Shown one piece after another: positions 1 to 64,000 of a stretch of DNA of 64,000 nucleotides; the first letter of the stretch is position 1; each line of letters opens with the position of its first letter. The translations under genes were made by a program, and so were the position numbers. The DNA lies in sequence record NC_031126.1, one strand, 5' to 3'. The notes beneath the pieces are model-generated. The model made no database searches and was not told the origin of the DNA. It was given only the letters and a program-made list of their open reading frames with translations.

Positions 1-870
1 TTGTTTACGCATGCCGAACTTGTCACGATGCTGTTAACCGGCACCGGGGCGAAGTTAGTCAGTGGAACCGAGGGCTGGTATAAGTTCTTTTATCAGGGCA
101 CTATCATTTATCTACCGGTCACGCCGGTGGCAAACACCATCAGTTGGAGTCTGCTTTACGGGGCAGGTATCGTTTATGGTGTTGATGGGGTCGGGACCTA
201 TCCGATGTCGCCTGCGGTTAATCAAGGCAAAATCTTAACAAAAGATACAGCCAGTGACGGGCGTATTTATCTTCGACCAAAACTACCCACCGCCAGCAAG
301 AATGACCCTATGACAACAGCCACTGGGACACTTCCAATAGCGGACACTGCTGGTAGCGTTCTTGATTTGATGTTGAAGGTTCGTGATGGTACCTGGGAAA
401 GCAACTCGTACAGCGATTGGTCGCAATGGGTGCAGATGCGCAATAGCGTGCAGGGGCAGACGCAGAACAACAAACTGATTACGATGTTGGGGCAAAGCGC
501 TACTAACGTCAACAAAACTACAGCGGGCGCGGGGTATTACTGGTGGCCTGTCTTAGAGTTAGTTGACAAAAATGGCACCACTTTAGGATTGGAAGAGCTT
601 CGGGGTAACGTTGATCGTACTCTGACACCTATCACCTTTACGCCACAACTGACGCTACAAATTGCGCCGATTGCGATGACTAACGCAAAGACCGTTGAGT
701 ATTCACCGATACTCTTTGGTACCGAAAACAGTCTAGCGATATCACCGACTGCGTTTGCGTTACCGAAAACGGTTGACTTCACGCCAATCACCTTCTCCGC
801 AGAAATCTATACCCCACCTGCTAAACCATCGTTATCGACAATGAATGGTGAATTAGACGGGTTCAAATAG
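1..870 (+). CDS. Virion/receptor-binding protein, class A of triplet 1 (5'-truncated by window edge)
   Basis: Open from base 1. WYKFFYQGTIIYLP, W..LYGAGIVYG and WWPVLEL motifs shared with downstream paralogues; ends LSTMNGELDGFK. Confidence 0.8.
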   Translation: MFTHAELVTMLLTGTGAKLVSGTEGWYKFFYQGTIIYLPVTPVANTISWSLLYGAGIVYGVDGVGTYPMSPAVNQGKILTKDTASDGRIYLRPKLPTASKNDPMTTATGTLPIADTAGSVLDLMLKVRDGTWESNSYSDWSQWVQMRNSVQGQTQNNKLITMLGQSATNVNKTTAGAGYYWWPVLELVDKNGTTLGLEELRGNVDRTLTPITFTPQLTLQIAPIAMTNAKTVEYSPILFGTENSLAISPTAFALPKTVDFTPITFSAEIYTPPAKPSLSTMNGELDGFK

Positions 871-881
871 AGGTATTCATC

Positions 882-1877
882 ATGTCATTTACATTGCGTT
901 GGAAGAACCCAAACGTAATCTCCACGGTGGTCAACATTTACCGTGATACCAAAGATATTTTAGTCACTGCTCTACCTGCCCCTATCGCAACACTGACTAA
1001 CGGCGAAACTGAGTGGCGGGATAATACAGCCTTACCGGGCGGAACCTACTGGTATTTAGCCACTGTGACCGCCAATGGGAAGACGGTAGCCACGTCTAGT
1101 CAGAAGTACGTCATTGAGGTCAAGCGCGGCATCGGGCCTATGAACTTCTTGTATGGCGATGACCGTCTGGGATTCTTAGGGCAAGTGCCTTATGAGGAGT
1201 TGTGGTCACCGCAACAGATGCCTGCTGGGTTCTTGTCAATGTTCCCCAATTTACTGACCGACCGTGTGGCGGTATATAAGTTTTCCCGCAACGGGAAAAT
1301 GTTGTACCTTATGTCAAACCCTAGCCAGTTCCCTGGATTTGCTAACTGGTCTTCGCTGTACCAAGCAGGTCTCGTATACGGTACAGACGACTTTGGGCCT
1401 GCGGGTGGACATGGTACACTACCCGATACCAAACAAGACGCGAAGATTATTCACAACGGTGATACCTACCGTATGCGTCTCGTTCGTGGTATCACTTCGG
1501 TAGGCACGCCTGCTGCCTTCCCGTTTAACGATGCGTATAACGCGAAAGATCATGATGCTGTGTCAGAGCTAACGGGTTCTTGCGAATTCAATGATCTGTT
1601 CTACACCCTTGTCGATCCCGTCCCCAATAAACAGCGTTGGGGAAACTGGAATGCCCTCAGTTATACCTACATCGGTCGCAGCGACATCGCCGCAAACCAA
1701 CCCTACTACTTAGGTGGTACGCTGTGTATGGAACATGATACCGTGGGTGATAGAGTTCTGCATCGTGGTATTTTTAGTACATCGTCAGCACAACCGGTGT
1801 CTGTTATTCAACGCATCAATTATGTTTCGCCATCTCAACAAGGCCGTTATTTGCCTGTGTTTGAATTGGTTGAATAA
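882..1877 (+). CDS. Virion/receptor-binding protein, class B of triplet 1
   Basis: RBS GAGGT. N-terminal MSFTLRWKNPN Fn3/Ig-like beta domain, GIGP linker, shared family domain ending YLPVFELVE. Confidence 0.8.
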   Translation: MSFTLRWKNPNVISTVVNIYRDTKDILVTALPAPIATLTNGETEWRDNTALPGGTYWYLATVTANGKTVATSSQKYVIEVKRGIGPMNFLYGDDRLGFLGQVPYEELWSPQQMPAGFLSMFPNLLTDRVAVYKFSRNGKMLYLMSNPSQFPGFANWSSLYQAGLVYGTDDFGPAGGHGTLPDTKQDAKIIHNGDTYRMRLVRGITSVGTPAAFPFNDAYNAKDHDAVSELTGSCEFNDLFYTLVDPVPNKQRWGNWNALSYTYIGRSDIAANQPYYLGGTLCMEHDTVGDRVLHRGIFSTSSAQPVSVIQRINYVSPSQQGRYLPVFELVE

Positions 1878-1886
1878 GGAGCGGTC

Positions 1887-2816
1887 ATGACCATTCGTTT
1901 AAGTTGGCCGACGCAGGTTGACAAAGCATTAACAGGCATTGAGATTTATCGGAAAACGGGGTGGGATGCAACGATTGATGTATACAATCCAGGCGTCCCA
2001 CTTGCCACGTTGGCGGGAAACGCTACTGAGTTTGTAGAGAATGTTGCTAACCTGACTTCGAAAACGATTTACAAATATTGGGTAGCGGCAGTAAAAGGCA
2101 CCGAACGTCTGTTCAGTCAGCCGATTACTCAAGGGTTCTATTTAGACACTGGACCTGGCCCACAAACGTTAAAGCGGGGTGATTGGTACGCGGGTTATTT
2201 CGGTACGCTGACGAATGCTGAGTTTTTTAACACTACAGAAATCAAGCAATTACTTCCCGCAGCACGCGGAAATTTATTCCAGTACGACCCGCAGCTTTGG
2301 TATAAGTTTGTTTATAAAGGCCGAATTATTTTTGTTCCGAGTAGTCGCCATGCGACAGGCTACAGTTTTATTAATGCGTACGCGCAGGGGATGGCTTACG
2401 GTACGGATGATAACGGCGTGATTGTCCCATCCGGTGCCGCCGCTACGAAGCAAGACGCCAAGATTAGCAAAGACGGGCGCACCTATCGCATTAGACTGCC
2501 GTATGCATTAGACTACGCTGCCGCAATCGGTAGCAGCGGTGACTACAACAGCGGCGAATGGCGTAACACCATGGGTAGAATGTTTACCGGGGCGTCTGCT
2601 AACTTTCCTTTGCAAGGTATAGCGTCCTGGGATTCGTTGGCGCTCCTGGGTAGCACCTCGGCTATAAATGATGCGGGGGCTGTAGCGGTGGTACCGATGT
2701 ATACGCAAGGCACGAATCTTTACGCATATGGGTATAGTCCAATGGCCTTTAACACGAATAATAATGTGGGTAGCGCCATGTCGATGTGGTTTGTCTTTGA
2801 ATTAATTTTACCGTAA
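1887..2816 (+). CDS. Virion/receptor-binding protein, class C of triplet 1
   Basis: RBS AGGAG. MTIRLSW..Q...IEIYR N-terminus, TGPGP..L.RGDW..GYFG linker, ends WFVFELILP. Confidence 0.8.
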   Translation: MTIRLSWPTQVDKALTGIEIYRKTGWDATIDVYNPGVPLATLAGNATEFVENVANLTSKTIYKYWVAAVKGTERLFSQPITQGFYLDTGPGPQTLKRGDWYAGYFGTLTNAEFFNTTEIKQLLPAARGNLFQYDPQLWYKFVYKGRIIFVPSSRHATGYSFINAYAQGMAYGTDDNGVIVPSGAAATKQDAKISKDGRTYRIRLPYALDYAAAIGSSGDYNSGEWRNTMGRMFTGASANFPLQGIASWDSLALLGSTSAINDAGAVAVVPMYTQGTNLYAYGYSPMAFNTNNNVGSAMSMWFVFELILP

Positions 2817-2828
2817 TGGAGTAATGCC

Positions 2829-4271
2829 ATGGGGTTGTATACAGAACCTTCGATGGAACTGCTCTGCCAACAAGTTGTCCGTGACAATCCCGAATTAGCA
2901 GGACGGATCACCGCTGGCTCTATTGGGGTCAGGGGTGTTCCTACTGCGAAGACCATTAATGGTCGAAACACGCAAATTACGTTGGTAGGGAAACCCGGCA
3001 AAGGGTTCGCTGGGGAAATAACAGTCTATTACGACCGTTTAGCGTTAACGAATCTTTATAACGCACCGTTGACGCTTTATGTTCCAAAAGAGAAAACAAA
3101 GGTTGCTGACCTTTTACCGTTGTTACGGGATTACTACGGTATTGCGTTGGACATCAATGAAATCACTGTCCCCTCTCAAAACATTAAGCCGCTGGCGACA
3201 TTGATGCCGTTGGTTATCACGGCCTCTAACAGCCCATGCTACACCGGAACGTTAACGGTTAATTACGCAGCGCAACCGTATGGCTATTTCCCAGACAGTG
3301 GTCCGGGTAGTAAACAGCTGTTAGCGGGCGATGAGGTGTATGGGTATTTTGGAGTGGTTGAGCAAAAAGACTTTGCTACCGCCACCGACTTATACACCAC
3401 AGCATTCCCTGGTGTGGATAAGTCCACCATTGAGCAAACCAACTTCACCTGGCGAAAGTTCTTCATGAACGGCAACGTCGTCTATTTACCGTCGGGGAAG
3501 GTAGGGACAACGTCGTGGGCCGGATTGTACGCAGCTGGGGCGGTGTACGGCGACGACACGACCGGAACGCCACCCTCTGGCACCACACCTGTGGTACAGA
3601 CGCTCTATTACAGTAAAACTGAAAACGGAAACACGTCGTATTTCAATTTACGTATTCCGAGTGACGGTGGTCGTGGGGAAGATGTTCCGTTAGGATTATT
3701 GGCGCGTCTGGGGAACGGTAATGATGCGGGTGTATGGGGTAAGGATACCGAGATACGTTACACCGAACAGGTTATCTTCAGTGCGCTGAGTGGCGCAAAG
3801 AACCTGGTAGGCAATCTTATCGGTAGCGGTGGTGCGTGGATTGACACCTGGACATCGTCGGGCTGGTTCCCTATTGTCGAGATGCTAGACAAATCGAACA
3901 TGGTGCTCCCCCTCGCAGATATCGAAGGTGAAGTTGTTTGGGCCTGTCGTCCGCTTGTGCCTACGCACAATGACGTTCCCGAAACCATACACCCATTAGA
4001 AATCCAAAGTGCGACCACCCCACTGCCAATACCGGTCTCAGTAAGTAGTAAGCAAGGTACACCACTGATGCACCCTATTCAACTACAAGAGCCTACGGTT
4101 GATATCGTAAGGCCGATAGTTGCTGGGGCCCGCACCTACTACGTGGCTATTCCTATCCAGTTGCAAGAGCCGCATGTTATCGCACCACGTCCTTTAGTGG
4201 CAACGCGCGGAGAACCTCTGATGAAATATGATATTGCGACCGCCAGCGGTGAGTTGGATGGTTTTCAATAA
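2829..4271 (+). CDS. Virion/receptor-binding protein, class A of triplet 2
   Basis: MGLY..P.ELLC...RDNP N-terminal anchor domain with RN..ITL.G...G...YYDR, PDSGPGSK linker, family domain, Pro-rich tail, ends ASGELDGFQ. Confidence 0.85.
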   Translation: MGLYTEPSMELLCQQVVRDNPELAGRITAGSIGVRGVPTAKTINGRNTQITLVGKPGKGFAGEITVYYDRLALTNLYNAPLTLYVPKEKTKVADLLPLLRDYYGIALDINEITVPSQNIKPLATLMPLVITASNSPCYTGTLTVNYAAQPYGYFPDSGPGSKQLLAGDEVYGYFGVVEQKDFATATDLYTTAFPGVDKSTIEQTNFTWRKFFMNGNVVYLPSGKVGTTSWAGLYAAGAVYGDDTTGTPPSGTTPVVQTLYYSKTENGNTSYFNLRIPSDGGRGEDVPLGLLARLGNGNDAGVWGKDTEIRYTEQVIFSALSGAKNLVGNLIGSGGAWIDTWTSSGWFPIVEMLDKSNMVLPLADIEGEVVWACRPLVPTHNDVPETIHPLEIQSATTPLPIPVSVSSKQGTPLMHPIQLQEPTVDIVRPIVAGARTYYVAIPIQLQEPHVIAPRPLVATRGEPLMKYDIATASGELDGFQ

Positions 4272-4281
4272 GGAGTAAGAC

Positions 4282-5271
4282 ATGGCATTTACACTACGTT
4301 GGAAAAACGATAACCCTGCCGGGTCTGTGGTGAAGGTCTATCGCGGAACTGCAAAGCTGGTACCAACGTCATTACCCGAACCCTTGGCAGTCTTGTCTAA
4401 TGGGGAAGAAACCTTTACGGATACCACCGTGGTATTGAATACAGGATATTACTACCTGTTAACCGTAACGGTGGGAAGTCGGACTGTTACGGGGCCGCAA
4501 AAATACATCGTCATTAAAAACCGACGCGGTATCGGCCCGATTGATTTGAAACAGGCGGGCGATACAGACGACTTAGCCTACTTGGGTGGAATGGATTACG
4601 TAGAACAGTTTACGTATAACGCTTTACCTGCGGGCTTACGTGCCCTCACCGGTTTTAGTGGGGATGGTGGGCTGAATATGTTTAAGTTCCTGCACCGTGG
4701 GCGTATACTGTATACGTTCCCTTACGGACGTTTCCACAATAAACTCATTTCGTGGAATGATATCTATAATGCCGGTTTGATGTATGGCATGGATGGGTTT
4801 GGGCCGGAAGGTGGGCATCCCGGTTTACCGGATATCGACCAGGGTGGGTTGTTTGATTGGCAGGGTGACACTTACCGCGTTCGCAGTCTACGTGGTTTGA
4901 CGGACGTGGGAGAACCTACGCTTTTGACCCTGCCTGATAGTCTACATGGTGTTGACCACGACACAACCGAATACGGTCGCTGTGAGTACAATGACCTCCT
5001 GTACCCGTTCTGCGATTGGATGCCTGATAAGCAACCTAATGCTAATTGGGGTTACGTCATGACCTACTCGTTCTTCAATTACGCAACGACGTGGACTGGC
5101 GCAGGTTTCCTTTGTCAGGAACGCGACCCAGACTCTGGTAAGGTATTGATGCGTGGCTCCGCACCTGCAACTTCGCCAGCCAATGCAAAAATCGACCTGA
5201 CGATGATCAAATTGATTGACCCCGCCGCAGCCGCAGGGTATTTCGTTCCTGTGATTGAGCTAATGGAGTAA
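4282..5271 (+). CDS. Virion/receptor-binding protein, class B of triplet 2
   Basis: MAFTLRWKNDN N-terminus, GIGP linker, ends FVPVIELME; paralogue of 882..1877. Confidence 0.8.
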   Translation: MAFTLRWKNDNPAGSVVKVYRGTAKLVPTSLPEPLAVLSNGEETFTDTTVVLNTGYYYLLTVTVGSRTVTGPQKYIVIKNRRGIGPIDLKQAGDTDDLAYLGGMDYVEQFTYNALPAGLRALTGFSGDGGLNMFKFLHRGRILYTFPYGRFHNKLISWNDIYNAGLMYGMDGFGPEGGHPGLPDIDQGGLFDWQGDTYRVRSLRGLTDVGEPTLLTLPDSLHGVDHDTTEYGRCEYNDLLYPFCDWMPDKQPNANWGYVMTYSFFNYATTWTGAGFLCQERDPDSGKVLMRGSAPATSPANAKIDLTMIKLIDPAAAAGYFVPVIELME

Positions 5272-5274
5272 GTC

Positions 5275-6174
5275 ATGTCAATTGTATTGAATTGGAAACA
5301 GCAACCAGGGCAGACGCTAGATTCAATCGAAATTTACCGTTACAACCCGAAAGATACACCGAACCCAACATCGCCAGGCACGCCGTTGGTTGTGTTGCCA
5401 GGCACGGCTACGTCGTACGAGGATACCTCGGTAGCGAACTTTAAGACATACCAGTACCGCATCGTGTCTGTAAAGGGCACAGACAAGGTAATGGGTTTCC
5501 CTATCATGCAGGGATTCTTCCCTTATACCGGACCAGGCCCTCAGGAGCTGATTCGCGGTGACTGGAACTGTGGCTACTTTGGATCACTGAAGAACACCGA
5601 GTTCTTCTTAGGTGCAGCGGAAATCAATGCGTTGGCGGGCGTTGCTATCTGGAACCAGAGCCCAGTATTGTTCCATAAGTTCATTTGGCATGACCGTATC
5701 CTGTTTATCCCGGATACTAACACGCACTCCAGTATAACCTGGCAACAGTGTTACTTATACGGCATTGTGTGGGGTACGGACGACTTCGGGTATGCCCCGA
5801 CATCTACCGCTAACGTGAATCAACGCCGGACGGTGATTAAAGACGGGTACGAGTATGTTGTGCGTTTACCGCGTATTGCGGATTATGGTTACACGGCAAG
5901 CTCTTCGCTCAGCTCCGCTTCGTTTCTCCGGGATGGTGAGTGGCACAATACCTTTTTGAGGTTATTCCACCAGAATGGGCTAATGCCACGTTTCGATGAC
6001 CAAGATCCGAAAACGGGAAATACCTATTTAACCCCCGGTTCGACATGGCTTGCAAACGCCTTTAACGCATCGAACCCTTACTACCACCGGCCAGATTACC
6101 CCGATTCTGTAACGTATTCAAGTTACAACAATAGCGGTATGTGCACAACGATATTAGAACTGGTGCTTAACTAA
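5275..6174 (+). CDS. Virion/receptor-binding protein, class C of triplet 2
   Basis: MSIVLNWKQQ...IEIYR, TGPGPQELIRGDWNCGYFG, ends ILELVLN. Confidence 0.8.
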   Translation: MSIVLNWKQQPGQTLDSIEIYRYNPKDTPNPTSPGTPLVVLPGTATSYEDTSVANFKTYQYRIVSVKGTDKVMGFPIMQGFFPYTGPGPQELIRGDWNCGYFGSLKNTEFFLGAAEINALAGVAIWNQSPVLFHKFIWHDRILFIPDTNTHSSITWQQCYLYGIVWGTDDFGYAPTSTANVNQRRTVIKDGYEYVVRLPRIADYGYTASSSLSSASFLRDGEWHNTFLRLFHQNGLMPRFDDQDPKTGNTYLTPGSTWLANAFNASNPYYHRPDYPDSVTYSSYNNSGMCTTILELVLN

Positions 6175-6185
6175 TAGGAGACAAC

Positions 6186-7577
6186 ATGGGGTTATACAGC
6201 CAACCGCCGCTAGAATTACTCTGTCGGCTCATTATGCGTGATAATCCCCATATCGCAATACCCCTCGACCCTACCAAGGTCATGGTGTTGAGCGGGCCGC
6301 TGACAACCGGGCTCGGTACTAGCGGGCGTAATGCCCGCGTTACCTTAAACGGCAAAACAGGGTCGGGGATTGTTGGCAGGAAAGAATTCTTTTACGATAG
6401 AATCAACGTAGGCTCACTGTTCAATGGAATTAATGTTATCTTTGAGGCCGAAGGCGGCTCGACCAAAGTTTCTGACCTGCTACCTGCTTTAAAAGAACAA
6501 TACGGTATTCAGTTGTCTGCGGATGATTTGTCTAACGGCAACACCGACTTAGGCTATGCTTATACCCCAACACCGGTCACATTTAACATTGCATCGACAA
6601 GCCTGGCGTACACAGGAACCCTCACCGCAACGTGGACACGTAAACCGGTAGGGATTTTCCCAGATTCGGGGCCGGGCTCCAAGAAGATGTTAATCGGTGA
6701 TATCAATAACGGTTACTTCGGGGTGGTCAGTCAGGCTGAGTTGTTCCCAACGGTTCGGCTGTACAATGCCTTGAAAGGCGACCTCGGCTCTACGTTCGTG
6801 GCCGCTATTGATAATGCCCACTATTGGTTCAAGTTTGCTTTGGATGGTGAGTATTACTTCTTCCCAAGCGCCAACATATTTGGCGGTGTTTCTTGGGCAG
6901 CTCTGAATACCGCAGGGTATGCTAAAGCGAATGCAAAGTTCCCTGTTGTTTTAGATACAGGCGATGGTAAGCGTTTCTTCCAAATGCGTTTACCGAAGAT
7001 GGGCAACGACGATCCCATGGATGCGCTACGTGGTGAAGCAAATAGTGACGCGGCGCGGTTGTTCAACAAAATCCATGCTGGCGCTTACGGTACCAGTGCC
7101 TGGGATAATAAGACCCCGGATGTTCTCGGTGTCTTCTGGTGGCTGAACCACCGTAAGTTGGATGGAAACTTAACTTCTGTCTTTGTTACCTCCATGAACC
7201 AGCAGTCAATCAGCAGCGGTCCGGAAACCAATAACAACAGTTGGCGGCCGATGTTGAAGGTAATAGATGGTCGATTAATTGCCGTGCCCATGCAGGATAT
7301 CACCGGTGTTGCCGTAGGGCGTATCAGAGCGCCCGTACTGACGATTGACCGCGAACCCGACCCGTTACAACCGAAGCGGGTATTGGACGTCACTGGGACC
7401 TTCTTGCGGTCTTTCCCTAAACCGTTCTTAAAAGAACCAGGGTACAATTACGTTCTCGCGGTTCGAAGCATCGTCCCAAGTCGTTCAGTAAAAAGCTTCC
7501 CTGTCACTATCACTGTCACAGTTGACACCCGTATTCCGTTAGCCACCGCCGATGGCGAACTGAGTGGATTTCGCTAG
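6186..7577 (+). CDS. Virion/receptor-binding protein, class A of triplet 3
   Basis: MGLYSQPPLELLC..IMRDNP, PDSGPGSKK, WRPMLKV, ends ADGELSGFR. Confidence 0.85.
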   Translation: MGLYSQPPLELLCRLIMRDNPHIAIPLDPTKVMVLSGPLTTGLGTSGRNARVTLNGKTGSGIVGRKEFFYDRINVGSLFNGINVIFEAEGGSTKVSDLLPALKEQYGIQLSADDLSNGNTDLGYAYTPTPVTFNIASTSLAYTGTLTATWTRKPVGIFPDSGPGSKKMLIGDINNGYFGVVSQAELFPTVRLYNALKGDLGSTFVAAIDNAHYWFKFALDGEYYFFPSANIFGGVSWAALNTAGYAKANAKFPVVLDTGDGKRFFQMRLPKMGNDDPMDALRGEANSDAARLFNKIHAGAYGTSAWDNKTPDVLGVFWWLNHRKLDGNLTSVFVTSMNQQSISSGPETNNNSWRPMLKVIDGRLIAVPMQDITGVAVGRIRAPVLTIDREPDPLQPKRVLDVTGTFLRSFPKPFLKEPGYNYVLAVRSIVPSRSVKSFPVTITVTVDTRIPLATADGELSGFR

Positions 7578-7588
7578 GAGATAACACC

Positions 7589-8626
7589 ATGGCATTAAAA
7601 CTTACCTGGGCTAACCCGAATGTGGTGGCCAACAGTATTGCTATTTATCGCGGGGATGCGGAATTGAATCCTGCGGCGTTACCGACGCCGCTTGTTGTGT
7701 TGACTAACGGTGAAACCACCTGGACTGACGCAACCGCCGACTACGGGAAAACGTTCTATTACATTCTCGGTACCCGGACAGCAAACGACGAAGTGTTGAC
7801 GGCTAGTCAAAAAATCCTGGTGGCGGATAATCGGGGTATTGGGCCATCGATATTAAAGTTCGGTGATGATAACCTGGGTTATTACGGCACCGTGTTAAGT
7901 TCGGACTTCGTAGGCTTCCCTGACCTACAGGCCGTTGCAGCGGTAACGATGTCCACATTAACCTGGAACCCAGTTTGGCACAAGTTCGTGCGTAACGGTA
8001 AAATCATCTATGTACCGGACGGTGTTCCGCCAGATTTTTACACCTGGCAACAGATCTATCAGTTCGGGTTTATGTATGGTATCGATGCGAACTACCCACC
8101 GGGTTTAACGTTAACGGGTTTAACTCCCACCAATCAAAACCGCATCATTGACTTCAAAGGTCAAAAATACCGTGTCCGCACGATTCGCGGCTGGAGTGAT
8201 GATCCAGTCAGCCAGTATGTGTCAACGGTCGTTAATGGCACCGAAAGTGATGCCGCAGCTCTAGCGATAAAGAATAATGAATTCAGTGACTTCATCTATG
8301 CGTTAATGACATATGTTCCACTGAAACAGCGTACTGAAAACTATGTCGAAACCGCAGACCCTGGCCTGTACGTGGGTGGGGCAATGAACGCTGGGTTTAA
8401 CCAGGATACTCAAATCCTGGAGATGAACCGTGGTCGTGTGTTGTGCCAAGAACGTGACACGGGTGGGGTAACCGCAAACATGCTGACGCGCGGGCTACGG
8501 CCTGTGGGTTATTCCTCAGTACCGGGTTGGACGAAAGCGAACCTGACGTATATTCAAAGCCGTCCCGCGAACGTCCAAGCACGTTGGCTCCCGGTGTTAG
8601 AACTCATTGATAGCGTTGCTCTTTAA
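7589..8626 (+). CDS. Virion/receptor-binding protein, class B of triplet 3
   Basis: MALKLTWANPN, GIGPSILKFGD, WHKFVRNGK, WLPVLEL. Confidence 0.8.
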   Translation: MALKLTWANPNVVANSIAIYRGDAELNPAALPTPLVVLTNGETTWTDATADYGKTFYYILGTRTANDEVLTASQKILVADNRGIGPSILKFGDDNLGYYGTVLSSDFVGFPDLQAVAAVTMSTLTWNPVWHKFVRNGKIIYVPDGVPPDFYTWQQIYQFGFMYGIDANYPPGLTLTGLTPTNQNRIIDFKGQKYRVRTIRGWSDDPVSQYVSTVVNGTESDAAALAIKNNEFSDFIYALMTYVPLKQRTENYVETADPGLYVGGAMNAGFNQDTQILEMNRGRVLCQERDTGGVTANMLTRGLRPVGYSSVPGWTKANLTYIQSRPANVQARWLPVLELIDSVAL

Positions 8627-8635
8627 GGAATCATT

Positions 8636-9520
8636 ATGGGCGTAAAATTAAACTGGGACTTGCAAGTGACCCAGAATCTGGATGCGATTGAAATCTATCG
8701 AAGCAATACACCGGTAGACTCTTCTAACCCAGGTTCGCCACTGGTGTCCCTCCCCGGCACTGCAACGCAGTTCGAAGACGTCACGGTCAAGAACAAAAAC
8801 CTCTATTACTACCGTATCGCTGCCCGCAAAGGCACGGAGCGTGGTTGGGGTGAAAACCAGCTAACGGGTTACTTCTCCGAAACTGGCCCTGGGCGTGCGT
8901 ACCCGTTACGCGGTGATTGGAATGCTGGGCTGATGGATATTATCCCACAGGCAAGCCTTATCACCCTGTCGGATTTCTTTGCGAAGCTGCCCCAACTAAC
9001 CAAATTCGGGGCTGTCTCCGGGAGCGTTACCAGCTGGTACAAAACCTGTCACAAAGGGAAAGTTATCTTTGTGCCAAGTGGGCCGATGCTGACAGCATCC
9101 TGGAGTGAGCTGTATGGTGCCAAAGCTATTTACGGTGAAGAAAGTTCAGTGCAGTTACCGAACGGTACTTTAGCCAGTGGTAAGCTGACGGTTGACATAA
9201 ACGGTTTGACATACATTGTACGTTGTCCAAAACTGTCCCCGGTTCCGTACTCCACGTACCTAACGACACAAGACCAAACACTCAACAGTGAGTGGCGCGA
9301 TACGGTATCGCGTTTGTGCTTGTTATCCACTGAACCGCAAGCCGGTGCTAAGTCACGGTTGTTTGACTTAGGCTCTGCACCAACGACCGTTTTGGGTGGC
9401 CACATTCAGACCACCGTTAACTGTTCAGCGATGTTGCCTGCTGCACCTGGTGCTTTATCCTACGGTGCAATGGCTACTCGTTATTCTGTCGGGCTTGTGC
9501 TCGAACTTGTTATGCCTTAA
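8636..9520 (+). CDS. Virion/receptor-binding protein, class C of triplet 3
   Basis: MGVKLNWDLQ...IEIYRS, TGPG...LRGDW, ends LVLELVMP. Confidence 0.8.
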   Translation: MGVKLNWDLQVTQNLDAIEIYRSNTPVDSSNPGSPLVSLPGTATQFEDVTVKNKNLYYYRIAARKGTERGWGENQLTGYFSETGPGRAYPLRGDWNAGLMDIIPQASLITLSDFFAKLPQLTKFGAVSGSVTSWYKTCHKGKVIFVPSGPMLTASWSELYGAKAIYGEESSVQLPNGTLASGKLTVDINGLTYIVRCPKLSPVPYSTYLTTQDQTLNSEWRDTVSRLCLLSTEPQAGAKSRLFDLGSAPTTVLGGHIQTTVNCSAMLPAAPGALSYGAMATRYSVGLVLELVMP

Positions 9521-9531
9521 AGGAGAAAAAC

Positions 9532-11061
9532 ATGGGGCTTTACAGCAAGACGTCACTGGATATGTTGTGCCAGTTAATCAAGCGGGATAATCCCCAGTTC
9601 ACCAATCCTCTCGATGCGCAAAGCATTATGGTGCTAAGTGGTCCGCTTACATCAGGTTTAGGTGCAAGCGGGCGCAACGCCCGCATTACATTAAACGGAC
9701 GAACGGGTACAGGGATAGTACAGAAAAAAGAATTCTTTTACGACCGGATTAATATCGGGACGTTGTTTAACGGTATTACGGTTGTATTTGATGCAGCAGG
9801 AAGTTCTAAGACAATAGCGGATTTGCTCCCCGCGCTCAATGAGCAATATGGTTTATCTTTAGAGGCGACAGACCTCAGTAACGGGACGACTGCGCTCAGT
9901 TACGGATACGAACCATCACAGGTTACACTTAACATCGCTGGCACCTCGGTAGCATATACCGGGAGTCTAACTGTAACCTGGTCACGTAAACCGGTGGGAA
10001 TATATCCCGACTCCGGCCCTGGTAGTAAAGTGTTGTTAATAGGAACGTTGGATGAAGGTTACTTTGGTTTAGTACCAGAGACCGAGCTTTTCAGTGCACC
10101 CACGTTGCATTCAAAAATCAACGAGGGAATGGCCACACCAGCAGGAACATTGTCAGCACAGCCTGCAACGCGGCAGTGGTATAAGTTTGCACGGGATGGA
10201 AAAATACTCTACCTTGCAAACTACAACCACATTACCATCCGATGGCAGGAATTGTACGCGCGTGGTGCGGTCTATGAAACAGACCAACCTGCCGACAAAC
10301 AATTCCCATCTGATGCGGTAATAGTCGCGCAGAAACCCGTCATTCGAAAGGTTGAGTCTGGACGTGAATGGTATTTATCACCGTGTATGCCCCGACTATC
10401 GTCAACGTTCCCTTGGGATTATACGGCACCTAACGTTACCCCTGACCCCACAGGAGACGTGGCAAGACTGTTTGCTAGGATTGTAAAATCGGGCGGGTTT
10501 GCTACCGGGGAATGGGATGGGCAGACTATCGACGGTGGCGGGTTCTGGTTTTCCACTACGTCTGGTAACGATCCAACAAAGGCATTCGGTAGCAGCATGA
10601 CGGGGCTTCAACAGAACGTTTATGACAAAGCCAGTTTTAATGGCGGCTGGAGACCAATGCTGGAATTGGTGGACTTAGATAAGGTGGCGGTACCGTTAGA
10701 GAACTTTATTGGTACCCCAGACGGCGTTTTACGTAAACCGTTATTCACCATCGACCCAGACACCGGTGATGTTTTACTGGTTGTCTCGACGGTAAGTTGG
10801 GAAATACTCGGTACGTTAGATAAACCGCTCTTTACGCCAGTCGTTGACGCGCCCTCTGGAGTCGCAGAAGTCACTTGGCTCCGCCCCACCGAAACACGGG
10901 CGGTACTCGCCCAGCTCCATACCGATCCTCCGTTAAATGTAACGCAGGCAATCGGGAGTACACTATTACGAGTTCCTGTCGTTCAGATTACATCTGATTA
11001 CAAGGAAGTGGTAGCATTTAATCTATCCACTGCTAACGGCGAACTCGACGGCTTTAAATAA
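9532..11061 (+). CDS. Virion/receptor-binding protein, class A of triplet 4
   Basis: N-terminal ~165 aa visibly highly similar to 6186..7577 (SGPLT.GLG.SGRNAR.TLNG, KEFFYDRIN.G.LFNGI); GWRPMLEL; ends ANGELDGFK. Confidence 0.85.
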   Translation: MGLYSKTSLDMLCQLIKRDNPQFTNPLDAQSIMVLSGPLTSGLGASGRNARITLNGRTGTGIVQKKEFFYDRINIGTLFNGITVVFDAAGSSKTIADLLPALNEQYGLSLEATDLSNGTTALSYGYEPSQVTLNIAGTSVAYTGSLTVTWSRKPVGIYPDSGPGSKVLLIGTLDEGYFGLVPETELFSAPTLHSKINEGMATPAGTLSAQPATRQWYKFARDGKILYLANYNHITIRWQELYARGAVYETDQPADKQFPSDAVIVAQKPVIRKVESGREWYLSPCMPRLSSTFPWDYTAPNVTPDPTGDVARLFARIVKSGGFATGEWDGQTIDGGGFWFSTTSGNDPTKAFGSSMTGLQQNVYDKASFNGGWRPMLELVDLDKVAVPLENFIGTPDGVLRKPLFTIDPDTGDVLLVVSTVSWEILGTLDKPLFTPVVDAPSGVAEVTWLRPTETRAVLAQLHTDPPLNVTQAIGSTLLRVPVVQITSDYKEVVAFNLSTANGELDGFK

Positions 11062-11073
11062 GAGGACTTACTC

Positions 11074-12054
11074 ATGGCCTTAAAACTTAAATGGAAAAAT
11101 CCTAACAAGGGAAACACGACGGTTGATATTTATCGTGGTGATACACCCGCCGTGGATTTAACCACACCCTTGGTCACACTCACCGAGGGTGAGTTAGAAT
11201 GGGTAGACACCACCGCATTGTTTGGTAAGACGTATTACTACGTGTGGGCGGTCAACACCCACAACGACCGGGTCGTTAGTCAGCCCCAGAAAATTGAGGT
11301 TAACGATCGTAAAGGGCCAGGCCCTAACTTGCTGAAACACGGCAATGAATCTTACGGTTATTTCGGTAGCTTACCTGCCGCAGATTTCGTTAATAGCTCA
11401 ACTATTCTATCCGCTTTAAAATCAACATCCGGTATACCGCCCGGACCGTTCTATCCAACGTGGTATAAATTTATCCGTAATGGTAAAGTCCTTTTTGTAC
11501 CGAGCATTTGTTTCGGTGATGTTACTTGGACAAACCTGTATAACGCCGGTGGTGTTTACGGTACGGACGATATGGGCGGGATCAATTCCCCAGGAACGGT
11601 CAATCAACTTTCTACATTCGAATTGAACGGGGATTTATTCCTGGTGCGATTGGCGAAAGGGGTACCCGATGGGATGGAGTGGGCGGGCGATGTCGTAAAC
11701 TTAAATACGTTACCTGAAGCGCAAGGTATTTATTCGGAGTATGAAGATTTATTCTATCCGTTAATTCCACAATCACCAACACGCCAACGTATGGTGACAG
11801 TCGAAGGTGTTAACCCAACCGGCGTCATTCCAAGTGGTACGTATGGCAACCGTACCGCCATCGGTGTATTCGTGCAGGAGGCGCAGGGAACAGCTAACGC
11901 TTTACAGCGTGGTCAGGGAACGTATAACTACGACAACCACAGCCGAGGAACCGTAGAGGCTTTTGCCCTGCGTGGGCGTACTTCTTCTTCGGTCTGGTGG
12001 CCGGTTATTGAATACATTGGACGTGTCAATGAAGTCACGTTAGGGGGACTGTGA
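11074..12054 (+). CDS. Virion/receptor-binding protein, class B of triplet 4
   Basis: MALKLKWKNPN, GPGPNLLKHG, WYKFIRNGK, WWPVIEY. Confidence 0.8.
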   Translation: MALKLKWKNPNKGNTTVDIYRGDTPAVDLTTPLVTLTEGELEWVDTTALFGKTYYYVWAVNTHNDRVVSQPQKIEVNDRKGPGPNLLKHGNESYGYFGSLPAADFVNSSTILSALKSTSGIPPGPFYPTWYKFIRNGKVLFVPSICFGDVTWTNLYNAGGVYGTDDMGGINSPGTVNQLSTFELNGDLFLVRLAKGVPDGMEWAGDVVNLNTLPEAQGIYSEYEDLFYPLIPQSPTRQRMVTVEGVNPTGVIPSGTYGNRTAIGVFVQEAQGTANALQRGQGTYNYDNHSRGTVEAFALRGRTSSSVWWPVIEYIGRVNEVTLGGL

Positions 12055-12956
12055 TGGGCATTAAGTTAAAATGGGACGACCAAGCCGATCAACAATTGGA
12101 CGCTATTGAGATTTATCGTAGTGATACCCAAATTGACGAAAACAATCCTGGCACACCCATTGTGGTATTGGGGGGTGATGCGGTGGAGTGGGAAGACGAT
12201 AGCGTACGTATCGGAAATACCTACTACTACAGCATTGCGGTGGTGAAGGGAAGCAATCGCTCATTCGCGGCTAATCAAACACAAGGTTACTATTCCAATC
12301 TCGGCCCTGGCCCGTCCAAGGTAATTCGTGGGGATTGGGTGCGGGGCTACTTCGGTGAGATAACACCAACCGAATGGGCAACCGTCACGGATATCACGGA
12401 TAAAATTAAAGCCAAGCTGAAAAGTGTTGTTGGTATCACGTTGGCCACAAACACGTCCGATATCTGGTATAAGTTTGTCTATAAAGGCAAGATTCTGCTT
12501 ATTCCTAATCGACAACTTATCACCAGTAGTAACTGGCAGAATGGTTATAACGCGGGTTTCATTTATGGTACAGATGATTTCGGTAAAACCCCGGAGGGTG
12601 ATGCCGGTAATGTTAATCAGTTAACTGTAATTGAAGTGGGGGGTTATCAGTTTATTGCCCGTGCCATTCGTTTAAGTGATAAACCAACCACGGAATATCT
12701 GACTGCCGCTGCTGATTTCAACGACAGCGAATGGAAAAGTACCTACGCGCGTTTACGTAACGATGCCGCGGCGTTGACTGACCCGACGATACAGCCGCGT
12801 GTCTCTGACCTAGGCTCTATTAACGGGACGGGTAGTGCACATATGGCGGACGCAACAAAACTCGCCACCGTGTCGAACACTGCACCTGAGGTTTTGACTA
12901 GCGCTGTGAAAACCGCATCCATTAACTGGATGGTAGTGTTGGAATTGATACCGTAA
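12051..12956 (+). CDS. Virion/receptor-binding protein, class C of triplet 4
   Basis: MGIKLKWDDQ...IEIYRS, LGPGPSKVIRGDW; start overlaps the previous stop (GTGATG); ends VVLELIP. Confidence 0.8.
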   Translation: MMGIKLKWDDQADQQLDAIEIYRSDTQIDENNPGTPIVVLGGDAVEWEDDSVRIGNTYYYSIAVVKGSNRSFAANQTQGYYSNLGPGPSKVIRGDWVRGYFGEITPTEWATVTDITDKIKAKLKSVVGITLATNTSDIWYKFVYKGKILLIPNRQLITSSNWQNGYNAGFIYGTDDFGKTPEGDAGNVNQLTVIEVGGYQFIARAIRLSDKPTTEYLTAAADFNDSEWKSTYARLRNDAAALTDPTIQPRVSDLGSINGTGSAHMADATKLATVSNTAPEVLTSAVKTASINWMVVLELIP

Positions 12957-13008
12957 ACAAAAAAGAAAAGGCTCTACACCCCAGAAGGAGTGTAGAGGTC
13001 TTTTTTAT
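12957..13008. terminator. Bidirectional intrinsic terminator
   Basis: Stem CTCTACACC(C)C-AGAA-GGAGTGTAGAG flanked by A-tract and T-tract, between convergent genes. Confidence 0.8.
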
Positions 13009-13475
13009 TTGACGAGTGATTCGCCTGAGTCGGGTGCAAGTACACACTGCAAGAACGTCATTCCGATACCATCTCCGGTGTTTGGATTCACCGTGGATGT
13101 GGAGAAGACCGGGGCTCTAGCACCGAGGGCATGTATTCGGTAGTAACGCGCCCCTGTAGACAAATCAACGGCACCATCAATCTTACCCAACAGGTCTTTA
13201 TAGAGCTGAGGTGATTCGACTTTGCCGTCTGGGTAAGTGGCTACCCAACCCGCACCATTATCAATGACCGTAGCCGAATAGGGTTGTAACTGCAATGACC
13301 CCAACTGCGGTTGGAAGCGCGTGAAGTTTTCCTTCGTGGCGCTACACTGATAAATTGTGAAGGAAGTTGCTTCAACCGGAACTGTGCCAAATTGGCCAGA
13401 TTGATTTGGTGCAATTGCGCACCCTGCCAGCAGCGTAGACATCACGACTACCATCAGCATTAGACGTTTTAACAT
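13005..13475 (-). CDS. Putative lipoprotein (moron-like)
   Basis: Basic N-terminus, hydrophobic stretch, lipobox LAGC; RBS AGGA; antisense to the flanking structural genes. Confidence 0.75.
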   Translation of the reverse strand: MLKRLMLMVVVMSTLLAGCAIAPNQSGQFGTVPVEATSFTIYQCSATKENFTRFQPQLGSLQLQPYSATVIDNGAGWVATYPDGKVESPQLYKDLLGKIDGAVDLSTGARYYRIHALGARAPVFSTSTVNPNTGDGIGMTFLQCVLAPDSGESLVK

Positions 13476-13595
13476 AACGTTTCCTTTTTCTTAAATTATT
13501 GACGAGCAGTCGTCATAATACAGACCTAGTCTGTAAAACATGCGGGCGTTAAACCGCATTTTCTATGAACCATGGTAAATCAATGAGGTAATACA

Positions 13596-14129
13596 ATGGC
13601 TATTGTTTCTGCCCAGACGCAACTCGTTGCTCTGTTTAATGCTAAGAACACCGGCCTCGCGCAAGCGCTGGCTGTTGCTGATGTGGACTTTGGCGCAGTT
13701 GCGGTTTACACCCCAGGCGATGGTGGTGATACCCGTAACTCCAAACTGACCATTACAGCGAAGGCTGGCTCTGAACACTTCTCCGGTGAGAAAGAGCTGC
13801 ACTATACCCGTCTCGCGGGTGCTGGATTGGTAGGCAACAAAGCGCTTACCGAAGACCAGGCTGACTGGGACACCGATGAAGAAGTGCTGGCCAAGTTCAA
13901 CGCTGACGTTATCGCTGCGGGTAAAACCGAAGATGCGTTTGTGGAGAGTGAACTGACCTTCACCCGCACTGACGGTCAAGACGGTGCGAAAGTTATCACT
14001 GTTGCGATCAAAGCAGGTCACATCAAATTCATCGAAGGTGATGCTGCTGTGTACACCATTACTCAAGAAGTCGTGAAGACTGACCTGAGCACCACCAATG
14101 GTGAGCTGGACGGCTTTACTACCTCTTAA
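13596..14129 (+). CDS. Virion structural protein (short anchor-domain paralogue)
   Basis: RBS GAGGT. Homologous to the class A N-terminus (L..LFN..N; RNS.LTITA; F.GEKELHYTR); ends LSTTNGELDGFTTS; codon use rich in GCT/GGT/CTG/ACC suggests high expression. Confidence 0.8.
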   Translation: MAIVSAQTQLVALFNAKNTGLAQALAVADVDFGAVAVYTPGDGGDTRNSKLTITAKAGSEHFSGEKELHYTRLAGAGLVGNKALTEDQADWDTDEEVLAKFNADVIAAGKTEDAFVESELTFTRTDGQDGAKVITVAIKAGHIKFIEGDAAVYTITQEVVKTDLSTTNGELDGFTTS

Positions 14130-14143
14130 TCGAGTAGGTACTA

Positions 14144-14175
14144 AGGGGGCCGAAAGGCTCCCTGTTTCTTTTTTT
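14144..14175 (+). terminator. Intrinsic terminator
   Basis: GGGGGCC-GAAA-GGCTCCC followed by a T-rich tract. Confidence 0.75.
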
Positions 14176-14201
14176 AATGACCACAACAAAGGAGAATAAT
14201 T

Positions 14202-14756
14202 GTGGCAATCGTAACAGCGCAACAACAACTATGTGATTTGTATAATGCCGCTAACCCAGAGTTACCACATCCGCTGACGCCAGAAGATGTTACTTTCGGT
14301 TCTCGTGGCCCGTACACCCCTGAAGATACAGAAGGTATGGAGTTTATCCCTAACTTCGCACTCAACCTGACTGCCTCTCCGGATAGCCCACATTTCCGTG
14401 AAGACATTACGGTTCATTACCGTCGTGTGCCTGTCGGATTTATTTCCGACGGCGGTGAAATGCCGGTCGAGGGTGCCGTTACGGACTGGAACAACGATGC
14501 CTTCGTTATTGATTATATCAACGAGCGATTGCAAGTGCAGTATCTCCGTGATGAGTTGACTGAAGACGACCTTATCATTGACCGTGCGAACAACAACGAC
14601 TCGACGGCACTGAATATTCTCGTCACACTGATGAACCACATCAAATTCGAAAATGTTGCTTTCACCCTCGCCCTCCCGCTGGAAGCAGAGAAGATTGATA
14701 TCTCTACTCTCGATGGCGAATTAAATGGTTTTGAATACACCCCGCCCGTAGTCTAA
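14202..14756 (+). CDS. Virion structural protein (short anchor-domain paralogue)
   Basis: GTG start after GGAG; MAIVTAQQQLCDLYNAANP paralogous to 13596; ends ISTLDGELNGFEYTPPVV. Confidence 0.75.
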   Translation: MAIVTAQQQLCDLYNAANPELPHPLTPEDVTFGSRGPYTPEDTEGMEFIPNFALNLTASPDSPHFREDITVHYRRVPVGFISDGGEMPVEGAVTDWNNDAFVIDYINERLQVQYLRDELTEDDLIIDRANNNDSTALNILVTLMNHIKFENVAFTLALPLEAEKIDISTLDGELNGFEYTPPVV

Positions 14757-14763
14757 ATTTGGA

Positions 14764-15282
14764 GTGCTTATGGCGCAGACATTGCAAGAGAAGTTCATTG
14801 ATTTAATCAATACAAAGAATCCCGGACTGAACCTTACATTGGCCGATGTTACCTTTGGTGACCCTGCGCCATATACGCCGAGCACCGAGGGCGATGCGCG
14901 CAATACTGTTTTGACATTGACAGCGAAACCTGAAAGTCCTGGATTCCGTGGCAGTAAAGAGTATCACTTTACACGTTTTAATCTGACCCATCCTAATGGG
15001 GAAGATGCGTATAGTTGGGCAGTCACTGACGTACATGAGCCTTGGCAGGATGATGCGTATGCGTTACAGCAATTCAACATGAACCTGCCAAACGATAAAC
15101 CTACGTTAGATGATGTAACCATCACCCGCTGGACGGTGCCGGAAGAACCAAACAACCTTTACGTGAAAATCAAACTTCACGACACGCTTTTAAAATGGTG
15201 GGGCTCGTTTGTTATTCAGGTCGAGGATGTAGGTAAACAGCAGTTGATGTTTGCCACAGGTGAGTTAGACGGCTTCAATTAA
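14764..15282 (+). CDS. Virion structural protein (short anchor-domain paralogue)
   Basis: Probable start ATG 14770. LIN.KNP, DVTFGDP.PYTP, RNTVLTLTA, F.GSKEYHFTR; ends ATGELDGFN. Confidence 0.75.
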   Translation: MLMAQTLQEKFIDLINTKNPGLNLTLADVTFGDPAPYTPSTEGDARNTVLTLTAKPESPGFRGSKEYHFTRFNLTHPNGEDAYSWAVTDVHEPWQDDAYALQQFNMNLPNDKPTLDDVTITRWTVPEEPNNLYVKIKLHDTLLKWWGSFVIQVEDVGKQQLMFATGELDGFN

Positions 15283-15330
15283 TAAAAAAGAGTACCTACA
15301 CCCTTTGGGGTGTAGGTACTCTTTATTTTA
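15283..15330. terminator. Bidirectional intrinsic terminator
   Basis: Perfect 17-bp stem AAAGAGTACCTACACCC-TTTG-GGGTGTAGGTACTCTTT between convergent operons. Confidence 0.9.
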
Positions 15331-15349
15331 AACGCCCTAGGAGCGATTC

Positions 15350-16063
15350 TCAGACCTTTAATAACGGAGTCTGCGTAATCGGCTCACTTACAGGCTGAAC
15401 GCCCCAGAACTCCGCAGAGGCGTTAAATGGCCGCTTGATGTTCTGGTAACGCATGTTCACACAGCGGTGTGTAGTCAAGTCGTAACGTTCGTGTTCCGGT
15501 ACTGCCAATTCAATATCATCCCGGAAGAACAAATAGTTGCGATTGTAGTTCAGCGTAATGTCGGACGGAGACGGGTAGCTGTACTCATGCGGGTTATCGT
15601 TCTTGTCAGCATAAGACGGCCAACCGAAACGGTGGACGGCTTCGTAGAAAGACTGCGCAACAAAACTATCAACGCCGGTCATTTCCATAATGCGTAAGAA
15701 CATCAAATCCGCAAACGCTTTATCCGTCGAACGTGACAGGTTACCCGACGGGGTATCTGGATAAGGAACCGGTGAAGGTGCACGCTGATATAGCAGGTCG
15801 TGTATACACGCAGCAGCAGCCCATGGTCCGTCCGGATGCAATAACGGTTGTAGTGCAGGCGGGATGCTCGCCAAGTCCGTCACAAAGCCCGCAGGGGCTG
15901 TCACATACATTGTTTTATCCGGATGTGTTCCCGTCAGATACACCATGTTATCCATCCCGGCATGGTCACGATACAACGACCGTAACGTGAATGGAACCCG
16001 GAAATCATCAGTCAGCACAAACCACTGTTTGTCCAGCACTTTGTATTTCATTTCTTGAATCAC
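15350..16063 (-). CDS. DUF1353 family protein
   Basis: P.GFVTDLASIP and A..AACIHDLLY motifs characteristic of DUF1353; GTG start overlaps the upstream stop. Confidence 0.85.
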   Translation of the reverse strand: MIQEMKYKVLDKQWFVLTDDFRVPFTLRSLYRDHAGMDNMVYLTGTHPDKTMYVTAPAGFVTDLASIPPALQPLLHPDGPWAAAACIHDLLYQRAPSPVPYPDTPSGNLSRSTDKAFADLMFLRIMEMTGVDSFVAQSFYEAVHRFGWPSYADKNDNPHEYSYPSPSDITLNYNRNYLFFRDDIELAVPEHERYDLTTHRCVNMRYQNIKRPFNASAEFWGVQPVSEPITQTPLLKV

Positions 16064-16194
16064 TGGAACACCTTAATCAGAAAGTACCCCACCAGAATGG
16101 AGACACTCAACCACAACACCGCAGGAGGCGGATCATCATCCGTAAAAAACGCATTCAATTTCTTCTGGAATAATTCAGGCAAATGTCTTTTCAT
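16060..16194 (-). CDS. Small single-pass membrane protein, 44 aa (not in ORF track); possible holin/antiholin-like
   Basis: Manual translation MKRHLPELFQKKLNAFFTDDDPPPAVLWLSVSILVGYFLIKVFQ*; AGGA RBS; TGA overlaps the DUF1353 GTG (GTGA coupling). Confidence 0.65.
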   Translation of the reverse strand: MKRHLPELFQKKLNAFFTDDDPPPAVLWLSVSILVGYFLIKVFQ

Positions 16195-16210
16195 AGTGGG
16201 GTCCTGTTGA

Positions 16211-16813
16211 TTATTTAGAGCATACGCCTACCTTGATAGCGTAGTCGCCCATTTCACGGTACACACGGTCGTACCAGCCGTAGGTGAACTCTTCGTTCTG
16301 TACGCGCTTCTCAGAGATTTCTGTGTAGTAAGAAACCTGATGACAAGTCAGTGCAAACATCAGGCGGTTAACGCCGTCCACACCACGCGCTTTCACGTAA
16401 CCCTGCACCGCGTTCATAGTCAGTGTACCAATACCACCATCTGCGGAGATGTCAGAATACAGCTTACCCTGACGGTTCAGCACATTGAGGATGCGTTGCA
16501 GTGACTTGATGCAGTTGGCACGACCTGCGTTGATACCGAAGTCAAACATACGGTCAGCAAGCAGTGGGTTCAGTGCCATAAAGGTGTCGAGACGCATACG
16601 GTCCCACCAACCCTTCTTGTAAATTGCGATGGCTTGTGCGTAGGTCAGGTCACGCATATCGCCGGTGTAACCGTTCTCACGAGCGGTCGTTTGTGTTACC
16701 CCGTATTTGGTAGGCCCGCCTAAGTCATTCGGGTTATTCACATAACCGCCTTCCAGATTAACTTTGGCAGCGATAATGCCTTCCATACTCCAACGGTCTA
16801 CTGGCATTGCCAT
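16211..16813 (-). CDS. Glycoside hydrolase family 108 lysozyme with C-terminal peptidoglycan-binding region
   Basis: EGGYVNNPNDLGGPTKYGVT catalytic motif, MFDFGINAG, DG.IG..T, and a Y/F.YGW..R C-terminal motif. Confidence 0.92.
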   Translation of the reverse strand: MAMPVDRWSMEGIIAAKVNLEGGYVNNPNDLGGPTKYGVTQTTARENGYTGDMRDLTYAQAIAIYKKGWWDRMRLDTFMALNPLLADRMFDFGINAGRANCIKSLQRILNVLNRQGKLYSDISADGGIGTLTMNAVQGYVKARGVDGVNRLMFALTCHQVSYYTEISEKRVQNEEFTYGWYDRVYREMGDYAIKVGVCSK

Positions 16814-16851
16814 AACTAAGTCCTCTCATGTAATTGCATTAGTCATAACAA

Positions 16852-16892
16852 CAAAAAAATTAAAAGAGAGTGTGCCCCGAAGGGCACACCGT
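16852..16892 (-). terminator. Intrinsic terminator ending the radical SAM cassette
   Basis: On the minus strand GTGTGCCC-TTCG-GGGCACAC followed by TCTCTTTTAATTTTTTT. Confidence 0.8.
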
Positions 16893-16893
16893 C

Positions 16894-17550
16894 TTACGCC
16901 AGGTTTTCTTCCTTGGCCATTGCCATCACCGCAGTGAAGTCATTCTGCTCTGCCAGCGTGCGAAGTTTTTGTTTCTTCACATTCAGCGCCATATGTAGGT
17001 CATTATCACGTTGGATAATCGCCGCATACAGTTCCTGCACGTTTGCCAAATCAAACGGCTCGACTGGGGTGTTCATCGCATCAATCCAATACATCGGGTC
17101 AACCGCAGACTGAATATAACCAGCCAGAGCAGCACGCGATTTCTCGGTCGCTTGATAACGACGCTCACCAACAACAATGTCTTCGTAACGCAGGTTTTCG
17201 TAACGGGTATTCAACTCACCCAAGATACGGTTAAACTCACGCCACATGTGGCCGACTGTCGACGCCAATCCTTTACGGATATCATCTAACGGCAGCTCCA
17301 GCACATCTGCGATAAACTCCTTGGTCTTCTTCATGATGAAGTTGACCTCAACATCAGACAGGTCGTAACCTTTTAAAGCAGCGATTGCTGCCTTGTCTGA
17401 CATTCCGTTTAACAGATGGTAATGCAGGAGAGTACAGAACCCCTGCTTAGTTGCATCTTCGCTGCGGTGAATCGCCTGATAGTTACCATGACGGTCAATC
17501 GGCGCTCCCATCTCGAAGTAACGACGTTTTATTTCGTCATTATTAAGCAT
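16894..17550 (-). CDS. DUF4376-like tail-fibre-associated/assembly protein
   Basis: C-terminal half R....R...I.V....YQA.EKSR..L.G.......YWIDA.N..V.......EL..AI..R....H.....K matches the DUF4376 pattern, recognised by eye. Confidence 0.7.
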   Translation of the reverse strand: MLNNDEIKRRYFEMGAPIDRHGNYQAIHRSEDATKQGFCTLLHYHLLNGMSDKAAIAALKGYDLSDVEVNFIMKKTKEFIADVLELPLDDIRKGLASTVGHMWREFNRILGELNTRYENLRYEDIVVGERRYQATEKSRAALAGYIQSAVDPMYWIDAMNTPVEPFDLANVQELYAAIIQRDNDLHMALNVKKQKLRTLAEQNDFTAVMAMAKEENLA

Positions 17551-18086
17551 TCATTCGCTCCTACCAGCCCCAGTTCCATCGCCAGCCCGAAATCAAACAT
17601 CTGGAAATCGGTCTCTAACTCATCACCGAAGTGGAAGTTAAGAGTTTTGGCTTCGTCCTGGTTCTGTTCCATATATCCAAACACCATATGCATCTCTTCC
17701 CCGAAAGCATCATACTGCTCCAGGGAACGACAAGCACGCACGCGGATCTCAGGCCAGTTCATGGCGAGACCTAACAGATTTTCGGCATCCATATTGCGCG
17801 TACTACGGCGCAGGATTTCGATTTTGTGGCGCGGGAAGGTTTTGATGCGTTCCTCGATACCGGGGTTACGCTTCTCCACTTCCTGCAACGAGAGATGACC
17901 ACCTTCCAAACCAGACAGTGGAACAATCACGTTCAGCCCAAAGCGAACACACAGGGCTTCCACTTCCTTGGAGAAGTCTTCAGCCGGTACAATCGCGTGA
18001 ACGTTGTACAGCTTATGTTTACGGAGAAACAAGTCTACCAGGTGAAGACTACGCTTCGTAAAATTGTGTATTAGCAGGGACTTCAT
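17529..18086 (-). CDS. Hypothetical protein in the radical SAM cassette
   Basis: 185 aa; GGAG RBS; overlaps both neighbours; no recognised motif. Confidence 0.7.
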   Translation of the reverse strand: MKSLLIHNFTKRSLHLVDLFLRKHKLYNVHAIVPAEDFSKEVEALCVRFGLNVIVPLSGLEGGHLSLQEVEKRNPGIEERIKTFPRHKIEILRRSTRNMDAENLLGLAMNWPEIRVRACRSLEQYDAFGEEMHMVFGYMEQNQDEAKTLNFHFGDELETDFQMFDFGLAMELGLVGANECLIMTK

Positions 18087-19389
18087 TCGCAGGTGCTCCT
18101 AATTGAGTTTTCTTTTCTGCCTCAGAGCGAGCACGTACACAAGATACGCAATAGCACTGGGTTTTATCGTTCAAGTCGGTGTAGCGGATTGTACCGGTCT
18201 TCTGATAGAAGTATTCGGCTACAAGCAGCTTAGCCGTCGTCCAACCACATTGGCGACGTTCGCCGTGGTATTCGCGACGTGCTTCCAGTTCACCGTCCCC
18301 ATTTTCGTACGCAGCAGCAGCACAGCTACCACAGGCGTGTTTCATTGGGCAACCCAGGCAAGTTTCTGGGTAGTTAGTGTACTGCTTATTGATTTCACCT
18401 AACAGCTTACCGCCGTCGGTGTTCACAATCTCACGCCCCACGAGTTCGCCAATAGCCTGACGCGTGGTAACGGTTGACATGAAGCGGTTACAACCGTAAA
18501 TCTTACGGTCAAAGCCCAGGCAGGTCATGTGCGTTACGGTACCACAGAATGGACGCACACGCTCAGGGTCGAGACGAGTAGCTTCATCATCCAGCAGTTT
18601 CTGACGCCAATCCGGGTCCCACGTTGCCATGAAATCCAGGCCATCTGGGAAGATGTGAGTCAGACGGTTACGCGGGTCTTTCTGCAAGCCCTTTTCAAAC
18701 CAGTAGTCGATAACGTCCATCATCTGGTTAGCAATTTCCAGAGCGGAACTACGTGGCAGCACATCTTCGTACGTCACGTTACCGGACAGTGTACCACCGC
18801 CAGTGACATCAATCAGGTGCTTCATTGACGCGCCATATTTCGGCAGCGTATCAGCAGTGAAAGTAGCCTTCACACCCAGCTCGAGGATTCCCACGGACTT
18901 GAGGTAGTTATAGCCCTTCATAGCCTTCTCGTACGAACCTTCACGCGTGGTAGTGAAGATACGGTACTTATCATGCACTTCCGGCAGGCCATCAATAGAT
19001 ACGCCGATCGACAGTCTGTCTTTCCAGCGTTCGATGATTTCGCGGTTCAACGGTTTGTCAAACAACGTACCGTTTGTGGAGATAGAGAAGATAACATCAC
19101 GACCATCACGAGCGGCCAGTTCTTCTGCGGCTTCAAATACACCCAGCAGAATCTTCGGCTGCATCATTGGCTCGCCACCGATGATGTCGATAATCACTTC
19201 CACGTTCGGGAGGTGACGGTCACGGTCGAAACACGCATGGATGAAGTCTACCGCATCTGCTACTTTGTTGTTACGCGGATACTTACGTTCGTAGCAATAC
19301 TCACAATCGAGGTTGCACGACAGGTTGGTCACGACCTGATAGGTCTTTGTGATTTTCGGCTCTACGGCCGGAATGAAACTATCGCGCAT
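18049..19389 (-). CDS. Radical SAM/SPASM peptide maturase, CXXX-repeat target family-like (TIGR04115-like)
   Basis: CNLDCEYC (CX3CX2C), IIGGEP, STNGTL, SIDG...HDKYR..GSY; SPASM cysteines C..C..GCNRF..CLGCPMKHACGSC..C; extra C-terminal CYCVSC. Confidence 0.93.
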   Translation of the reverse strand: MRDSFIPAVEPKITKTYQVVTNLSCNLDCEYCYERKYPRNNKVADAVDFIHACFDRDRHLPNVEVIIDIIGGEPMMQPKILLGVFEAAEELAARDGRDVIFSISTNGTLFDKPLNREIIERWKDRLSIGVSIDGLPEVHDKYRIFTTTREGSYEKAMKGYNYLKSVGILELGVKATFTADTLPKYGASMKHLIDVTGGGTLSGNVTYEDVLPRSSALEIANQMMDVIDYWFEKGLQKDPRNRLTHIFPDGLDFMATWDPDWRQKLLDDEATRLDPERVRPFCGTVTHMTCLGFDRKIYGCNRFMSTVTTRQAIGELVGREIVNTDGGKLLGEINKQYTNYPETCLGCPMKHACGSCAAAAYENGDGELEARREYHGERRQCGWTTAKLLVAEYFYQKTGTIRYTDLNDKTQCYCVSCVRARSEAEKKTQLGAPANEVPANTQFYEA

Positions 19390-20284
19390 TGTTTAGCCCC
19401 GCCTGAATAGTTCGATTGATGTACTTGTACGCATCAAAGCCGATGACTTCGGCCAGACGGTTACACCCAGAGTCAATAGTATCGACTGCATTCTGACTCT
19501 GCTCAAAAGTCGAATCCGACTTCACCCACACCAGTTGGCTGCAATCGTCACAATGCTGAGCGAAGAACTTATTGATGCTCAGTGGAATGTGCGAATCGTT
19601 GATACGATTCAGATAGGTCAGCTGCTCGTGCATTTTGTTGTAGCCGTACATGAAGTTCATGACGTGGTCAGGCGACAACGGTTTGGGCATGAAGTTATCG
19701 AACATCAGACGGAAGCCCTGGAACCCGTAGTGATACGTCGCACGGTGCAGTTCCAGTAAATCGTCCTGCCAGCGCTTATCACCCAGCTGCTCACGGGTTA
19801 CGACAGACCACAGGCTCACGTTATTGAGAGCGTGCAGGGTATCAAACACCTCAAAGCGACCTTCTTCTGCAATACGCAGTAAAGGACGTTCTGATTTTTC
19901 GTATCCGTCAAACGAGACGAAGATACGGTCAAGCTGGGAGAGTAGCGGAAGCTGCTCAGGGCTCAGACGCAACGCGTTAGTGTACATCTCGTGTTGCAGG
20001 TGCGGGTAACGTTCTTTCAGTTCTGCCATGAACTCCTGGATTTTCTTGAAAGCCAGCAACGGCTCTCCGCCTGTCCAGTTAATCTGGCGGATTGATGGAT
20101 GCTTTTCCAGCACCTCGAACAGTTTATCTTTCTGGATGTCGCGCGCAACGTCCTTGACATCCATATACCCCGCACCACCACAGAAGCTACAATCTAAGTT
20201 GCACTTCGAGGTGGTAACGATAGACAGTTCCATGGGAGTGTCTGTCGGGTCGCGACGAATGGCCGACACAGCTTCTTCACTCAT
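19379..20284 (-). CDS. Second radical SAM protein (short, Twitch-like C-terminus)
   Basis: CNLDCSFC (CX3CX2C), WTGGEPLL, YTN.L, VSFDG; only CDDC and GC as C-terminal cysteines. Confidence 0.9.
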   Translation of the reverse strand: MSEEAVSAIRRDPTDTPMELSIVTTSKCNLDCSFCGGAGYMDVKDVARDIQKDKLFEVLEKHPSIRQINWTGGEPLLAFKKIQEFMAELKERYPHLQHEMYTNALRLSPEQLPLLSQLDRIFVSFDGYEKSERPLLRIAEEGRFEVFDTLHALNNVSLWSVVTREQLGDKRWQDDLLELHRATYHYGFQGFRLMFDNFMPKPLSPDHVMNFMYGYNKMHEQLTYLNRINDSHIPLSINKFFAQHCDDCSQLVWVKSDSTFEQSQNAVDTIDSGCNRLAEVIGFDAYKYINRTIQAGLNNAR

Positions 20285-20305
20285 TGCAGGTTTACTCCAG
20301 TATTT

Positions 20306-21193
20306 TTATTCGAATGTCAGTGCGAACAGTGGGTCTTCTTTGATGTCCACACCCTGCTTCAATACGAAGGGGTCATGGTAGGCAGCAAGAATCTTGTTCA
20401 ACACTTCATGACGCTCGTTAATGCGTTCCAGGTCATCGAGAGTAACCTTACGTTCGAGGATTGCACTAGCGGCCACTTGCTCTTCAACGCTCAGGTCAAC
20501 CTTCTGCATTAAGAAGCTCACCAGCTTCGTTAAGTCTGCTTCGGTACCCGGCGCTTCACCGTATTTCCACTGCACCAGATACTGCATCCACGGCTTGCGG
20601 ATACGCTTGGTGATTTCGTGTTCGTCGGTGATGGCAACAAATTTCTTCTCGCTGTGCAGCCATTTAAACTTATAGCTGAATGCTAAAAGGTCAAGCATCT
20701 TGTGGATGCCAAGGCTTTCGTAGCCTTCGATTGGGTAATAGATTTCTACCCCTTCGTAGTGCTCGGTTTCCGCAGGCACTTGCGAATACCAGAATGGCAG
20801 AGAACTCGGGTAGTCCCAGCTCCACTCACGACGCACCATTGGCTTGAGACCCGTTTCTGCAAACGGCGTCAGCAGCATTTCCAAATCACCGCACTGGTTC
20901 AACACACCATCGCTGAAGAAGTATTTACGGTCAATGAACTTGCCGTTGATTTCCTGCTCACCGGTATTCAGGTAGATATGCTCAACCTTGTGCCCAGCCA
21001 ACATGTAATCATTCAGCACTTCGAAGTTTTTCGGATTGATTAACTCACGTCCGCGAACCTTCGGCCATTCAGCAGGCAGCTGAGTAATCAACAGGATTTC
21101 GCCTGTCAGATGATACTTCACGCTGTCATAGATGCTGATTTGTAATGGAAAGTTTTGCGTTGTGCGAAACGCAAGGTGCATATCGTTCTTCAT
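20306..21193 (-). CDS. Hypothetical protein in the radical SAM cassette
   Basis: 295 aa, GGGGAG RBS; lies between the Cys-rich peptides and the radical SAM genes; aromatic-rich N-terminal part, helical C-terminal part. Confidence 0.75.
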   Translation of the reverse strand: MKNDMHLAFRTTQNFPLQISIYDSVKYHLTGEILLITQLPAEWPKVRGRELINPKNFEVLNDYMLAGHKVEHIYLNTGEQEINGKFIDRKYFFSDGVLNQCGDLEMLLTPFAETGLKPMVRREWSWDYPSSLPFWYSQVPAETEHYEGVEIYYPIEGYESLGIHKMLDLLAFSYKFKWLHSEKKFVAITDEHEITKRIRKPWMQYLVQWKYGEAPGTEADLTKLVSFLMQKVDLSVEEQVAASAILERKVTLDDLERINERHEVLNKILAAYHDPFVLKQGVDIKEDPLFALTFE

Positions 21194-21205
21194 TTAAAAC
21201 TCCCC

Positions 21206-21424
21206 TTAACGGTTTCCTGCCCCGTGACTACAGCCACCGCTGCACGTCCAGCTGCAAGACCCGCCGCAATTGTAATGCGATAGTGGGAGACCCGCCAGAT
21301 TGTTCGTGGTGCTTACCGTACCACTATTACGAATATAATCGTTCGCATCGTCGGTACGGATGTAGCCTTCCACTTGCACCAGCTTGTCTCTGATACTTTT
21401 AAGTGATATCACAGTAACCCCCAA
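21206..21424 (-). CDS. Cys-rich peptide 3 (short core), putative radical SAM substrate
   Basis: ISLK..RD.L..VE leader homologous to peptides 1 and 2; core CGGSCSWTCSGGC (4 Cys); likely start GTG 21412 or TTG 21424. Confidence 0.75.
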   Translation of the reverse strand: MGVTVISLKSIRDKLVQVEGYIRTDDANDYIRNSGTVSTTNNLAGLPLSHYNCGGSCSWTCSGGCSHGAGNR

Positions 21425-21459
21425 GTGTGTAAAAAATATGGTGAGGGTCGGCTACACTG

Positions 21460-21855
21460 TTAGCGCATCGGCCCGGAACATCCTGAACATCCGGAGCAGC
21501 TTGAGCTGCACGATGAACTACAACCGCCTGTACAGGTTCCAGAGCAACCGCTAGAGCAGCTACCAGAGCAACCTGAACAGCCCGTACACGTCGACGAACA
21601 GCCTGACGTACAACTTGCAGAGCAACTGGCCCCGCACGTTCCTGATGCCGAGCCTGAGCATCCACCTGAGCACGATGAGCAGCTCCAACTACAGGTACCG
21701 CCACAGTCATAGTGCTCACGGGAGAAACCCCCGAAACGCTGTGAGTTATTGGTTCCCTTGTTGCGGATGTAGGTTTGTACACCGGCGGTGTTTTTCAATG
21801 ACGCAGCATCGATAGCATTAAGCCGGTTTTGAATATCTTTAAGGTTGATTGCCAT
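21460..21855 (-). CDS. Cys-rich CxxxC/CxxC repeat peptide 2, putative radical SAM substrate (TIGR04114-like)
   Basis: 50-aa Cys-free N-terminus MAINLKDIQNRL, then 20 Cys in a Ser/Gly/Thr repeat starting DCGGTCSWSC and ending CSGCSGCSGPMR; GGGG RBS. Confidence 0.88.
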   Translation of the reverse strand: MAINLKDIQNRLNAIDAASLKNTAGVQTYIRNKGTNNSQRFGGFSREHYDCGGTCSWSCSSCSGGCSGSASGTCGASCSASCTSGCSSTCTGCSGCSGSCSSGCSGTCTGGCSSSCSSSCSGCSGCSGPMR

Positions 21856-21864
21856 GTTTTTCCC

Positions 21865-22248
21865 CTACGGCCCCGAACAGCCGGAACAGCCACCGCAGCC
21901 GGAACCACAGGAACCAGAACAGCCGCTACATTTACCAGAGCAGCTACCAGAGCAACTCCCGGAACAACCGGAACAACCTGAACAGCCGGTAGAACACCCG
22001 CCTGTACATGCACCGGTACACGTTGAGGTACAAGTACCCGAACAACTCGTACACGATGCGGAACAACCATTAGAGCACGACCAGCTACACGTTCCACCAC
22101 AGTCCAACTGAGCAGGCGTCCAACCAGCGAAGCGATCCGCTGCGTTAAAGGCCCCTGATGCTACCTGGGGATCAACCCGAGGTCCAGTTGCGTAAGTGTT
22201 CTCCACGCTTTGCAGGCGGTCGCGTACGTTTTTTAATGAGATTGCCAT
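21865..22248 (-). CDS. Cys-rich CxxxC/CxxC repeat peptide 1, putative radical SAM substrate (TIGR04114-like)
   Basis: 49-aa Cys-free N-terminus MAISLKNVRDRL, then 21 Cys starting DCGGTCSWSC and ending CSGCSGP; AAGGA RBS. Confidence 0.88.
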   Translation of the reverse strand: MAISLKNVRDRLQSVENTYATGPRVDPQVASGAFNAADRFAGWTPAQLDCGGTCSWSCSNGCSASCTSCSGTCTSTCTGACTGGCSTGCSGCSGCSGSCSGSCSGKCSGCSGSCGSGCGGCSGCSGP

Positions 22249-22310
22249 ACGTTTCCTTTAATAAATAAGGGAGGACACTGCCATATAGACAGGTCCTCGC
22301 GTAAAGAGAC

Positions 22311-23516
22311 TTATTTGGTACCTGCTTCCGCCTGTACGTCGTCTCGAGAAGTAAGGCTCGAGTTGACGTGTACCGCAGCCTGAACCACACCGCCGTACTG
22401 CTTGTGGAGATATTTCGGGTGCGGGTTATCCGCATTGACGTGCGTATTCAGGTTCTGAGACACCGTCGAAATAGCAGAGGTGTTGTTGGCGACCTGTTGA
22501 CGCAGCGCCGTCAAGTCTTGCTGGAGCTGCTGAATCTGTTGCTGGGTATCTTGACCCGAGTTTTCCAGGTCAGTGATACGTTGATTCAAGCCCGCAATCA
22601 CCTGATTCTGGTCAGTGACCATTTTCTGGAGTTGCGCTACGAGGTCGTTCAGATTCGCCATCTGCAACGCCATGCGCTGATAGTTCTGCGCTACTGAGTT
22701 CAGCTGATCGTTCCAGGAACCCAGAGCAGCCACTACCGCATCAATGCGTTGGTTGATTGCCGTATCTGCCGCTTTCAAATCCCCGATGTCTGCCAGCACA
22801 GCATTGATTGCTGTCTGCACACCTTGAATCAGTGCACGGATTTCCGTTTCAGTTAAACCGTTCGCCTGATGGATATCCAAGCTGTGAACGTTACCTTGGG
22901 CGTTGATGTGATTATTCAGTGCAGCCATAAACTGCGTCTGCATATTCTCAATCAACACTTTCAGTTGTTCTAACTGTACGGTGTTACCTGAATTAATGCT
23001 GTCACGGATACCTGCCAGTTCGGTAATGATGTATTCAAAACCAAAGATGTCGCCGATGTCTTTAAAGGACGGAGCAGCCGCAAAGGTATCCGGTACATTA
23101 CGCAGGTCTTTGAAGTTTACCACACGGTCATCCAGGTTCGCGTCAATCAGCGCCTGTTTAATCGCAGCGATGTTCGCTGACTGTGGACCACCGGTGACTT
23201 GCGCACTGGCAACAACATCGGTCGGGATGGCGCTGTTTGTAACAACGACAGCCATACAGATTTCTTTGTTACCGGCAAGCTTCTGGTAAACGGGGTGGAT
23301 GTAGATAAGCTCGTAATCGACACCGCGCTTATACGTTGTGTTTGGCGAGTTCGCTGGTCGCAGTTTAAAGGTATCTGCGTAGAACGGCCCCGCCGGGAAA
23401 GCGAACGCACGGTTAACTTTCCCACCACCCAACACGATAGGAATACTGACGGCGTTAGACGTCATCTTCCCCGTGAGGTCGAGTGGATACTGAAGTAAAA
23501 TATCTGGCATGGCCAA
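22311..23516 (-). CDS. Tail fibre shaft / virion structural protein with long coiled coil
   Basis: N-terminal GPFY..../GVDY baseplate-type domain shared with the long fibres; Gln/Leu heptad coiled coil; H..ADNPHPKYL fibre motif near the C-terminus. Confidence 0.75.
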   Translation of the reverse strand: MAMPDILLQYPLDLTGKMTSNAVSIPIVLGGGKVNRAFAFPAGPFYADTFKLRPANSPNTTYKRGVDYELIYIHPVYQKLAGNKEICMAVVVTNSAIPTDVVASAQVTGGPQSANIAAIKQALIDANLDDRVVNFKDLRNVPDTFAAAPSFKDIGDIFGFEYIITELAGIRDSINSGNTVQLEQLKVLIENMQTQFMAALNNHINAQGNVHSLDIHQANGLTETEIRALIQGVQTAINAVLADIGDLKAADTAINQRIDAVVAALGSWNDQLNSVAQNYQRMALQMANLNDLVAQLQKMVTDQNQVIAGLNQRITDLENSGQDTQQQIQQLQQDLTALRQQVANNTSAISTVSQNLNTHVNADNPHPKYLHKQYGGVVQAAVHVNSSLTSRDDVQAEAGTK

Positions 23517-23549
23517 ACTCCCTTATCGGGACATCCCTGTCCCCATGAT

Positions 23550-26500
23550 TTATAACCTCGGCATAAGATTAACGGCGATGTCTGTTGCGGTTTCCAGTCC
23601 ATTCAACCCTACCCATTTTGTTGCGACGATCATCGAGGTGGCATCCTCAGCAACAATAACTGGTGGTGAACAGGAACAGTTACCGGCAGAAACAACAGGC
23701 CAGAAGTTCTTCGTCGTGGTCGGCAACGTGATGGTTTCAGCATCAATAACACAGTTTGGAATCTTAGCATTGACGCTACTATAGGAGAGCGGGGTATCAA
23801 CGCCAGATGAAGCCAATAATGTCTCTGTCGTACCATCGAAATCATAAATGGCATAAGCACACCATTTAGACCCAAGCACTAAGGACATCGCTGGTACAAT
23901 CATCGACTGCATATCCACCACCATACGCTGACCCGGCGTTACCGTGAAGGTAGCCGAATTCGCATTCCCCGGAGAAACCACGATAGGTACACCGTTGGTC
24001 TGGAATGTCGTATCCCCGGACGTAGCAGCTTGAAGATAAATGTAGACTTTGATTTGTGATTTCGTTGGAGTAACCAACGGCCTCATCCACCAATAGGTAT
24101 TCTCAGGAATCGTCCCAAGGTTAATACCAGTCCACATCAGCCCTTTGGCTGCTGCCGCAGAGTTTTCCGCAGCCGTTGCTAAAGCACCGGACGCTTTTGG
24201 GAAGAACTTAGCAGCTTCATTTCCAGGTTCCCCGATTGCCCACACTTTCGGTGTTTTGATAATGGTCGCACGACGTTCAGAACGCTTCTGCGGTGAAATC
24301 ACCGAGTTGCTGTAACGCGCATCAAGATATGCCGGAGTTGTGGCCGGTTGCATTAACATCTCTTTGCGGAGCAGCCCTATCGGCGATAATGCTTGGTCAG
24401 TACGGCGGTCTACGTCATGACGGTATTCTGTCCCGGCGTGTTCCAACATCTGTTTCAAGCCACCCATACGCTTCACCTTCTCAAGTTGAGTGTCGATGAT
24501 GCGTGAGCTGTCTGTCGTAATCGTCCCCAGATACAAACGGTTATCAGTATCCGCCTGGCGTGTGTCCAGCAATTGGTACTGCGGAACGTTATTCACCAAC
24601 GCGACATGCACGTAGAAGATACGATTCTGGTAATTACCAGGGAAGGCGGATTTCAAATCAACGGAATAGGGTGCAGCACTATAATACTTCGCACCAATAC
24701 GCCAGCTGGTTGTTTCCGTCATGTAGAAGTTCCACCCTTCGGCGGTCTTCACCCCGGCCAGTATCTCTACCGGTGCACCAGACGGCACATACATCCCCGA
24801 CGCCATCCATTCGGCAAGTGACGCTGAACTCCCCGCACAGAACGCTGGCCCAATCGCATTTAAGCTCGTGAGGCACAACTTGTCCTTTAATGGCACCATG
24901 TACGAAGGATCGTAATTAGTACGATGCATGCGGAGATGTGCTACCGTCGCTACAAACGACGTACTGGCATCGTATACGATTTCCAAATTCAACGCACCCG
25001 TGTTACCCACCTGGTTAACCGTAAGCACGTTTGGAATATATAGGATACCTTTCTTGTCGGTGCCTTCACAAAGGATGGATTGGCCGTAACGGCGACCACG
25101 CCCACTGAAATCCGTAAGTGAGATATTAGTGGTAGTGTAGTCCAAGTCATTCGTCGACCAGATACGGGTGACCGTACTCACCGGGAAAGACACATCGCCT
25201 GTAGCTGAAACAGTCGGTGTTACTCGAAACAGGTAATAATCAATAAGCGTCTTACCGTTACGCACCGCCATACACGCAGCCTGTACCATCCATACGGCAT
25301 TAGATGCCTTAGGGCGGAACGTAAACAGCGAAATGAGCAGCTTGTCTGCGGCGTTGATACGCTCAAACGCAAACCCGTTCCCGGCACCTGACCCTGGAGA
25401 GGACTTTACGATGCCAATCAACTTGTTCCATTCGGTGGAAGAGATGTTCAATGTGTCTGACGTTGGAGTAGACCCAACGGCCTGATAGTTCTGGCTACCG
25501 GCCGCATCCCAATAGCAACCGTTTAAGGTGCCATCGTTAATCGCAGCAGTACACACATACGGCATGGTGGTCAACTTGAGATAAGTGTTCCAATCAAATG
25601 CCGTGCGGTTATTCGTCGGGCCAAAGCCACCGTAAGCCGGATCATATCGGGTGTTCGGATCGCACTCAACCAAGATAGCACGGTTAGCCTGCACTGGGCT
25701 CATCAGATAACTGTTTGAGCCCACGAACACCGGCGAACTCATGGACATCTCGTAGAGTGACCCACGGCCCTGGTCAAACGACCACGACGCCACACCGGGG
25801 GCACCAGGTTTCGATTTACCTGACAAGAAGTCAAACGCATCTAATCCATTCGGGAGTTTACTGGTACTGCAACCCGCCACAGAAGTAGTTTCTGGGGTAT
25901 CCCAGAATACCGTTAAGTTATCGCCATTAAACGACACATATGTGCGGTTATTGGCTGTACCGTTCGGCCACTTCACATCCTGATTGTAATCGTTAATCTT
26001 CACACCGTTGGCGAATGTGATTCCAGTCTCATCCACCACCATCGGGAAGATTTCCGGGTTATCAATGGCGATAGCCTTACTCTCAAAGTCGAAAGTAAAG
26101 GAAGTAGGCCACCGTTTAAAACCTTGGCCGCCTGATGCGTTAGCTAACCAGACCGATACACAAAAACCCATGCGGAACTGGGTGTTTTTCACGACACCTG
26201 CGCGGTTTGCATGGGGACCATGTTGTACGTTCTTTCCATCCGTCCAGAAATCCCACCCAGCTTGTGTGAAATAGTGAGTACCGTCGCGTTGATTGATGCG
26301 ATCGGTAAGCGTTGCTTTCAACAGTGTATAATCACCGTTGGTGCCAACGCCACCGGTCAGCGGGAAGTTTGTGAACACCTCGTTCGGTTTACCCGACCAC
26401 ACTGCCACGCAATAACGCGTATTGTCCAGAAGCGCCTTGATAAGATAAACTTTATCTTTATACACCACTAACTGCATGGTTAACGCATCCATGACCAACG

Positions 26501-28577
26501 CACGCGTCGCACCATCAATATTTTCCTGTGGCGGCGTGAACACCGAGACGGCCGTATGTTTAGCGTGATTGAGCGTACCGTTAAACAATATCAAATACTG
26601 TCTGCCGTCGGAGCCGAGAGCAACCATTCCGTCGTCACCCGGCAGGAGAATCTTCACGAGTCTCACACCCGGAGCCAGCGTCGCTAACCCTACCGGTTTA
26701 TACGTCACCGAGGTCTGTTGGCGGTTGTTCAAAGCACCACCATCCGTCATCTCCGCGTAAGCGTAATAGATGTTATCCGTTCCAGGAATCCCATCCGTGG
26801 CGTTACGCAGCACGTATAATGTACCGGCCTCTTTCCGCACCACACCCAGACGTCCATCACCGTCAAGACACTTTTGATAACCCGCGAAGTTACCTACGGT
26901 GGGTATCGGTAAGAAACCTGGGTTACCGAACTGTGAACCGGCCGTTGTCCATGCAGGCAGTAATTCATTCACAACACCTTTAACAGTGTTGATTTTCTGC
27001 TGAACGTTATAGCCTTGCTTCGATGTCGCCACCTTATTAGTTGTGGCATCAATAGCATCCCATAGTTGTACCAGACCCGCTACGGTATCAGACGCGGTAG
27101 GTACACCTGTCAAGTCCGCAAAGGTGTGGGTGTGGTCGCTCAGCGCTTTGGTGTTCAATACCGCACGGATAGCGGTGGTCACCGGCTTCTCATTCGGGGT
27201 GGTGTTCTCCACGTTCCCCAGACCTAAGTCAGAAGCTAACAGGGTCAGTTCCTGGTTCCCGGTACTTGGGTTAGTAACAAAGCCTTTGTTGTTGACTTTG
27301 TACGTGGCGTCCACGTAGTTATCCAGCGTGGTTTTCAGCGCAGTAACTGCTGCCTGGGAGATGGCCGCACCCGCAGAGATGTTAGCCGATACAGACGTCA
27401 CCAATAGCAGACCTGGTGTTGTTGTGGTTGCCGTTGGTACTACAGCCGTCATGTTAACCGGAGAGTAGTCTTTCGCACTACCATAAATCTTCACGCTGTC
27501 CGTGGACGAGAAGTAAGCATTGGCAGGTAACAACTTCACCGCAGATAGGTATAAAGAAACCATGTCTGGGGTAATCAAATACGCACCATTGAAGATAGGA
27601 GCCTTTGCGCCGGAGAGAGCATACATGGCGTTCAAGCCAGAAGTAACTTCTATCCCAATACCCGGTTCGTTCTTATCCGCATCTGCCGTAATAGTAATCG
27701 GCTTGGTGGTCGTGATAAGGAACTTGTCACCCTGCAACGTAATAACGTGACTGGAATCCGAAGTACGGAACGTCAACGCGCCGTTGCTCAGCACTTTCAA
27801 ACGGCCACGCAGTTCACCCAACACCACCGGCATCAGTGTATCGATATGGGTTTGTTGGATACCGTTACGTTTCATCAGGTCGACCAATTCATCAATGGTC
27901 TTACCGAATGCTTTGGTGGCATCCACAGCTTTGGTCAGTACCTTTAAGGCCCCCACTTCTTCTGCTGTGTATTGGTGAGCATTCTTCACCATGTGGTGCT
28001 GATACATGTTGTCGTCGAAGATTTTCTTGCCGTTGGCGAAGATAAGTTCGGTGACTTCAGTGTATGCATCATCCAACTCGCTGGCACGTTCGAGAATCCC
28101 TTTGCGGATGTCGTCAAGTGCCTTTACCACGTCATCACGAAGGATGGCTTCTTCTAAACTGGTCGGTGGGTCAATAGGAGCCACCACTGGTGCATAACGC
28201 ATCAGCTCAGACCAGTCGACGTTACGTGGGTCTTTCATGTCCGGTTTAACCAGGAACTTCCCGATTTCGGACTGCGGTACGCGATATTCACGACCGACGG
28301 AATAGATGGTGTAATTACACGACGTTTCGGTAATCAGCATGATGCCGCCGAAGACCTGGTCTTTCAGGGCTTCCGCAGCTTCTTTGAAATAGTAGCAAAG
28401 GTAGTAATCCAACCCCTCCGTCAATGGACGTGGGTTAGTGCCAGTGCTAGTCAGTTGTAAACCGGTGCGGTAGAACGGCCCCTCGGGCGGCACAACCGTA
28501 TTGTACCGGTTTGGGTACGTCTCTAGCTTTAGCGTCCCACTGAACGGGGCTGGGGCTGTCGTCGACATGAATAACAC
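23550..28577 (-). CDS. Long tail fibre protein 1 (1675 aa)
   Basis: Probable start ATG 28568. Shared N-terminal P..GPFY/G.DY/DW module, LGLGNVENT..KPV and HTH fibre repeats, large variable central domain. Confidence 0.85.
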   Translation of the reverse strand: MLFMSTTAPAPFSGTLKLETYPNRYNTVVPPEGPFYRTGLQLTSTGTNPRPLTEGLDYYLCYYFKEAAEALKDQVFGGIMLITETSCNYTIYSVGREYRVPQSEIGKFLVKPDMKDPRNVDWSELMRYAPVVAPIDPPTSLEEAILRDDVVKALDDIRKGILERASELDDAYTEVTELIFANGKKIFDDNMYQHHMVKNAHQYTAEEVGALKVLTKAVDATKAFGKTIDELVDLMKRNGIQQTHIDTLMPVVLGELRGRLKVLSNGALTFRTSDSSHVITLQGDKFLITTTKPITITADADKNEPGIGIEVTSGLNAMYALSGAKAPIFNGAYLITPDMVSLYLSAVKLLPANAYFSSTDSVKIYGSAKDYSPVNMTAVVPTATTTTPGLLLVTSVSANISAGAAISQAAVTALKTTLDNYVDATYKVNNKGFVTNPSTGNQELTLLASDLGLGNVENTTPNEKPVTTAIRAVLNTKALSDHTHTFADLTGVPTASDTVAGLVQLWDAIDATTNKVATSKQGYNVQQKINTVKGVVNELLPAWTTAGSQFGNPGFLPIPTVGNFAGYQKCLDGDGRLGVVRKEAGTLYVLRNATDGIPGTDNIYYAYAEMTDGGALNNRQQTSVTYKPVGLATLAPGVRLVKILLPGDDGMVALGSDGRQYLILFNGTLNHAKHTAVSVFTPPQENIDGATRALVMDALTMQLVVYKDKVYLIKALLDNTRYCVAVWSGKPNEVFTNFPLTGGVGTNGDYTLLKATLTDRINQRDGTHYFTQAGWDFWTDGKNVQHGPHANRAGVVKNTQFRMGFCVSVWLANASGGQGFKRWPTSFTFDFESKAIAIDNPEIFPMVVDETGITFANGVKINDYNQDVKWPNGTANNRTYVSFNGDNLTVFWDTPETTSVAGCSTSKLPNGLDAFDFLSGKSKPGAPGVASWSFDQGRGSLYEMSMSSPVFVGSNSYLMSPVQANRAILVECDPNTRYDPAYGGFGPTNNRTAFDWNTYLKLTTMPYVCTAAINDGTLNGCYWDAAGSQNYQAVGSTPTSDTLNISSTEWNKLIGIVKSSPGSGAGNGFAFERINAADKLLISLFTFRPKASNAVWMVQAACMAVRNGKTLIDYYLFRVTPTVSATGDVSFPVSTVTRIWSTNDLDYTTTNISLTDFSGRGRRYGQSILCEGTDKKGILYIPNVLTVNQVGNTGALNLEIVYDASTSFVATVAHLRMHRTNYDPSYMVPLKDKLCLTSLNAIGPAFCAGSSASLAEWMASGMYVPSGAPVEILAGVKTAEGWNFYMTETTSWRIGAKYYSAAPYSVDLKSAFPGNYQNRIFYVHVALVNNVPQYQLLDTRQADTDNRLYLGTITTDSSRIIDTQLEKVKRMGGLKQMLEHAGTEYRHDVDRRTDQALSPIGLLRKEMLMQPATTPAYLDARYSNSVISPQKRSERRATIIKTPKVWAIGEPGNEAAKFFPKASGALATAAENSAAAAKGLMWTGINLGTIPENTYWWMRPLVTPTKSQIKVYIYLQAATSGDTTFQTNGVPIVVSPGNANSATFTVTPGQRMVVDMQSMIVPAMSLVLGSKWCAYAIYDFDGTTETLLASSGVDTPLSYSSVNAKIPNCVIDAETITLPTTTKNFWPVVSAGNCSCSPPVIVAEDATSMIVATKWVGLNGLETATDIAVNLMPRL

Positions 28578-28587
28578 TCCTGCTTTT

Positions 28588-28622
28588 AAATAAAAACGGA
28601 TACCGCCCCCGAAAGGGCGGTA
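28588..28622 (-). terminator. Intrinsic terminator
   Basis: Stem TACCGCCC/GGGCGGTA followed on the minus strand by CCGTTTTTATTT. Confidence 0.7.
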
Positions 28623-28657
28623 GCTTGCGGACTAAGCACGCCCGCAAGCGTGCCGTC

Positions 28658-31600
28658 CTATACCCAACCGCCGAAACCTGTGCCGTCTGCTTGACGTTCA
28701 GCATCCATACGGTCTAACAACCACTCCCACATCTTTTCTGTCATGTGATACGGATTGCGCCTTACCATCATGTACCGCTTCCCAGTAGAGAACAACTCAA
28801 GTGGACTTGCCTGGGTAAACGTTTCCAAGACATTGCCGGATACATCATAGGTGGTTAACGTGAAGGCAAGCTTCAACGGAACACCCATGCTACCTGGGGC
28901 AGTGAACTCCAGGAAAATTGTACTCCCGCCGACGAAGCGGTCACTGTACGGCATGATTTCTACCGAACGTGGGGTGGTGTCGTTTGTGGTCTTCGTCCAG
29001 GTCTTAGTAGAAAGACCAGAAGAGTCATACCACAAATTCCCGTCGTACGAAGAACTGATACTTAACACCGCACGATAGGGAATAGAGTCCGGGGCGAGTT
29101 TAATCGCTGCGGTAATATTCGCTATATGTGACGGCGCTCCGTTATCAGCCCACGCACCAAACCACTTCATCCCGGAGGCCAATTTCAGAGGCGAACCTTG
29201 TCTCTGACGTCCTGCCCAGAATGGTGTTGGTAAGAACCCGTCGTGTGACCGCCCTACCGTACCGCTGTCTCCCGGTAAAGAGACCCACTCCGTCGACAAC
29301 AGATTCTCCGCTTGTAACGAAGTCGTTGTATTAAAAGTGGTATTGTTGTTCGATGCAGTAGCCAGAAGATTCTGGGCATCCGCATACGACTCAAACAACG
29401 AACGATAATAGTGGTATTTGGAATCATCGAACCCGGCGGACGACATATCCATCAGCGTCGGCAGACCTGCATAAACCTCGGCTGTCCCTGTGGAAGTCGG
29501 ACGATTAAAACCAACAAACCCAGAAAGATAATGTTGGAAGTCAATGTCAAACTTCACTTCTACTTCGGTAAGTCGAATAGTTTCTTCGGCACCGGTATAG
29601 AACAGTTGGAAGACACGCAAGATACGTGTGGTGCAATCATAGCGGTAACGGATAGCCCAACGTGGAAGTTGCTTTACCAACGAATCCATATCGAGTGCCG
29701 CCTTGGCTGTGATATTCTCACTACGCAATACCGTCACGGTACACGGCGCATCAACCAACTGATATTCGGGTAACGTTGTCCGAGCGGCCGCGGTTGCGGT
29801 GAGCGTCTTAGCGAAACCAATCTTCGGTTTACCGCCTCCAACACTCCACTTCATGAAACGGTTACGACGATATACCGGGTCAGCATCCGCACCATCCAAA
29901 ACACCACCGAACACTAACTCAAAACCAGGATGTTCAGTATGCGTTGTGCGGTACAGACTGCTTGCCGCAACAATGAATCCACCTTCGATGGTAGTGTGTC
30001 CATCTGCTTTCGGGTTGAACGGGGTTGTCCAGCGCAAAGGCGTTTGGTTTTTCACTTCCCACAGGCAGAGTAACTCACCGGGGGCAGCAGCGGCTTGAAC
30101 ATTAATCATGGTCTTGTCGTTGCTGTTAATCTTCGCCGTCGGGCCGTATACAGCTAACCCCAGTTCGAAGATAGTCTTACCCATCGGAAGCATTGCCGCA
30201 TTGTCAGATAACCGCCAATCTGCCCTTGTAGCTTTGTGGGCATCCGTACGATCAGCGTGGTCAGAGATTTCTTTCGCCATCCCGAAGTCGAACGTTTTCG
30301 GGAAGGTAACAGACGCGACGGTAAGTCCACCAACCGGTAAGTCGACATAACCAATCAGGGCGTGCTCGATATCGATGTCTTGCGATTCGACAGGTTCTGC
30401 ACGGCCGTAGATAGAGCCCGTAACCATATTCAGATAGAGATAATGACGTAACCCATCAGGTTGAGTCACAAACTCCTGTAACAAGGCAACAGGCTTACCC
30501 ACGTCTGACCGGGCGAGTGGTGCTTTACCATCCCAAATCTCGTACATTAACGCAGCGGGCTTAGCCGTATCTGTACAGTCTGCACGAATGGCAACAGTGT
30601 GCGCCGTACCCTCGTCGTTCTCAAAGGGGACGGTAACGTACGCTGGCGAGTTAGCAGAGATTTTCTCTACCCCATCAACATACACTGTAATCTTACCTCC
30701 GGCAGCGACATAAATGTCTAGCTTTCCGGTAAGCGTTACCACACGTTCTTTTGCCAAAACGGATACCACAGACAGATTACCCATCTGTCCCGCAGTGACG
30801 CCCATCGGAACAGCCAGTAAAGGTAACGCTGGTTGGTTTGAAATGCCCGTCCAGTCCAGAGTACCGTTTTGCACAGAAGATGCCCAGGTACGTTCCATGG
30901 CGTTGTACGGACTAAACCATTGGAACATCGGTGTGGTCTGTAAATCGATTGTCCCACTGACTACACCCGACTTCTTTTCGCCTTGCGACAAGTAGAAGTA
31001 TTCCAAATCCTGTACGGTCAAGCCACGTTTAGTCGCAGCAACTGTCCAGGTCGACGCATTCACCGCTGAGAAATCTGTGGCAGCGCCAGGCTTCACATCT
31101 TGTACAGCCGCCGCGATAATATCCAATCGGTCACTCAGGGCTTTCAGGAGGTTAGGTGCCACCCCCTTCTGTGCCGCTAATCCGTCCTCGAGGGACGTGT
31201 AGCGCGCAATACCTTTCTGGCTGCTCGATGCTAAAGGCAACAGCAAATCATCCCAGGCGTGCTTGTGTCCCTTGATAGACAGTTCATCAAGGTCGACTTG
31301 CTGCTCTTGGGAAATTGGCTTGTTCATATCGGCAGTGTTATCAACATTCCCCAGACCGATATCCGCTTTCACTAAGGTGCGTGAACCTGTGTCCATTGCT
31401 CCTGAGTTAATCATGGTGGTCTTCGGTACATAACCGCTGGCCTTACCTTCATACGGTGTCAATGACCCCGGTGTAGCCGCCATGTTGGTTTCTGTGCCTG
31501 GTCCCGCTTTCAACTTCGCAATCCCTTTTACGGTAGTGCTCGCAGAAGGTGGAGTAAGTGTACCTTTAACCGGGTCAAGGCGTGACCCCTTCCCGGTAAA

Positions 31601-32749
31601 CGACACCCCATTACGACCTTGAATCCACAGCTTATTATCGTCAGGGTCAGTGCTACCACCCTCACTTCCGTCGCTCTGATATTCAAGCAACAGGTTCGTG
31701 GTGAGCAACACTTTTCCGTTCAACGTTAGCTTATCCATCCCCAGGCCGGTTCCAGACGACTCAATACGCAGGGTGTTCACCCCCGACTTCCATTCCATGT
31801 AGCGAATGGTTGTCTCTTCTGGGTTATAACCCGCGGACAGAATCACCGAACCGTTAGTCTTGATCGTAAAGGAAGTGTCTGTGAACGTAATCTCAGACGT
31901 GCCCGATTTCGATTTGAACAGAGAGCGGTTAGCGGCCAGTTGTTGGACAAATACACCATCGACATCTTTACATGCCCACTTTTCGATGTACATGTCGATA
32001 TCGCTTTGCTGGAGCCCCAGGGCACGTATTTCAGCAGTCAGGGTACGTAAGGTCTTCCCGTAGGCTAAAAACGTGTCAGGGGCTTTCAGGTTCGCAGGAT
32101 GGGCACCCGTTTGTGCTATCGTAATATCGTGTGCTTTATGGGTAGCGATATGCGCTGGGTAGTTAAAAGCGGTAATCTCGCCCTGTAAACCCTCGACTGT
32201 CACTTTCAACGCGTCGAGTTTATCACGAATCGCTTGGTTTGCCGTCCCTGCATCTAATTCTACATCGCGTACCGCAGAAGCCAGATATTTCTTGTTCAGC
32301 AAATCAGCCCAACTGGTTGCTGCCGGTTTAGGCGGATACAACGTCGGACGTTTATCGAGTTTCAACCAATCCACATCTACCGGGTTGTTCAGATGTTTCA
32401 CCAGGTAGTCGAGAATATCGACAAATGGCGAGTAGAACGTATCACCCAGGGTCTGTCCGGCAAAGCGCAGCGCACCCCCGATATCCGGGTTAATCAACTG
32501 CACCCCACAAAACACCGGGGAAGCCACCGAGTCCTCCAGCTCAGGAAGCTGGTAAGCCAGTTGGTAATCTTTCCCCAGTGTCAGTGGCGAGGTGCTACCC
32601 GCCACGGTGACGACCAGATTGAAGCCAAAGAAAGGTCGGTGGTCTAAAATGATAACCCGGTCTTCTGGTTTATCACCTTCTACAATCCGGTCTTCCAGGA
32701 AGGCGTTCTCAGGATTGGTACCCTTCCAGTCGTAAGGATACGATTGCAT
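28658..32749 (-). CDS. Long tail fibre protein 2 (1363 aa)
   Basis: Paralogous N-terminus (RPFF, GKDY, DW....RP..YPP), IGLGNVDNTADMNKPIS, GHKH, AS..KG.A repeats. Confidence 0.85.
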   Translation of the reverse strand: MQSYPYDWKGTNPENAFLEDRIVEGDKPEDRVIILDHRPFFGFNLVVTVAGSTSPLTLGKDYQLAYQLPELEDSVASPVFCGVQLINPDIGGALRFAGQTLGDTFYSPFVDILDYLVKHLNNPVDVDWLKLDKRPTLYPPKPAATSWADLLNKKYLASAVRDVELDAGTANQAIRDKLDALKVTVEGLQGEITAFNYPAHIATHKAHDITIAQTGAHPANLKAPDTFLAYGKTLRTLTAEIRALGLQQSDIDMYIEKWACKDVDGVFVQQLAANRSLFKSKSGTSEITFTDTSFTIKTNGSVILSAGYNPEETTIRYMEWKSGVNTLRIESSGTGLGMDKLTLNGKVLLTTNLLLEYQSDGSEGGSTDPDDNKLWIQGRNGVSFTGKGSRLDPVKGTLTPPSASTTVKGIAKLKAGPGTETNMAATPGSLTPYEGKASGYVPKTTMINSGAMDTGSRTLVKADIGLGNVDNTADMNKPISQEQQVDLDELSIKGHKHAWDDLLLPLASSSQKGIARYTSLEDGLAAQKGVAPNLLKALSDRLDIIAAAVQDVKPGAATDFSAVNASTWTVAATKRGLTVQDLEYFYLSQGEKKSGVVSGTIDLQTTPMFQWFSPYNAMERTWASSVQNGTLDWTGISNQPALPLLAVPMGVTAGQMGNLSVVSVLAKERVVTLTGKLDIYVAAGGKITVYVDGVEKISANSPAYVTVPFENDEGTAHTVAIRADCTDTAKPAALMYEIWDGKAPLARSDVGKPVALLQEFVTQPDGLRHYLYLNMVTGSIYGRAEPVESQDIDIEHALIGYVDLPVGGLTVASVTFPKTFDFGMAKEISDHADRTDAHKATRADWRLSDNAAMLPMGKTIFELGLAVYGPTAKINSNDKTMINVQAAAAPGELLCLWEVKNQTPLRWTTPFNPKADGHTTIEGGFIVAASSLYRTTHTEHPGFELVFGGVLDGADADPVYRRNRFMKWSVGGGKPKIGFAKTLTATAAARTTLPEYQLVDAPCTVTVLRSENITAKAALDMDSLVKQLPRWAIRYRYDCTTRILRVFQLFYTGAEETIRLTEVEVKFDIDFQHYLSGFVGFNRPTSTGTAEVYAGLPTLMDMSSAGFDDSKYHYYRSLFESYADAQNLLATASNNNTTFNTTTSLQAENLLSTEWVSLPGDSGTVGRSHDGFLPTPFWAGRQRQGSPLKLASGMKWFGAWADNGAPSHIANITAAIKLAPDSIPYRAVLSISSSYDGNLWYDSSGLSTKTWTKTTNDTTPRSVEIMPYSDRFVGGSTIFLEFTAPGSMGVPLKLAFTLTTYDVSGNVLETFTQASPLELFSTGKRYMMVRRNPYHMTEKMWEWLLDRMDAERQADGTGFGGWV

Positions 32750-32760
32750 TTATAGTCTCC

Positions 32761-35700
32761 TTAATCACGCACTACCACCGCGGTGTAATTAACACCATCG
32801 CTGTAGGTCGCTAAGCGGTCTTTATTCAGGTAATCAGGAACCCCGTCTGGTCGCTTCGCGGCCGTTGCCATATCCTTCGCAGCCGCAGCTGTACGAACAT
32901 CGGCATTCGATAGCTTGCTTGCAGAAGGTGCAGTGATAACACGGATACGGTTCATCTCTGAAAGCGTATGGATGTAATCGAACGCGGTGTCGTAACCTGG
33001 ACGTGGTGCAAAATTCCCCATGTCGTAGGTCAGTGCAACGGTTGCGTCCGAAGCCAATGTGCCGCCGATTCCATGATACACAGGCCAAGTAGGCACACTC
33101 ACCAGGGGAGAGATATCAACCTGGGCTGCGGTCAAGTACGGTGCCAAATCATACGCTTCCGTTACGGCTGCTGCGCCATACGTGCGCCAGAAGGTCACAC
33201 GTTTACCGACTAAGTCTACTGAGAAAGTAAACCCGAGTGGATTGACATTCACGCCGCCGGTAATCTGCAATGCGCCGCTCGCGTTGTGATCGAGATTGAA
33301 AGTAACGGATGCGGCCATATTCTGCCAATCGTTAGCCGTCGTGAACGAAGAGGCATTGATACCAATCAACACCTGGCGGTTAGTGCCGTAGTTGATCGCA
33401 AAGCCCAAATAACACAACGTCCCTTCGCTACCCGTGATGTTGTTAGTTCGCTGAATAAGCAGAGAGATTCGGTTACGTCGCTCTTTGCTATCTTTCCAGG
33501 AAGCCAATACAACTTCGAACACATTCGATGCAGTAACATCACTTGATGAGAACGCAGCAACAATGTTCCCCGATTTCTTAATCGGACACTGGTGAACCAG
33601 ATGACGGTGATTAGCAACACCCGTACCGGTCTTCTTCAACAACAGACTTGTCGAGCTTGGCCAGTCCACGTTTTCCATTGGTACGTAGTCTGGACCTTTA
33701 AGCATACGCCAGTCGCCGTCAAAACGTCGTGTTCCCGGTACTCCGTTGTTCCAAGTCGGACCATCGTTCGTAAATGTGTAACCGAACTGAGCCTGCGTCA
33801 TGGCGCGTGGAATATGGGCGCTTACGTCGGCGGCATGTTCTTCCAACTCACGGAAGTTGCCAAGGCGGGTGGTGTTACGGATGGACAAACCGGAGATTTG
33901 CGTTTCATCTGTGTAGATTTCACCAATGCGGGTTAACGTATCCGTTTCCGCAAAGTTGATACTATCTTTCAACACATACTGCGCAGTGTCGCCAACAATA
34001 TCCACATACACGCCAATCACGGTATCTTCATGATTCACCGGGAATAGTTCAGACAGGTTAAAGGTAGCGGTCGGGACAGCGTAGTCTTTCTTCACGAAAT
34101 AGTTATTCGGGTTCAGCACCACCATCCAACCGTTAAAACTGCCGCCATTCATCACCTCATTATTACCGGATGCGCCGAAACGCAAAATATCGATAATCGC
34201 TTCGGTATCAGAATTACCAACGGTAGCCTCTAACTTCTCAACCGTATCGTACTGAGTCGCCACGTACTGACCTTCTAACGCCAGCGTTGCATCATTAACC
34301 AAACCACCGAACTGCACCAAACCCGCTTTCGCGGTAGTGGCGTCGCCAATCCCGAATGCAGAAGCATCATGAGTGTGACCGTTCTTCGCGTACTTCGCCA
34401 TTTCCTGGCGCTGTAAGCTAGACGTTGGTAGTGACAAGTCAGCAATGTTCTCCACAGCATCCAGGTTGAAGCTGGTCTTATCCAGCGACACAGATGACAT
34501 CAGAGACAGGCCGTTGATATACGCCTTCGCTTGTTCCAGTTTACCGGTGAACTCATTCGCCAGTTTCTGAATCAGGGCCGGGGTAGCAGCCAACGATTCT
34601 GAATTGCCGAACTCAGTGGTCAGCATTCGCAGAGCTAAAGCAGCGTTGTCTGTGTCATCTGGGGCTACCCAGGTGAAGATAAACGGCATCGACTGAATAC
34701 CGCTACCACTCACAGTCATCGTGGCTGTTGGGGTGGCGTAGAAGATACCAGAACCCCCACCTTCGTTACCCGGTAAGTACGGGGCAACTGTAGTCGGGTC
34801 AAGAATCTTCTTACCGTTCCATTGCAGCTCACGCGCATCTGGATACAGCACCATTACGTTAGCACCCGCATTAAAGGTAATCGGTTGACTACCCGCACTA
34901 ATCGTTGAAGAGTCGCGTGCAATCAAACGCACAACCTTATCATCGACTTGCAGGTTGGTACCGACACCGGAGGCTTCGGTGTCTTTGGCAGACGTAATAG
35001 AAGAAAGACCCGGCAGCATCGTAAATGTGCCTGTGATGGTGCGAGGCGTTGCGCTCTTCCTGAGCATCTTATCGGAGAAGTCGGTGGCCTTAGCGCTACG
35101 TTGGTTAACGTAATCCGCCAACTGCGCTTGGGACTTACCGTAAGCCAATGTGGCGTCGTCAGCGATACCATTCAACTCAATAGCGCGCATACGTCCGTAA
35201 GACTGATCACCGTGTGGGTTATCTTTACGAAGAATATGCGCGTGTGCTGGAGATTCGCGATATAGTTTATCAACGAGACTGTGATATTTCTTCAGTAACG
35301 TTAATACATCAGAACCGTCGGGGATTTCAATTGTAGCGCCCGGCAAAGCAGAAAACTTGATACTATCTCCTACGCTGCTAATATGCCTAAACCGGAAATC
35401 GGTACCGCGGTCTAATGTTACGGCAATTCCTAACTGTATGAATCGTGCGGCGAATGCGGCAGGGGGGTTATTCATATCCATCAACGAGTGAAGTACAATC
35501 ACCCCGTCCTGCGTAATGGTTAACTCGACTGTTCTAGCCGACCGTTTACGATCTATAGTTACCGTAAATGGTTTCTTGAAGAAGTTAGCATCGACCGTCT
35601 TCGTGGCCCAAACAAACGACTCTTGTTTATCAAAGGAATCGTAAGTGATAAGAAAACGGAAGGTGTCGCCGTTTAATAACTCCAGCGTGGCATTACGAAA

Positions 35701-36453
35701 AGGGCTTCCCCAATATCCAATTATAGTCATCCACCAATACGGGGCGGTGGATGCAGACACATAACTCGGTAGGTTATACGTTGCCTGGAATTTAAAATCA
35801 GATAAGGCGTAATTACTGGAGGATAATATCGCATACTGATCGGAATTTACCTGATTGGTAATAAATCCAGCCGAATTATCATACGTGAATCTAGGCTCGA
35901 TAAAGTCGTTGGCGACCCTAACCGCAGTGTTGTTCGCCATCGGGTCGGGGATAGGCGGAAGTTCCGTTATCTTTTTACCGATTTCAACGATAGCCTGCAT
36001 TAACTCACGTTCACCTTTCCAGTTATCCCAGTCAAACTGAATATCTACTGGCGGGAAATAAACATCACCGATTACATCTTCCCATTGACAGTCACTTGGG
36101 AATTTATTGGCATTCGCTGCTCGCTCAGCATTGATCTGTGCGGTAGTTGCTTCCCCTTTGCCGACGTAATGGGCAGTGATTGTGAAGCTCGAGGTGTATT
36201 TCGGGTTTACAATCCAAATCATCCCGTGCACAGACCGTCCAGTGCGCAACGTTCCGGTCATGTATGGATGGGTGATAAGATAGTCACCGCCGAGCTTTAA
36301 AACGGTAGAGCCGCTCTTCACGACCAGAGAATGGGAGTAAAAAGGGCCGTTAGAAGGTACCAGCATTCGGTACTTGGTGCCGATAACCGCAACCGCTAAA
36401 TCGCGGATTAAGTTCCCCGCTATATTCTGATGCGGGTCAAATTCGACTGCCAT
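32761..36453 (-). CDS. Long tail fibre protein 3 (1230 aa)
   Basis: Paralogous N-terminus (P..GPFY, GGDY, WEDV), inserted beta-sandwich-like domain, VENIAD..LP.S, GHTH, AT..KAGLVQ repeats. Confidence 0.85.
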   Translation of the reverse strand: MAVEFDPHQNIAGNLIRDLAVAVIGTKYRMLVPSNGPFYSHSLVVKSGSTVLKLGGDYLITHPYMTGTLRTGRSVHGMIWIVNPKYTSSFTITAHYVGKGEATTAQINAERAANANKFPSDCQWEDVIGDVYFPPVDIQFDWDNWKGERELMQAIVEIGKKITELPPIPDPMANNTAVRVANDFIEPRFTYDNSAGFITNQVNSDQYAILSSSNYALSDFKFQATYNLPSYVSASTAPYWWMTIIGYWGSPFRNATLELLNGDTFRFLITYDSFDKQESFVWATKTVDANFFKKPFTVTIDRKRSARTVELTITQDGVIVLHSLMDMNNPPAAFAARFIQLGIAVTLDRGTDFRFRHISSVGDSIKFSALPGATIEIPDGSDVLTLLKKYHSLVDKLYRESPAHAHILRKDNPHGDQSYGRMRAIELNGIADDATLAYGKSQAQLADYVNQRSAKATDFSDKMLRKSATPRTITGTFTMLPGLSSITSAKDTEASGVGTNLQVDDKVVRLIARDSSTISAGSQPITFNAGANVMVLYPDARELQWNGKKILDPTTVAPYLPGNEGGGSGIFYATPTATMTVSGSGIQSMPFIFTWVAPDDTDNAALALRMLTTEFGNSESLAATPALIQKLANEFTGKLEQAKAYINGLSLMSSVSLDKTSFNLDAVENIADLSLPTSSLQRQEMAKYAKNGHTHDASAFGIGDATTAKAGLVQFGGLVNDATLALEGQYVATQYDTVEKLEATVGNSDTEAIIDILRFGASGNNEVMNGGSFNGWMVVLNPNNYFVKKDYAVPTATFNLSELFPVNHEDTVIGVYVDIVGDTAQYVLKDSINFAETDTLTRIGEIYTDETQISGLSIRNTTRLGNFRELEEHAADVSAHIPRAMTQAQFGYTFTNDGPTWNNGVPGTRRFDGDWRMLKGPDYVPMENVDWPSSTSLLLKKTGTGVANHRHLVHQCPIKKSGNIVAAFSSSDVTASNVFEVVLASWKDSKERRNRISLLIQRTNNITGSEGTLCYLGFAINYGTNRQVLIGINASSFTTANDWQNMAASVTFNLDHNASGALQITGGVNVNPLGFTFSVDLVGKRVTFWRTYGAAAVTEAYDLAPYLTAAQVDISPLVSVPTWPVYHGIGGTLASDATVALTYDMGNFAPRPGYDTAFDYIHTLSEMNRIRVITAPSASKLSNADVRTAAAAKDMATAAKRPDGVPDYLNKDRLATYSDGVNYTAVVVRD

Positions 36454-36519
36454 GTTATACTCCTTTTGTCTAAGGCCGTCACGTTCATACTATGACCTTC
36501 AACCTTAGAGGAACCGCTT

Positions 36520-37776
36520 GTGGACGCTATTTATCAAGTGCGGGCGGACAGCGCGTATGGCTTCAACCGAGAGTCCCGGACTTGGGAAACCATCGACGTT
36601 ACACAGCCGCTAAAAACCCTGTATGCCACCTACCACTCCTTTGAGGTAGGTCTGGAATCGCTGGGGTTGCTTTACACTCTGCATAGTCAGGATTACAAAG
36701 CCGATATACAAAACCGCACCGGTACATTACAAGATTGGCTGGATAGCAAAGCCGGTGTGGCGTTAACACTACTGACCGACGGATTGCCGGTACTGGAGTT
36801 CTCACACGCACACTGGCAGTCGCTCAATGCCAACGTAGGGCCGGAAGCTTACATCTGCCCCCCAAACTACCATTACACTCAAGACTTCGCGTTAGAGGAC
36901 GCCCACGACGTTGTTATCGTGAGCGAAGCTGACCGCGATGTTCTCCGTAATAATGCGCTCTACTGTATCAACGGACAATGGGTGCCCTCTGGGGCGGATT
37001 CAGTCGGTGTACGTTTACCGGGTGCCGGTAACATCGTGAGACGTACCGGTTATCTCGATATTGGGTGTCTGGTATTCAATGACATCGGGAATGTGCAGAC
37101 CATCCCTATCAAAGGACTGACACTGTCGAAGCTTGATACCAGTCGCGATTACAACTCTACCTTACTACTGACATTACCAACCAGCATTACCGGTAAGAAA
37201 GTGGGCTATGTGATTGGTGGGATTTTGCATTGGCTGAAACCGGAGTTCTATTTCAGCGACAAAGCAATCATGTTGAGTCTGCCTAATTTCAGTCTGGTGA
37301 AGACGGTTCTGGAAACTCGCGACTATTACGATTGGGATAGTATCGGTGTGGGTGACTTGTCTACTGCTACATTGGTATCCCGTATTCGTAATCCGGAAAC
37401 CATGAAGGCATTACTGGAACATGAGTCTTCCTTTATCGTGGTGGTGGATAATCCGTATCTGGAATTCGAACACATTGGGATTAACCACGGGGCTTCGTAC
37501 GGTCGGTTCCATCTGCGTGACCCGAATGACATCGACAGTGAAAAACCACTGGGGATGTTGAACAACGAATTTGGGAAGACGGTAAGCTACTGGCCTACGT
37601 GGCAGGAAGGAGAGTGGACGTTCCACACTACCGAGATTACTCGGCAGAACTATCTTTTCTCTCACGCTAAGTGGCAAAACCAAAATGCGATTACGGATGT
37701 TAAACCGATTGTCGCACCAAGCCCGTATCGTGTGATTAATGTTGAAATGGTACGCATCAAAGCACGAAAAAAATAA
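36520..37776 (+). CDS. Putative virion structural (baseplate-region) protein
   Basis: 418 aa divergent from the fibre operon; GAGGA RBS with GTG start; location and composition suggest a jumbo-phage structural gene; function not recognised. Confidence 0.6.
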   Translation: MDAIYQVRADSAYGFNRESRTWETIDVTQPLKTLYATYHSFEVGLESLGLLYTLHSQDYKADIQNRTGTLQDWLDSKAGVALTLLTDGLPVLEFSHAHWQSLNANVGPEAYICPPNYHYTQDFALEDAHDVVIVSEADRDVLRNNALYCINGQWVPSGADSVGVRLPGAGNIVRRTGYLDIGCLVFNDIGNVQTIPIKGLTLSKLDTSRDYNSTLLLTLPTSITGKKVGYVIGGILHWLKPEFYFSDKAIMLSLPNFSLVKTVLETRDYYDWDSIGVGDLSTATLVSRIRNPETMKALLEHESSFIVVVDNPYLEFEHIGINHGASYGRFHLRDPNDIDSEKPLGMLNNEFGKTVSYWPTWQEGEWTFHTTEITRQNYLFSHAKWQNQNAITDVKPIVAPSPYRVINVEMVRIKARKK

Positions 37777-37823
37777 AGGTAAACTCCTACTCCCGATTGG
37801 GAGTAGGAGACCTATTACTTTTT
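37777..37823. terminator. Bidirectional intrinsic terminator
   Basis: CTCCTACTCCC-GATT-GGGAGTAGGAG perfect 11-bp stem between convergent genes. Confidence 0.8.
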
Positions 37824-37827
37824 GCGA

Positions 37828-38037
37828 TTAGTCTTTTTTGTAGACGATCGCATCACCGTGCTGTTTGTTGTTACCGGAGATGCCGATAACTTTGAATGCG
37901 TCGCCGCCTTTCGCTTCGGCTGCTTTCGCCAGCTCGGCAGTTACTTCATCAACGGTGCTGCCGCTTGCAGATACGTTGCCAATTTTCTTATACTCAGCTG
38001 GAATATTCTCAGCGGAAGCAAATTCTTTAATGCTCAT
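37828..38037 (-). CDS. DUF1471 (YdgH/BhsA/McbA-like) protein lacking a signal peptide
   Basis: KIG.VSASG.T.DE....LA..AE..G...FKV.G.SGNN..HG.A.VYK is the DUF1471 signature; GAGGG RBS directly before ATG. Confidence 0.85.
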   Translation of the reverse strand: MSIKEFASAENIPAEYKKIGNVSASGSTVDEVTAELAKAAEAKGGDAFKVIGISGNNKQHGDAIVYKKD

Positions 38038-38098
38038 CGTGAATCCCTCTATTGATTAAGTAGGCAGTATGCCATAAAGCATAGTAACAGGCTGTCCT

Positions 38099-38135
38099 GT
38101 AAAAAGAAAAATACCGCTATCCCGAAGGACAGCGG
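38099..38135 (-). terminator. Intrinsic terminator downstream of the spike gene
   Basis: Minus strand CCGCTGTCC-TTCG-GGATAGCGG followed by TATTTTTCTTTTT. Confidence 0.75.
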
Positions 38136-38309
38136 ATTTCCCCTACGACTTTAATTTAAACCCGAAGGTCTGCCGTAGCCCTATTGTGAATCTTCAAACT
38201 TTTTTGCGAAAAAAGTGGCCGATGCTCGCAAGCGATGAGATAAAAGAGTTTGTCGATTATTCGACGCTTGTGACCTTCGTCATATACCAGGCACCATCTG
38301 TAAAAAGAG

Positions 38310-39257
38310 TTACTGTGGTTTGGATACCAAGTTACCGTCACCTTGCTCACGGTGCGTATGCACAGAGAAGGTGATGTTGGCAATCACCGCATCGGTAACA
38401 GTGAACAGGCCCTTACCTTCGCCCGTACCGCCGTAGGAGAAGTCTTTACCTACGTCGAAGTTTCCGGTATAGGTTGACTTCGGTGAATCGGTTGTCCACT
38501 GTTTCGTTTTCCAGTCCACGGTCTTGGCTGCCGTGGCATCCCAGATATCGCACTTCACCTTAACCAGCTTCGTTTCCATGTTAATGGACTTGGTGGTAAA
38601 GATGAAGGCGTCTTCTTTATTAATGTTAATCTTCGAGCGCATGGCGTTCTCGAAGCCCAGGTCGTATTCCTGAGAGTTCATGTAATACTGGTTGCCTAAG
38701 TCATCACGGCACAGCCACGTTCCGTCACGCGTGTTGAATTGCCAAATATAGGCATTCTTCTCACCGTTCGACATTGACGTACGAATCGTGATGTGTTTAT
38801 CCATCGGGGAGAAGTTCATGACATAGGCATTCGACAAGTCATCCGCCATCTGGTTCTTCGGGTCACCTGACCAGGCGTAAATGGCATCCTCTAAACGCTT
38901 CACGTTTGAGGAGTTCAAGTCTACCCAGAAATAGATGTCCGTTTTGCCGAGGCGATAAATGAGGACTTGGTCTTCTTTCTTTACATCTGGCGAATTGACG
39001 CGGTTGGAGTTGAACTTCCACCACTTCGCGGTGATGTGATTCCCCTCTTTGACTTTCAGGTTATCCGTCGCTGTCCCGGTCGAATACTGGTGCTCAGTCT
39101 CACTCTCTTGGACGGCGACCTTTGTCGGCTCCATAAAGCTGACTTCGATCGGTATGATTTTCACTCGGTCGGTGCCACGCGGTTTATCTTCTGCCACCAC
39201 ACCCAGCGAGTAGAAATCGACATTAGACTTTTCCACGCTTACCTCCTCGGTTCTCAT
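38310..39257 (-). CDS. Baseplate central spike (gpV/gp5-like) with C-terminal HxH metal-binding tip
   Basis: OB-fold-like N-terminus (GVVAEDK, P.V...DQV.I), beta-helix-like middle, C-terminal SVHTH.EQGDG; probable start GTG 39236 after GAGGAGG. Confidence 0.8.
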   Translation of the reverse strand: MRTEEVSVEKSNVDFYSLGVVAEDKPRGTDRVKIIPIEVSFMEPTKVAVQESETEHQYSTGTATDNLKVKEGNHITAKWWKFNSNRVNSPDVKKEDQVLIYRLGKTDIYFWVDLNSSNVKRLEDAIYAWSGDPKNQMADDLSNAYVMNFSPMDKHITIRTSMSNGEKNAYIWQFNTRDGTWLCRDDLGNQYYMNSQEYDLGFENAMRSKININKEDAFIFTTKSINMETKLVKVKCDIWDATAAKTVDWKTKQWTTDSPKSTYTGNFDVGKDFSYGGTGEGKGLFTVTDAVIANITFSVHTHREQGDGNLVSKPQ

Positions 39258-39470
39258 ATTACTCTTTTTTACGGATCGATCTCTTCTTTTTGCTTGAGGG
39301 AAACTTCAGGGGGTAAGGGGGATCTGTGTGACTATTGCATAGATCTCGGAGGAGGAATGGAATGACTCCGACTTCCTTTAGTTCTGTTATCTGTTGACCC
39401 TAGTCTTTTTACACAAGCAAGCCGTGGTATGGCGCTTAGCCATACGGATACCGTTTTCGTCTTCTATTGA

Positions 39471-40223
39471 TTGAAGACGTCGTTATCCTTTCTTCCTTTT
39501 TCAGAGGTTTTAGAAATGACCAGAATTAAATACGATTTTGATTTCAATACAGGTGTTAAGATTTTAGAGCCGCATTTACTGCGGACGTCAGATAGATCGT
39601 GGAATTTAAAAATGGGTCAGTTGTTTGCAGACTCCGGCCTATCAAGCATTGCTGCGCCGTACTATCGTCTCAGTGAACTTAGACCAGTAAATCCGTGTGA
39701 GGATCGTGAGGGCGGTGGCGTCGTACTTGAACTTCGCAATAACGACTATTTGCGTCAACTGTCCAACAACTACGGTAAGATGCTGCAAGCCGCCTATGAA
39801 AATAACGGTAAGGCAGTCTCCGTAGACGGCGTATCTGCACAGGTTAAGATTTGCCGCCACGGCAACAGTGGTGTGGATACGGTCGTTGAGTTGTGGGTAC
39901 ACGGTACCATTAACGATGGTCACGCGATGGGTGTGCAGCCCTTTACCGAATGCTTCGTTTATGAAGCTTCACTCCGCCGCGAAGAAAACCCCACGGGGGC
40001 AACTGAATTTGGTACCGAAGAAGAACGTATCCCGGATGTGGGCGAACGTAGTATGTCTTCACCGGTCTATCTGGTGCAAGCTCAGAACGTTAAGTCTGCT
40101 TTCGGTGTTACCGTGAAGGATAACCCGGAACGTATTTACGTAATGGCCCGGTGGGCGGGGTGGAGTAGTGTGAAGTTTTACGGCGGGCAGGTGTTGCTGA
40201 TAGCGGACATCACCGTGCGGTAA
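39471..40223 (+). CDS. Hypothetical protein
   Basis: Long ORF, probable start ATG 39516 after GAGG; followed by a terminator. Confidence 0.65.
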   Translation: MKTSLSFLPFSEVLEMTRIKYDFDFNTGVKILEPHLLRTSDRSWNLKMGQLFADSGLSSIAAPYYRLSELRPVNPCEDREGGGVVLELRNNDYLRQLSNNYGKMLQAAYENNGKAVSVDGVSAQVKICRHGNSGVDTVVELWVHGTINDGHAMGVQPFTECFVYEASLRREENPTGATEFGTEEERIPDVGERSMSSPVYLVQAQNVKSAFGVTVKDNPERIYVMARWAGWSSVKFYGGQVLLIADITVR

Positions 40224-40230
40224 TAGAAAC

Positions 40231-40266
40231 AGGGAGCCTTCGGGCTCCCTAGGATTATATATTTTT
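40231..40266 (+). terminator. Intrinsic terminator
   Basis: AGGGAGCC-TTCG-GGCTCCCT hairpin followed by an AT/T-rich tract. Confidence 0.7.
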
Positions 40267-40288
40267 TCAGATATATATTACCTAAGTG
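40267..40288 (+). promoter_or_regulatory. Putative phage early promoter (copy 1)
   Basis: TCAGATATATATTACCTAAGTG; contains TATATTAC, the phiKZ early-promoter core; one of four similar intergenic copies. Confidence 0.65.
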
Positions 40289-40331
40289 AGAATTCAATCA
40301 GTTCTTTTAAATCGTCTATCAAGGATAAATC

Positions 40332-40979
40332 ATGAAAGTATTAGATCGCGCCATCGCAAAAACTCACGAAACTAACGACGCCACGTTTCTTATCAACGCG
40401 GTAGTTTATAAAGTCTGCCAGCGCCGTGGTAAGCAAGTTGTACCTACGGTCTTCGCGGACTACACAGACCTCGGCTCTGTGCCGGAAGATCTGGTAACTA
40501 AACCGGATATCGTTGCGGCAGAAGATGATCGTATTGCCTCTATGGCACCACGCATCACGGAGCTGTTGGCTAAGCATTATCGCGACGTTAAAGATTTGGT
40601 TATCGTCGTTAAGTTGAAGGATTCAGTAACCGTCGAAGGTACAGTAGATTTCGGTGGGCAGGCATTCCCTTCGACAAACCAGACGAACATTATCCTACAG
40701 GTGAAAGTAACCGGTAAGGACAAGGTGTATCTGAACTTCCACTCTGAATTCGTGGATATTGATGCGCCTTGGTGGGATGTAGCAATGCCGCGTCTACCTT
40801 TGCCAGAAGCAACCTCGGAAGATGACCCAGTTTATCTGATGTCTTCGGCTTATGTTAAAGATGTGTGCATGGTCGATGGCGTGGACGTTCACATTCTTGA
40901 CTCGGTCAGTATTGCCGCTTTGGCCATCGGTTGGTCAGATAGCGAATCTTACGGCAACTCCCTCCTTCTCCTGAACTAA
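40332..40979 (+). CDS. Hypothetical protein
   Basis: 215 aa, AAGGA RBS, first gene after the early promoter motif. Confidence 0.75.
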   Translation: MKVLDRAIAKTHETNDATFLINAVVYKVCQRRGKQVVPTVFADYTDLGSVPEDLVTKPDIVAAEDDRIASMAPRITELLAKHYRDVKDLVIVVKLKDSVTVEGTVDFGGQAFPSTNQTNIILQVKVTGKDKVYLNFHSEFVDIDAPWWDVAMPRLPLPEATSEDDPVYLMSSAYVKDVCMVDGVDVHILDSVSIAALAIGWSDSESYGNSLLLLN

Positions 40980-40994
40980 TACGGAGCCACACCC

Positions 40995-41561
40995 ATGTTA
41001 ATTTACCAGATGACTGCGGAACAGATCATTAACGCGTACGGCAAGAAAATGCCAAACGTTATCACTGCACTGGAGAAGACTCCGGTCGAGCAGTACGCAG
41101 TCTTTGAAGAAGACGGCATCCCGAAAGCGGTCTTTGCGGTTCTCCATCAGGCTATCCCGATGATGGGTAAGGGCCTCCATCTCTTAACGGCTATTGCTAC
41201 TGTGATGTTCGACCTTAATCCGAAACTGATGCAGCGTTACCGCACCCAGTACGGTAAGAAAGGTGATGTCATCGCTTACGATTTACCATCCCATGTTCAC
41301 ATCGAGGAGATGGATGCCAGTGTCGTTCGTTATTCGCCTACAGAAGAAGCTGAGGGCCATTCTGTCATAGCGTATCACGGTATTGAACTGGATGATTCTG
41401 ATTTGAATATAACTGAGCGCGACCTTACCGATATGGTTAATCAAGCGCCGGGGGTACGTTTCAGTTTGGGCTACACGAACCAAGCCAAACAACACAGCAT
41501 GGGCCGATATTTGGCAGAAGTCCATGGTTATACAATCACACGACGCGTTTACATTCTGTAA
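40995..41561 (+). CDS. Hypothetical protein (possible degenerate GNAT-like fold)
   Basis: 188 aa, GGAG RBS; C-terminal YL...HGYTI.RRVY resembles the end of 42184..42759. Confidence 0.7.
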   Translation: MLIYQMTAEQIINAYGKKMPNVITALEKTPVEQYAVFEEDGIPKAVFAVLHQAIPMMGKGLHLLTAIATVMFDLNPKLMQRYRTQYGKKGDVIAYDLPSHVHIEEMDASVVRYSPTEEAEGHSVIAYHGIELDDSDLNITERDLTDMVNQAPGVRFSLGYTNQAKQHSMGRYLAEVHGYTITRRVYIL

Positions 41562-41572
41562 AGGAGAACACT

Positions 41573-42109
41573 ATGAACTACCAAGGTTTTGTTGTCGCTA
41601 ATGATTATCAGAATGACTATCCACCGATCGTTCTGAAACGTAGAAGTGCTTTAGAGCTGGCAGACGTCATTCAGAGCCACACTCTGATTCCGGTTTCCGT
41701 ACCGATCGATAACCCGTTCATCAACCGCCCGGAAGACCCGTTCTTCGAGCCTAAGATGTTACGTGAACTGGGTTGGGACGACCAAAAGATTCGCGAGCGT
41801 CTCTTGGACAACGAACGCGTCCACGCACAAATCACCAATACCAACTTCTGGGCAGAAGTGGTAGCACCGATCGAAGATGTTAATTACACAGCTGGGGATT
41901 TATTTGAGCAGGACCTTGAGAACTTCATGGAGCTGCCTGTAAGTACCGAACTGTTCTTTAGCTTCAACGAAAACATCGCTGATGCGCAGGCTAAGCATTA
42001 CGACGGTGTGGTGTTCAAAGGCATGGCAGCCTGCCGCGAAAGCAGCATGGTTATCAGCTTCCGTTCTGGTGCTATCCGCTACGGTACCGAAGAACGTTTG
42101 CCACTGTAA
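41573..42109 (+). CDS. Hypothetical protein
   Basis: 178 aa, AGGAG RBS; hairpin terminator follows at ~42116-42150. Confidence 0.75.
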   Translation: MNYQGFVVANDYQNDYPPIVLKRRSALELADVIQSHTLIPVSVPIDNPFINRPEDPFFEPKMLRELGWDDQKIRERLLDNERVHAQITNTNFWAEVVAPIEDVNYTAGDLFEQDLENFMELPVSTELFFSFNENIADAQAKHYDGVVFKGMAACRESSMVISFRSGAIRYGTEERLPL

Positions 42110-42183
42110 TTGATTGAGGGGCGCTAAGACGCCCCCTTTCTCATTTTTTACGCGACGACCCATTCATTTTAGGAGTTTGACTT

Positions 42184-42759
42184 ATGTTACAAATCCACAC
42201 GTATCTTAACACTACCGAACTGGAACGCTTACATCGCGAAGGCGAGTTACCGAAAGGTGACATCCTTGGTACTGCGCGTCTTTACATGGCGAAAGAACCT
42301 GGCAGTGTTCTGATTCTATTACGTGACGCGGGAACATGGGACGTGAATGCGGTGTTTGTGGATATCCCAGATGCGAATGACCGTTTATCTCGCAACATCT
42401 ACTGTATCTATTCTGAGGTAGATACAATCGATGCTGAGTTGTTCCGTGGTTATCTGCGGGACAGCCGCTTCCGTATCAGTGAGGTACACCTGCCGTCTAA
42501 TACCCGTTTAGATAACGAGTATTCTACATGGCGCATCATGCGACACAAAAAGCAGGCCATCGGTGTTCTGACACGCTTCAAGTTCATGTCAGCAGATAAG
42601 ATTGAGAAAGATATCAAGACGATTGCAGAGCACGGTGAAACCGCCCGCCTTGAGCTTCATCTGTCCATGCCGGTGCGGAAGGCAGATGAAGACATCTGTA
42701 AGCGTTTAACGCAGTACGGCTTCACAACCCGTAAATACATCTATCACGTTATCCCATAA
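42184..42759 (+). CDS. Hypothetical protein (possible degenerate GNAT-like fold)
   Basis: 191 aa, AGGAG RBS; ends RLTQYGFTTRKYIY. Confidence 0.7.
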   Translation: MLQIHTYLNTTELERLHREGELPKGDILGTARLYMAKEPGSVLILLRDAGTWDVNAVFVDIPDANDRLSRNIYCIYSEVDTIDAELFRGYLRDSRFRISEVHLPSNTRLDNEYSTWRIMRHKKQAIGVLTRFKFMSADKIEKDIKTIAEHGETARLELHLSMPVRKADEDICKRLTQYGFTTRKYIYHVIP

Positions 42760-42770
42760 TAGAAAATATC

Positions 42771-42792
42771 TCAGATAGATATTATCTAGGTG
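42771..42792 (+). promoter_or_regulatory. Putative phage early promoter (copy 2)
   Basis: TCAGATAGATATTATCTAGGTG, intergenic, ~50 nt before the next ATG. Confidence 0.65.
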
Positions 42793-42841
42793 GAGTTAGG
42801 CATTTACTCCATTCAATTACTACCCATTAAGGACTATTAAC

Positions 42842-43303
42842 ATGGCTTTGAACGAAGAGTTTACCAATACAGTCAAGTCCCTCGATGCTCGTGATAAGGT
42901 TCTGTCTTATCTGCAAACGCATCGCCGTCAGGTTATGAACCTGTTTTCTCTGGTTATTACAGAAACGCACCAGTGTGAAGCCGGTAAGAAGCAGAAATTC
43001 GCAGATGGTGTTCTCGAAGGACTGCCTCGTCGTTTCAAAGATTGTTTTATGGATGATTTTGGCGACTGGGCATCCCGCTATGCTGGGCATGTCTTGACGT
43101 CGCCAAGCGACAACGATATCAGCGATCTCTCTTTCGAAGTGGATGTCATTCGTGGCGATGGTGAAGTTGTGTTGGTGCTCACCGATTACAATACCCGCTA
43201 CACTGTCCGTGACGCGTATCGTTTCGAAGACCTGGTGGCTTATCTGCGTGCCGGTCTCGAATGGAACCCGCGTGCTCGTACCTTCTTTATCCCGCGTTCT
43301 TAA
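42842..43303 (+). CDS. Hypothetical protein
   Basis: 153 aa, AAGGA RBS; terminator hairpin GGCGGCC-TTCG-GGTCGCC at 43315-43332. Confidence 0.75.
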   Translation: MALNEEFTNTVKSLDARDKVLSYLQTHRRQVMNLFSLVITETHQCEAGKKQKFADGVLEGLPRRFKDCFMDDFGDWASRYAGHVLTSPSDNDISDLSFEVDVIRGDGEVVLVLTDYNTRYTVRDAYRFEDLVAYLRAGLEWNPRARTFFIPRS

Positions 43304-43351
43304 TAGCGCAACCCGGCGGCCTTCGGGTCGCCACCTTTATTTTATTCGGCA

Positions 43352-43603
43352 GTGGAGACTATCATGGAAGTCGTTTCGGTTAACGCAGTAAACAAAGAAC
43401 TCATGCGTTACCGTATCATTACTTGCAATACTGATATCGGTGATGTCAAGCAAGTGTTGTTATTTCCCGAAGGTATGGTTGGTACATTAGGCCCACTGTC
43501 ATCCTTCAAACCCCTGTGTTGCAGTATGCTCATTACTGAGCTAACACCCCCGTACGAAACACATCGTCTGAATGTGAAGTGCGGTAAATACGTCCTTAAT
43601 TAA
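43352..43603 (+). CDS. Hypothetical protein
   Basis: ~80 aa; ATG at 43364 after GGAG is the likelier start. Confidence 0.55.
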   Translation: METIMEVVSVNAVNKELMRYRIITCNTDIGDVKQVLLFPEGMVGTLGPLSSFKPLCCSMLITELTPPYETHRLNVKCGKYVLN

Positions 43604-43614
43604 GAGAATAAGAA

Positions 43615-43992
43615 ATGCGTAAGATTTTGATTGCAATTGCGGCAGTATGTTTCACCTTGGCGGCAGGTTTGTCTTTTGCGGATACCAAACCAAAAGACCT
43701 GAATGATTTTACTCCGATGGATGATACCTATCCGGTAGCACCTGACGAACATGCAATACCATTAGCAGAACGCTACGACTTCATAGCGTACCGTTTAGAG
43801 AACGACAAAGGCCAATGTACTGGCGTGGCTCTGGCAAATAGTAATACCCGATTCTATCAGCGCATGGAAGATATTGGTTGCGACCCTATCATCGACCACG
43901 TCTCCATGTCACCTTCCGAAGTAGCAGATTATATCACTGTTAACTTCTATCACAAGACGGTCAATGTTGGCCGGATTACGATTCATCAGTAA
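43615..43992 (+). CDS. Secreted/periplasmic small protein, paralogue 1
   Basis: Sec signal peptide MRKILIAIAAVCFTLAAGLSFA; mature part with a C..(~20)..CDP pair; ends VGRITIHQ. Confidence 0.75.
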   Translation: MRKILIAIAAVCFTLAAGLSFADTKPKDLNDFTPMDDTYPVAPDEHAIPLAERYDFIAYRLENDKGQCTGVALANSNTRFYQRMEDIGCDPIIDHVSMSPSEVADYITVNFYHKTVNVGRITIHQ

Positions 43993-44004
43993 AGGAGTAG
44001 TACC

Positions 44005-44409
44005 ATGAAACGTTTCATCGTTGCAGCAGTTTTCGCTTTGACCTCTCTTGTGGCGTTCTCCGCAGCGGCGGTGGACGTTTTCATCCCTAATAACGTGGTA
44101 GACCGTAACGACCACAATCAGCAGTATTGGTGTCAGGCCGAAGACTTGAAAACCTCAATGTGTTCTCTGGTCTCTGTGTCCGATGACACGAATTACGTAT
44201 TAATTAAAGACCTACCCGGTGTCGCCTGCGAAGATAATAGCTTCGGGGTCATCAATACCGTAGATGGTGTTGGTGAAAACATCGAGTATGATGGCGGCCA
44301 ATGTAAAGGTGATGTGAAAGCACGCTTTGTACGTGGCACAGCGAACGGCCAGCTGTACGTTCAAATATACAACAGCAAAAAAGTAATAGGTAATTACCCG
44401 GTGCATTAA
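44005..44409 (+). CDS. Secreted/periplasmic small protein, paralogue 2
   Basis: Signal peptide MKRFIVAAVFALTSLVAFSAAA; 4 Cys in the mature part; ends IGNYPVH. Confidence 0.78.
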   Translation: MKRFIVAAVFALTSLVAFSAAAVDVFIPNNVVDRNDHNQQYWCQAEDLKTSMCSLVSVSDDTNYVLIKDLPGVACEDNSFGVINTVDGVGENIEYDGGQCKGDVKARFVRGTANGQLYVQIYNSKKVIGNYPVH

Positions 44410-44418
44410 GGAGTCACC

Positions 44419-44796
44419 ATGAAACGTTTTCTGCTGTGCGCGTTGGTTTTCTCGGGAGCTGTAGTTGCAAATACAACAGTAGGCGATTTAACGTTGAAGA
44501 GCATTGTTGACCAACGTTACAGCCCACCCACCTTTGCAGTATGTACTACCGCAACAACGGACTGCTACGAAGCAGCCACTATGGAAGAGTTCACGCTTAT
44601 CCATAAACCGGGCGATGATAAATGCCCGGCAGGCTATTACTTCATGCTGAATCGCAAAGAAGGTGTCGTCGATGACGTTAACACTGCAACCTGCGACCCA
44701 TCATTGAAGTTATCCTTCGACCCGAAAGGCCGTGCTTTGCAGCTTCATCTGTTTGGAAATGATATTGGTCGCGTACCGCTTGACCAATCGAAGTAA
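44419..44796 (+). CDS. Secreted/periplasmic small protein, paralogue 3
   Basis: Signal peptide MKRFLLCALVFSGAVVA; 4 Cys in the mature part incl. CDP; ends IGRVPLDQSK; terminator at ~44815-44859. Confidence 0.78.
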   Translation: MKRFLLCALVFSGAVVANTTVGDLTLKSIVDQRYSPPTFAVCTTATTDCYEAATMEEFTLIHKPGDDKCPAGYYFMLNRKEGVVDDVNTATCDPSLKLSFDPKGRALQLHLFGNDIGRVPLDQSK

Positions 44797-44889
44797 TAAG
44801 TGAGTGTAGTCTTTGGCCCTATCCAGGATTTCCCAACGAGTGGGATAGGGTCCTTTTTTCTGACCATCAATGATTATCAAGGAATACCC

Positions 44890-45429
44890 ATGAACATTTT
44901 AAATACTTTTACCGAAGCCCGCAAATACTTTGAAGTTATCGCCGCCTACAACATCGACCGTTTCCGTTTCCAGTCAATGATAAGTACAGCCCACAAACTC
45001 GAAACATTGAACGAAGCAATACGCACCCATATGCCAATGGATGAAATCGCCAAAGGTGTGGCGAGCGTAAGTAATTACTGGTATTACAAAACCATTCATT
45101 CTCCAATGTTCAAAGACCAACATGAAATCTTTGAGCATGTACAAACCTGGGCCGAACAACACGGCTTGTCTTTCAGTATCTCGGCAGACAGTTTTAACAC
45201 TGATGTCTACTGTAACCACATGCTGGTCAAGAACCCGCATTCGGGTGGCTACGAAATCTTTAACCTGGAAACTGGCACTGCATTTGCAGCGTCAACTTTA
45301 CCGGCACGGAATACTCGCTCAGCAACCGTGACTGAGATTAACGGTAAATATGTTCCAGTCCTCAATTTTACTCGCCGTGAGTGTGGTGCGAAGTCGTTGG
45401 CCGTTATCGGTCATCAGGCAACGCATTAG
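44890..45429 (+). CDS. Hypothetical protein
   Basis: Start reassigned to ATG 44890 (AAGGA RBS); the track start at 44800 runs through a terminator. Confidence 0.7.
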   Translation: MNILNTFTEARKYFEVIAAYNIDRFRFQSMISTAHKLETLNEAIRTHMPMDEIAKGVASVSNYWYYKTIHSPMFKDQHEIFEHVQTWAEQHGLSFSISADSFNTDVYCNHMLVKNPHSGGYEIFNLETGTAFAASTLPARNTRSATVTEINGKYVPVLNFTRRECGAKSLAVIGHQATH

Positions 45430-45488
45430 TCGCAGGGGGTGGGGGTTTATTGCCCGCCCCTTTTTTTTATCATGAAGGAAAAAATAAC

Positions 45489-46088
45489 ATGTCGCAAAGT
45501 GACCACTTTCTGCTTAATGCAGTGCGCTCATTAACTAGCTATGAGCGCACCCGCGCTGGCCGCTTTATCCACGTCGGATGCCCGAAGGAACTGTTCGATA
45601 AGTTTCTTGCGCACAAACAACTTGGCCCATGGTTGCGGAGGAACTTCCCAGAGTCTCTAAAGATGTTAAAAGACTGGGATAGTAAACCTACCCGAGATGA
45701 GCGCGATGCTCGCCTTGACCCGTACAAGGTGATTAACGACCGCTTCTTAGCGCAACGTGTGATCATGTACTACACCCACAATGGATATTCGTGGGCCGAG
45801 TGGGCTGATTGGGAAAATAACACCAATCACCTTCTTGAGATTGAAGCGGATACAGCGGTTGAACCCGCGCTACCGGCAGGTGCTCTCATGGAATTTGAAA
45901 ATCCAAAAACCATGTATCTCGAATCGCTGTTCCTGCATGGCACGATGCCGCTGTATAATCACAAACTGTGCATCTGGTTAACCGAGCAGGTAATAGAAGT
46001 ATTGCAGTCTGACGTGGCATGGCAGCAGGGTGAGAAAGTTCGTGAGATGCAAGAGATTCGTCTTGCTTCAACGAAACGGAGCCAGTAA
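45489..46088 (+). CDS. Hypothetical protein
   Basis: Start reassigned to ATG 45489 (GAAGGA RBS); the track start at 45381 spans the terminator at 45434-45468. Confidence 0.7.
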   Translation: MSQSDHFLLNAVRSLTSYERTRAGRFIHVGCPKELFDKFLAHKQLGPWLRRNFPESLKMLKDWDSKPTRDERDARLDPYKVINDRFLAQRVIMYYTHNGYSWAEWADWENNTNHLLEIEADTAVEPALPAGALMEFENPKTMYLESLFLHGTMPLYNHKLCIWLTEQVIEVLQSDVAWQQGEKVREMQEIRLASTKRSQ

Positions 46089-46092
46089 TAAC

Positions 46093-46133
46093 GAGAGAAC
46101 CCTCCGGGGTTCTCTTCTTTTTTTCTTTTTTTT
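46093..46133 (+). terminator. Intrinsic terminator
   Basis: GAGAACCC-TCCG-GGGTTCTC followed by a long T tract. Confidence 0.8.
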
Positions 46134-46186
46134 ACATGAGGTATTAGTCATTATGTAGAACTCAAACTTTCGCATTAGGTCAAAAA

Positions 46187-48697
46187 ATGTTCAAAGTAGA
46201 ACGGATTACATTAAAAGGCTTTACCGGGATGGGTCTGCACGAAATCGAAACATTTGATTTTAAAGTGGAATCAATGACGACCATCATTCTGGGCGGGAAT
46301 GGTTGCGGTAAGACCAGTTTACTGGCAGTGTATTTCCCGTTAGCACCAAGCAAAACCGAATTTGTCGATGGGGGTTCATACACCAACGTCGCTAAATGCG
46401 ATGACAAACGCTATAAGTTTTTTGTCAAAAAGAACGGCAGCAGCTTAGTCTGCTCAATTACTGATATGGATACCGGTGCGCTTATCGTCGATGGCGTCAA
46501 TCCCAAAGTTTACAATGCGCGCGTCGAAGATATCACCGGGCTGAATAAAGAAGTAAAAGAACTCGTTAACGGCGAATCTGTCCTGACGCGGGCGAATACT
46601 GAATTACGGCGTCGTTGGTTTACGCGGCTGTCTACCTCAGATTTGAGCTTTGCGTTAGACTTCTACAAGAAGCTGCGGAAGAACCTGAGTTTGACCAACG
46701 GGGCTATCGATCACACGGCGAAGAAAGTCGCCGACATGAAAATGCGGGTGATTGAAGACGAAGGAGAGCGTGAGCGTCTGTCTCAACGTTTAACGGAGTT
46801 GGAGCAAGAGCTAGGCGAGCTGAACAAACTCATCAACTGCCTACCTGGCATCAGCATTGGTGTGTCTGCATCGACGATTCGTTCTAAGCTGAATGGGTTA
46901 GGTCCAGATGTTGAGGAGATACTGGCTGCTAAGACGCTACCGACACCGGTCACCATCGAAGCTGCATTGCATAGCCTGAATACGTGGCGTGAGTTGTCTT
47001 CGGCCGCAGAGGCCAGCGTTAACACGTACAATAAAGAATTGTCGTTGCTGCTAGACGAGGTGAACCGTCAGGAATATCTGATGCGTAACCACGCGGGATT
47101 AAAGGATACACTGGAGCGTTTGAGTTTGGACCTTACTAACCATTGCGTTGAGCATTGGATGTGGGGTGATTTGGCGATGAGCGATACCATCTCCATTCAA
47201 ATGCTGCGTAAAGCGCAATCAGATGCTCGTCAGTGGTCGCGTGAGCTGTCAGGGGCAGTGGACTATGTCCACACCAACGACAAGCTGAGAAAGGCGGAGG
47301 AAGACCTCCTGAACCACGACGCCACATCGGTTGCTTATAAAGAGAAACGCCAGCGAGCGGTGAATATCCTTGAACGCCTACAACACGACCGTACTCACTT
47401 CCTCGATACTCAGGAAGTGGACTGTCCGAAATGTAATTATCGTTTCCGTCCGGGCGTCAATGATAGTCTTGAAAACATCGATGCCAGCATTGCAAAACAG
47501 AATGGGTGGATTCGTGAGCTGGATGTCGCGCTTGAAACGCACATGCAAACACGTTCGGTATTAGAAGAAGATGTGAACGCTAAGCGGAAAATCCGTGATG
47601 TTATCATGACTTATTCTCGCGACCCAATTGTGGCACTGTTTTTCAAGACAGTTCAAGCGGAAGATGCGTTTGTTCCTAACCGTCACAAGTTATCCAGTCT
47701 GGTGAATCACTTCCTAACCGAGCTGGAAGAAGCCATCAGTTACCGGACAACATACGACCAACTCAAGAAAGCGGAGCGGGAATGGGATGAAGCGGTACGT
47801 GCAGTAGGCAATGTGGATGTGGCGCTTGAAAAGAAAGTGCAGCGTTTGCGGGGTCTACTGGATGAAGAATCCGTTAAACTTACTACTGCCCGTGCTGGAT
47901 TGAAAGACGCGCAAGATGAGCACGACCGACAACAATCGCTCTATGCGCGCGCTGACGTGGTTCTGCGGGCTTGGGAAGGGATAGAGCAGGATATCGAGAC
48001 TTCGACTAACAACGAGGCTGTGAGATACCTTATACAGCAGCGTGAGAACAAACTCGATGCCTACGCTACGGCGCGTGACCGTTTCCGTGGGATGGAATCA
48101 GAAATGATTACGTTGGCTGGGCTGGAAGCGGAATTGACCGACCTGAAAGTAAGGCAGTTTAATAACCGTCAGATGATTACTGCATTCTCACCTGAAAAAG
48201 GTGTGCTTAGTCGTTACATCTACAACTCGGTAGTCCGCATCACGGAACTGATGAATAAATACATTGGGGCCGTGTGGAACTATCCGATGCAGGTCCTGCC
48301 GTGTGACGTCAGTGAAGGTGATATGGATTACACCTTCCCTTATCTGCTGAACAATCAACCGACGCCGGTTCCGGACGTCTGTAAAGGTTCTAAAGCACAA
48401 CAGAACATCTTTAACTTAGCGTATCGCCTGACAGGGTACAAAGCCATGAATTTACATGGCTATCCATTGTTATTGGATGAACCCTCTGAAGGCATGGATG
48501 AAGAGCACCGGCATGCGTTAGTGGGTTTTATCAAAATGCTGATTAATTCTGGTGAGTTCTCGCAGGTTATTGTGGTTTCACACGATGCTGATGTGCACTC
48601 GAAACTTAATGAAGCATCCTATTGTGTTATCGATCCAACGGGCGTTACATTGCCCCCGGTGTACAATACGGGTGTGAAGATTGTTTACGCGGACTGA
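46187..48697 (+). CDS. sbcC: SbcC/Rad50-like SMC ATPase (recombination/repair exonuclease subunit)
   Basis: Walker A GGNGCGKTS, long coiled coils with a CPKC zinc hook, signature-like SKAQQ, Walker B LLLDEP, terminal VSH. Confidence 0.92.
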   Translation: MFKVERITLKGFTGMGLHEIETFDFKVESMTTIILGGNGCGKTSLLAVYFPLAPSKTEFVDGGSYTNVAKCDDKRYKFFVKKNGSSLVCSITDMDTGALIVDGVNPKVYNARVEDITGLNKEVKELVNGESVLTRANTELRRRWFTRLSTSDLSFALDFYKKLRKNLSLTNGAIDHTAKKVADMKMRVIEDEGERERLSQRLTELEQELGELNKLINCLPGISIGVSASTIRSKLNGLGPDVEEILAAKTLPTPVTIEAALHSLNTWRELSSAAEASVNTYNKELSLLLDEVNRQEYLMRNHAGLKDTLERLSLDLTNHCVEHWMWGDLAMSDTISIQMLRKAQSDARQWSRELSGAVDYVHTNDKLRKAEEDLLNHDATSVAYKEKRQRAVNILERLQHDRTHFLDTQEVDCPKCNYRFRPGVNDSLENIDASIAKQNGWIRELDVALETHMQTRSVLEEDVNAKRKIRDVIMTYSRDPIVALFFKTVQAEDAFVPNRHKLSSLVNHFLTELEEAISYRTTYDQLKKAEREWDEAVRAVGNVDVALEKKVQRLRGLLDEESVKLTTARAGLKDAQDEHDRQQSLYARADVVLRAWEGIEQDIETSTNNEAVRYLIQQRENKLDAYATARDRFRGMESEMITLAGLEAELTDLKVRQFNNRQMITAFSPEKGVLSRYIYNSVVRITELMNKYIGAVWNYPMQVLPCDVSEGDMDYTFPYLLNNQPTPVPDVCKGSKAQQNIFNLAYRLTGYKAMNLHGYPLLLDEPSEGMDEEHRHALVGFIKMLINSGEFSQVIVVSHDADVHSKLNEASYCVIDPTGVTLPPVYNTGVKIVYAD

Positions 48698-48700
48698 TAA

Positions 48701-48850
48701 ATGTTTAATGCGTTAGTGACTGTTATTGCTTGGACGTGTGGGGCCGCTTATGTGGCTGGCCTCTTCACTGCTGTACTTATTGCACAACTTTGGCCAATGC
48801 CGGGTCGTGTTCTGGATTCCTGCTGGAAAAAATATAAGGAGTCGAAATGA
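48701..48850 (+). CDS. Small membrane protein, 49 aa (not in ORF track)
   Basis: MFNALVTVIAWTCGAAYVAGLFTAVLIAQLWPMPGRVLDSCWKKYKESK*; its stop overlaps the next ATG (ATGA). Confidence 0.55.
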   Translation: MFNALVTVIAWTCGAAYVAGLFTAVLIAQLWPMPGRVLDSCWKKYKESK

Positions 48851-48987
48851 CTGCTGAGTCGTTCGATGCGATTGTTACATCAGTGGCGTTTACGGGCCTC
48901 TGTTTGTGGATTGTGGGTAAAGCCCTCGGTTGGGTTTTGAAGCATGCAGAAAAGAAAGGAGCCTTAGATGGCCAAACAAACTGGTAA
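48847..48987 (+). CDS. Small membrane protein, 46 aa (not in ORF track)
   Basis: MTAESFDAIVTSVAFTGLCLWIVGKALGWVLKHAEKKGALDGQTNW*; AAGGAG RBS. Confidence 0.6.
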   Translation: MTAESFDAIVTSVAFTGLCLWIVGKALGWVLKHAEKKGALDGQTNW

Positions 48988-49183
48988 GTGGTCTAAGACC
49001 AGCTTTTGGTTAGAGCTGGCGTTTGTTGTTATCCTGAGTGCGATGGCGATGTGGAAGGGACCTGACCGCTTTGACTTTATCATTGCGTTGCTGGTAGGCT
49101 TTGTGTGGGGTGCCCGCTACGTCAAAGAACCTTGTATTTTCAAACGGATGATTCTGCGTAAGAAATGCGACTGTTGCAAATAA
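48968..49183 (+). CDS. Small two-TM membrane protein
   Basis: 71 aa, two hydrophobic segments, basic Cys-ending tail; AAGGAG RBS. Confidence 0.7.
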   Translation: MAKQTGKWSKTSFWLELAFVVILSAMAMWKGPDRFDFIIALLVGFVWGARYVKEPCIFKRMILRKKCDCCK

Positions 49184-49281
49184 TCTTTGGGCTCCTACTC
49201 AGTGGCGGTGTAGGAGCTGTATGTTTTACGCTGGGTGCAGTATTGTGTCTCACTCAAGGCTGGTTCTAAGGGGTATCAGCA

Positions 49282-49512
49282 ATGGAAGAAGACAGCATAG
49301 AAGCAAGAGCAAAAACTATTATCTGTATTCAACTTGGTGTAGGCTTGGGGATAGGTCGTGGCATCAAGTTTGAAGAGCCTGAAGTGTGTCGTGATGACGG
49401 GTTTTTAGAAGAACGTCGTTGGGGCGAGGATTGGCGTGGGGATAGCCTGCGTCATGAACGAAGGCTGCGCAATAGAACACACGGTCGAATTATACGTCCG
49501 CAGAAACGTTAA
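49282..49512 (+). CDS. Hypothetical small basic protein
   Basis: 76 aa, AAGGGG RBS, Arg-rich C-terminus. Confidence 0.5.
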   Translation: MEEDSIEARAKTIICIQLGVGLGIGRGIKFEEPEVCRDDGFLEERRWGEDWRGDSLRHERRLRNRTHGRIIRPQKR

Positions 49513-49626
49513 AATAATAACCGCAAATCGTATGCGGGTAAATAAGATAGATACACGCACAAATCTTTACTTCGTTACTTCATTCTCAGCAAACGTTGGC
49601 TGCTGGGACCACTCAGGAAATCCAAG

Positions 49627-50106
49627 ATGACCGAGATTGTTATCCTTGATAACGCTTCGCAGTTGACATCAGAGCAGCAGAAGCAGGTTCTTAAACTACA
49701 TTACTCTTTTTTGAATTATCAGCGGTCCGCACTTGAAGCCGACCACCCCATCCCAGAATTACGTGTTGAGCAACTGTTTGCGGGCAACCGCATCGGCCTT
49801 GCAATGCATAACGGGCAACCGGTGGCTTACTGCGTTTACCGTATTATCGGCGGTGTCTTAAAGATACGCTCCATCTTCGTTATGGAATCGTTCCGTCGTA
49901 ATGGCCTTATGACTGATTTACTCAACAACATCCGCCAGCACTCAACGTTCTGGCAGGCGTGTCTGACCGTCCACAAAAATTGTAAAGCCGCCGTTTCGTT
50001 CTTCAAAGGGCGGGGTTACAAAGCCACCGATGATGGCGACTGGGCACAGATGGCCTACTTTGTGACTGAAAGTAGCTCAGAAACACCCTTAGCAGCAACA
50101 GCATAA
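49627..50106 (+). CDS. GNAT family acetyltransferase
   Basis: IRSIFV.ESFRRNGL.T.LL (motif A) and N..A..FF..RGY (motif B). Confidence 0.85.
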   Translation: MTEIVILDNASQLTSEQQKQVLKLHYSFLNYQRSALEADHPIPELRVEQLFAGNRIGLAMHNGQPVAYCVYRIIGGVLKIRSIFVMESFRRNGLMTDLLNNIRQHSTFWQACLTVHKNCKAAVSFFKGRGYKATDDGDWAQMAYFVTESSSETPLAATA

Positions 50107-50174
50107 ACGACAAGCTCTCCTACGTATACTTTTTCACTATGAGTGAAACTGTGTTTACGTAAGGAGAGCTATTT

Positions 50175-50504
50175 ATGTTTAACCCGCAACTTTCTGCATT
50201 CCCTGTTGAAATCTGTTGGCAGGAATATTCCCGCGTTATCCCTTTCTTGAAGGATACTTTGATGGAAAACCCGAAGCACGTTAACGTTGGTACCATTGGT
50301 CATGTTGACCATAGCCGTACCGCCGTTTCGGCTTGTGTATCTGGTGCGCTGGGCACGCTACCGAAACAAGGTTACGATTGGACACCGCTGACCAAACATC
50401 AGCAACCGTTAAATGCGATGAACGCCACCATGTTGGATGTTCTCGAAGATGCCTTACTCAACGGTAAAAATGTCCACTTAGCGCGTATCCATCCGGTGGA
50501 ATAG
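50175..50504 (+). CDS. Small protein carrying the EF-Tu N-terminal motif [12 protein letters not shown]
   Basis: Exact 12-residue match to the EF-Tu N-terminus at 50277-50312; an internal AAGGA RBS with ATG 50262 would give an 80-aa product starting [20 protein letters not shown]. Confidence 0.7.
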   Translation: [109 protein letters not shown]

Positions 50505-50515
50505 TTTTTTACGTC

Positions 50516-51082
50516 ATGAACCTTTGTTGTGTTGAATCCCAGGAGCTTATCATGAACTACGAAGATATCGTCAGTGCTATCGGTGAAGAATGGAGTGCCC
50601 GACACGACCAAGGCGAAGCTGGTACTTTTGCGGTAAAGGCAATGGGTAAGATTGTTACTCCCTGGGCGCGCGAGTACATCGCCCAAGGGTACGAGCCACT
50701 GATAGCCGAATATGAGAAATCGTTAGTGGCATCAAAGTCAGGTTATGGCCGGGTCTTTTACATTTATGGTGACCGGTCGGAAATGGTTTTACACATCGAA
50801 GTTCCTAGTGCGGATTTGAAAGCACTCTGGCCGATACCTTTACCACAGCAAGCGGTCATCGCTTTGACTGAGTTAACGGGTCGTGTTGATCCGCCCATTG
50901 AAATTATCAATGAAGAAAATCGACTTTACGCTAACTCGGGCTTGGCTATTGCTTTGACGTATTACGAACAATACATTCATCCAGTACGTGACGGTTACAA
51001 ACGGGTGTTCTATTACACCCGCAAATTAGCCTTCCCGCATCCGTATGTCTTTACTCACATTGACACGGAGTTAGCATCATGA
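50516..51082 (+). CDS. Hypothetical protein
   Basis: ~180 aa; AGGAG RBS before ATG ~50550; stop overlaps the next start. Confidence 0.7.
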   Translation: MNLCCVESQELIMNYEDIVSAIGEEWSARHDQGEAGTFAVKAMGKIVTPWAREYIAQGYEPLIAEYEKSLVASKSGYGRVFYIYGDRSEMVLHIEVPSADLKALWPIPLPQQAVIALTELTGRVDPPIEIINEENRLYANSGLAIALTYYEQYIHPVRDGYKRVFYYTRKLAFPHPYVFTHIDTELAS

Positions 51083-51384
51083 GGGATGGTTGGGTAAAAG
51101 TAATGTGGGTACGTCCCGAGCTTGACTTAACGAGGTTTCCGCCAGTGTCCAGTATTCGAAATACAAAAAAAGCAATAGCCTGCTCCATAGACCGGGCTTT
51201 GGGTTTCCCATCGGCAAACGAAAAGACCATCTTTGTTACGGCATTAAAACCGGGGCAGGAAGAGTCTGCTTTAAAAGAAGCAGTGACAAAACGGATCTGC
51301 GGGCACATCGAGAAGATTTGCCAGTCCGAGTGGAACCGTTTGGCTAACGTGGGGTCGAGAACAATTGCTAATCTTCCGCGATGA
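51079..51384 (+). CDS. Hypothetical protein
   Basis: 101 aa, ATGA overlap with the upstream gene. Confidence 0.55.
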   Translation: MRDGWVKVMWVRPELDLTRFPPVSSIRNTKKAIACSIDRALGFPSANEKTIFVTALKPGQEESALKEAVTKRICGHIEKICQSEWNRLANVGSRTIANLPR

Positions 51385-51850
51385 AGCCCATATCGACGGA
51401 GACCTCTTTAACGCGAAAGAACCCTACAAAGTGGTGACGATTAACTGCGTAGGGGCGATGGGCAAAGGAATTGCCCTCGCTTGTAAAGAGCGTTTTCCTA
51501 GAATCTATGAGGACTACCGCTTGCGTTGCAAGCAAAATGAGATTCTAATCGGTAACGTCTATCTCTACGAGGAAGAGAAAATTATCTTGTTACCGACTAA
51601 AACTCATTTTAAGTACCGTTCAGAAATCGCATACGTGACCACTGGCATCGATGCCCTGGCCCGTCTTGGAAACGACCTGAGCGAAGACATCGCTATCCCG
51701 CCTTTAGGCATGGCGAATGGTTGGCTGCGCGAGTATGAACGCGCCATCATTTATCGTCATCTGTACGACGCACTGAATTCCGGAGAACGTAACTATCGCA
51801 TCTACTTACCCAAAGCGTTAATGATAGAGGCTAAGAAAACTCTACTGTAA
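51365..51850 (+). CDS. Macrodomain (DarG/TARG1-like ADP-ribosyl glycohydrolase)
   Basis: GDLF, TINCVGAMGKGIAL..K..FP, I.LLPTK.H, IAIP.LG..NG.L motifs. Confidence 0.88.
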   Translation: MLIFRDEAHIDGDLFNAKEPYKVVTINCVGAMGKGIALACKERFPRIYEDYRLRCKQNEILIGNVYLYEEEKIILLPTKTHFKYRSEIAYVTTGIDALARLGNDLSEDIAIPPLGMANGWLREYERAIIYRHLYDALNSGERNYRIYLPKALMIEAKKTLL

Positions 51851-51857
51851 ACATTCT

Positions 51858-51879
51858 TAAATAGATATTATCTATTGGG
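51858..51879 (+). promoter_or_regulatory. Putative phage early promoter (copy 3)
   Basis: TAAATAGATATTATCTATTGGG, intergenic, upstream of the SLT gene. Confidence 0.55.
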
Positions 51880-51963
51880 CACTTAACAAGGAGTCAATCG
51901 CTGTCCGCGCCGTCAACTCGTGGTGAGTGGCGGAAAAGTATACATCCCTCCGGAGAACCGATC

Positions 51964-52734
51964 ATGTTTCGTATCATTTTTCTTATTCTGGCAGTAATGT
52001 TGACGTTTAATGCACACGCATCAAAATCCACTTCTGCGAAGAAAGACTACAGTACAGAGTTCGCCAAAATCGAACACAGGTTTGTGAAAGTCAAACCGAT
52101 GATTGAGAAAATTTCAGCACAGCAAGGTGTACACGCTGGCCTGATGACTACTCTCATCTATAAGGAATCACGCTTCGATCCGAAAGCGAAGAACAAAGAA
52201 GGCAGCAGCGCACACAGCCTCGTCCAAATGACCCGGCCCACGAAACGTTCGATGCTCAAGTTGTACGGCAAGCAGCTAGGACTGCCCAAGAACGCCGATC
52301 TGAATAACCCCCGCAATGCTATCTTATTAGCTACTGCTTATCTCAACCACATTGAGGGTGAACTGGAAAGACGACTCAAACGCAAGCCGACTAATGCCGA
52401 GATTTATCTCGGGTACCGTTTCGGCGAAGGTACTGCGTACACCATGATTAAGAAGAAGTCTCCCCGTGGAGCCAGAGAGATGCGTCAGTATAAACGTGAT
52501 GCTTCTTTCTACAGCGCACTGGTAGAACCTGTGGTAACCGCAGAAACCCCTAAACAGCTTGCTTTTGTGAAGACAGATGACACTGAGAAGGTCATCGAAA
52601 TTCAGCAAATCTGGCACACGTTATACGGCGCATACGCACCGGTAACAAGCCCACGTCAGTTGGCGGCCAATAACATCAATATAGGAGCGAACCTTGAACA
52701 TCGTCACACAACCCTGGTATCCAGGATTATGTAA
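51964..52734 (+). CDS. Lytic transglycosylase (SLT, phiKZ gp144-like catalytic domain) with N-terminal signal peptide
   Basis: MFRIIFLILAVMLTFNAHA signal; LIYKESRFDP.A.N..SSA..L.Q (catalytic Glu), D..NP..AI...T.YL, ..T.AEIY.GY.FG.G. Confidence 0.85.
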   Translation: MFRIIFLILAVMLTFNAHASKSTSAKKDYSTEFAKIEHRFVKVKPMIEKISAQQGVHAGLMTTLIYKESRFDPKAKNKEGSSAHSLVQMTRPTKRSMLKLYGKQLGLPKNADLNNPRNAILLATAYLNHIEGELERRLKRKPTNAEIYLGYRFGEGTAYTMIKKKSPRGAREMRQYKRDASFYSALVEPVVTAETPKQLAFVKTDDTEKVIEIQQIWHTLYGAYAPVTSPRQLAANNINIGANLEHRHTTLVSRIM

Positions 52735-53215
52735 AGCAGCCCAGTTAACCGCAGAAGACGTTCTGGCACTGGTCTTGCAGTCCACCGCGAAAGATGGCGG
52801 TGAAATGGTTAGTCGTGAAGACTTCGCGACCAAGCATGAGTTCTACGACGCGCTGAACAGTGCGTTCGGTGACGATGAAGACGAAGGGTTGGAGTTCGAC
52901 TGGAACATCAATCTTTCTCTGTTGTGGATTTGCGGTTTACGTCCGTCGATTAGTGACACGGAAATCGGTCAGGTTCTCACCTGGCGTCATTCTGACCCGT
53001 ACAATACTGACATGACCTTCAAGCAAGCGTACATGGCAGTGACGGTTCGTTTACAGGAACTGTGGTTGGGCGATGTGACTTACTGTCAGCGTTCGTTCCT
53101 GACCATTCTGGAAAAGCTGGCCATTACGCACAAAATCTGGCGTAGTGACACGGCACCGGAACAACTCTTCGTTATTGAAACGCAGGTGATTCCAAACCAG
53201 CCGTTCTTCGAATAA
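52694..53215 (+). CDS. Hypothetical protein
   Basis: Acidic ~170-aa ORF, start uncertain; terminator AACCAGACC-TCCG-GGTCTGGTT at 53222-53243. Confidence 0.6.
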   Translation: MNIVTQPWYPGLCKAAQLTAEDVLALVLQSTAKDGGEMVSREDFATKHEFYDALNSAFGDDEDEGLEFDWNINLSLLWICGLRPSISDTEIGQVLTWRHSDPYNTDMTFKQAYMAVTVRLQELWLGDVTYCQRSFLTILEKLAITHKIWRSDTAPEQLFVIETQVIPNQPFFE

Positions 53216-53336
53216 CAACTGAACCAGACCTCCGGGTCTGGTTCTTTTTAATTTTAATGGGAAATCCAAAAGTTTGGCTGACGTGCATAATTTACGTATT
53301 AGGCCAGTCTTTTGATTATACTACCGGAGCACACCC

Positions 53337-53921
53337 ATGTCCGTATTACCTGATATCATTATTGATAAAATCATTGCTTGGACACCTACTGGCAATGCCT
53401 TCCGTGGCAAGTTAATGACCCGCTATCTGTTCTGGGTACTACTGGCCTTTAGCTTCCCGCTGATGGTCATCTTTTGGTTTGGTCTGTTCGGCACATTAGA
53501 TTCCATACTCGGTCGTCCTGTATTGGATGATAAGGTACTCCCCACCATTGAAGTAATCTGGTGTACGCCGTTCTGCGCTTTCCTACTACGTGGTTGGCTT
53601 AAACGCAGTTGGGCAAAGAAATCGATTCTGACTACAGATGATGTATACTCACTGATTGGCTACGGTAAAGAATTGATAAAGACCAACGGTAAGAAGATTT
53701 CTTGGTCGGTTATCGTTGCGGGTAGTAAGCCAGTGACTTTACTAGGGAACGGGGAGAGTATCCCACGGTTCCCGACGAGGGTACGCAGTAATGATGTTAT
53801 AGGTGGTATTCTCTGTGCCATGTACCAGGAAGGCGGGTGGAGCGTTCTCCCCAAAGAAGCCTGGTCTTTCTTCAATGAATACCCATTCGCATTCCGTGCT
53901 TTTTATTCTAACTACCGTTAA
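53337..53921 (+). CDS. Hypothetical membrane protein
   Basis: 194 aa with two N-terminal hydrophobic helices; GGAG RBS. Confidence 0.7.
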   Translation: MSVLPDIIIDKIIAWTPTGNAFRGKLMTRYLFWVLLAFSFPLMVIFWFGLFGTLDSILGRPVLDDKVLPTIEVIWCTPFCAFLLRGWLKRSWAKKSILTTDDVYSLIGYGKELIKTNGKKISWSVIVAGSKPVTLLGNGESIPRFPTRVRSNDVIGGILCAMYQEGGWSVLPKEAWSFFNEYPFAFRAFYSNYR

Positions 53922-53941
53922 TTATTAATAAGGATTATCCA

Positions 53942-54889
53942 ATGTTTACTCGTGAAATTATCAAAACTGTCGCACTCGCTTTGAATGACCGTTTCTATCA
54001 GACCAACCTGAATACGTTGGCGGCGTTGAGTCAGTTGCTACAGCGTAAACGCAACGGTTCGAATCACATCACGGATTACGAATTCTCTGCTATGCTACAT
54101 ACGCAGATTGAACGCGTCTTCCCGATTCCGTTTTTACGAATCGTAGTAGACGGCCGGAATCGTACCCTGACGATGGATGGCCATATGTTCGTACTACCGG
54201 AAGTGAAACCAGAACATGGGCACCATTTATTCCTATCCGGATACAACACCAATCCGTGGAACGTGGTTATCTCGGATGAAGAAGGTAACTACCACATCAT
54301 TGCATCCGGTGACCGCTATGCCATTCCACATGGCGAAATCAGCATTCCTTTCGACTTGGATGGGGCGGCACGTATGCCTGGTGCAATTCGACATGATAAC
54401 GTACTGATTTCCGGCAGCACGGTAACCTGGATTATCAATAGCTGGAGTGGCGCTGGTAAAATCCTGGCAAACACTGACAGTGGCCCAATCCCGATGGAGT
54501 TCCAACGTGTATTGAACCAGGATGCAAGTCCACTGGAACTGAATACAGCGGATAGCCTGAAAAGCACTTACATCGACCAAGACCTGTCTGAATCAATGGG
54601 TCTGGAACAACAACCGTATCCTTACAACGTTCACGATGTTATTGAGGCGTTGGTGCTGGCTAACAAGCTTAATGAAGATCTGCGCGGACGCATTCCCACC
54701 AACCAGACCACCGAAGCAGATAAAGAAGCGCTGGCCGCAGCGGTGAAGATTCAGGGTACCATTCAGTTCAATGATCTGTTGGCCGAAGTAATGGCTCTGC
54801 CTCCTAAGAAGCGTACGCAGAAAGCACTCAATGAAATTATTCCACGTCATCTGGAAAATATCTTGACTGTGCTCAACGCGAAAAAATAA
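53942..54889 (+). CDS. Hypothetical protein
   Basis: 315 aa, AAGGA RBS. Confidence 0.75.
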   Translation: MFTREIIKTVALALNDRFYQTNLNTLAALSQLLQRKRNGSNHITDYEFSAMLHTQIERVFPIPFLRIVVDGRNRTLTMDGHMFVLPEVKPEHGHHLFLSGYNTNPWNVVISDEEGNYHIIASGDRYAIPHGEISIPFDLDGAARMPGAIRHDNVLISGSTVTWIINSWSGAGKILANTDSGPIPMEFQRVLNQDASPLELNTADSLKSTYIDQDLSESMGLEQQPYPYNVHDVIEALVLANKLNEDLRGRIPTNQTTEADKEALAAAVKIQGTIQFNDLLAEVMALPPKKRTQKALNEIIPRHLENILTVLNAKK

Positions 54890-54935
54890 AAGGTACTACC
54901 CACTCCTTTACGGGAGTGGGTAGCTTTCTTTTTTT
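54887..54935. terminator. Bidirectional intrinsic terminator
   Basis: CTACCCACTCC-TTTACG-GGAGTGGGTAG flanked by A and T tracts, between convergent genes. Confidence 0.8.
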
Positions 54936-55551
54936 AATTCGACAAACCGTTCGCTTTCAGAATCTCAATCAACTGTGCATTGAGAGTCTCTAACTCGTTG
55001 TTGCGCTGAGTCAGGGTGTAGACTTGCTCTGAGAGCGGTGTGGTATTACGGATGTTCTGCTTACGCAGTGCTTCCATACGGACGTGGTCTTCTTCGGTGA
55101 TAACACCTTCGAATTCCAGTACCGTTACCTCTGGCGTTGTCTTCACACCAATCGTTCCCGTGACCAATGTACCGAGGTCAGCGGAGAGCTTATCCACATC
55201 TACGTAACCGGGCGTCGGGCCACAGTCAATTACAATCACATTACGACGGTAATCAAGCGTAGATTGTCCCGGATAGCTTTCGAGGAAGGTGTTGGGGATA
55301 AAGCGAATCTCACCGTCAGTGGATTTGAAGGTCAGTATCGCGGCATCCATATCAGCATCGTCCAGATAATCCTGGCGTGCCAAACCAGCCGGTTCGTAGT
55401 ATTCAGAGAACACATCAATCCCGGCACGTTTCAGTTCCGGGAAAGTACGAATGGCTTCTAAACGGTAGACCACGTCAACCGGAACTTCAAACGGTGTGTT
55501 CGTAACAAACGAACCTTCCGTGTTCTCCGGTGGCGTTAATGGAAAACGCAT
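54934..55551 (-). CDS. Putative virion structural protein
   Basis: 205 aa with a C-terminal coiled coil; coupled to the upstream 453-aa gene (GAGG RBS). Confidence 0.65.
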   Translation of the reverse strand: MRFPLTPPENTEGSFVTNTPFEVPVDVVYRLEAIRTFPELKRAGIDVFSEYYEPAGLARQDYLDDADMDAAILTFKSTDGEIRFIPNTFLESYPGQSTLDYRRNVIVIDCGPTPGYVDVDKLSADLGTLVTGTIGVKTTPEVTVLEFEGVITEEDHVRMEALRKQNIRNTTPLSEQVYTLTQRNNELETLNAQLIEILKANGLSN

Positions 55552-55560
55552 CTAGCCTCC

Positions 55561-56922
55561 TCAGCTCTGCCAGACGGCTTTACGAGCCAGTACGCGGAAC
55601 TCTACGTTGTCGAATTCAAACACCCAGTAATAGATGGCAGGATTTTCATCGTCCACCAACTTCACGATATCCAATGAAGTGTTATACGGATGGTATTCTT
55701 CGGCAGCAATCATTGCACGGAAGTACAGGTCAACCCACTCGCTGGTCGTCTTCGACATACGAGCAATGTCTGGGTTTGTCGTACCGATTAACGCGTAGTC
55801 TGGAATGATGTCATGCAAAGTTGCTTTACGTGAATCATTTTCAGTACCAGCGATGGCTACCGCACCAAGCGATTTATACACGGACGGCAGTTCACAAACA
55901 TCGGTTTCCGGCATCGGAACTTCGTTGTTGTTTTTCTGCACAGCGGTCAGTGTCTCCCAAGCACCGAAGGTTGAGATAGCCTTCACCTGGAAATCATATG
56001 GGAGGAGCGGAGAGTATTGTGCTGCGATATCTTCCTGGTTAGGGATTCCACGGATACTCCAACCAGGGACGATGGTGAACTTGGTCGTGGTAAAGATTTC
56101 CGGGAACACTTTCACCCACTCGATAACACCGTTATTCGAGTTCGCTAAGATATACTCTCGTAATGCTTGTTTGATTCTGCTCGGGTTCATACCCGCGCGG
56201 CCATAGATGAGCAACGACATTGGGATGATCATTGTGGAGTTATAATCCTCACGATCATGCCAGGTGTATTCGTTGGTCAGAATGGAGGTGTACGGGTACT
56301 CACCTCGAATCTCGTTCGCCTTTTTATGGTGGTCCGGAAGGTTGAAACCCGACATGGCAATTTCAACAATAGACTTGACCGCCATGAAAGTATCTACCGG
56401 AAGAATGGGCATTAACACCTCAATCTCCCATCCGGTATAGTCCTGACTAAAATCTTCATCAGCAAACCAAACCATGATTTGGTTATCACTGTCGGCCGGG
56501 TTTTCTACCTGACCGGCAGCGACTTCATATTTCCAGCTTATCCAGCGTGGAAACCAGTTTCCGTTCATCTGGATCATTGCTCCAGTAGAAACGGCGCTGA
56601 TGGTATTCTGATACTGTCCTACTAACAGACGTTGAAACTCGGTCTCATCGTTTTTGAAGTTACCCAGAATGGACTGATTGTAAACCCATTGGGTAAGTGC
56701 TAAAATGTGGTCGGTGAAACCCGCCGGAACTTTTACCTTTACCGTATCGCGCAGGTAAGTAAAAGCTACGAGTTCGACCTGGAGGTTTGCCTTTGTGAAG
56801 ACCTGTTTGTTCTTCGCAAAAGACTTGGACAGCTCAGACAATTCGCCGACGGGAGCTACTGCACCATCGGCATCATTATCAGTCAGCGCTGTAATATTGA
56901 TAAAGCCTTGTATATCTAACAT
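55561..56922 (-). CDS. Putative virion structural protein
   Basis: 453 aa; style and divergent position resemble conserved jumbo-phage structural genes; function not recognised. Confidence 0.65.
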   Translation of the reverse strand: MLDIQGFINITALTDNDADGAVAPVGELSELSKSFAKNKQVFTKANLQVELVAFTYLRDTVKVKVPAGFTDHILALTQWVYNQSILGNFKNDETEFQRLLVGQYQNTISAVSTGAMIQMNGNWFPRWISWKYEVAAGQVENPADSDNQIMVWFADEDFSQDYTGWEIEVLMPILPVDTFMAVKSIVEIAMSGFNLPDHHKKANEIRGEYPYTSILTNEYTWHDREDYNSTMIIPMSLLIYGRAGMNPSRIKQALREYILANSNNGVIEWVKVFPEIFTTTKFTIVPGWSIRGIPNQEDIAAQYSPLLPYDFQVKAISTFGAWETLTAVQKNNNEVPMPETDVCELPSVYKSLGAVAIAGTENDSRKATLHDIIPDYALIGTTNPDIARMSKTTSEWVDLYFRAMIAAEEYHPYNTSLDIVKLVDDENPAIYYWVFEFDNVEFRVLARKAVWQS

Positions 56923-56939
56923 TATAAGAAAACTCCGAG

Positions 56940-57443
56940 GTGAGCATGATAGCTGGAATCGTTAAACTACTTCCATTTCTACAGATACTTCTGGAAGCCT
57001 TTCAGCCGGGCGATGGTGAGAGAGTCACCCGCGTCGGTAAAATTACTACACTCGCCTTTGTTTTGCTTTTGACCTATTCGATGTTTGTTTCCTATGCATA
57101 CGTGGTTCAATACCACTCTCTGGTACAAGTACGTGAGCACGACCAGTACATGGAACGTCAGTCCAATGACAAAGATAAAACTTTGGACTTGCAAGCTGAC
57201 GAGTTACGGGCGCTTTACGCACGTATATTCGAATGTCTAAGCAGTCGGCCGCCATATGAAAGTGGCAGTGGACATGCTCAGAAACAACCGGATATGCCTG
57301 CGGCTCCAGTAGCAGCGCCCGAAGCTCCGATACATGCTTCGCCGTCGCCCACGAAAAAGGAAAGTGCGGCGAATAAACCTGTTGGTCCTGCCGACATGAA
57401 TAGGTTCCGTATGGAGATTCTTAAAAATCTTAACGAGGAGTAA
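56940..57443 (+). CDS. Inner-membrane protein with coiled coil and Pro-rich linker (i-spanin-like)
   Basis: TM helix LAFVLLLTYSMFVSYAYVV, periplasmic-type heptad segment, Pro/Ala-rich region; directly upstream of a lipoprotein. Confidence 0.55.
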   Translation: MSMIAGIVKLLPFLQILLEAFQPGDGERVTRVGKITTLAFVLLLTYSMFVSYAYVVQYHSLVQVREHDQYMERQSNDKDKTLDLQADELRALYARIFECLSSRPPYESGSGHAQKQPDMPAAPVAAPEAPIHASPSPTKKESAANKPVGPADMNRFRMEILKNLNEE

Positions 57444-57445
57444 AG

Positions 57446-57916
57446 ATGAGAGCCCTGTTACTCTGCATGACGCTTTTACTGGTGGCTTGCAGTGGCATGG
57501 TTAATGATGACAGAAAGAGCGCAAGCACGGCCTCTGTATGGCCCCTGCGTAACTTGGAGTCTCCACCGACATTGCAAATGGGGATAAGGTCGACCGAAGA
57601 CCCCGGTTTTCAGACCTACATCTCCGAAGTGAATGCGTATGCTTATTACGTGTTCGTCTACGCTCGGAATCTCAACGACTATGCGAAAATGCGCAACTGG
57701 CGAATCCCACAACCGGCTCCCATTTGTGAACGTTTCGAAATCGGTTCATTGAATTCCATTCCGAGTAAAGTAGAGCTGTCAGAGACCGCACGAAATCCGC
57801 AGGATATCAGTCGGGATTTGGCAACGCAATTGAAACGACTTCTCGGCAATTATCGCCAGGATAGAACGGCGTTTTCGCGCGCGCTTCAAGCACATTATGC
57901 CACTTGTATTAACTGA
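57446..57916 (+). CDS. Lipoprotein (o-spanin-like)
   Basis: MRALLLCMTLLLVAC lipobox; GAGGAG RBS; helical C-terminus ending in Cys. Confidence 0.6.
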   Translation: MRALLLCMTLLLVACSGMVNDDRKSASTASVWPLRNLESPPTLQMGIRSTEDPGFQTYISEVNAYAYYVFVYARNLNDYAKMRNWRIPQPAPICERFEIGSLNSIPSKVELSETARNPQDISRDLATQLKRLLGNYRQDRTAFSRALQAHYATCIN

Positions 57917-57919
57917 AAG

Positions 57920-57960
57920 AGTTACCTCACTACCTTCGGGTAGTGAGGTGCTTTATTTTT
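57920..57960 (+). terminator. Intrinsic terminator
   Basis: ACCTCACTACC-TTCG-GGTAGTGAGGT followed by CTTTATTTTT. Confidence 0.85.
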
Positions 57961-58003
57961 ACAGCACCAACCATTCTAATGTATACCCAAAAGGAGAGTT
58001 CAC

Positions 58004-58771
58004 ATGTCCACTGACATCGCTGTAGGCAGTCAACGCACGCCTTCAATCCACGAAGCAGCACCTGTACGTGTTCCAGTAATTGTTATCGGTGTTGACGCCG
58101 AAACCAAATCCATGCGTTCCGATGCCTACCCGATTGCTCTGGGTATGGCTGCTTGGGATGTAACCACTTTACGCCTCATCGGTGCGTTCTATCAGACCAT
58201 CGACCCGAATGACGAAAAAGCTAAAGCTATCTTCCATGAAGACCCAGGCACGATGGCCTGGTGGCGTGGTGAAGGTGATAACCCTGCCTATGCGCCGTCA
58301 CCGGAAGCGTATAAAGAAGCTTTCTCTGGCACCATGAAGATGCCGGAAGTATTGTGGGCCGCCTATAAGTTCCTCGAAGGATTTAAAGCGGGCAACAAGA
58401 ATGTTACGCTGACTATGCGTGGGCCAGACTTCGATGCACCGGTTCTGATGAACGCGTTTGCCCAGTGTGACGTCCCGACGAGTATTTTACGACGCTTCTC
58501 TATGCTGGACTCTGACCGTACTGCCGAACGTATTGCATCAGCGATGGGCCTTGAGCCAAACTATGAAGCGGAGTCCCACAACTGGACTCGTGGTAAGGAA
58601 GCGTATTTACACCATGCTGGTTACGATGCTGCGCGTGAAGGTTATGTCACGGCGCGTATCTATCACCTGGCCTTGATTGGCAAGCGTCATGGATTTGAGC
58701 GTATGGTTGAAGCACATCATCAGATCTGTACCGGTGAATACGCCCCTATGGAATTTTTAAGAGAGGCATAA
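58004..58771 (+). CDS. DEDDh 3'-5' exonuclease (DnaQ/RNase T-like)
   Basis: ExoI GVDAET, ExoII RGPDFD, ExoIII HHAGYDA..E. Confidence 0.88.
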   Translation: MSTDIAVGSQRTPSIHEAAPVRVPVIVIGVDAETKSMRSDAYPIALGMAAWDVTTLRLIGAFYQTIDPNDEKAKAIFHEDPGTMAWWRGEGDNPAYAPSPEAYKEAFSGTMKMPEVLWAAYKFLEGFKAGNKNVTLTMRGPDFDAPVLMNAFAQCDVPTSILRRFSMLDSDRTAERIASAMGLEPNYEAESHNWTRGKEAYLHHAGYDAAREGYVTARIYHLALIGKRHGFERMVEAHHQICTGEYAPMEFLREA

Positions 58772-60297
58772 TGGACATCAAAGATGTAGATGTTGCAATC
58801 ATCTACACCGATGGTAGTCACCTGAACACCCCGCCCGGAACCGGTGCGGGGATTCACGGCTATCTATTTAATCACGGTGTACTCGAAGACAACATGGCTT
58901 ATCGTTATAACGGTGCTACGGAACACGTCACCACGATGGGCTACAAGAAGTTTCCGCAAGATGTGAAAGTCCCGGATGTTCCCGATACGGTAGAATTCGT
59001 GGATGCGTTTATTCCGGTACCCGCACACTTCTGGTCTGACGTGGCTGAATTGACTGCGTTTATCACGCTGTTCGAATCCGCGCCTTTCCGTGCTAAGAAC
59101 TATGTCGTCTACGTCGATGCGTCTTATCTGGTAAATGCCTGGAACCTGTGGATTGATAACTGGAAGAAAAAGAATTGGACGAAGGCTGATGGTAGTCCAA
59201 TTGGCAACCGGGATTTGATTATCAAGATTAGCGAAATCAAAGACCGTATGCACAGCGAAGGTCGCAGTGTTCGTGTGGTCAAGATTAAAGGCCATGCTGG
59301 GCATTATGGTAATGAACGTGCTGATCAGATGGCAGGTAAAGCATCAGCCATGGTTGCCGCCGGTAAAGGGATTGAGTATCGCCCTTACTGGTCAACCGAA
59401 GAGTTGCCTGAGGAACTGACTCTTGAAGGGCCAGAGGAATCATTGGCTGCGGGGATTACCGATTTCCCACTTCTGACCTCCACGGTGAAGTTCTGTTATC
59501 CGATGGTAAACGAACCACATCCGGAAGTGACAGTTAATGGTGAGTCCTGGAAGTATATGTTCGGCGGTAACCACGCAAAGAACAAGGATGACGTGGTCTT
59601 CATTGGTAAGATGATTCCCGATGCACAATTCGCTGTCTTCTTTAACAAAGACGGCTGGGATAACGTCTACACATTGGTGAACACGCACTGTGACCGTGCT
59701 TGGGAGGGCGTTCCGCGTCTCCAACGTTTTGATCCAATGGCCATCGTGTACAACGACTTCATTAAGCGTAAGAAGTTTGTTGAAGCGACGAAGGATGGGT
59801 TGCCGTTGAGCCACATGCCGTTAAGTGACGACCGTAATGTTTGCATGTTTGATGATTTGCTAATCACCCGTTTGCTACGACCAGCGTTGCTGTCGTATCG
59901 TGCGTTGGAGATTCGCGATGAGTTAGCAGGCTGGTTACGTGACTCCATTGAAGGGCAACGTGATGTGGTACTGAATGATATCACGGACTTGCTGTTTGAC
60001 GAGAACGGTAAGCCTCGTAAGGACTTCTACCGTACCGTTGACCGTTCGTTCAGTGTAAAGGTGGGCTATGCACATACCGAGAAGACCATCCCGGTGATTC
60101 TGACGCGTGGTACCGATATTCCGGGACGTACGGAACTGAACCGTATCAAAGAACCTACAGGTCGCTACTACGTCGCTACACGCCGCACACAGGAGCGTTG
60201 TGTCGAGTATGCAGTGGTTTACATCGGTGAGCAGCATCATGGCCTGTGGTGTGGCTACTACGCTAATAAGCGTATCTTGCAAGAGGAAGAGGTGTGA
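58771..60297 (+). CDS. rnhA: Ribonuclease HI with long C-terminal extension
   Basis: YTDGS, AEL.A, VDASY, W..NW...NW....G.PI.N.DL, KIKGHAGH.GNERAD. Confidence 0.93.
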   Translation: MDIKDVDVAIIYTDGSHLNTPPGTGAGIHGYLFNHGVLEDNMAYRYNGATEHVTTMGYKKFPQDVKVPDVPDTVEFVDAFIPVPAHFWSDVAELTAFITLFESAPFRAKNYVVYVDASYLVNAWNLWIDNWKKKNWTKADGSPIGNRDLIIKISEIKDRMHSEGRSVRVVKIKGHAGHYGNERADQMAGKASAMVAAGKGIEYRPYWSTEELPEELTLEGPEESLAAGITDFPLLTSTVKFCYPMVNEPHPEVTVNGESWKYMFGGNHAKNKDDVVFIGKMIPDAQFAVFFNKDGWDNVYTLVNTHCDRAWEGVPRLQRFDPMAIVYNDFIKRKKFVEATKDGLPLSHMPLSDDRNVCMFDDLLITRLLRPALLSYRALEIRDELAGWLRDSIEGQRDVVLNDITDLLFDENGKPRKDFYRTVDRSFSVKVGYAHTEKTIPVILTRGTDIPGRTELNRIKEPTGRYYVATRRTQERCVEYAVVYIGEQHHGLWCGYYANKRILQEEEV

Positions 60298-61052
60298 TAA
60301 AACTCATCAGTGAAACATTAACGATGCACAGCCAAACGTTAATGGAAGCGATGAAAGAGTATGCGTACAAGACGTGGGTGACCAATAGCGCAGAGTGTGG
60401 GGTAGGTAATGCTATCCCTAACTTTGACCACGATGCAGTGAGCCGCGAAGGCATGGCCGGGGTAGTCGCCCGGCTTATCCTCGATGCGCTTGCCGCGACA
60501 AACGCGCGCTATGATTACATACACCATCCGGAGGTGGAACTCCCGCAAAACCCGACACCCAAGTATAAAGCTTGGCGTGAATCAGGTAATGCCGGTATGT
60601 TCACCATCATGGAAATGTACGATGCTCATTGTCGTGAATTGAAAATGTCACCGTTGTTAAATGCGGCCATCAAATGGTTCACTACGCAGTTTGTCGATGA
60701 GATGTATCGTCTCGGATTTGCCGATGACCGTTTCCCAGGTTGGGATAACGATTCGGTGGTCTATGTCACATGGGAAACACTGACCCAGCAGCTGTTGGAT
60801 GGACGGGTCATTCTTCCGGTGTTGAGCTACACTGACTACGACTGGAAAGCCGAGGCACCTTCTATTGATGGAATCCGTAAGGAGATAGCAGAAACACCAT
60901 ACGGTTTCTTGTTCCAGAACGACAGCTATGTGATGTACGATTACGCAGCACGCTACATTCTCGATCCCGATGACCAAGATTCGGATGAAGATCCGGGAGT
61001 TGAACTTTACGCCTTGAAGCCCGAGGTAATAGAACAACTCAAAAATCTCTGA
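60294..61052 (+). CDS. Hypothetical protein
   Basis: 252 aa, GTGA overlap with the RNase H stop. Confidence 0.7.
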   Translation: MIKLISETLTMHSQTLMEAMKEYAYKTWVTNSAECGVGNAIPNFDHDAVSREGMAGVVARLILDALAATNARYDYIHHPEVELPQNPTPKYKAWRESGNAGMFTIMEMYDAHCRELKMSPLLNAAIKWFTTQFVDEMYRLGFADDRFPGWDNDSVVYVTWETLTQQLLDGRVILPVLSYTDYDWKAEAPSIDGIRKEIAETPYGFLFQNDSYVMYDYAARYILDPDDQDSDEDPGVELYALKPEVIEQLKNL

Positions 61053-61071
61053 GATAGATATTATCTTGGTG
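61050..61071 (+). promoter_or_regulatory. Putative phage early promoter (copy 4)
   Basis: TGAGATAGATATTATCTTGGTG, ~22 nt before the next ATG. Confidence 0.65.
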
Positions 61072-61093
61072 ATGTGTTCAGAAGGAGTATCAA

Positions 61094-61831
61094 ATGCTTA
61101 CCATAGAGGTACCTGAATTACGACGGTACAATCCGGAATTCTTCCGGCAGCTGTTTGACCAGCTATGGCCCGGATTTCATCTCGGGCATCTTGGTGAGGG
61201 TTTGCACGAACCACATCTCGTTGATGTATTCTTTGTGGATAGCGTCTCCATTACGATGGAGACGTTTACCCGTTCAATTGATGAGATGGTGCAAGCTGTT
61301 AATGTAAGGCGTCCCCTCGACCTGAACTATGTGATTTACGACTACAACGATTACATGGATACGTACGCGTTTGAAGACCCCGAGATGCCCAATATCGACA
61401 TGGAGCGTCTTGAGGGTCTAATGTTTGATTTTTTCCATTACCTTATCGAGTACATGATAGCGCCGGAGTTTCTGGCAGCGGTCACCGCAGAACTCACAAG
61501 GTCATGGGAGAGTCTCAATAACATCGTTGGGAAATATGGCGTCATTGGTATTTGGTACGAGCCGTATGTTGGTGCGAACAACATGTGGGTTAGTGGGGAC
61601 AAAGTCTTCGGTATTCAGGAAGGCGATTTCCGGGTGATGCATACCGCGCCTTGGGAGGGGAACCACAGCAACAGTGCTTTCTATCCTCACCTCAGTAATG
61701 CAGATGATGAATTCTACTGGCTTGCCCCGTACATGATTAAATCAAGTTACGCGAACGATATTATCCCGCGTGGAGAAACCGTTAGCTTATGTCGTCTCAA
61801 TGAAAGCGTCATCCGTCAGATGGATCAATAA
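61094..61831 (+). CDS. Hypothetical acidic protein
   Basis: 245 aa, AAGGAG RBS. Confidence 0.75.
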   Translation: MLTIEVPELRRYNPEFFRQLFDQLWPGFHLGHLGEGLHEPHLVDVFFVDSVSITMETFTRSIDEMVQAVNVRRPLDLNYVIYDYNDYMDTYAFEDPEMPNIDMERLEGLMFDFFHYLIEYMIAPEFLAAVTAELTRSWESLNNIVGKYGVIGIWYEPYVGANNMWVSGDKVFGIQEGDFRVMHTAPWEGNHSNSAFYPHLSNADDEFYWLAPYMIKSSYANDIIPRGETVSLCRLNESVIRQMDQ

Positions 61832-61841
61832 GGAGAATCAA

Positions 61842-62207
61842 ATGAATATTTTAGAAACTATAGGTAAGTACGCAGCAGATTTTAATAACCCAGGTGTGAT
61901 GTTAGTCTTCGTGCCACGCGATCTGAATATGGATGCCGCTGGCCCACAAAAGCCTGGTGTTTTTGATGCGACCGGCGATAGTCGTTTCGACTGTACACGC
62001 CTGCGTAATATTCGTGCGGAGGCAGTGGAGACTAACCAGCTCCGCATACTGTTTATCGCTTCTGGTACCGGTGGGTCTTTGTTGGAGAACGAAGTCGATG
62101 TGTCATTATCGGTAGAATTCGGAATGACTAGCGGCTGGGTAAAAGTCCAGAAATTCCGTTCCGTTGCTGAGAAACCAAAAGACACGGTATTCATCTACGA
62201 GGCGTAA
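61842..62207 (+). CDS. Hypothetical protein
   Basis: Start reassigned to ATG 61842 (AAGGAG RBS). Confidence 0.7.
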   Translation: MNILETIGKYAADFNNPGVMLVFVPRDLNMDAAGPQKPGVFDATGDSRFDCTRLRNIRAEAVETNQLRILFIASGTGGSLLENEVDVSLSVEFGMTSGWVKVQKFRSVAEKPKDTVFIYEA

Positions 62208-62209
62208 GC

Positions 62210-63043
62210 ATGAAACGTGTACATCTGCACTTACTGTCGGCATTACACGATCACCTCCACCGTATGGCTGGGCCTAAATACCATAACGCGGCACAGACCG
62301 CGTATTTGGTTGTGGCGAGGGAGATAGCGAAGTTATATCTCCCGGATATGCACGCGTCTGTCTATCACTCCCTGACGGCCAGACTGTTTGATATTGAACA
62401 GTCGGCAGTTGGTCTCGCCCGTATGGCACCACTCGAGTATCGCGATGCTTGGTTATGTCAGGACTTGCGTGAGTCGGGCTGTATGTCTGACTGTGAGAAG
62501 GCGGTGGAATTAGTCTCACGTATCTGTGGGAATTACGACTGGGCGGCACGTCACCGTAAACACCACCCTCTGGATTCCAGTTATGAAACAAACATCGGTA
62601 TTTTGAACACGCTATACGACGTGGCTAACTACTACGATGCGTATCTGATGTTTGCTACCGACGAAGACCTGTTGCGTTACAGCATGTGGTTCGCTGGAGA
62701 TATGGAAGAGGAAGCGGAGGGATTCTATGTTCGTTTCTATCACGATATCGGTGACGACGCTGAATATGAAGCGTTGCTGAAAGAGTTCCCAGCTAATGGT
62801 CTACCACATAAGTTCATGTGGCGACACGACCATGCGCCGTGCACACCAATCACCGGTGAAACGCGGTACAAGAACATCTCGATTCTCGATTTAGAGAAAT
62901 ACGGGAAACACTGCATCGATAAGCTCTCCAAAGGGGACGAGTTATGCGTTGTGTTTACAGCCACGCGCTTATGCGATTACAAGTCGGTTATAGCCGTATC
63001 CCAGTTTCGGGACAAAATGAAAACGGTGGATGGGAATACTTGA
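62210..63043 (+). CDS. Hypothetical protein
   Basis: 277 aa, GAGG RBS. Confidence 0.7.
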   Translation: MKRVHLHLLSALHDHLHRMAGPKYHNAAQTAYLVVAREIAKLYLPDMHASVYHSLTARLFDIEQSAVGLARMAPLEYRDAWLCQDLRESGCMSDCEKAVELVSRICGNYDWAARHRKHHPLDSSYETNIGILNTLYDVANYYDAYLMFATDEDLLRYSMWFAGDMEEEAEGFYVRFYHDIGDDAEYEALLKEFPANGLPHKFMWRHDHAPCTPITGETRYKNISILDLEKYGKHCIDKLSKGDELCVVFTATRLCDYKSVIAVSQFRDKMKTVDGNT

Positions 63044-63405
63044 TGTTAGCGTCGCTGGTGATGGAGTGTGCCACCCGCGGATACATTCTCCCTAGCGTCC
63101 GACAACAACATCACGTTACGACGATTCTGCGTGAGAAATACAATTTCATGTTCACCACGCATGAAGTCAATTTTAAACGTATCTACGATATTGTACGAGA
63201 CCATCTAGCCGAAGTCATTTACGAACTCCGTACCGAGTTACGAATGATTCTCGACACCCACAACCTGACCCAGACCGATTTGTATTTTACGCCTGTCGAC
63301 TTAGTGCAGTGTCGTTATCACATTCGGTCTTTAGAAGAACAAACCATAGATGCTTTGGCATTAAGGACTAGCGATGCAGTTAATTCTCGATTTCTCGCTC
63401 TCTGA
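63043..63405 (+). CDS. Hypothetical protein
   Basis: Start reassigned to ATG 63043 (TGATG coupling with the upstream stop). Confidence 0.6.
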   Translation: MLASLVMECATRGYILPSVRQQHHVTTILREKYNFMFTTHEVNFKRIYDIVRDHLAEVIYELRTELRMILDTHNLTQTDLYFTPVDLVQCRYHIRSLEEQTIDALALRTSDAVNSRFLAL

Positions 63406-63919
63406 TTCACGCGTTGCCTTGAATAAGGCTTTGGGTGAAATGAAAGCAGAACTGACGTTTGAAGTCAATGAAGCGGTAAGTAAGTACGAAAACAGTAAGA
63501 AGTCCGAAACAGGTAAGCCGCACTACCTGGTTGAGTCTGCTGCTGTAATCGATACGGCTATCTCCTACATCACTGACAAACTCCGGAACATTCTTCAGTT
63601 TCCGCATCGTATTCCATTTCTCTGCTACGAATCGATTGAAGAAATCCTCGCATTGATTCAGTCTGGCTTTACTTCAGCATCGCAATCGCTGGACGAAATT
63701 GCCACTATCAACATCAATGAAGTGTACGTCTCGATTCCACGCGAGTGGGACGAGTCAGTTAACACGTTTGAAATGGTAGGGTTATCGGAGTTATTTGATT
63801 CCGAGTCTATCCTTACCATGGATAACATCATCAAGCACGCCCAGGATAAAGTCATTCAAATCTGCCGTAACGAATTGGCCTACAATCTGGAGTGCATGCA
63901 AAAAGCGACCAGCGTATGA
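63374..63919 (+). CDS. Hypothetical protein
   Basis: 181 aa, AAGGA RBS. Confidence 0.7.
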   Translation: MQLILDFSLSDSRVALNKALGEMKAELTFEVNEAVSKYENSKKSETGKPHYLVESAAVIDTAISYITDKLRNILQFPHRIPFLCYESIEEILALIQSGFTSASQSLDEIATININEVYVSIPREWDESVNTFEMVGLSELFDSESILTMDNIIKHAQDKVIQICRNELAYNLECMQKATSV

Positions 63920-64000
63920 AATTGATAATCAACTTCACACCGGAAGGGCATGAAGACGTCTGGAAGAAATTGATGGGCGATTTGTTCTCCAACTATCGGC
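63916..64000 (+). CDS. Hypothetical protein, 3'-truncated by window edge
   Basis: ATGA overlap with the upstream stop; open to the end of the window (MKLIINFTPEGHEDVWKKLMGDLFSNYR). Confidence 0.5.
   Translation, partial: MKLIINFTPEGHEDVWKKLMGDLFSNYR

Follow-up and report, generated by a model that had tools for sequence, protein, structure and literature searches.

Genes and features at the gp215 locus

The window, by which we mean the whole 64,000-nucleotide stretch of DNA analyzed here, derives from Erwinia phage vB_EamM_ChrisDB (KX397366), to which the 1.5 kb tested is 100% identical. The gene of interest, gp215, carries the GenBank name "putative elongation factor Tu" and lies in a stretch of accessory genes with variable neighbors and a DarG-like macro domain. 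The features of the locus, all on the plus strand, are as follows.

49627..50106, plus strand: gp214, a GNAT-fold acetyltransferase (Pfam Acetyltransf_1, E 4e-9; phrog_3810; 53 phage records; synteny)
50113..50170, plus strand: nested RNA hairpin that buries the gp215 Shine-Dalgarno sequence (SD) (MFE -31.9 kcal/mol, z -6.7)
50161..50177, plus strand: SD AAGGAG, 8-nt spacer, and gp215 ATG (block invariant in 11 genomes of three genera)
50175..50504, plus strand: gp215 coding sequence, ATG start, 109 amino acids (phrog_12626, E 1.6e-61; dN/dS 0.05-0.26)
50250..50264, plus strand: SD-like AAGGA, 7-nt spacer, and in-frame ATG (Met30), a possible secondary start
50250..50357, plus strand: EF-Tu-homologous segment, residues 26-61 against EF-Tu ~3-38 (BLASTP, hhalign, and PDB profile matches)
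50277..50312, plus strand: 12-residue EF-Tu-identical motif, residues 35-46, equal to EF-Tu H11-H22
50313..50321, plus strand: S47-R48-T49 in place of Walker A G-K-T (Arg48 nearly invariant in the long-form family)

The protein consists of an N-terminal module, a segment derived from strand β1, the P-loop, and helix A of EF-Tu, and a C-terminal part of about 45 amino acids. The long-form profile phrog_12626 matches it over its full length (residues 1-109, E 1.6e-61), and phrog_28329, the short form of Seoulvirus, matches residues 3-64 (E 4.5e-17). Orthologs are present in Salmonella, E. coli, and Proteus phages. No DNA-binding domain was matched in gp215 by Pfam, NCBIfam, or PADLOC, a PADLOC run on gp214-217 gave no match, and neither did Rfam over 49900-50600. 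Scans for sigma-70 promoters and terminators gave scores no better than those of shuffled sequence. Capture of tuf together with adjoining tRNA genes was considered and rejected, as tRNA genes are absent from the window and from five related loci. Searches of the literature on EF-Tu mimics, SPN3US gp192, ChrisDB, and EF-Tu-sensing defenses did not turn up gp215.

Translation start and the hairpin behind gp214

The block comprising SD and ATG, AGGAGAGCTATTTATGTT, is unchanged in 11 Machina-, Erskine-, and Seoulvirus genomes and slightly altered in Wellingtonvirus, L019, and L022, and residues 1-29 are conserved at the protein level. Conservation of all three elements, SD, ATG, and N-terminal module, marks position 50175 as the predicted main start. 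The original prediction had pointed to an internal start at ATG 50262, which would place the motif at the N-terminus as in EF-Tu. This start has something to recommend it, as AAGGA at 50250-54 lies seven nucleotides 5' of the in-frame ATG at 50262-50264 (Met30), an AGGA/GAGG-N7-ATG(Met30) arrangement is retained in Machina-, Erskine-, and Wellingtonvirus, and in Wellingtonvirus a separate motif ORF begins at the Met30 equivalent, in another frame than the N-terminal module; in gp215 itself Met30 is a possible secondary start beside the one at 50175. A programmed +1 frameshift joining the two Wellingtonvirus frames is unlikely, since CUC-A would slip poorly and the ATG is preceded, at 7-nt spacing, by a good SD.

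The gp214 stop codon lies 6 nt 5' of the hairpin, and the corresponding distance is 5-13 nt in all genomes compared. The outer stem pairs 50113-50121 with 50162-50170, an extension pairs 50122-50126 with 50156-50160, and an inner hairpin is formed at 50132-50148. Across relatives the hairpin is 92% paired, with compensatory changes at 4 pairs, versus 39-51% for slid controls, and the pattern matches once per strand in the window, with none other on the gp215 strand. Because the hairpin buries the SD directly behind gp214, this arrangement suggests that gp214 and gp215 may be synthesized together by translational coupling, and the two products possibly act together.

In each gp215-family genome examined, the gene directly 5' of the family member encodes a GNAT protein. 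General collinearity among these genomes may be all that this adjacency reflects, and the other motif-bearing families have no GNAT neighbor. The matches of gp214 are those of a generic GNAT protein (best PDB match 1Q2Y, 1e-6; RimI only 0.014), and an assignment as RimI was rejected for that reason. A type II toxin-antitoxin pair with a GNAT toxin of the TacT/AtaT type was likewise rejected, since the small gene is downstream of the GNAT gene, where an antitoxin would be expected upstream, and since gp215 gave no match to a DNA-binding domain, which in such antitoxins is of RHH type.

Extent of homology to EF-Tu

The original prediction described a short ORF holding a captured piece of tuf, with 12 residues identical to EF-Tu and an unrelated remainder, and in these respects it was accurate. 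The ORF at 50175-50504 opens with ATG, encodes 109 residues, and contains the EF-Tu sequence described, H35-H46 being equal, without a break, to H11-H22 of E. coli EF-Tu. BLASTP aligns gp215 26-60 with E. coli EF-Tu 3-37 at 16/35 identities (pairwise E 2e-9), hhalign aligns 29-59 with EF-Tu 6-36 (probability 95.8%, E 8e-9), NCBIfam EF-Tu models match at E 6e-7 to 2e-6, and the family profile matches EF-Tu chains in the PDB over residues 29-61 (E 6e-7 to 1e-5). On these scores the likeness to EF-Tu is far beyond chance and marks the segment as a tuf-derived fragment.

Detectable homology covers strand β1, the P-loop, and helix A only. As in the N-terminus of the EF-Tu G domain, a Lys/Glu-rich stretch precedes HVNVG at matching spacing, and helix A keeps residues of similar character at its core-facing positions. 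Unlike EF-Tu, gp215 is only 109 amino acids long, has an extra N-terminal module of 23 residues, and ends in an unrelated C-terminus; when residues 62-109 were compared with the EF-Tu G domain by hhalign, even the top local match was nonsignificant (E 0.31, probability 0.2%).

The best PDB matches of the family profile are 2HCJ/2HDN and 5I4R (E 6e-7 and 1.7e-6), in which an N-terminal tryptic fragment of EF-Tu, present as a separate short chain, covers the EF-Tu piece of gp215. This fragment stays bound to the remaining G domain, which shows that the EF-Tu piece can be a chain of its own, docked on a partner. The tryptic fragment differs in that it arises by proteolysis and has an intact GKT, whereas gp215 is encoded as such, carries additional modules, and has a dead P-loop.

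Loss of the GTPase motifs

The G1 region of gp215 reads G42-H-V-D-H-S-R-T49, a departure from GxxxxGK[ST] in which the Walker lysine is replaced by arginine, so that the proposed change of GKT to SRT is indeed present as S47-R48-T49. In orthologs this position is occupied by R, M, D, or G (Met in Wellingtonvirus, Asp/Gly in Seoulvirus), and Lys is kept, followed by Pro, in L022/L023 and P0021 only. Neither Pfam GTP_EFTU (PF00009; 15.2 bits, threshold 26.5) nor TIGR00485 (27.6 bits, threshold 522) scores gp215 above its cutoff. No segment beyond residue ~61 aligns with G2 (the switch I Thr), G3 DxxG, G4 NKxD, or G5 SAx, and β-barrel domains II and III are missing from the 109-residue protein. 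Judged by its sequence, gp215 cannot be a GTPase, as had been anticipated from the altered P-loop and the short length.

Selection on the motif

Over the whole gp215 gene, dN/dS is 0.05-0.26. Within the 12-residue motif, 0-1 nonsynonymous changes were counted among Machina- and Erskinevirus against up to 8 of 8.3 synonymous ones; synonymous sites are thus saturated there with the amino acids essentially unchanged. NVGTIG is invariant in the four jumbo-phage genera Machina-, Erskine-, Seoul-, and Wellingtonvirus and nearly so in metagenomic relatives, H-x-D-H remains identical to EF-Tu in three genera, and orthologs are 40-55% identical outside the motif. G42 is invariant, R48 and S/T49 are nearly so in the long-form family, and C54 and GALGTLP are invariants specific to the gp215 family. 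In Seoulvirus and L022, H-x-D-H is gone, as are the last ~40-45 amino acids. The motif is therefore the best-conserved part of the protein in orthologs and is under strong purifying selection, so the decay that would speak against a fragment retained for use is not what is found.

These counts refute for the gp215 family the idea that the motif is a neutral recombination scar, a decaying pseudogene, or an element acting at the DNA or RNA level, which we regard as having almost no chance of being correct. Contig-end tuf fragments and frameshifted copies are common database artifacts, and the Dolphis-like family described below offers a case of motif decay, but in the gp215 family SD and ATG are conserved and more than 20 genomes, from four genera, have an uninterrupted ORF. 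The motif of this family is, by its substitution pattern, not a recombination scar.

Related small ORFs in other phages

An HMM search of 1.84 billion representatives returned 8 family-type clusters only, and the remaining ~57 matches were truncated, frameshifted, or chimeric EF-Tu fragments. A family of small marine proteins (L057/L058, P0102-P0137; 58-102 amino acids), named "EF-Tu-like GTPase" by JGI, appears to be homologous to gp215, with an hhalign probability of 97.8% (E 7e-13) and an alignment (gp215 31-72) that extends past the EF-Tu part through Y-D-W-T-P. The marine proteins resemble gp215 in that HxNVGTIGHxDxG is invariant and most members have lost the Walker lysine (replaced by I, F, or L; GK[ST] is intact in two). 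They differ in that the motif stands at the extreme N-terminus, spaced as in EF-Tu itself, an N-terminal module is lacking, and the C-terminus is a different one. In the single marine phage contig examined, L057, which is not from a jumbo phage, the motif gene adjoins a DUF1376 gene. Loss of the Walker lysine in most members of both families means that NTP binding cannot explain why the motif is retained.

Small ORFs with the EF-Tu piece also occur in Muldoonvirus (Serratia PS2 gp024, Muldoon, and Cronobacter VP8) and in the Pseudomonas phages Dolphis and Jeremy. Like gp215 they are short, carry β1, P-loop, and helix A, and end soon after; outside the EF-Tu piece, however, similarity to gp215 is undetectable. 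GK[ST] is intact in Muldoon and Dolphis gp88. The PS2 and Muldoon ORFs are under purifying selection (dN/dS 0.26), and their Muldoonvirus neighbors are of T4 type (gp61 primase, gp56 dCTPase, and Srd). Of the 15 members of the Dolphis-like family, 7 have a deleted or degenerate motif, and what is conserved is a basic C-terminus; here the motif is evidently dispensable.

Huge phages encode full-length EF-Tu-like genes (~390-580 amino acids between stop codons), which are likewise phage-borne and tuf-derived with the same N-terminal motif, but these have an intact GKT followed by G-domain sequence, where gp215 is a fragment, and they are therefore presumably real GTPases.

Candidate functions of gp215

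AlphaFold2 models were of low confidence both for the ChrisDB protein (16 sequences; pLDDT 55, pTM 0.24) and for an Asesino-type target (21 sequences; pLDDT 58, pTM 0.22), and neither run produced a sheet, giving three helices instead. Such low confidence is consistent with a protein that folds on a partner or as an oligomer, and may simply come from shallow alignments of 16-21 sequences.

The explanation we favor, at a probability of roughly 35%, is that gp215 is a nonenzymatic binder or mimic. A phage ancestor would have captured the 5' end of a bacterial tuf gene (EF-Tu ~3-38), and this piece would then have been exapted into a real, translated accessory protein without enzymatic GTPase function that acts stoichiometrically as a binding protein. 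With an EF-Tu-identical β1 and a lysine-less P-loop, it could serve as a pseudo-EF-Tu piece, either competitor or adaptor, and its synthesis would be gated by the SD-burying mRNA hairpin behind gp214. Strand β1 is buried in folded EF-Tu, which makes mimicry of the folded surface unlikely; the target factor would instead contact this segment when it is accessible, as in nascent, unfolded, or nucleotide-free EF-Tu. Several observations favor a binder or mimic: the confinement of EF-Tu homology to β1, P-loop, and helix A; the maintenance by selection of the exact NVGTIG residues, also in uncultivated relatives; the retention of H-x-D-H and HxNVGTIGHxDxG while the Walker lysine was mostly lost; the recurrence of the EF-Tu piece in short ORFs from further groups of phages; and the low-confidence monomer model, conserved SD hairpin, and accessory-gene context. 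Against it, the exposed helix A face of gp215 is not EF-Tu-like, the corresponding β1 is buried in EF-Tu, H-x-D-H and the C-terminus are lost in Seoulvirus and L022, and the motif decays in the Dolphis-like family.

A possible alternative is that the β-loop-α unit was exapted purely as a structural element, a folding nucleus in a protein whose function is unrelated to EF-Tu or its partners, such as a GNAT subunit or regulator or a protein with an unrelated host-takeover role. The residues shared with EF-Tu are mostly core-facing (V, V, I, and two Gly; L/V, A/C, I/V, and L in helix A), the exposed positions of helix A have diverged, the P-loop decays differently in each lineage, and the Dolphis-like family can do without the motif. 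Generic β-α packing does not, however, require the absolute invariance of the polar N37 and T40, nor an H-x-D-H identical to EF-Tu in several lineages and the marine family, nor would it lead one to expect the same EF-Tu piece in several phage groups.

The binder or mimic reading has a broader form, which we consider doubtful, in which gp215 and the marine family make up one widespread superfamily born from the 5' end of tuf whose members mimic the N-terminal segment of EF-Tu. They would keep the β1 strand and the shape of the P-loop and selectively lose the Walker lysine, and their target would be a conserved bacterial factor or an immune sensor that sees the exposed segment.

Designed β-P-loop-α polypeptides bind phosphate-bearing ligands, a precedent for viewing gp215 as a minimal anion- or phosphate-binding P-loop protein, probably an oligomer, that holds a nucleotide, alarmone, polyphosphate, or nucleic acid through backbone amides and Arg48. 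The invariance of G42, the near-invariance of R48 and S/T49 in the long-form family, and the intact GK[ST] of Dolphis gp88, Muldoon, and two marine members would fit this, but the substitutes for the Walker lysine in most gp215 and marine members include hydrophobic residues, Met, and Asp/Gly, and base-specificity motifs are absent, so that we consider it unlikely. Somewhat less probable still is an internally deleted mini G domain, in which the C-terminal 45 amino acids would be a remnant of EF-Tu β4, helix C, and β5 in a three-stranded parallel α/β fold (β1-αA-β4-αC-β5) without switch regions. The best local hhalign match of residues 62-109 does fall at the predicted place (EF-Tu 117-128), and a β-like stretch, PLVLIHAS, lies where β4 would be expected in Erskinevirus; the hhalign match is, however, the nonsignificant one given above, AlphaFold2 predicts no sheet, and Seoulvirus, L022, and the marine family wholly lack the C-terminal part.

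The original suggestion that gp215 is a decoy for such proteins as the Lit protease or Doc kinase, or that it binds EF-Ts or the ribosome, has little prospect in our view. Lit cuts EF-Tu at G59-I60, Doc modifies T382, Gol binds domains II/III, and the main EF-Ts contacts are helix D, His84/His118, and domain 3, all of which are missing from the fragment, and PADLOC gave no match. In its favor are the accessory or counter-defense-like neighborhood with its DarG-like macro domain and the T4-type neighbors of the Muldoonvirus ORFs, T4 being the type of phage that Lit excludes.

The weakest proposal, and one we dismiss, is a decoy or antagonist in plant immunity overlapping the epitope elf18, the N-acetylated first 18 residues of EF-Tu and ligand of EFR (PMC8408165): the phage infects a plant pathogen and HVNVGTIG is identical to the final 8 of the 18 residues, but the acetylated N-terminal 10 are absent, those preceding HVNVGTIG in gp215 being different and internal to the protein, EFR is restricted to Brassicaceae whereas E. 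amylovora attacks apple and pear (PMC8408165), gp215 is intracellular with no signal peptide seen, and conservation of the family is just as strong in phages of Salmonella, E. coli, and Proteus, with a marine sister family.

Implications

The names "elongation factor Tu," "GTPase," and "translation elongation factor" given to these proteins in databases are wrong, as such proteins cannot be GTPases. With its buried SD, the hairpin offers a clean example in which to test gene-specific control of translation in a jumbo phage. An amber-mutant genetic system exists for SPN3US (PMC5105663), which makes the short-form ortholog gp192 experimentally tractable.

The wider interest lies in a fragment of EF-Tu that phages have captured and held under strong selection, with a sister family and look-alike ORFs in unrelated phage groups. 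No other bacterial protein is as abundant as EF-Tu, on which phage exclusion, toxins, and plant sensing are known to converge. The retained fragment points to an unrecognized interaction surface or assembly step of EF-Tu, or to a factor that watches EF-Tu, that phages exploit. If gp215 and the marine proteins did prove to be one superfamily of mimics, they would constitute a new class of host-takeover or anti-defense proteins aimed at the cell's most abundant protein.

Similarity of gp215 to EF-Tu

The 1.5 kb of the window that was tested is 100% identical to Erwinia phage vB_EamM_ChrisDB (KX397366), a Machinavirus with a 244.8-kb genome and Erwinia amylovora as host; window coordinates are record coordinates minus 124000. 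The gene and its motif are as follows:

50175-50504, + strand: gp215, 109 aa, "putative elongation factor Tu" in GenBank
50277-50312, + strand: the 12-residue motif, gp215 H35-H46, identical to E. coli EF-Tu H11-H22

The original prediction reported 12 residues shared with EF-Tu and a P-loop changed from GKT to SRT. Both observations are correct: the quoted peptide is present, and Walker A G-K-T is replaced by S47-R48-T49. Residues 26-60 align by BLASTP to E. coli EF-Tu 3-37 (16/35 identical, E 2e-9), residues 26-61 match NCBIfam EF-Tu models (E 6e-7 to 2e-6) with eIF2-gamma models about a thousand-fold weaker, the family profile matches PDB EF-Tu chains over 29-61 (E 6e-7 to 1e-5), and hhalign pairs 29-59 with EF-Tu 6-36 (probability 95.8%, E 8e-9). 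The best PDB matches of the family profile are short N-terminal tryptic EF-Tu fragments, 5I4R and 2HCJ. Pfam GTP_EFTU scored under threshold on gp215, and the C-terminal 48 residues reached only E 0.31 against the EF-Tu G domain, in agreement with the earlier view that the remainder is unrelated. The BLASTP, NCBIfam, PDB profile, and hhalign matches therefore indicate a homology that is real, EF-Tu-specific, and limited to strand β1, the P-loop, and helix A. As predicted, gp215 cannot be a GTPase, for it lacks the Walker lysine, motifs G2-G5, and domains II and III of EF-Tu. The database names "elongation factor Tu", "GTPase", and "translation elongation factor" are wrong for this family.

Orthologs and selection

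Orthologs were found at the same genomic place in the following groups:

Machinavirus: Caitlin, Machina, Huxley, Parshik, and pEa_SNUABM phages
Erskinevirus: Asesino, phiEaH2, and Stratton
Seoulvirus: SPN3US gp192, SEGD1, SPFM and SPLA phages, and E. coli and Proteus phages
Uncultivated jumbo contigs: further orthologs

Gene order at the locus is SMC-like protein, small ORFs, GNAT, gp215 family gene, variable genes, macro domain, and endolysin. Pairwise dN/dS among orthologs is 0.05-0.26, and the motif has not decayed. The 12 codons carry 0 nonsynonymous changes among Machinavirus and Erskinevirus genomes bearing the full motif, and a single one (H43Q) in Caitlin and SNUABM_8, while up to 8 of the 8.3 sites open to synonymous change have changed, as between ChrisDB and Machina; the constraint therefore acts on protein and not on DNA. 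A neutral recombination scar is refuted for the gp215 family by these dN/dS values and the almost unchanged motif.

The conserved core comprises an invariant NVGTIG together with C14, E17-Y18, R20, F24-L25, and C54..GALGTLP. P-loop residues decay lineage by lineage, the corresponding stretch being HVDHSRT in ChrisDB, HVDWGMS..LTAA in Wellingtonvirus, KVCFGKP..LTAC at L022 (a locus from outside the window), and RVAFDDT in SPN3US. Because each lineage retains a different subset of EF-Tu residues, this mosaic argues for descent from EF-Tu and not for convergence. Seoulvirus and L022 proteins are 69-81 aa long and lack the C-terminal ~40 residues, which leaves the N-terminal module together with β1, loop, and helix A as the common core. 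Two AlphaFold2 runs gave low-confidence models (pLDDT 55 and 58) with helices at ~12-28, 51-60, and 86-95 and no sheet, which would fit either a shallow alignment or a protein that needs a partner, or oligomerization, to fold.

Start codons and the upstream hairpin

Two elements precede or overlap the start of gp215:

50113-50170, + strand: nested RNA hairpin between the GNAT stop (50104-06) and the gp215 start
50161-66, + strand: gp215 SD, in block AGGAGAGCTATTTATGTT with ATG 50175

The block AGGAGAGCTATTTATGTT is identical in 11 genomes of three genera. Residues 1-29, too, show conservation as protein, so 50175 is the main start. An internal start at Met30 had also been proposed. In its favor, AGGA or GAGG followed by 7 nt and the Met30 ATG is retained in Machina-, Erskine-, and Wellingtonvirus, and the motif ORF opens at the equivalent Met in the last of these; Met30 is absent from Seoulvirus. 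The proposal has some basis, as a possible second start in some genera. The Wellingtonvirus genes are these:

L014 3066-3471: locus of Erwinia phage Wellington, 1-nt shift (+1)
L015 3059-3494: locus of pEa_SNUABM_11, 1-nt shift (+1)

Here the N-terminal module, as an ORF of 58-62 aa, occupies another frame than the motif-bearing ORF; the latter begins exactly at the Met equivalent to Met30, downstream of AGGAG, and carries a ~45-aa insertion ahead of NVGTIG. GenBank annotates the second ORF only. The arrangement resembles a split gene, equipped with an SD and ATG of its own, more than a good frameshift site, and because the modules are encoded in different frames, they can exist as separate polypeptides.

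The outer stem of the hairpin (9+5 bp) pairs with the gp215 SD (MFE -31.9 kcal/mol, z -6.7). Pairing in the outer helix amounts to 92% over 15 genomes, versus 39-51% in slid controls, and four of its pairs show compensatory double changes in SPN3US and Wellingtonvirus. A covariance model matched once per strand in the 64-kb window, the opposite-strand match being weaker and at the same place; Rfam gave no match at the site. The stem starts 5-13 nt past the GNAT stop in all genomes, an arrangement that would allow gp215 to be translationally coupled to the GNAT gene. The hairpin may serve such coupling or promoter-dependent translation.

Genomic neighborhood

The genes surrounding gp215 and the GNAT gene gp214 are listed below:

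46187-48697: SMC-like gene, upstream of GNAT
48701-49269, + strand: four very small ORFs, 34-71 aa, between the SMC-like gene and GNAT
49627-50106, + strand: gp214, GNAT
50516-51384, + strand: gp216-gp217, directly downstream, variable between close relatives
51365-51850, + strand: gp218, macro domain matching DarG antitoxin (NCBIfam E 1.8e-32, PADLOC 1.7e-33)

The four small ORFs are hydrophobic and membrane-like; all have hypothetical annotations, and their number differs from one relative to another. gp214 lies directly upstream of the gp215-family gene in every family-bearing genome examined. It is a generic GNAT (best PDB match 1Q2Y at 1e-6; rimI matched weakly) whose family (alignment A7) is unusual in its acetyl-CoA motif A, RRxGxM. 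In Seoulvirus and Wellingtonvirus the usual glycine is missing from this motif (RRRKTM, RRKYVM), and the enzyme may be atypical or inactive in these genera. Because the region is collinear throughout gp215-bearing genomes and other motif-bearing families have no GNAT neighbor, adjacency by itself says little for a functional link, at which the hairpin hints more strongly.

ChrisDB gp216 (188 aa, PHROG 17750) is swapped for other ORFs in pEa_SNUABM_9, Caitlin, and Machina, which marks gp216-gp217 as a hot spot of local gene turnover between two conserved genes. gp218 is conserved at the same position in all related genera. DarG is a DNA ADP-ribosyl glycohydrolase, and a role for gp218 in counter-defense against DarT-type toxins is plausible, so that the stretch containing gp215 looks like an accessory or counter-defense region.

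Other phage proteins with the same EF-Tu piece

An HMM search of 1.84 billion representatives returned only eight family-type clusters, the remaining matches being truncated or frameshifted EF-Tu artifacts. A scan of IMG/VR revealed other small proteins with the same piece, and the small-protein families are:

L057 2971-3255 and L058 (contig loci), P0102-P0137 (proteins): marine family, 58-102 aa, 36 clusters, partly from Tara or other marine samples
L060 2902-3108: Serratia PS2 gp024, 68 aa, Muldoonvirus type
L059 2686-3111: Muldoon, 141 aa, Muldoonvirus type
L061 1507-1785: gp88 of Pseudomonas phage Dolphis, a small ORF opening with the EF-Tu β1/P-loop/helix A piece

The marine family begins exactly like EF-Tu, with an MS.....K. 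start that runs on to.DHG and the same 11-residue spacing ahead of HVNVG. HxNVGTIGHxDxG is invariant and is followed by invariant GDYIDPTPWTPEDHERF; the Walker lysine is I, F, or L in most members. Its gene adjoins a DUF1376 gene in the one phage contig examined. The marine family aligns with the gp215 family over gp215 31-72 (probability 97.8%, E 7e-13), past the EF-Tu part and through Y-D-W-T-P. It is probably a sister of the gp215 family, which would imply that the 5' end of tuf was captured with its start codon and that the N-terminal extension of gp215 was gained later.

The Muldoonvirus ORF, also present in Cronobacter VP8 and Serratia SP1, has the EF-Tu piece C-terminal, ends in ..K[ST]...GP.Y, and is under purifying selection (dN/dS 0.26). 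It sits close downstream of the dCTPase gene, among small ORFs whose run stops at srd. The Dolphis-like family (24 clusters, represented by Pseudomonas phages Dolphis and Jeremy) conserves a basic C-terminus; of 15 aligned relatives, 7 have lost the motif or carry a degenerate version, and it is dispensable there. Full-length EF-Tu-like proteins, ~390-580 aa between stop codons, are encoded on many IMG/VR phage contigs of 35-530 kb (L024-L056), of which several are very large; many of these proteins have a divergent switch I region (…AKGGTVRD…).

Possible functions of gp215

On these comparisons, gp215 emerges as a small protein built on a β-loop-α unit from tuf, in which the P-loop is dead and β1 is conserved with extraordinary stringency. 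Its expression would be gated by the SD-burying hairpin, and it would act non-enzymatically, by binding. We tentatively favor a pseudo-EF-Tu role, at a probability of roughly 35%, because the residues retained, polar N and T among them, match EF-Tu exactly, because the exposed H-x-D-H is also kept in most lineages, because the lysine, the one residue required to bind nucleotide, is lost in most members of both sister families, and because phages have retained or gained this piece on several occasions. In folded EF-Tu, β1 is buried; a target would therefore have to recognize the segment while EF-Tu is nascent, unfolded, or free of nucleotide, or else the unit would have to dock on a partner, as within the G domain. 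The main rival, itself somewhat doubtful, is that the unit is only a folding nucleus with a function unrelated to EF-Tu. The exposed face of helix A is not EF-Tu-like, P-loop decay is lineage-specific, and the Dolphis-like family can do without the motif, all of which point this way. Binding of phosphate or an anion by the lysine-less P-loop and Arg48 is improbable.

As for the systems named earlier, Lit acts on EF-Tu G59-I60 and Doc on T382, both outside the gp215 fragment. The suggested link to elf18 and plant immunity is not supported, with only 8 of 18 residues in common, no acetylated N-terminus, and EFR being Brassicaceae-specific (PMC8408165). The family is also equally conserved in phages of enteric bacteria, and its sister family is marine.

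The similarity to EF-Tu was already visible in database annotations, and a literature search found no paper on the gp215 protein. What is new is the demonstration of gp215 as a selected, non-GTPase tuf fragment, along with a sister family bearing the motif at its N-terminus, the repeated loss of the Walker lysine, the Wellingtonvirus split form, and the gene-specific hairpin.
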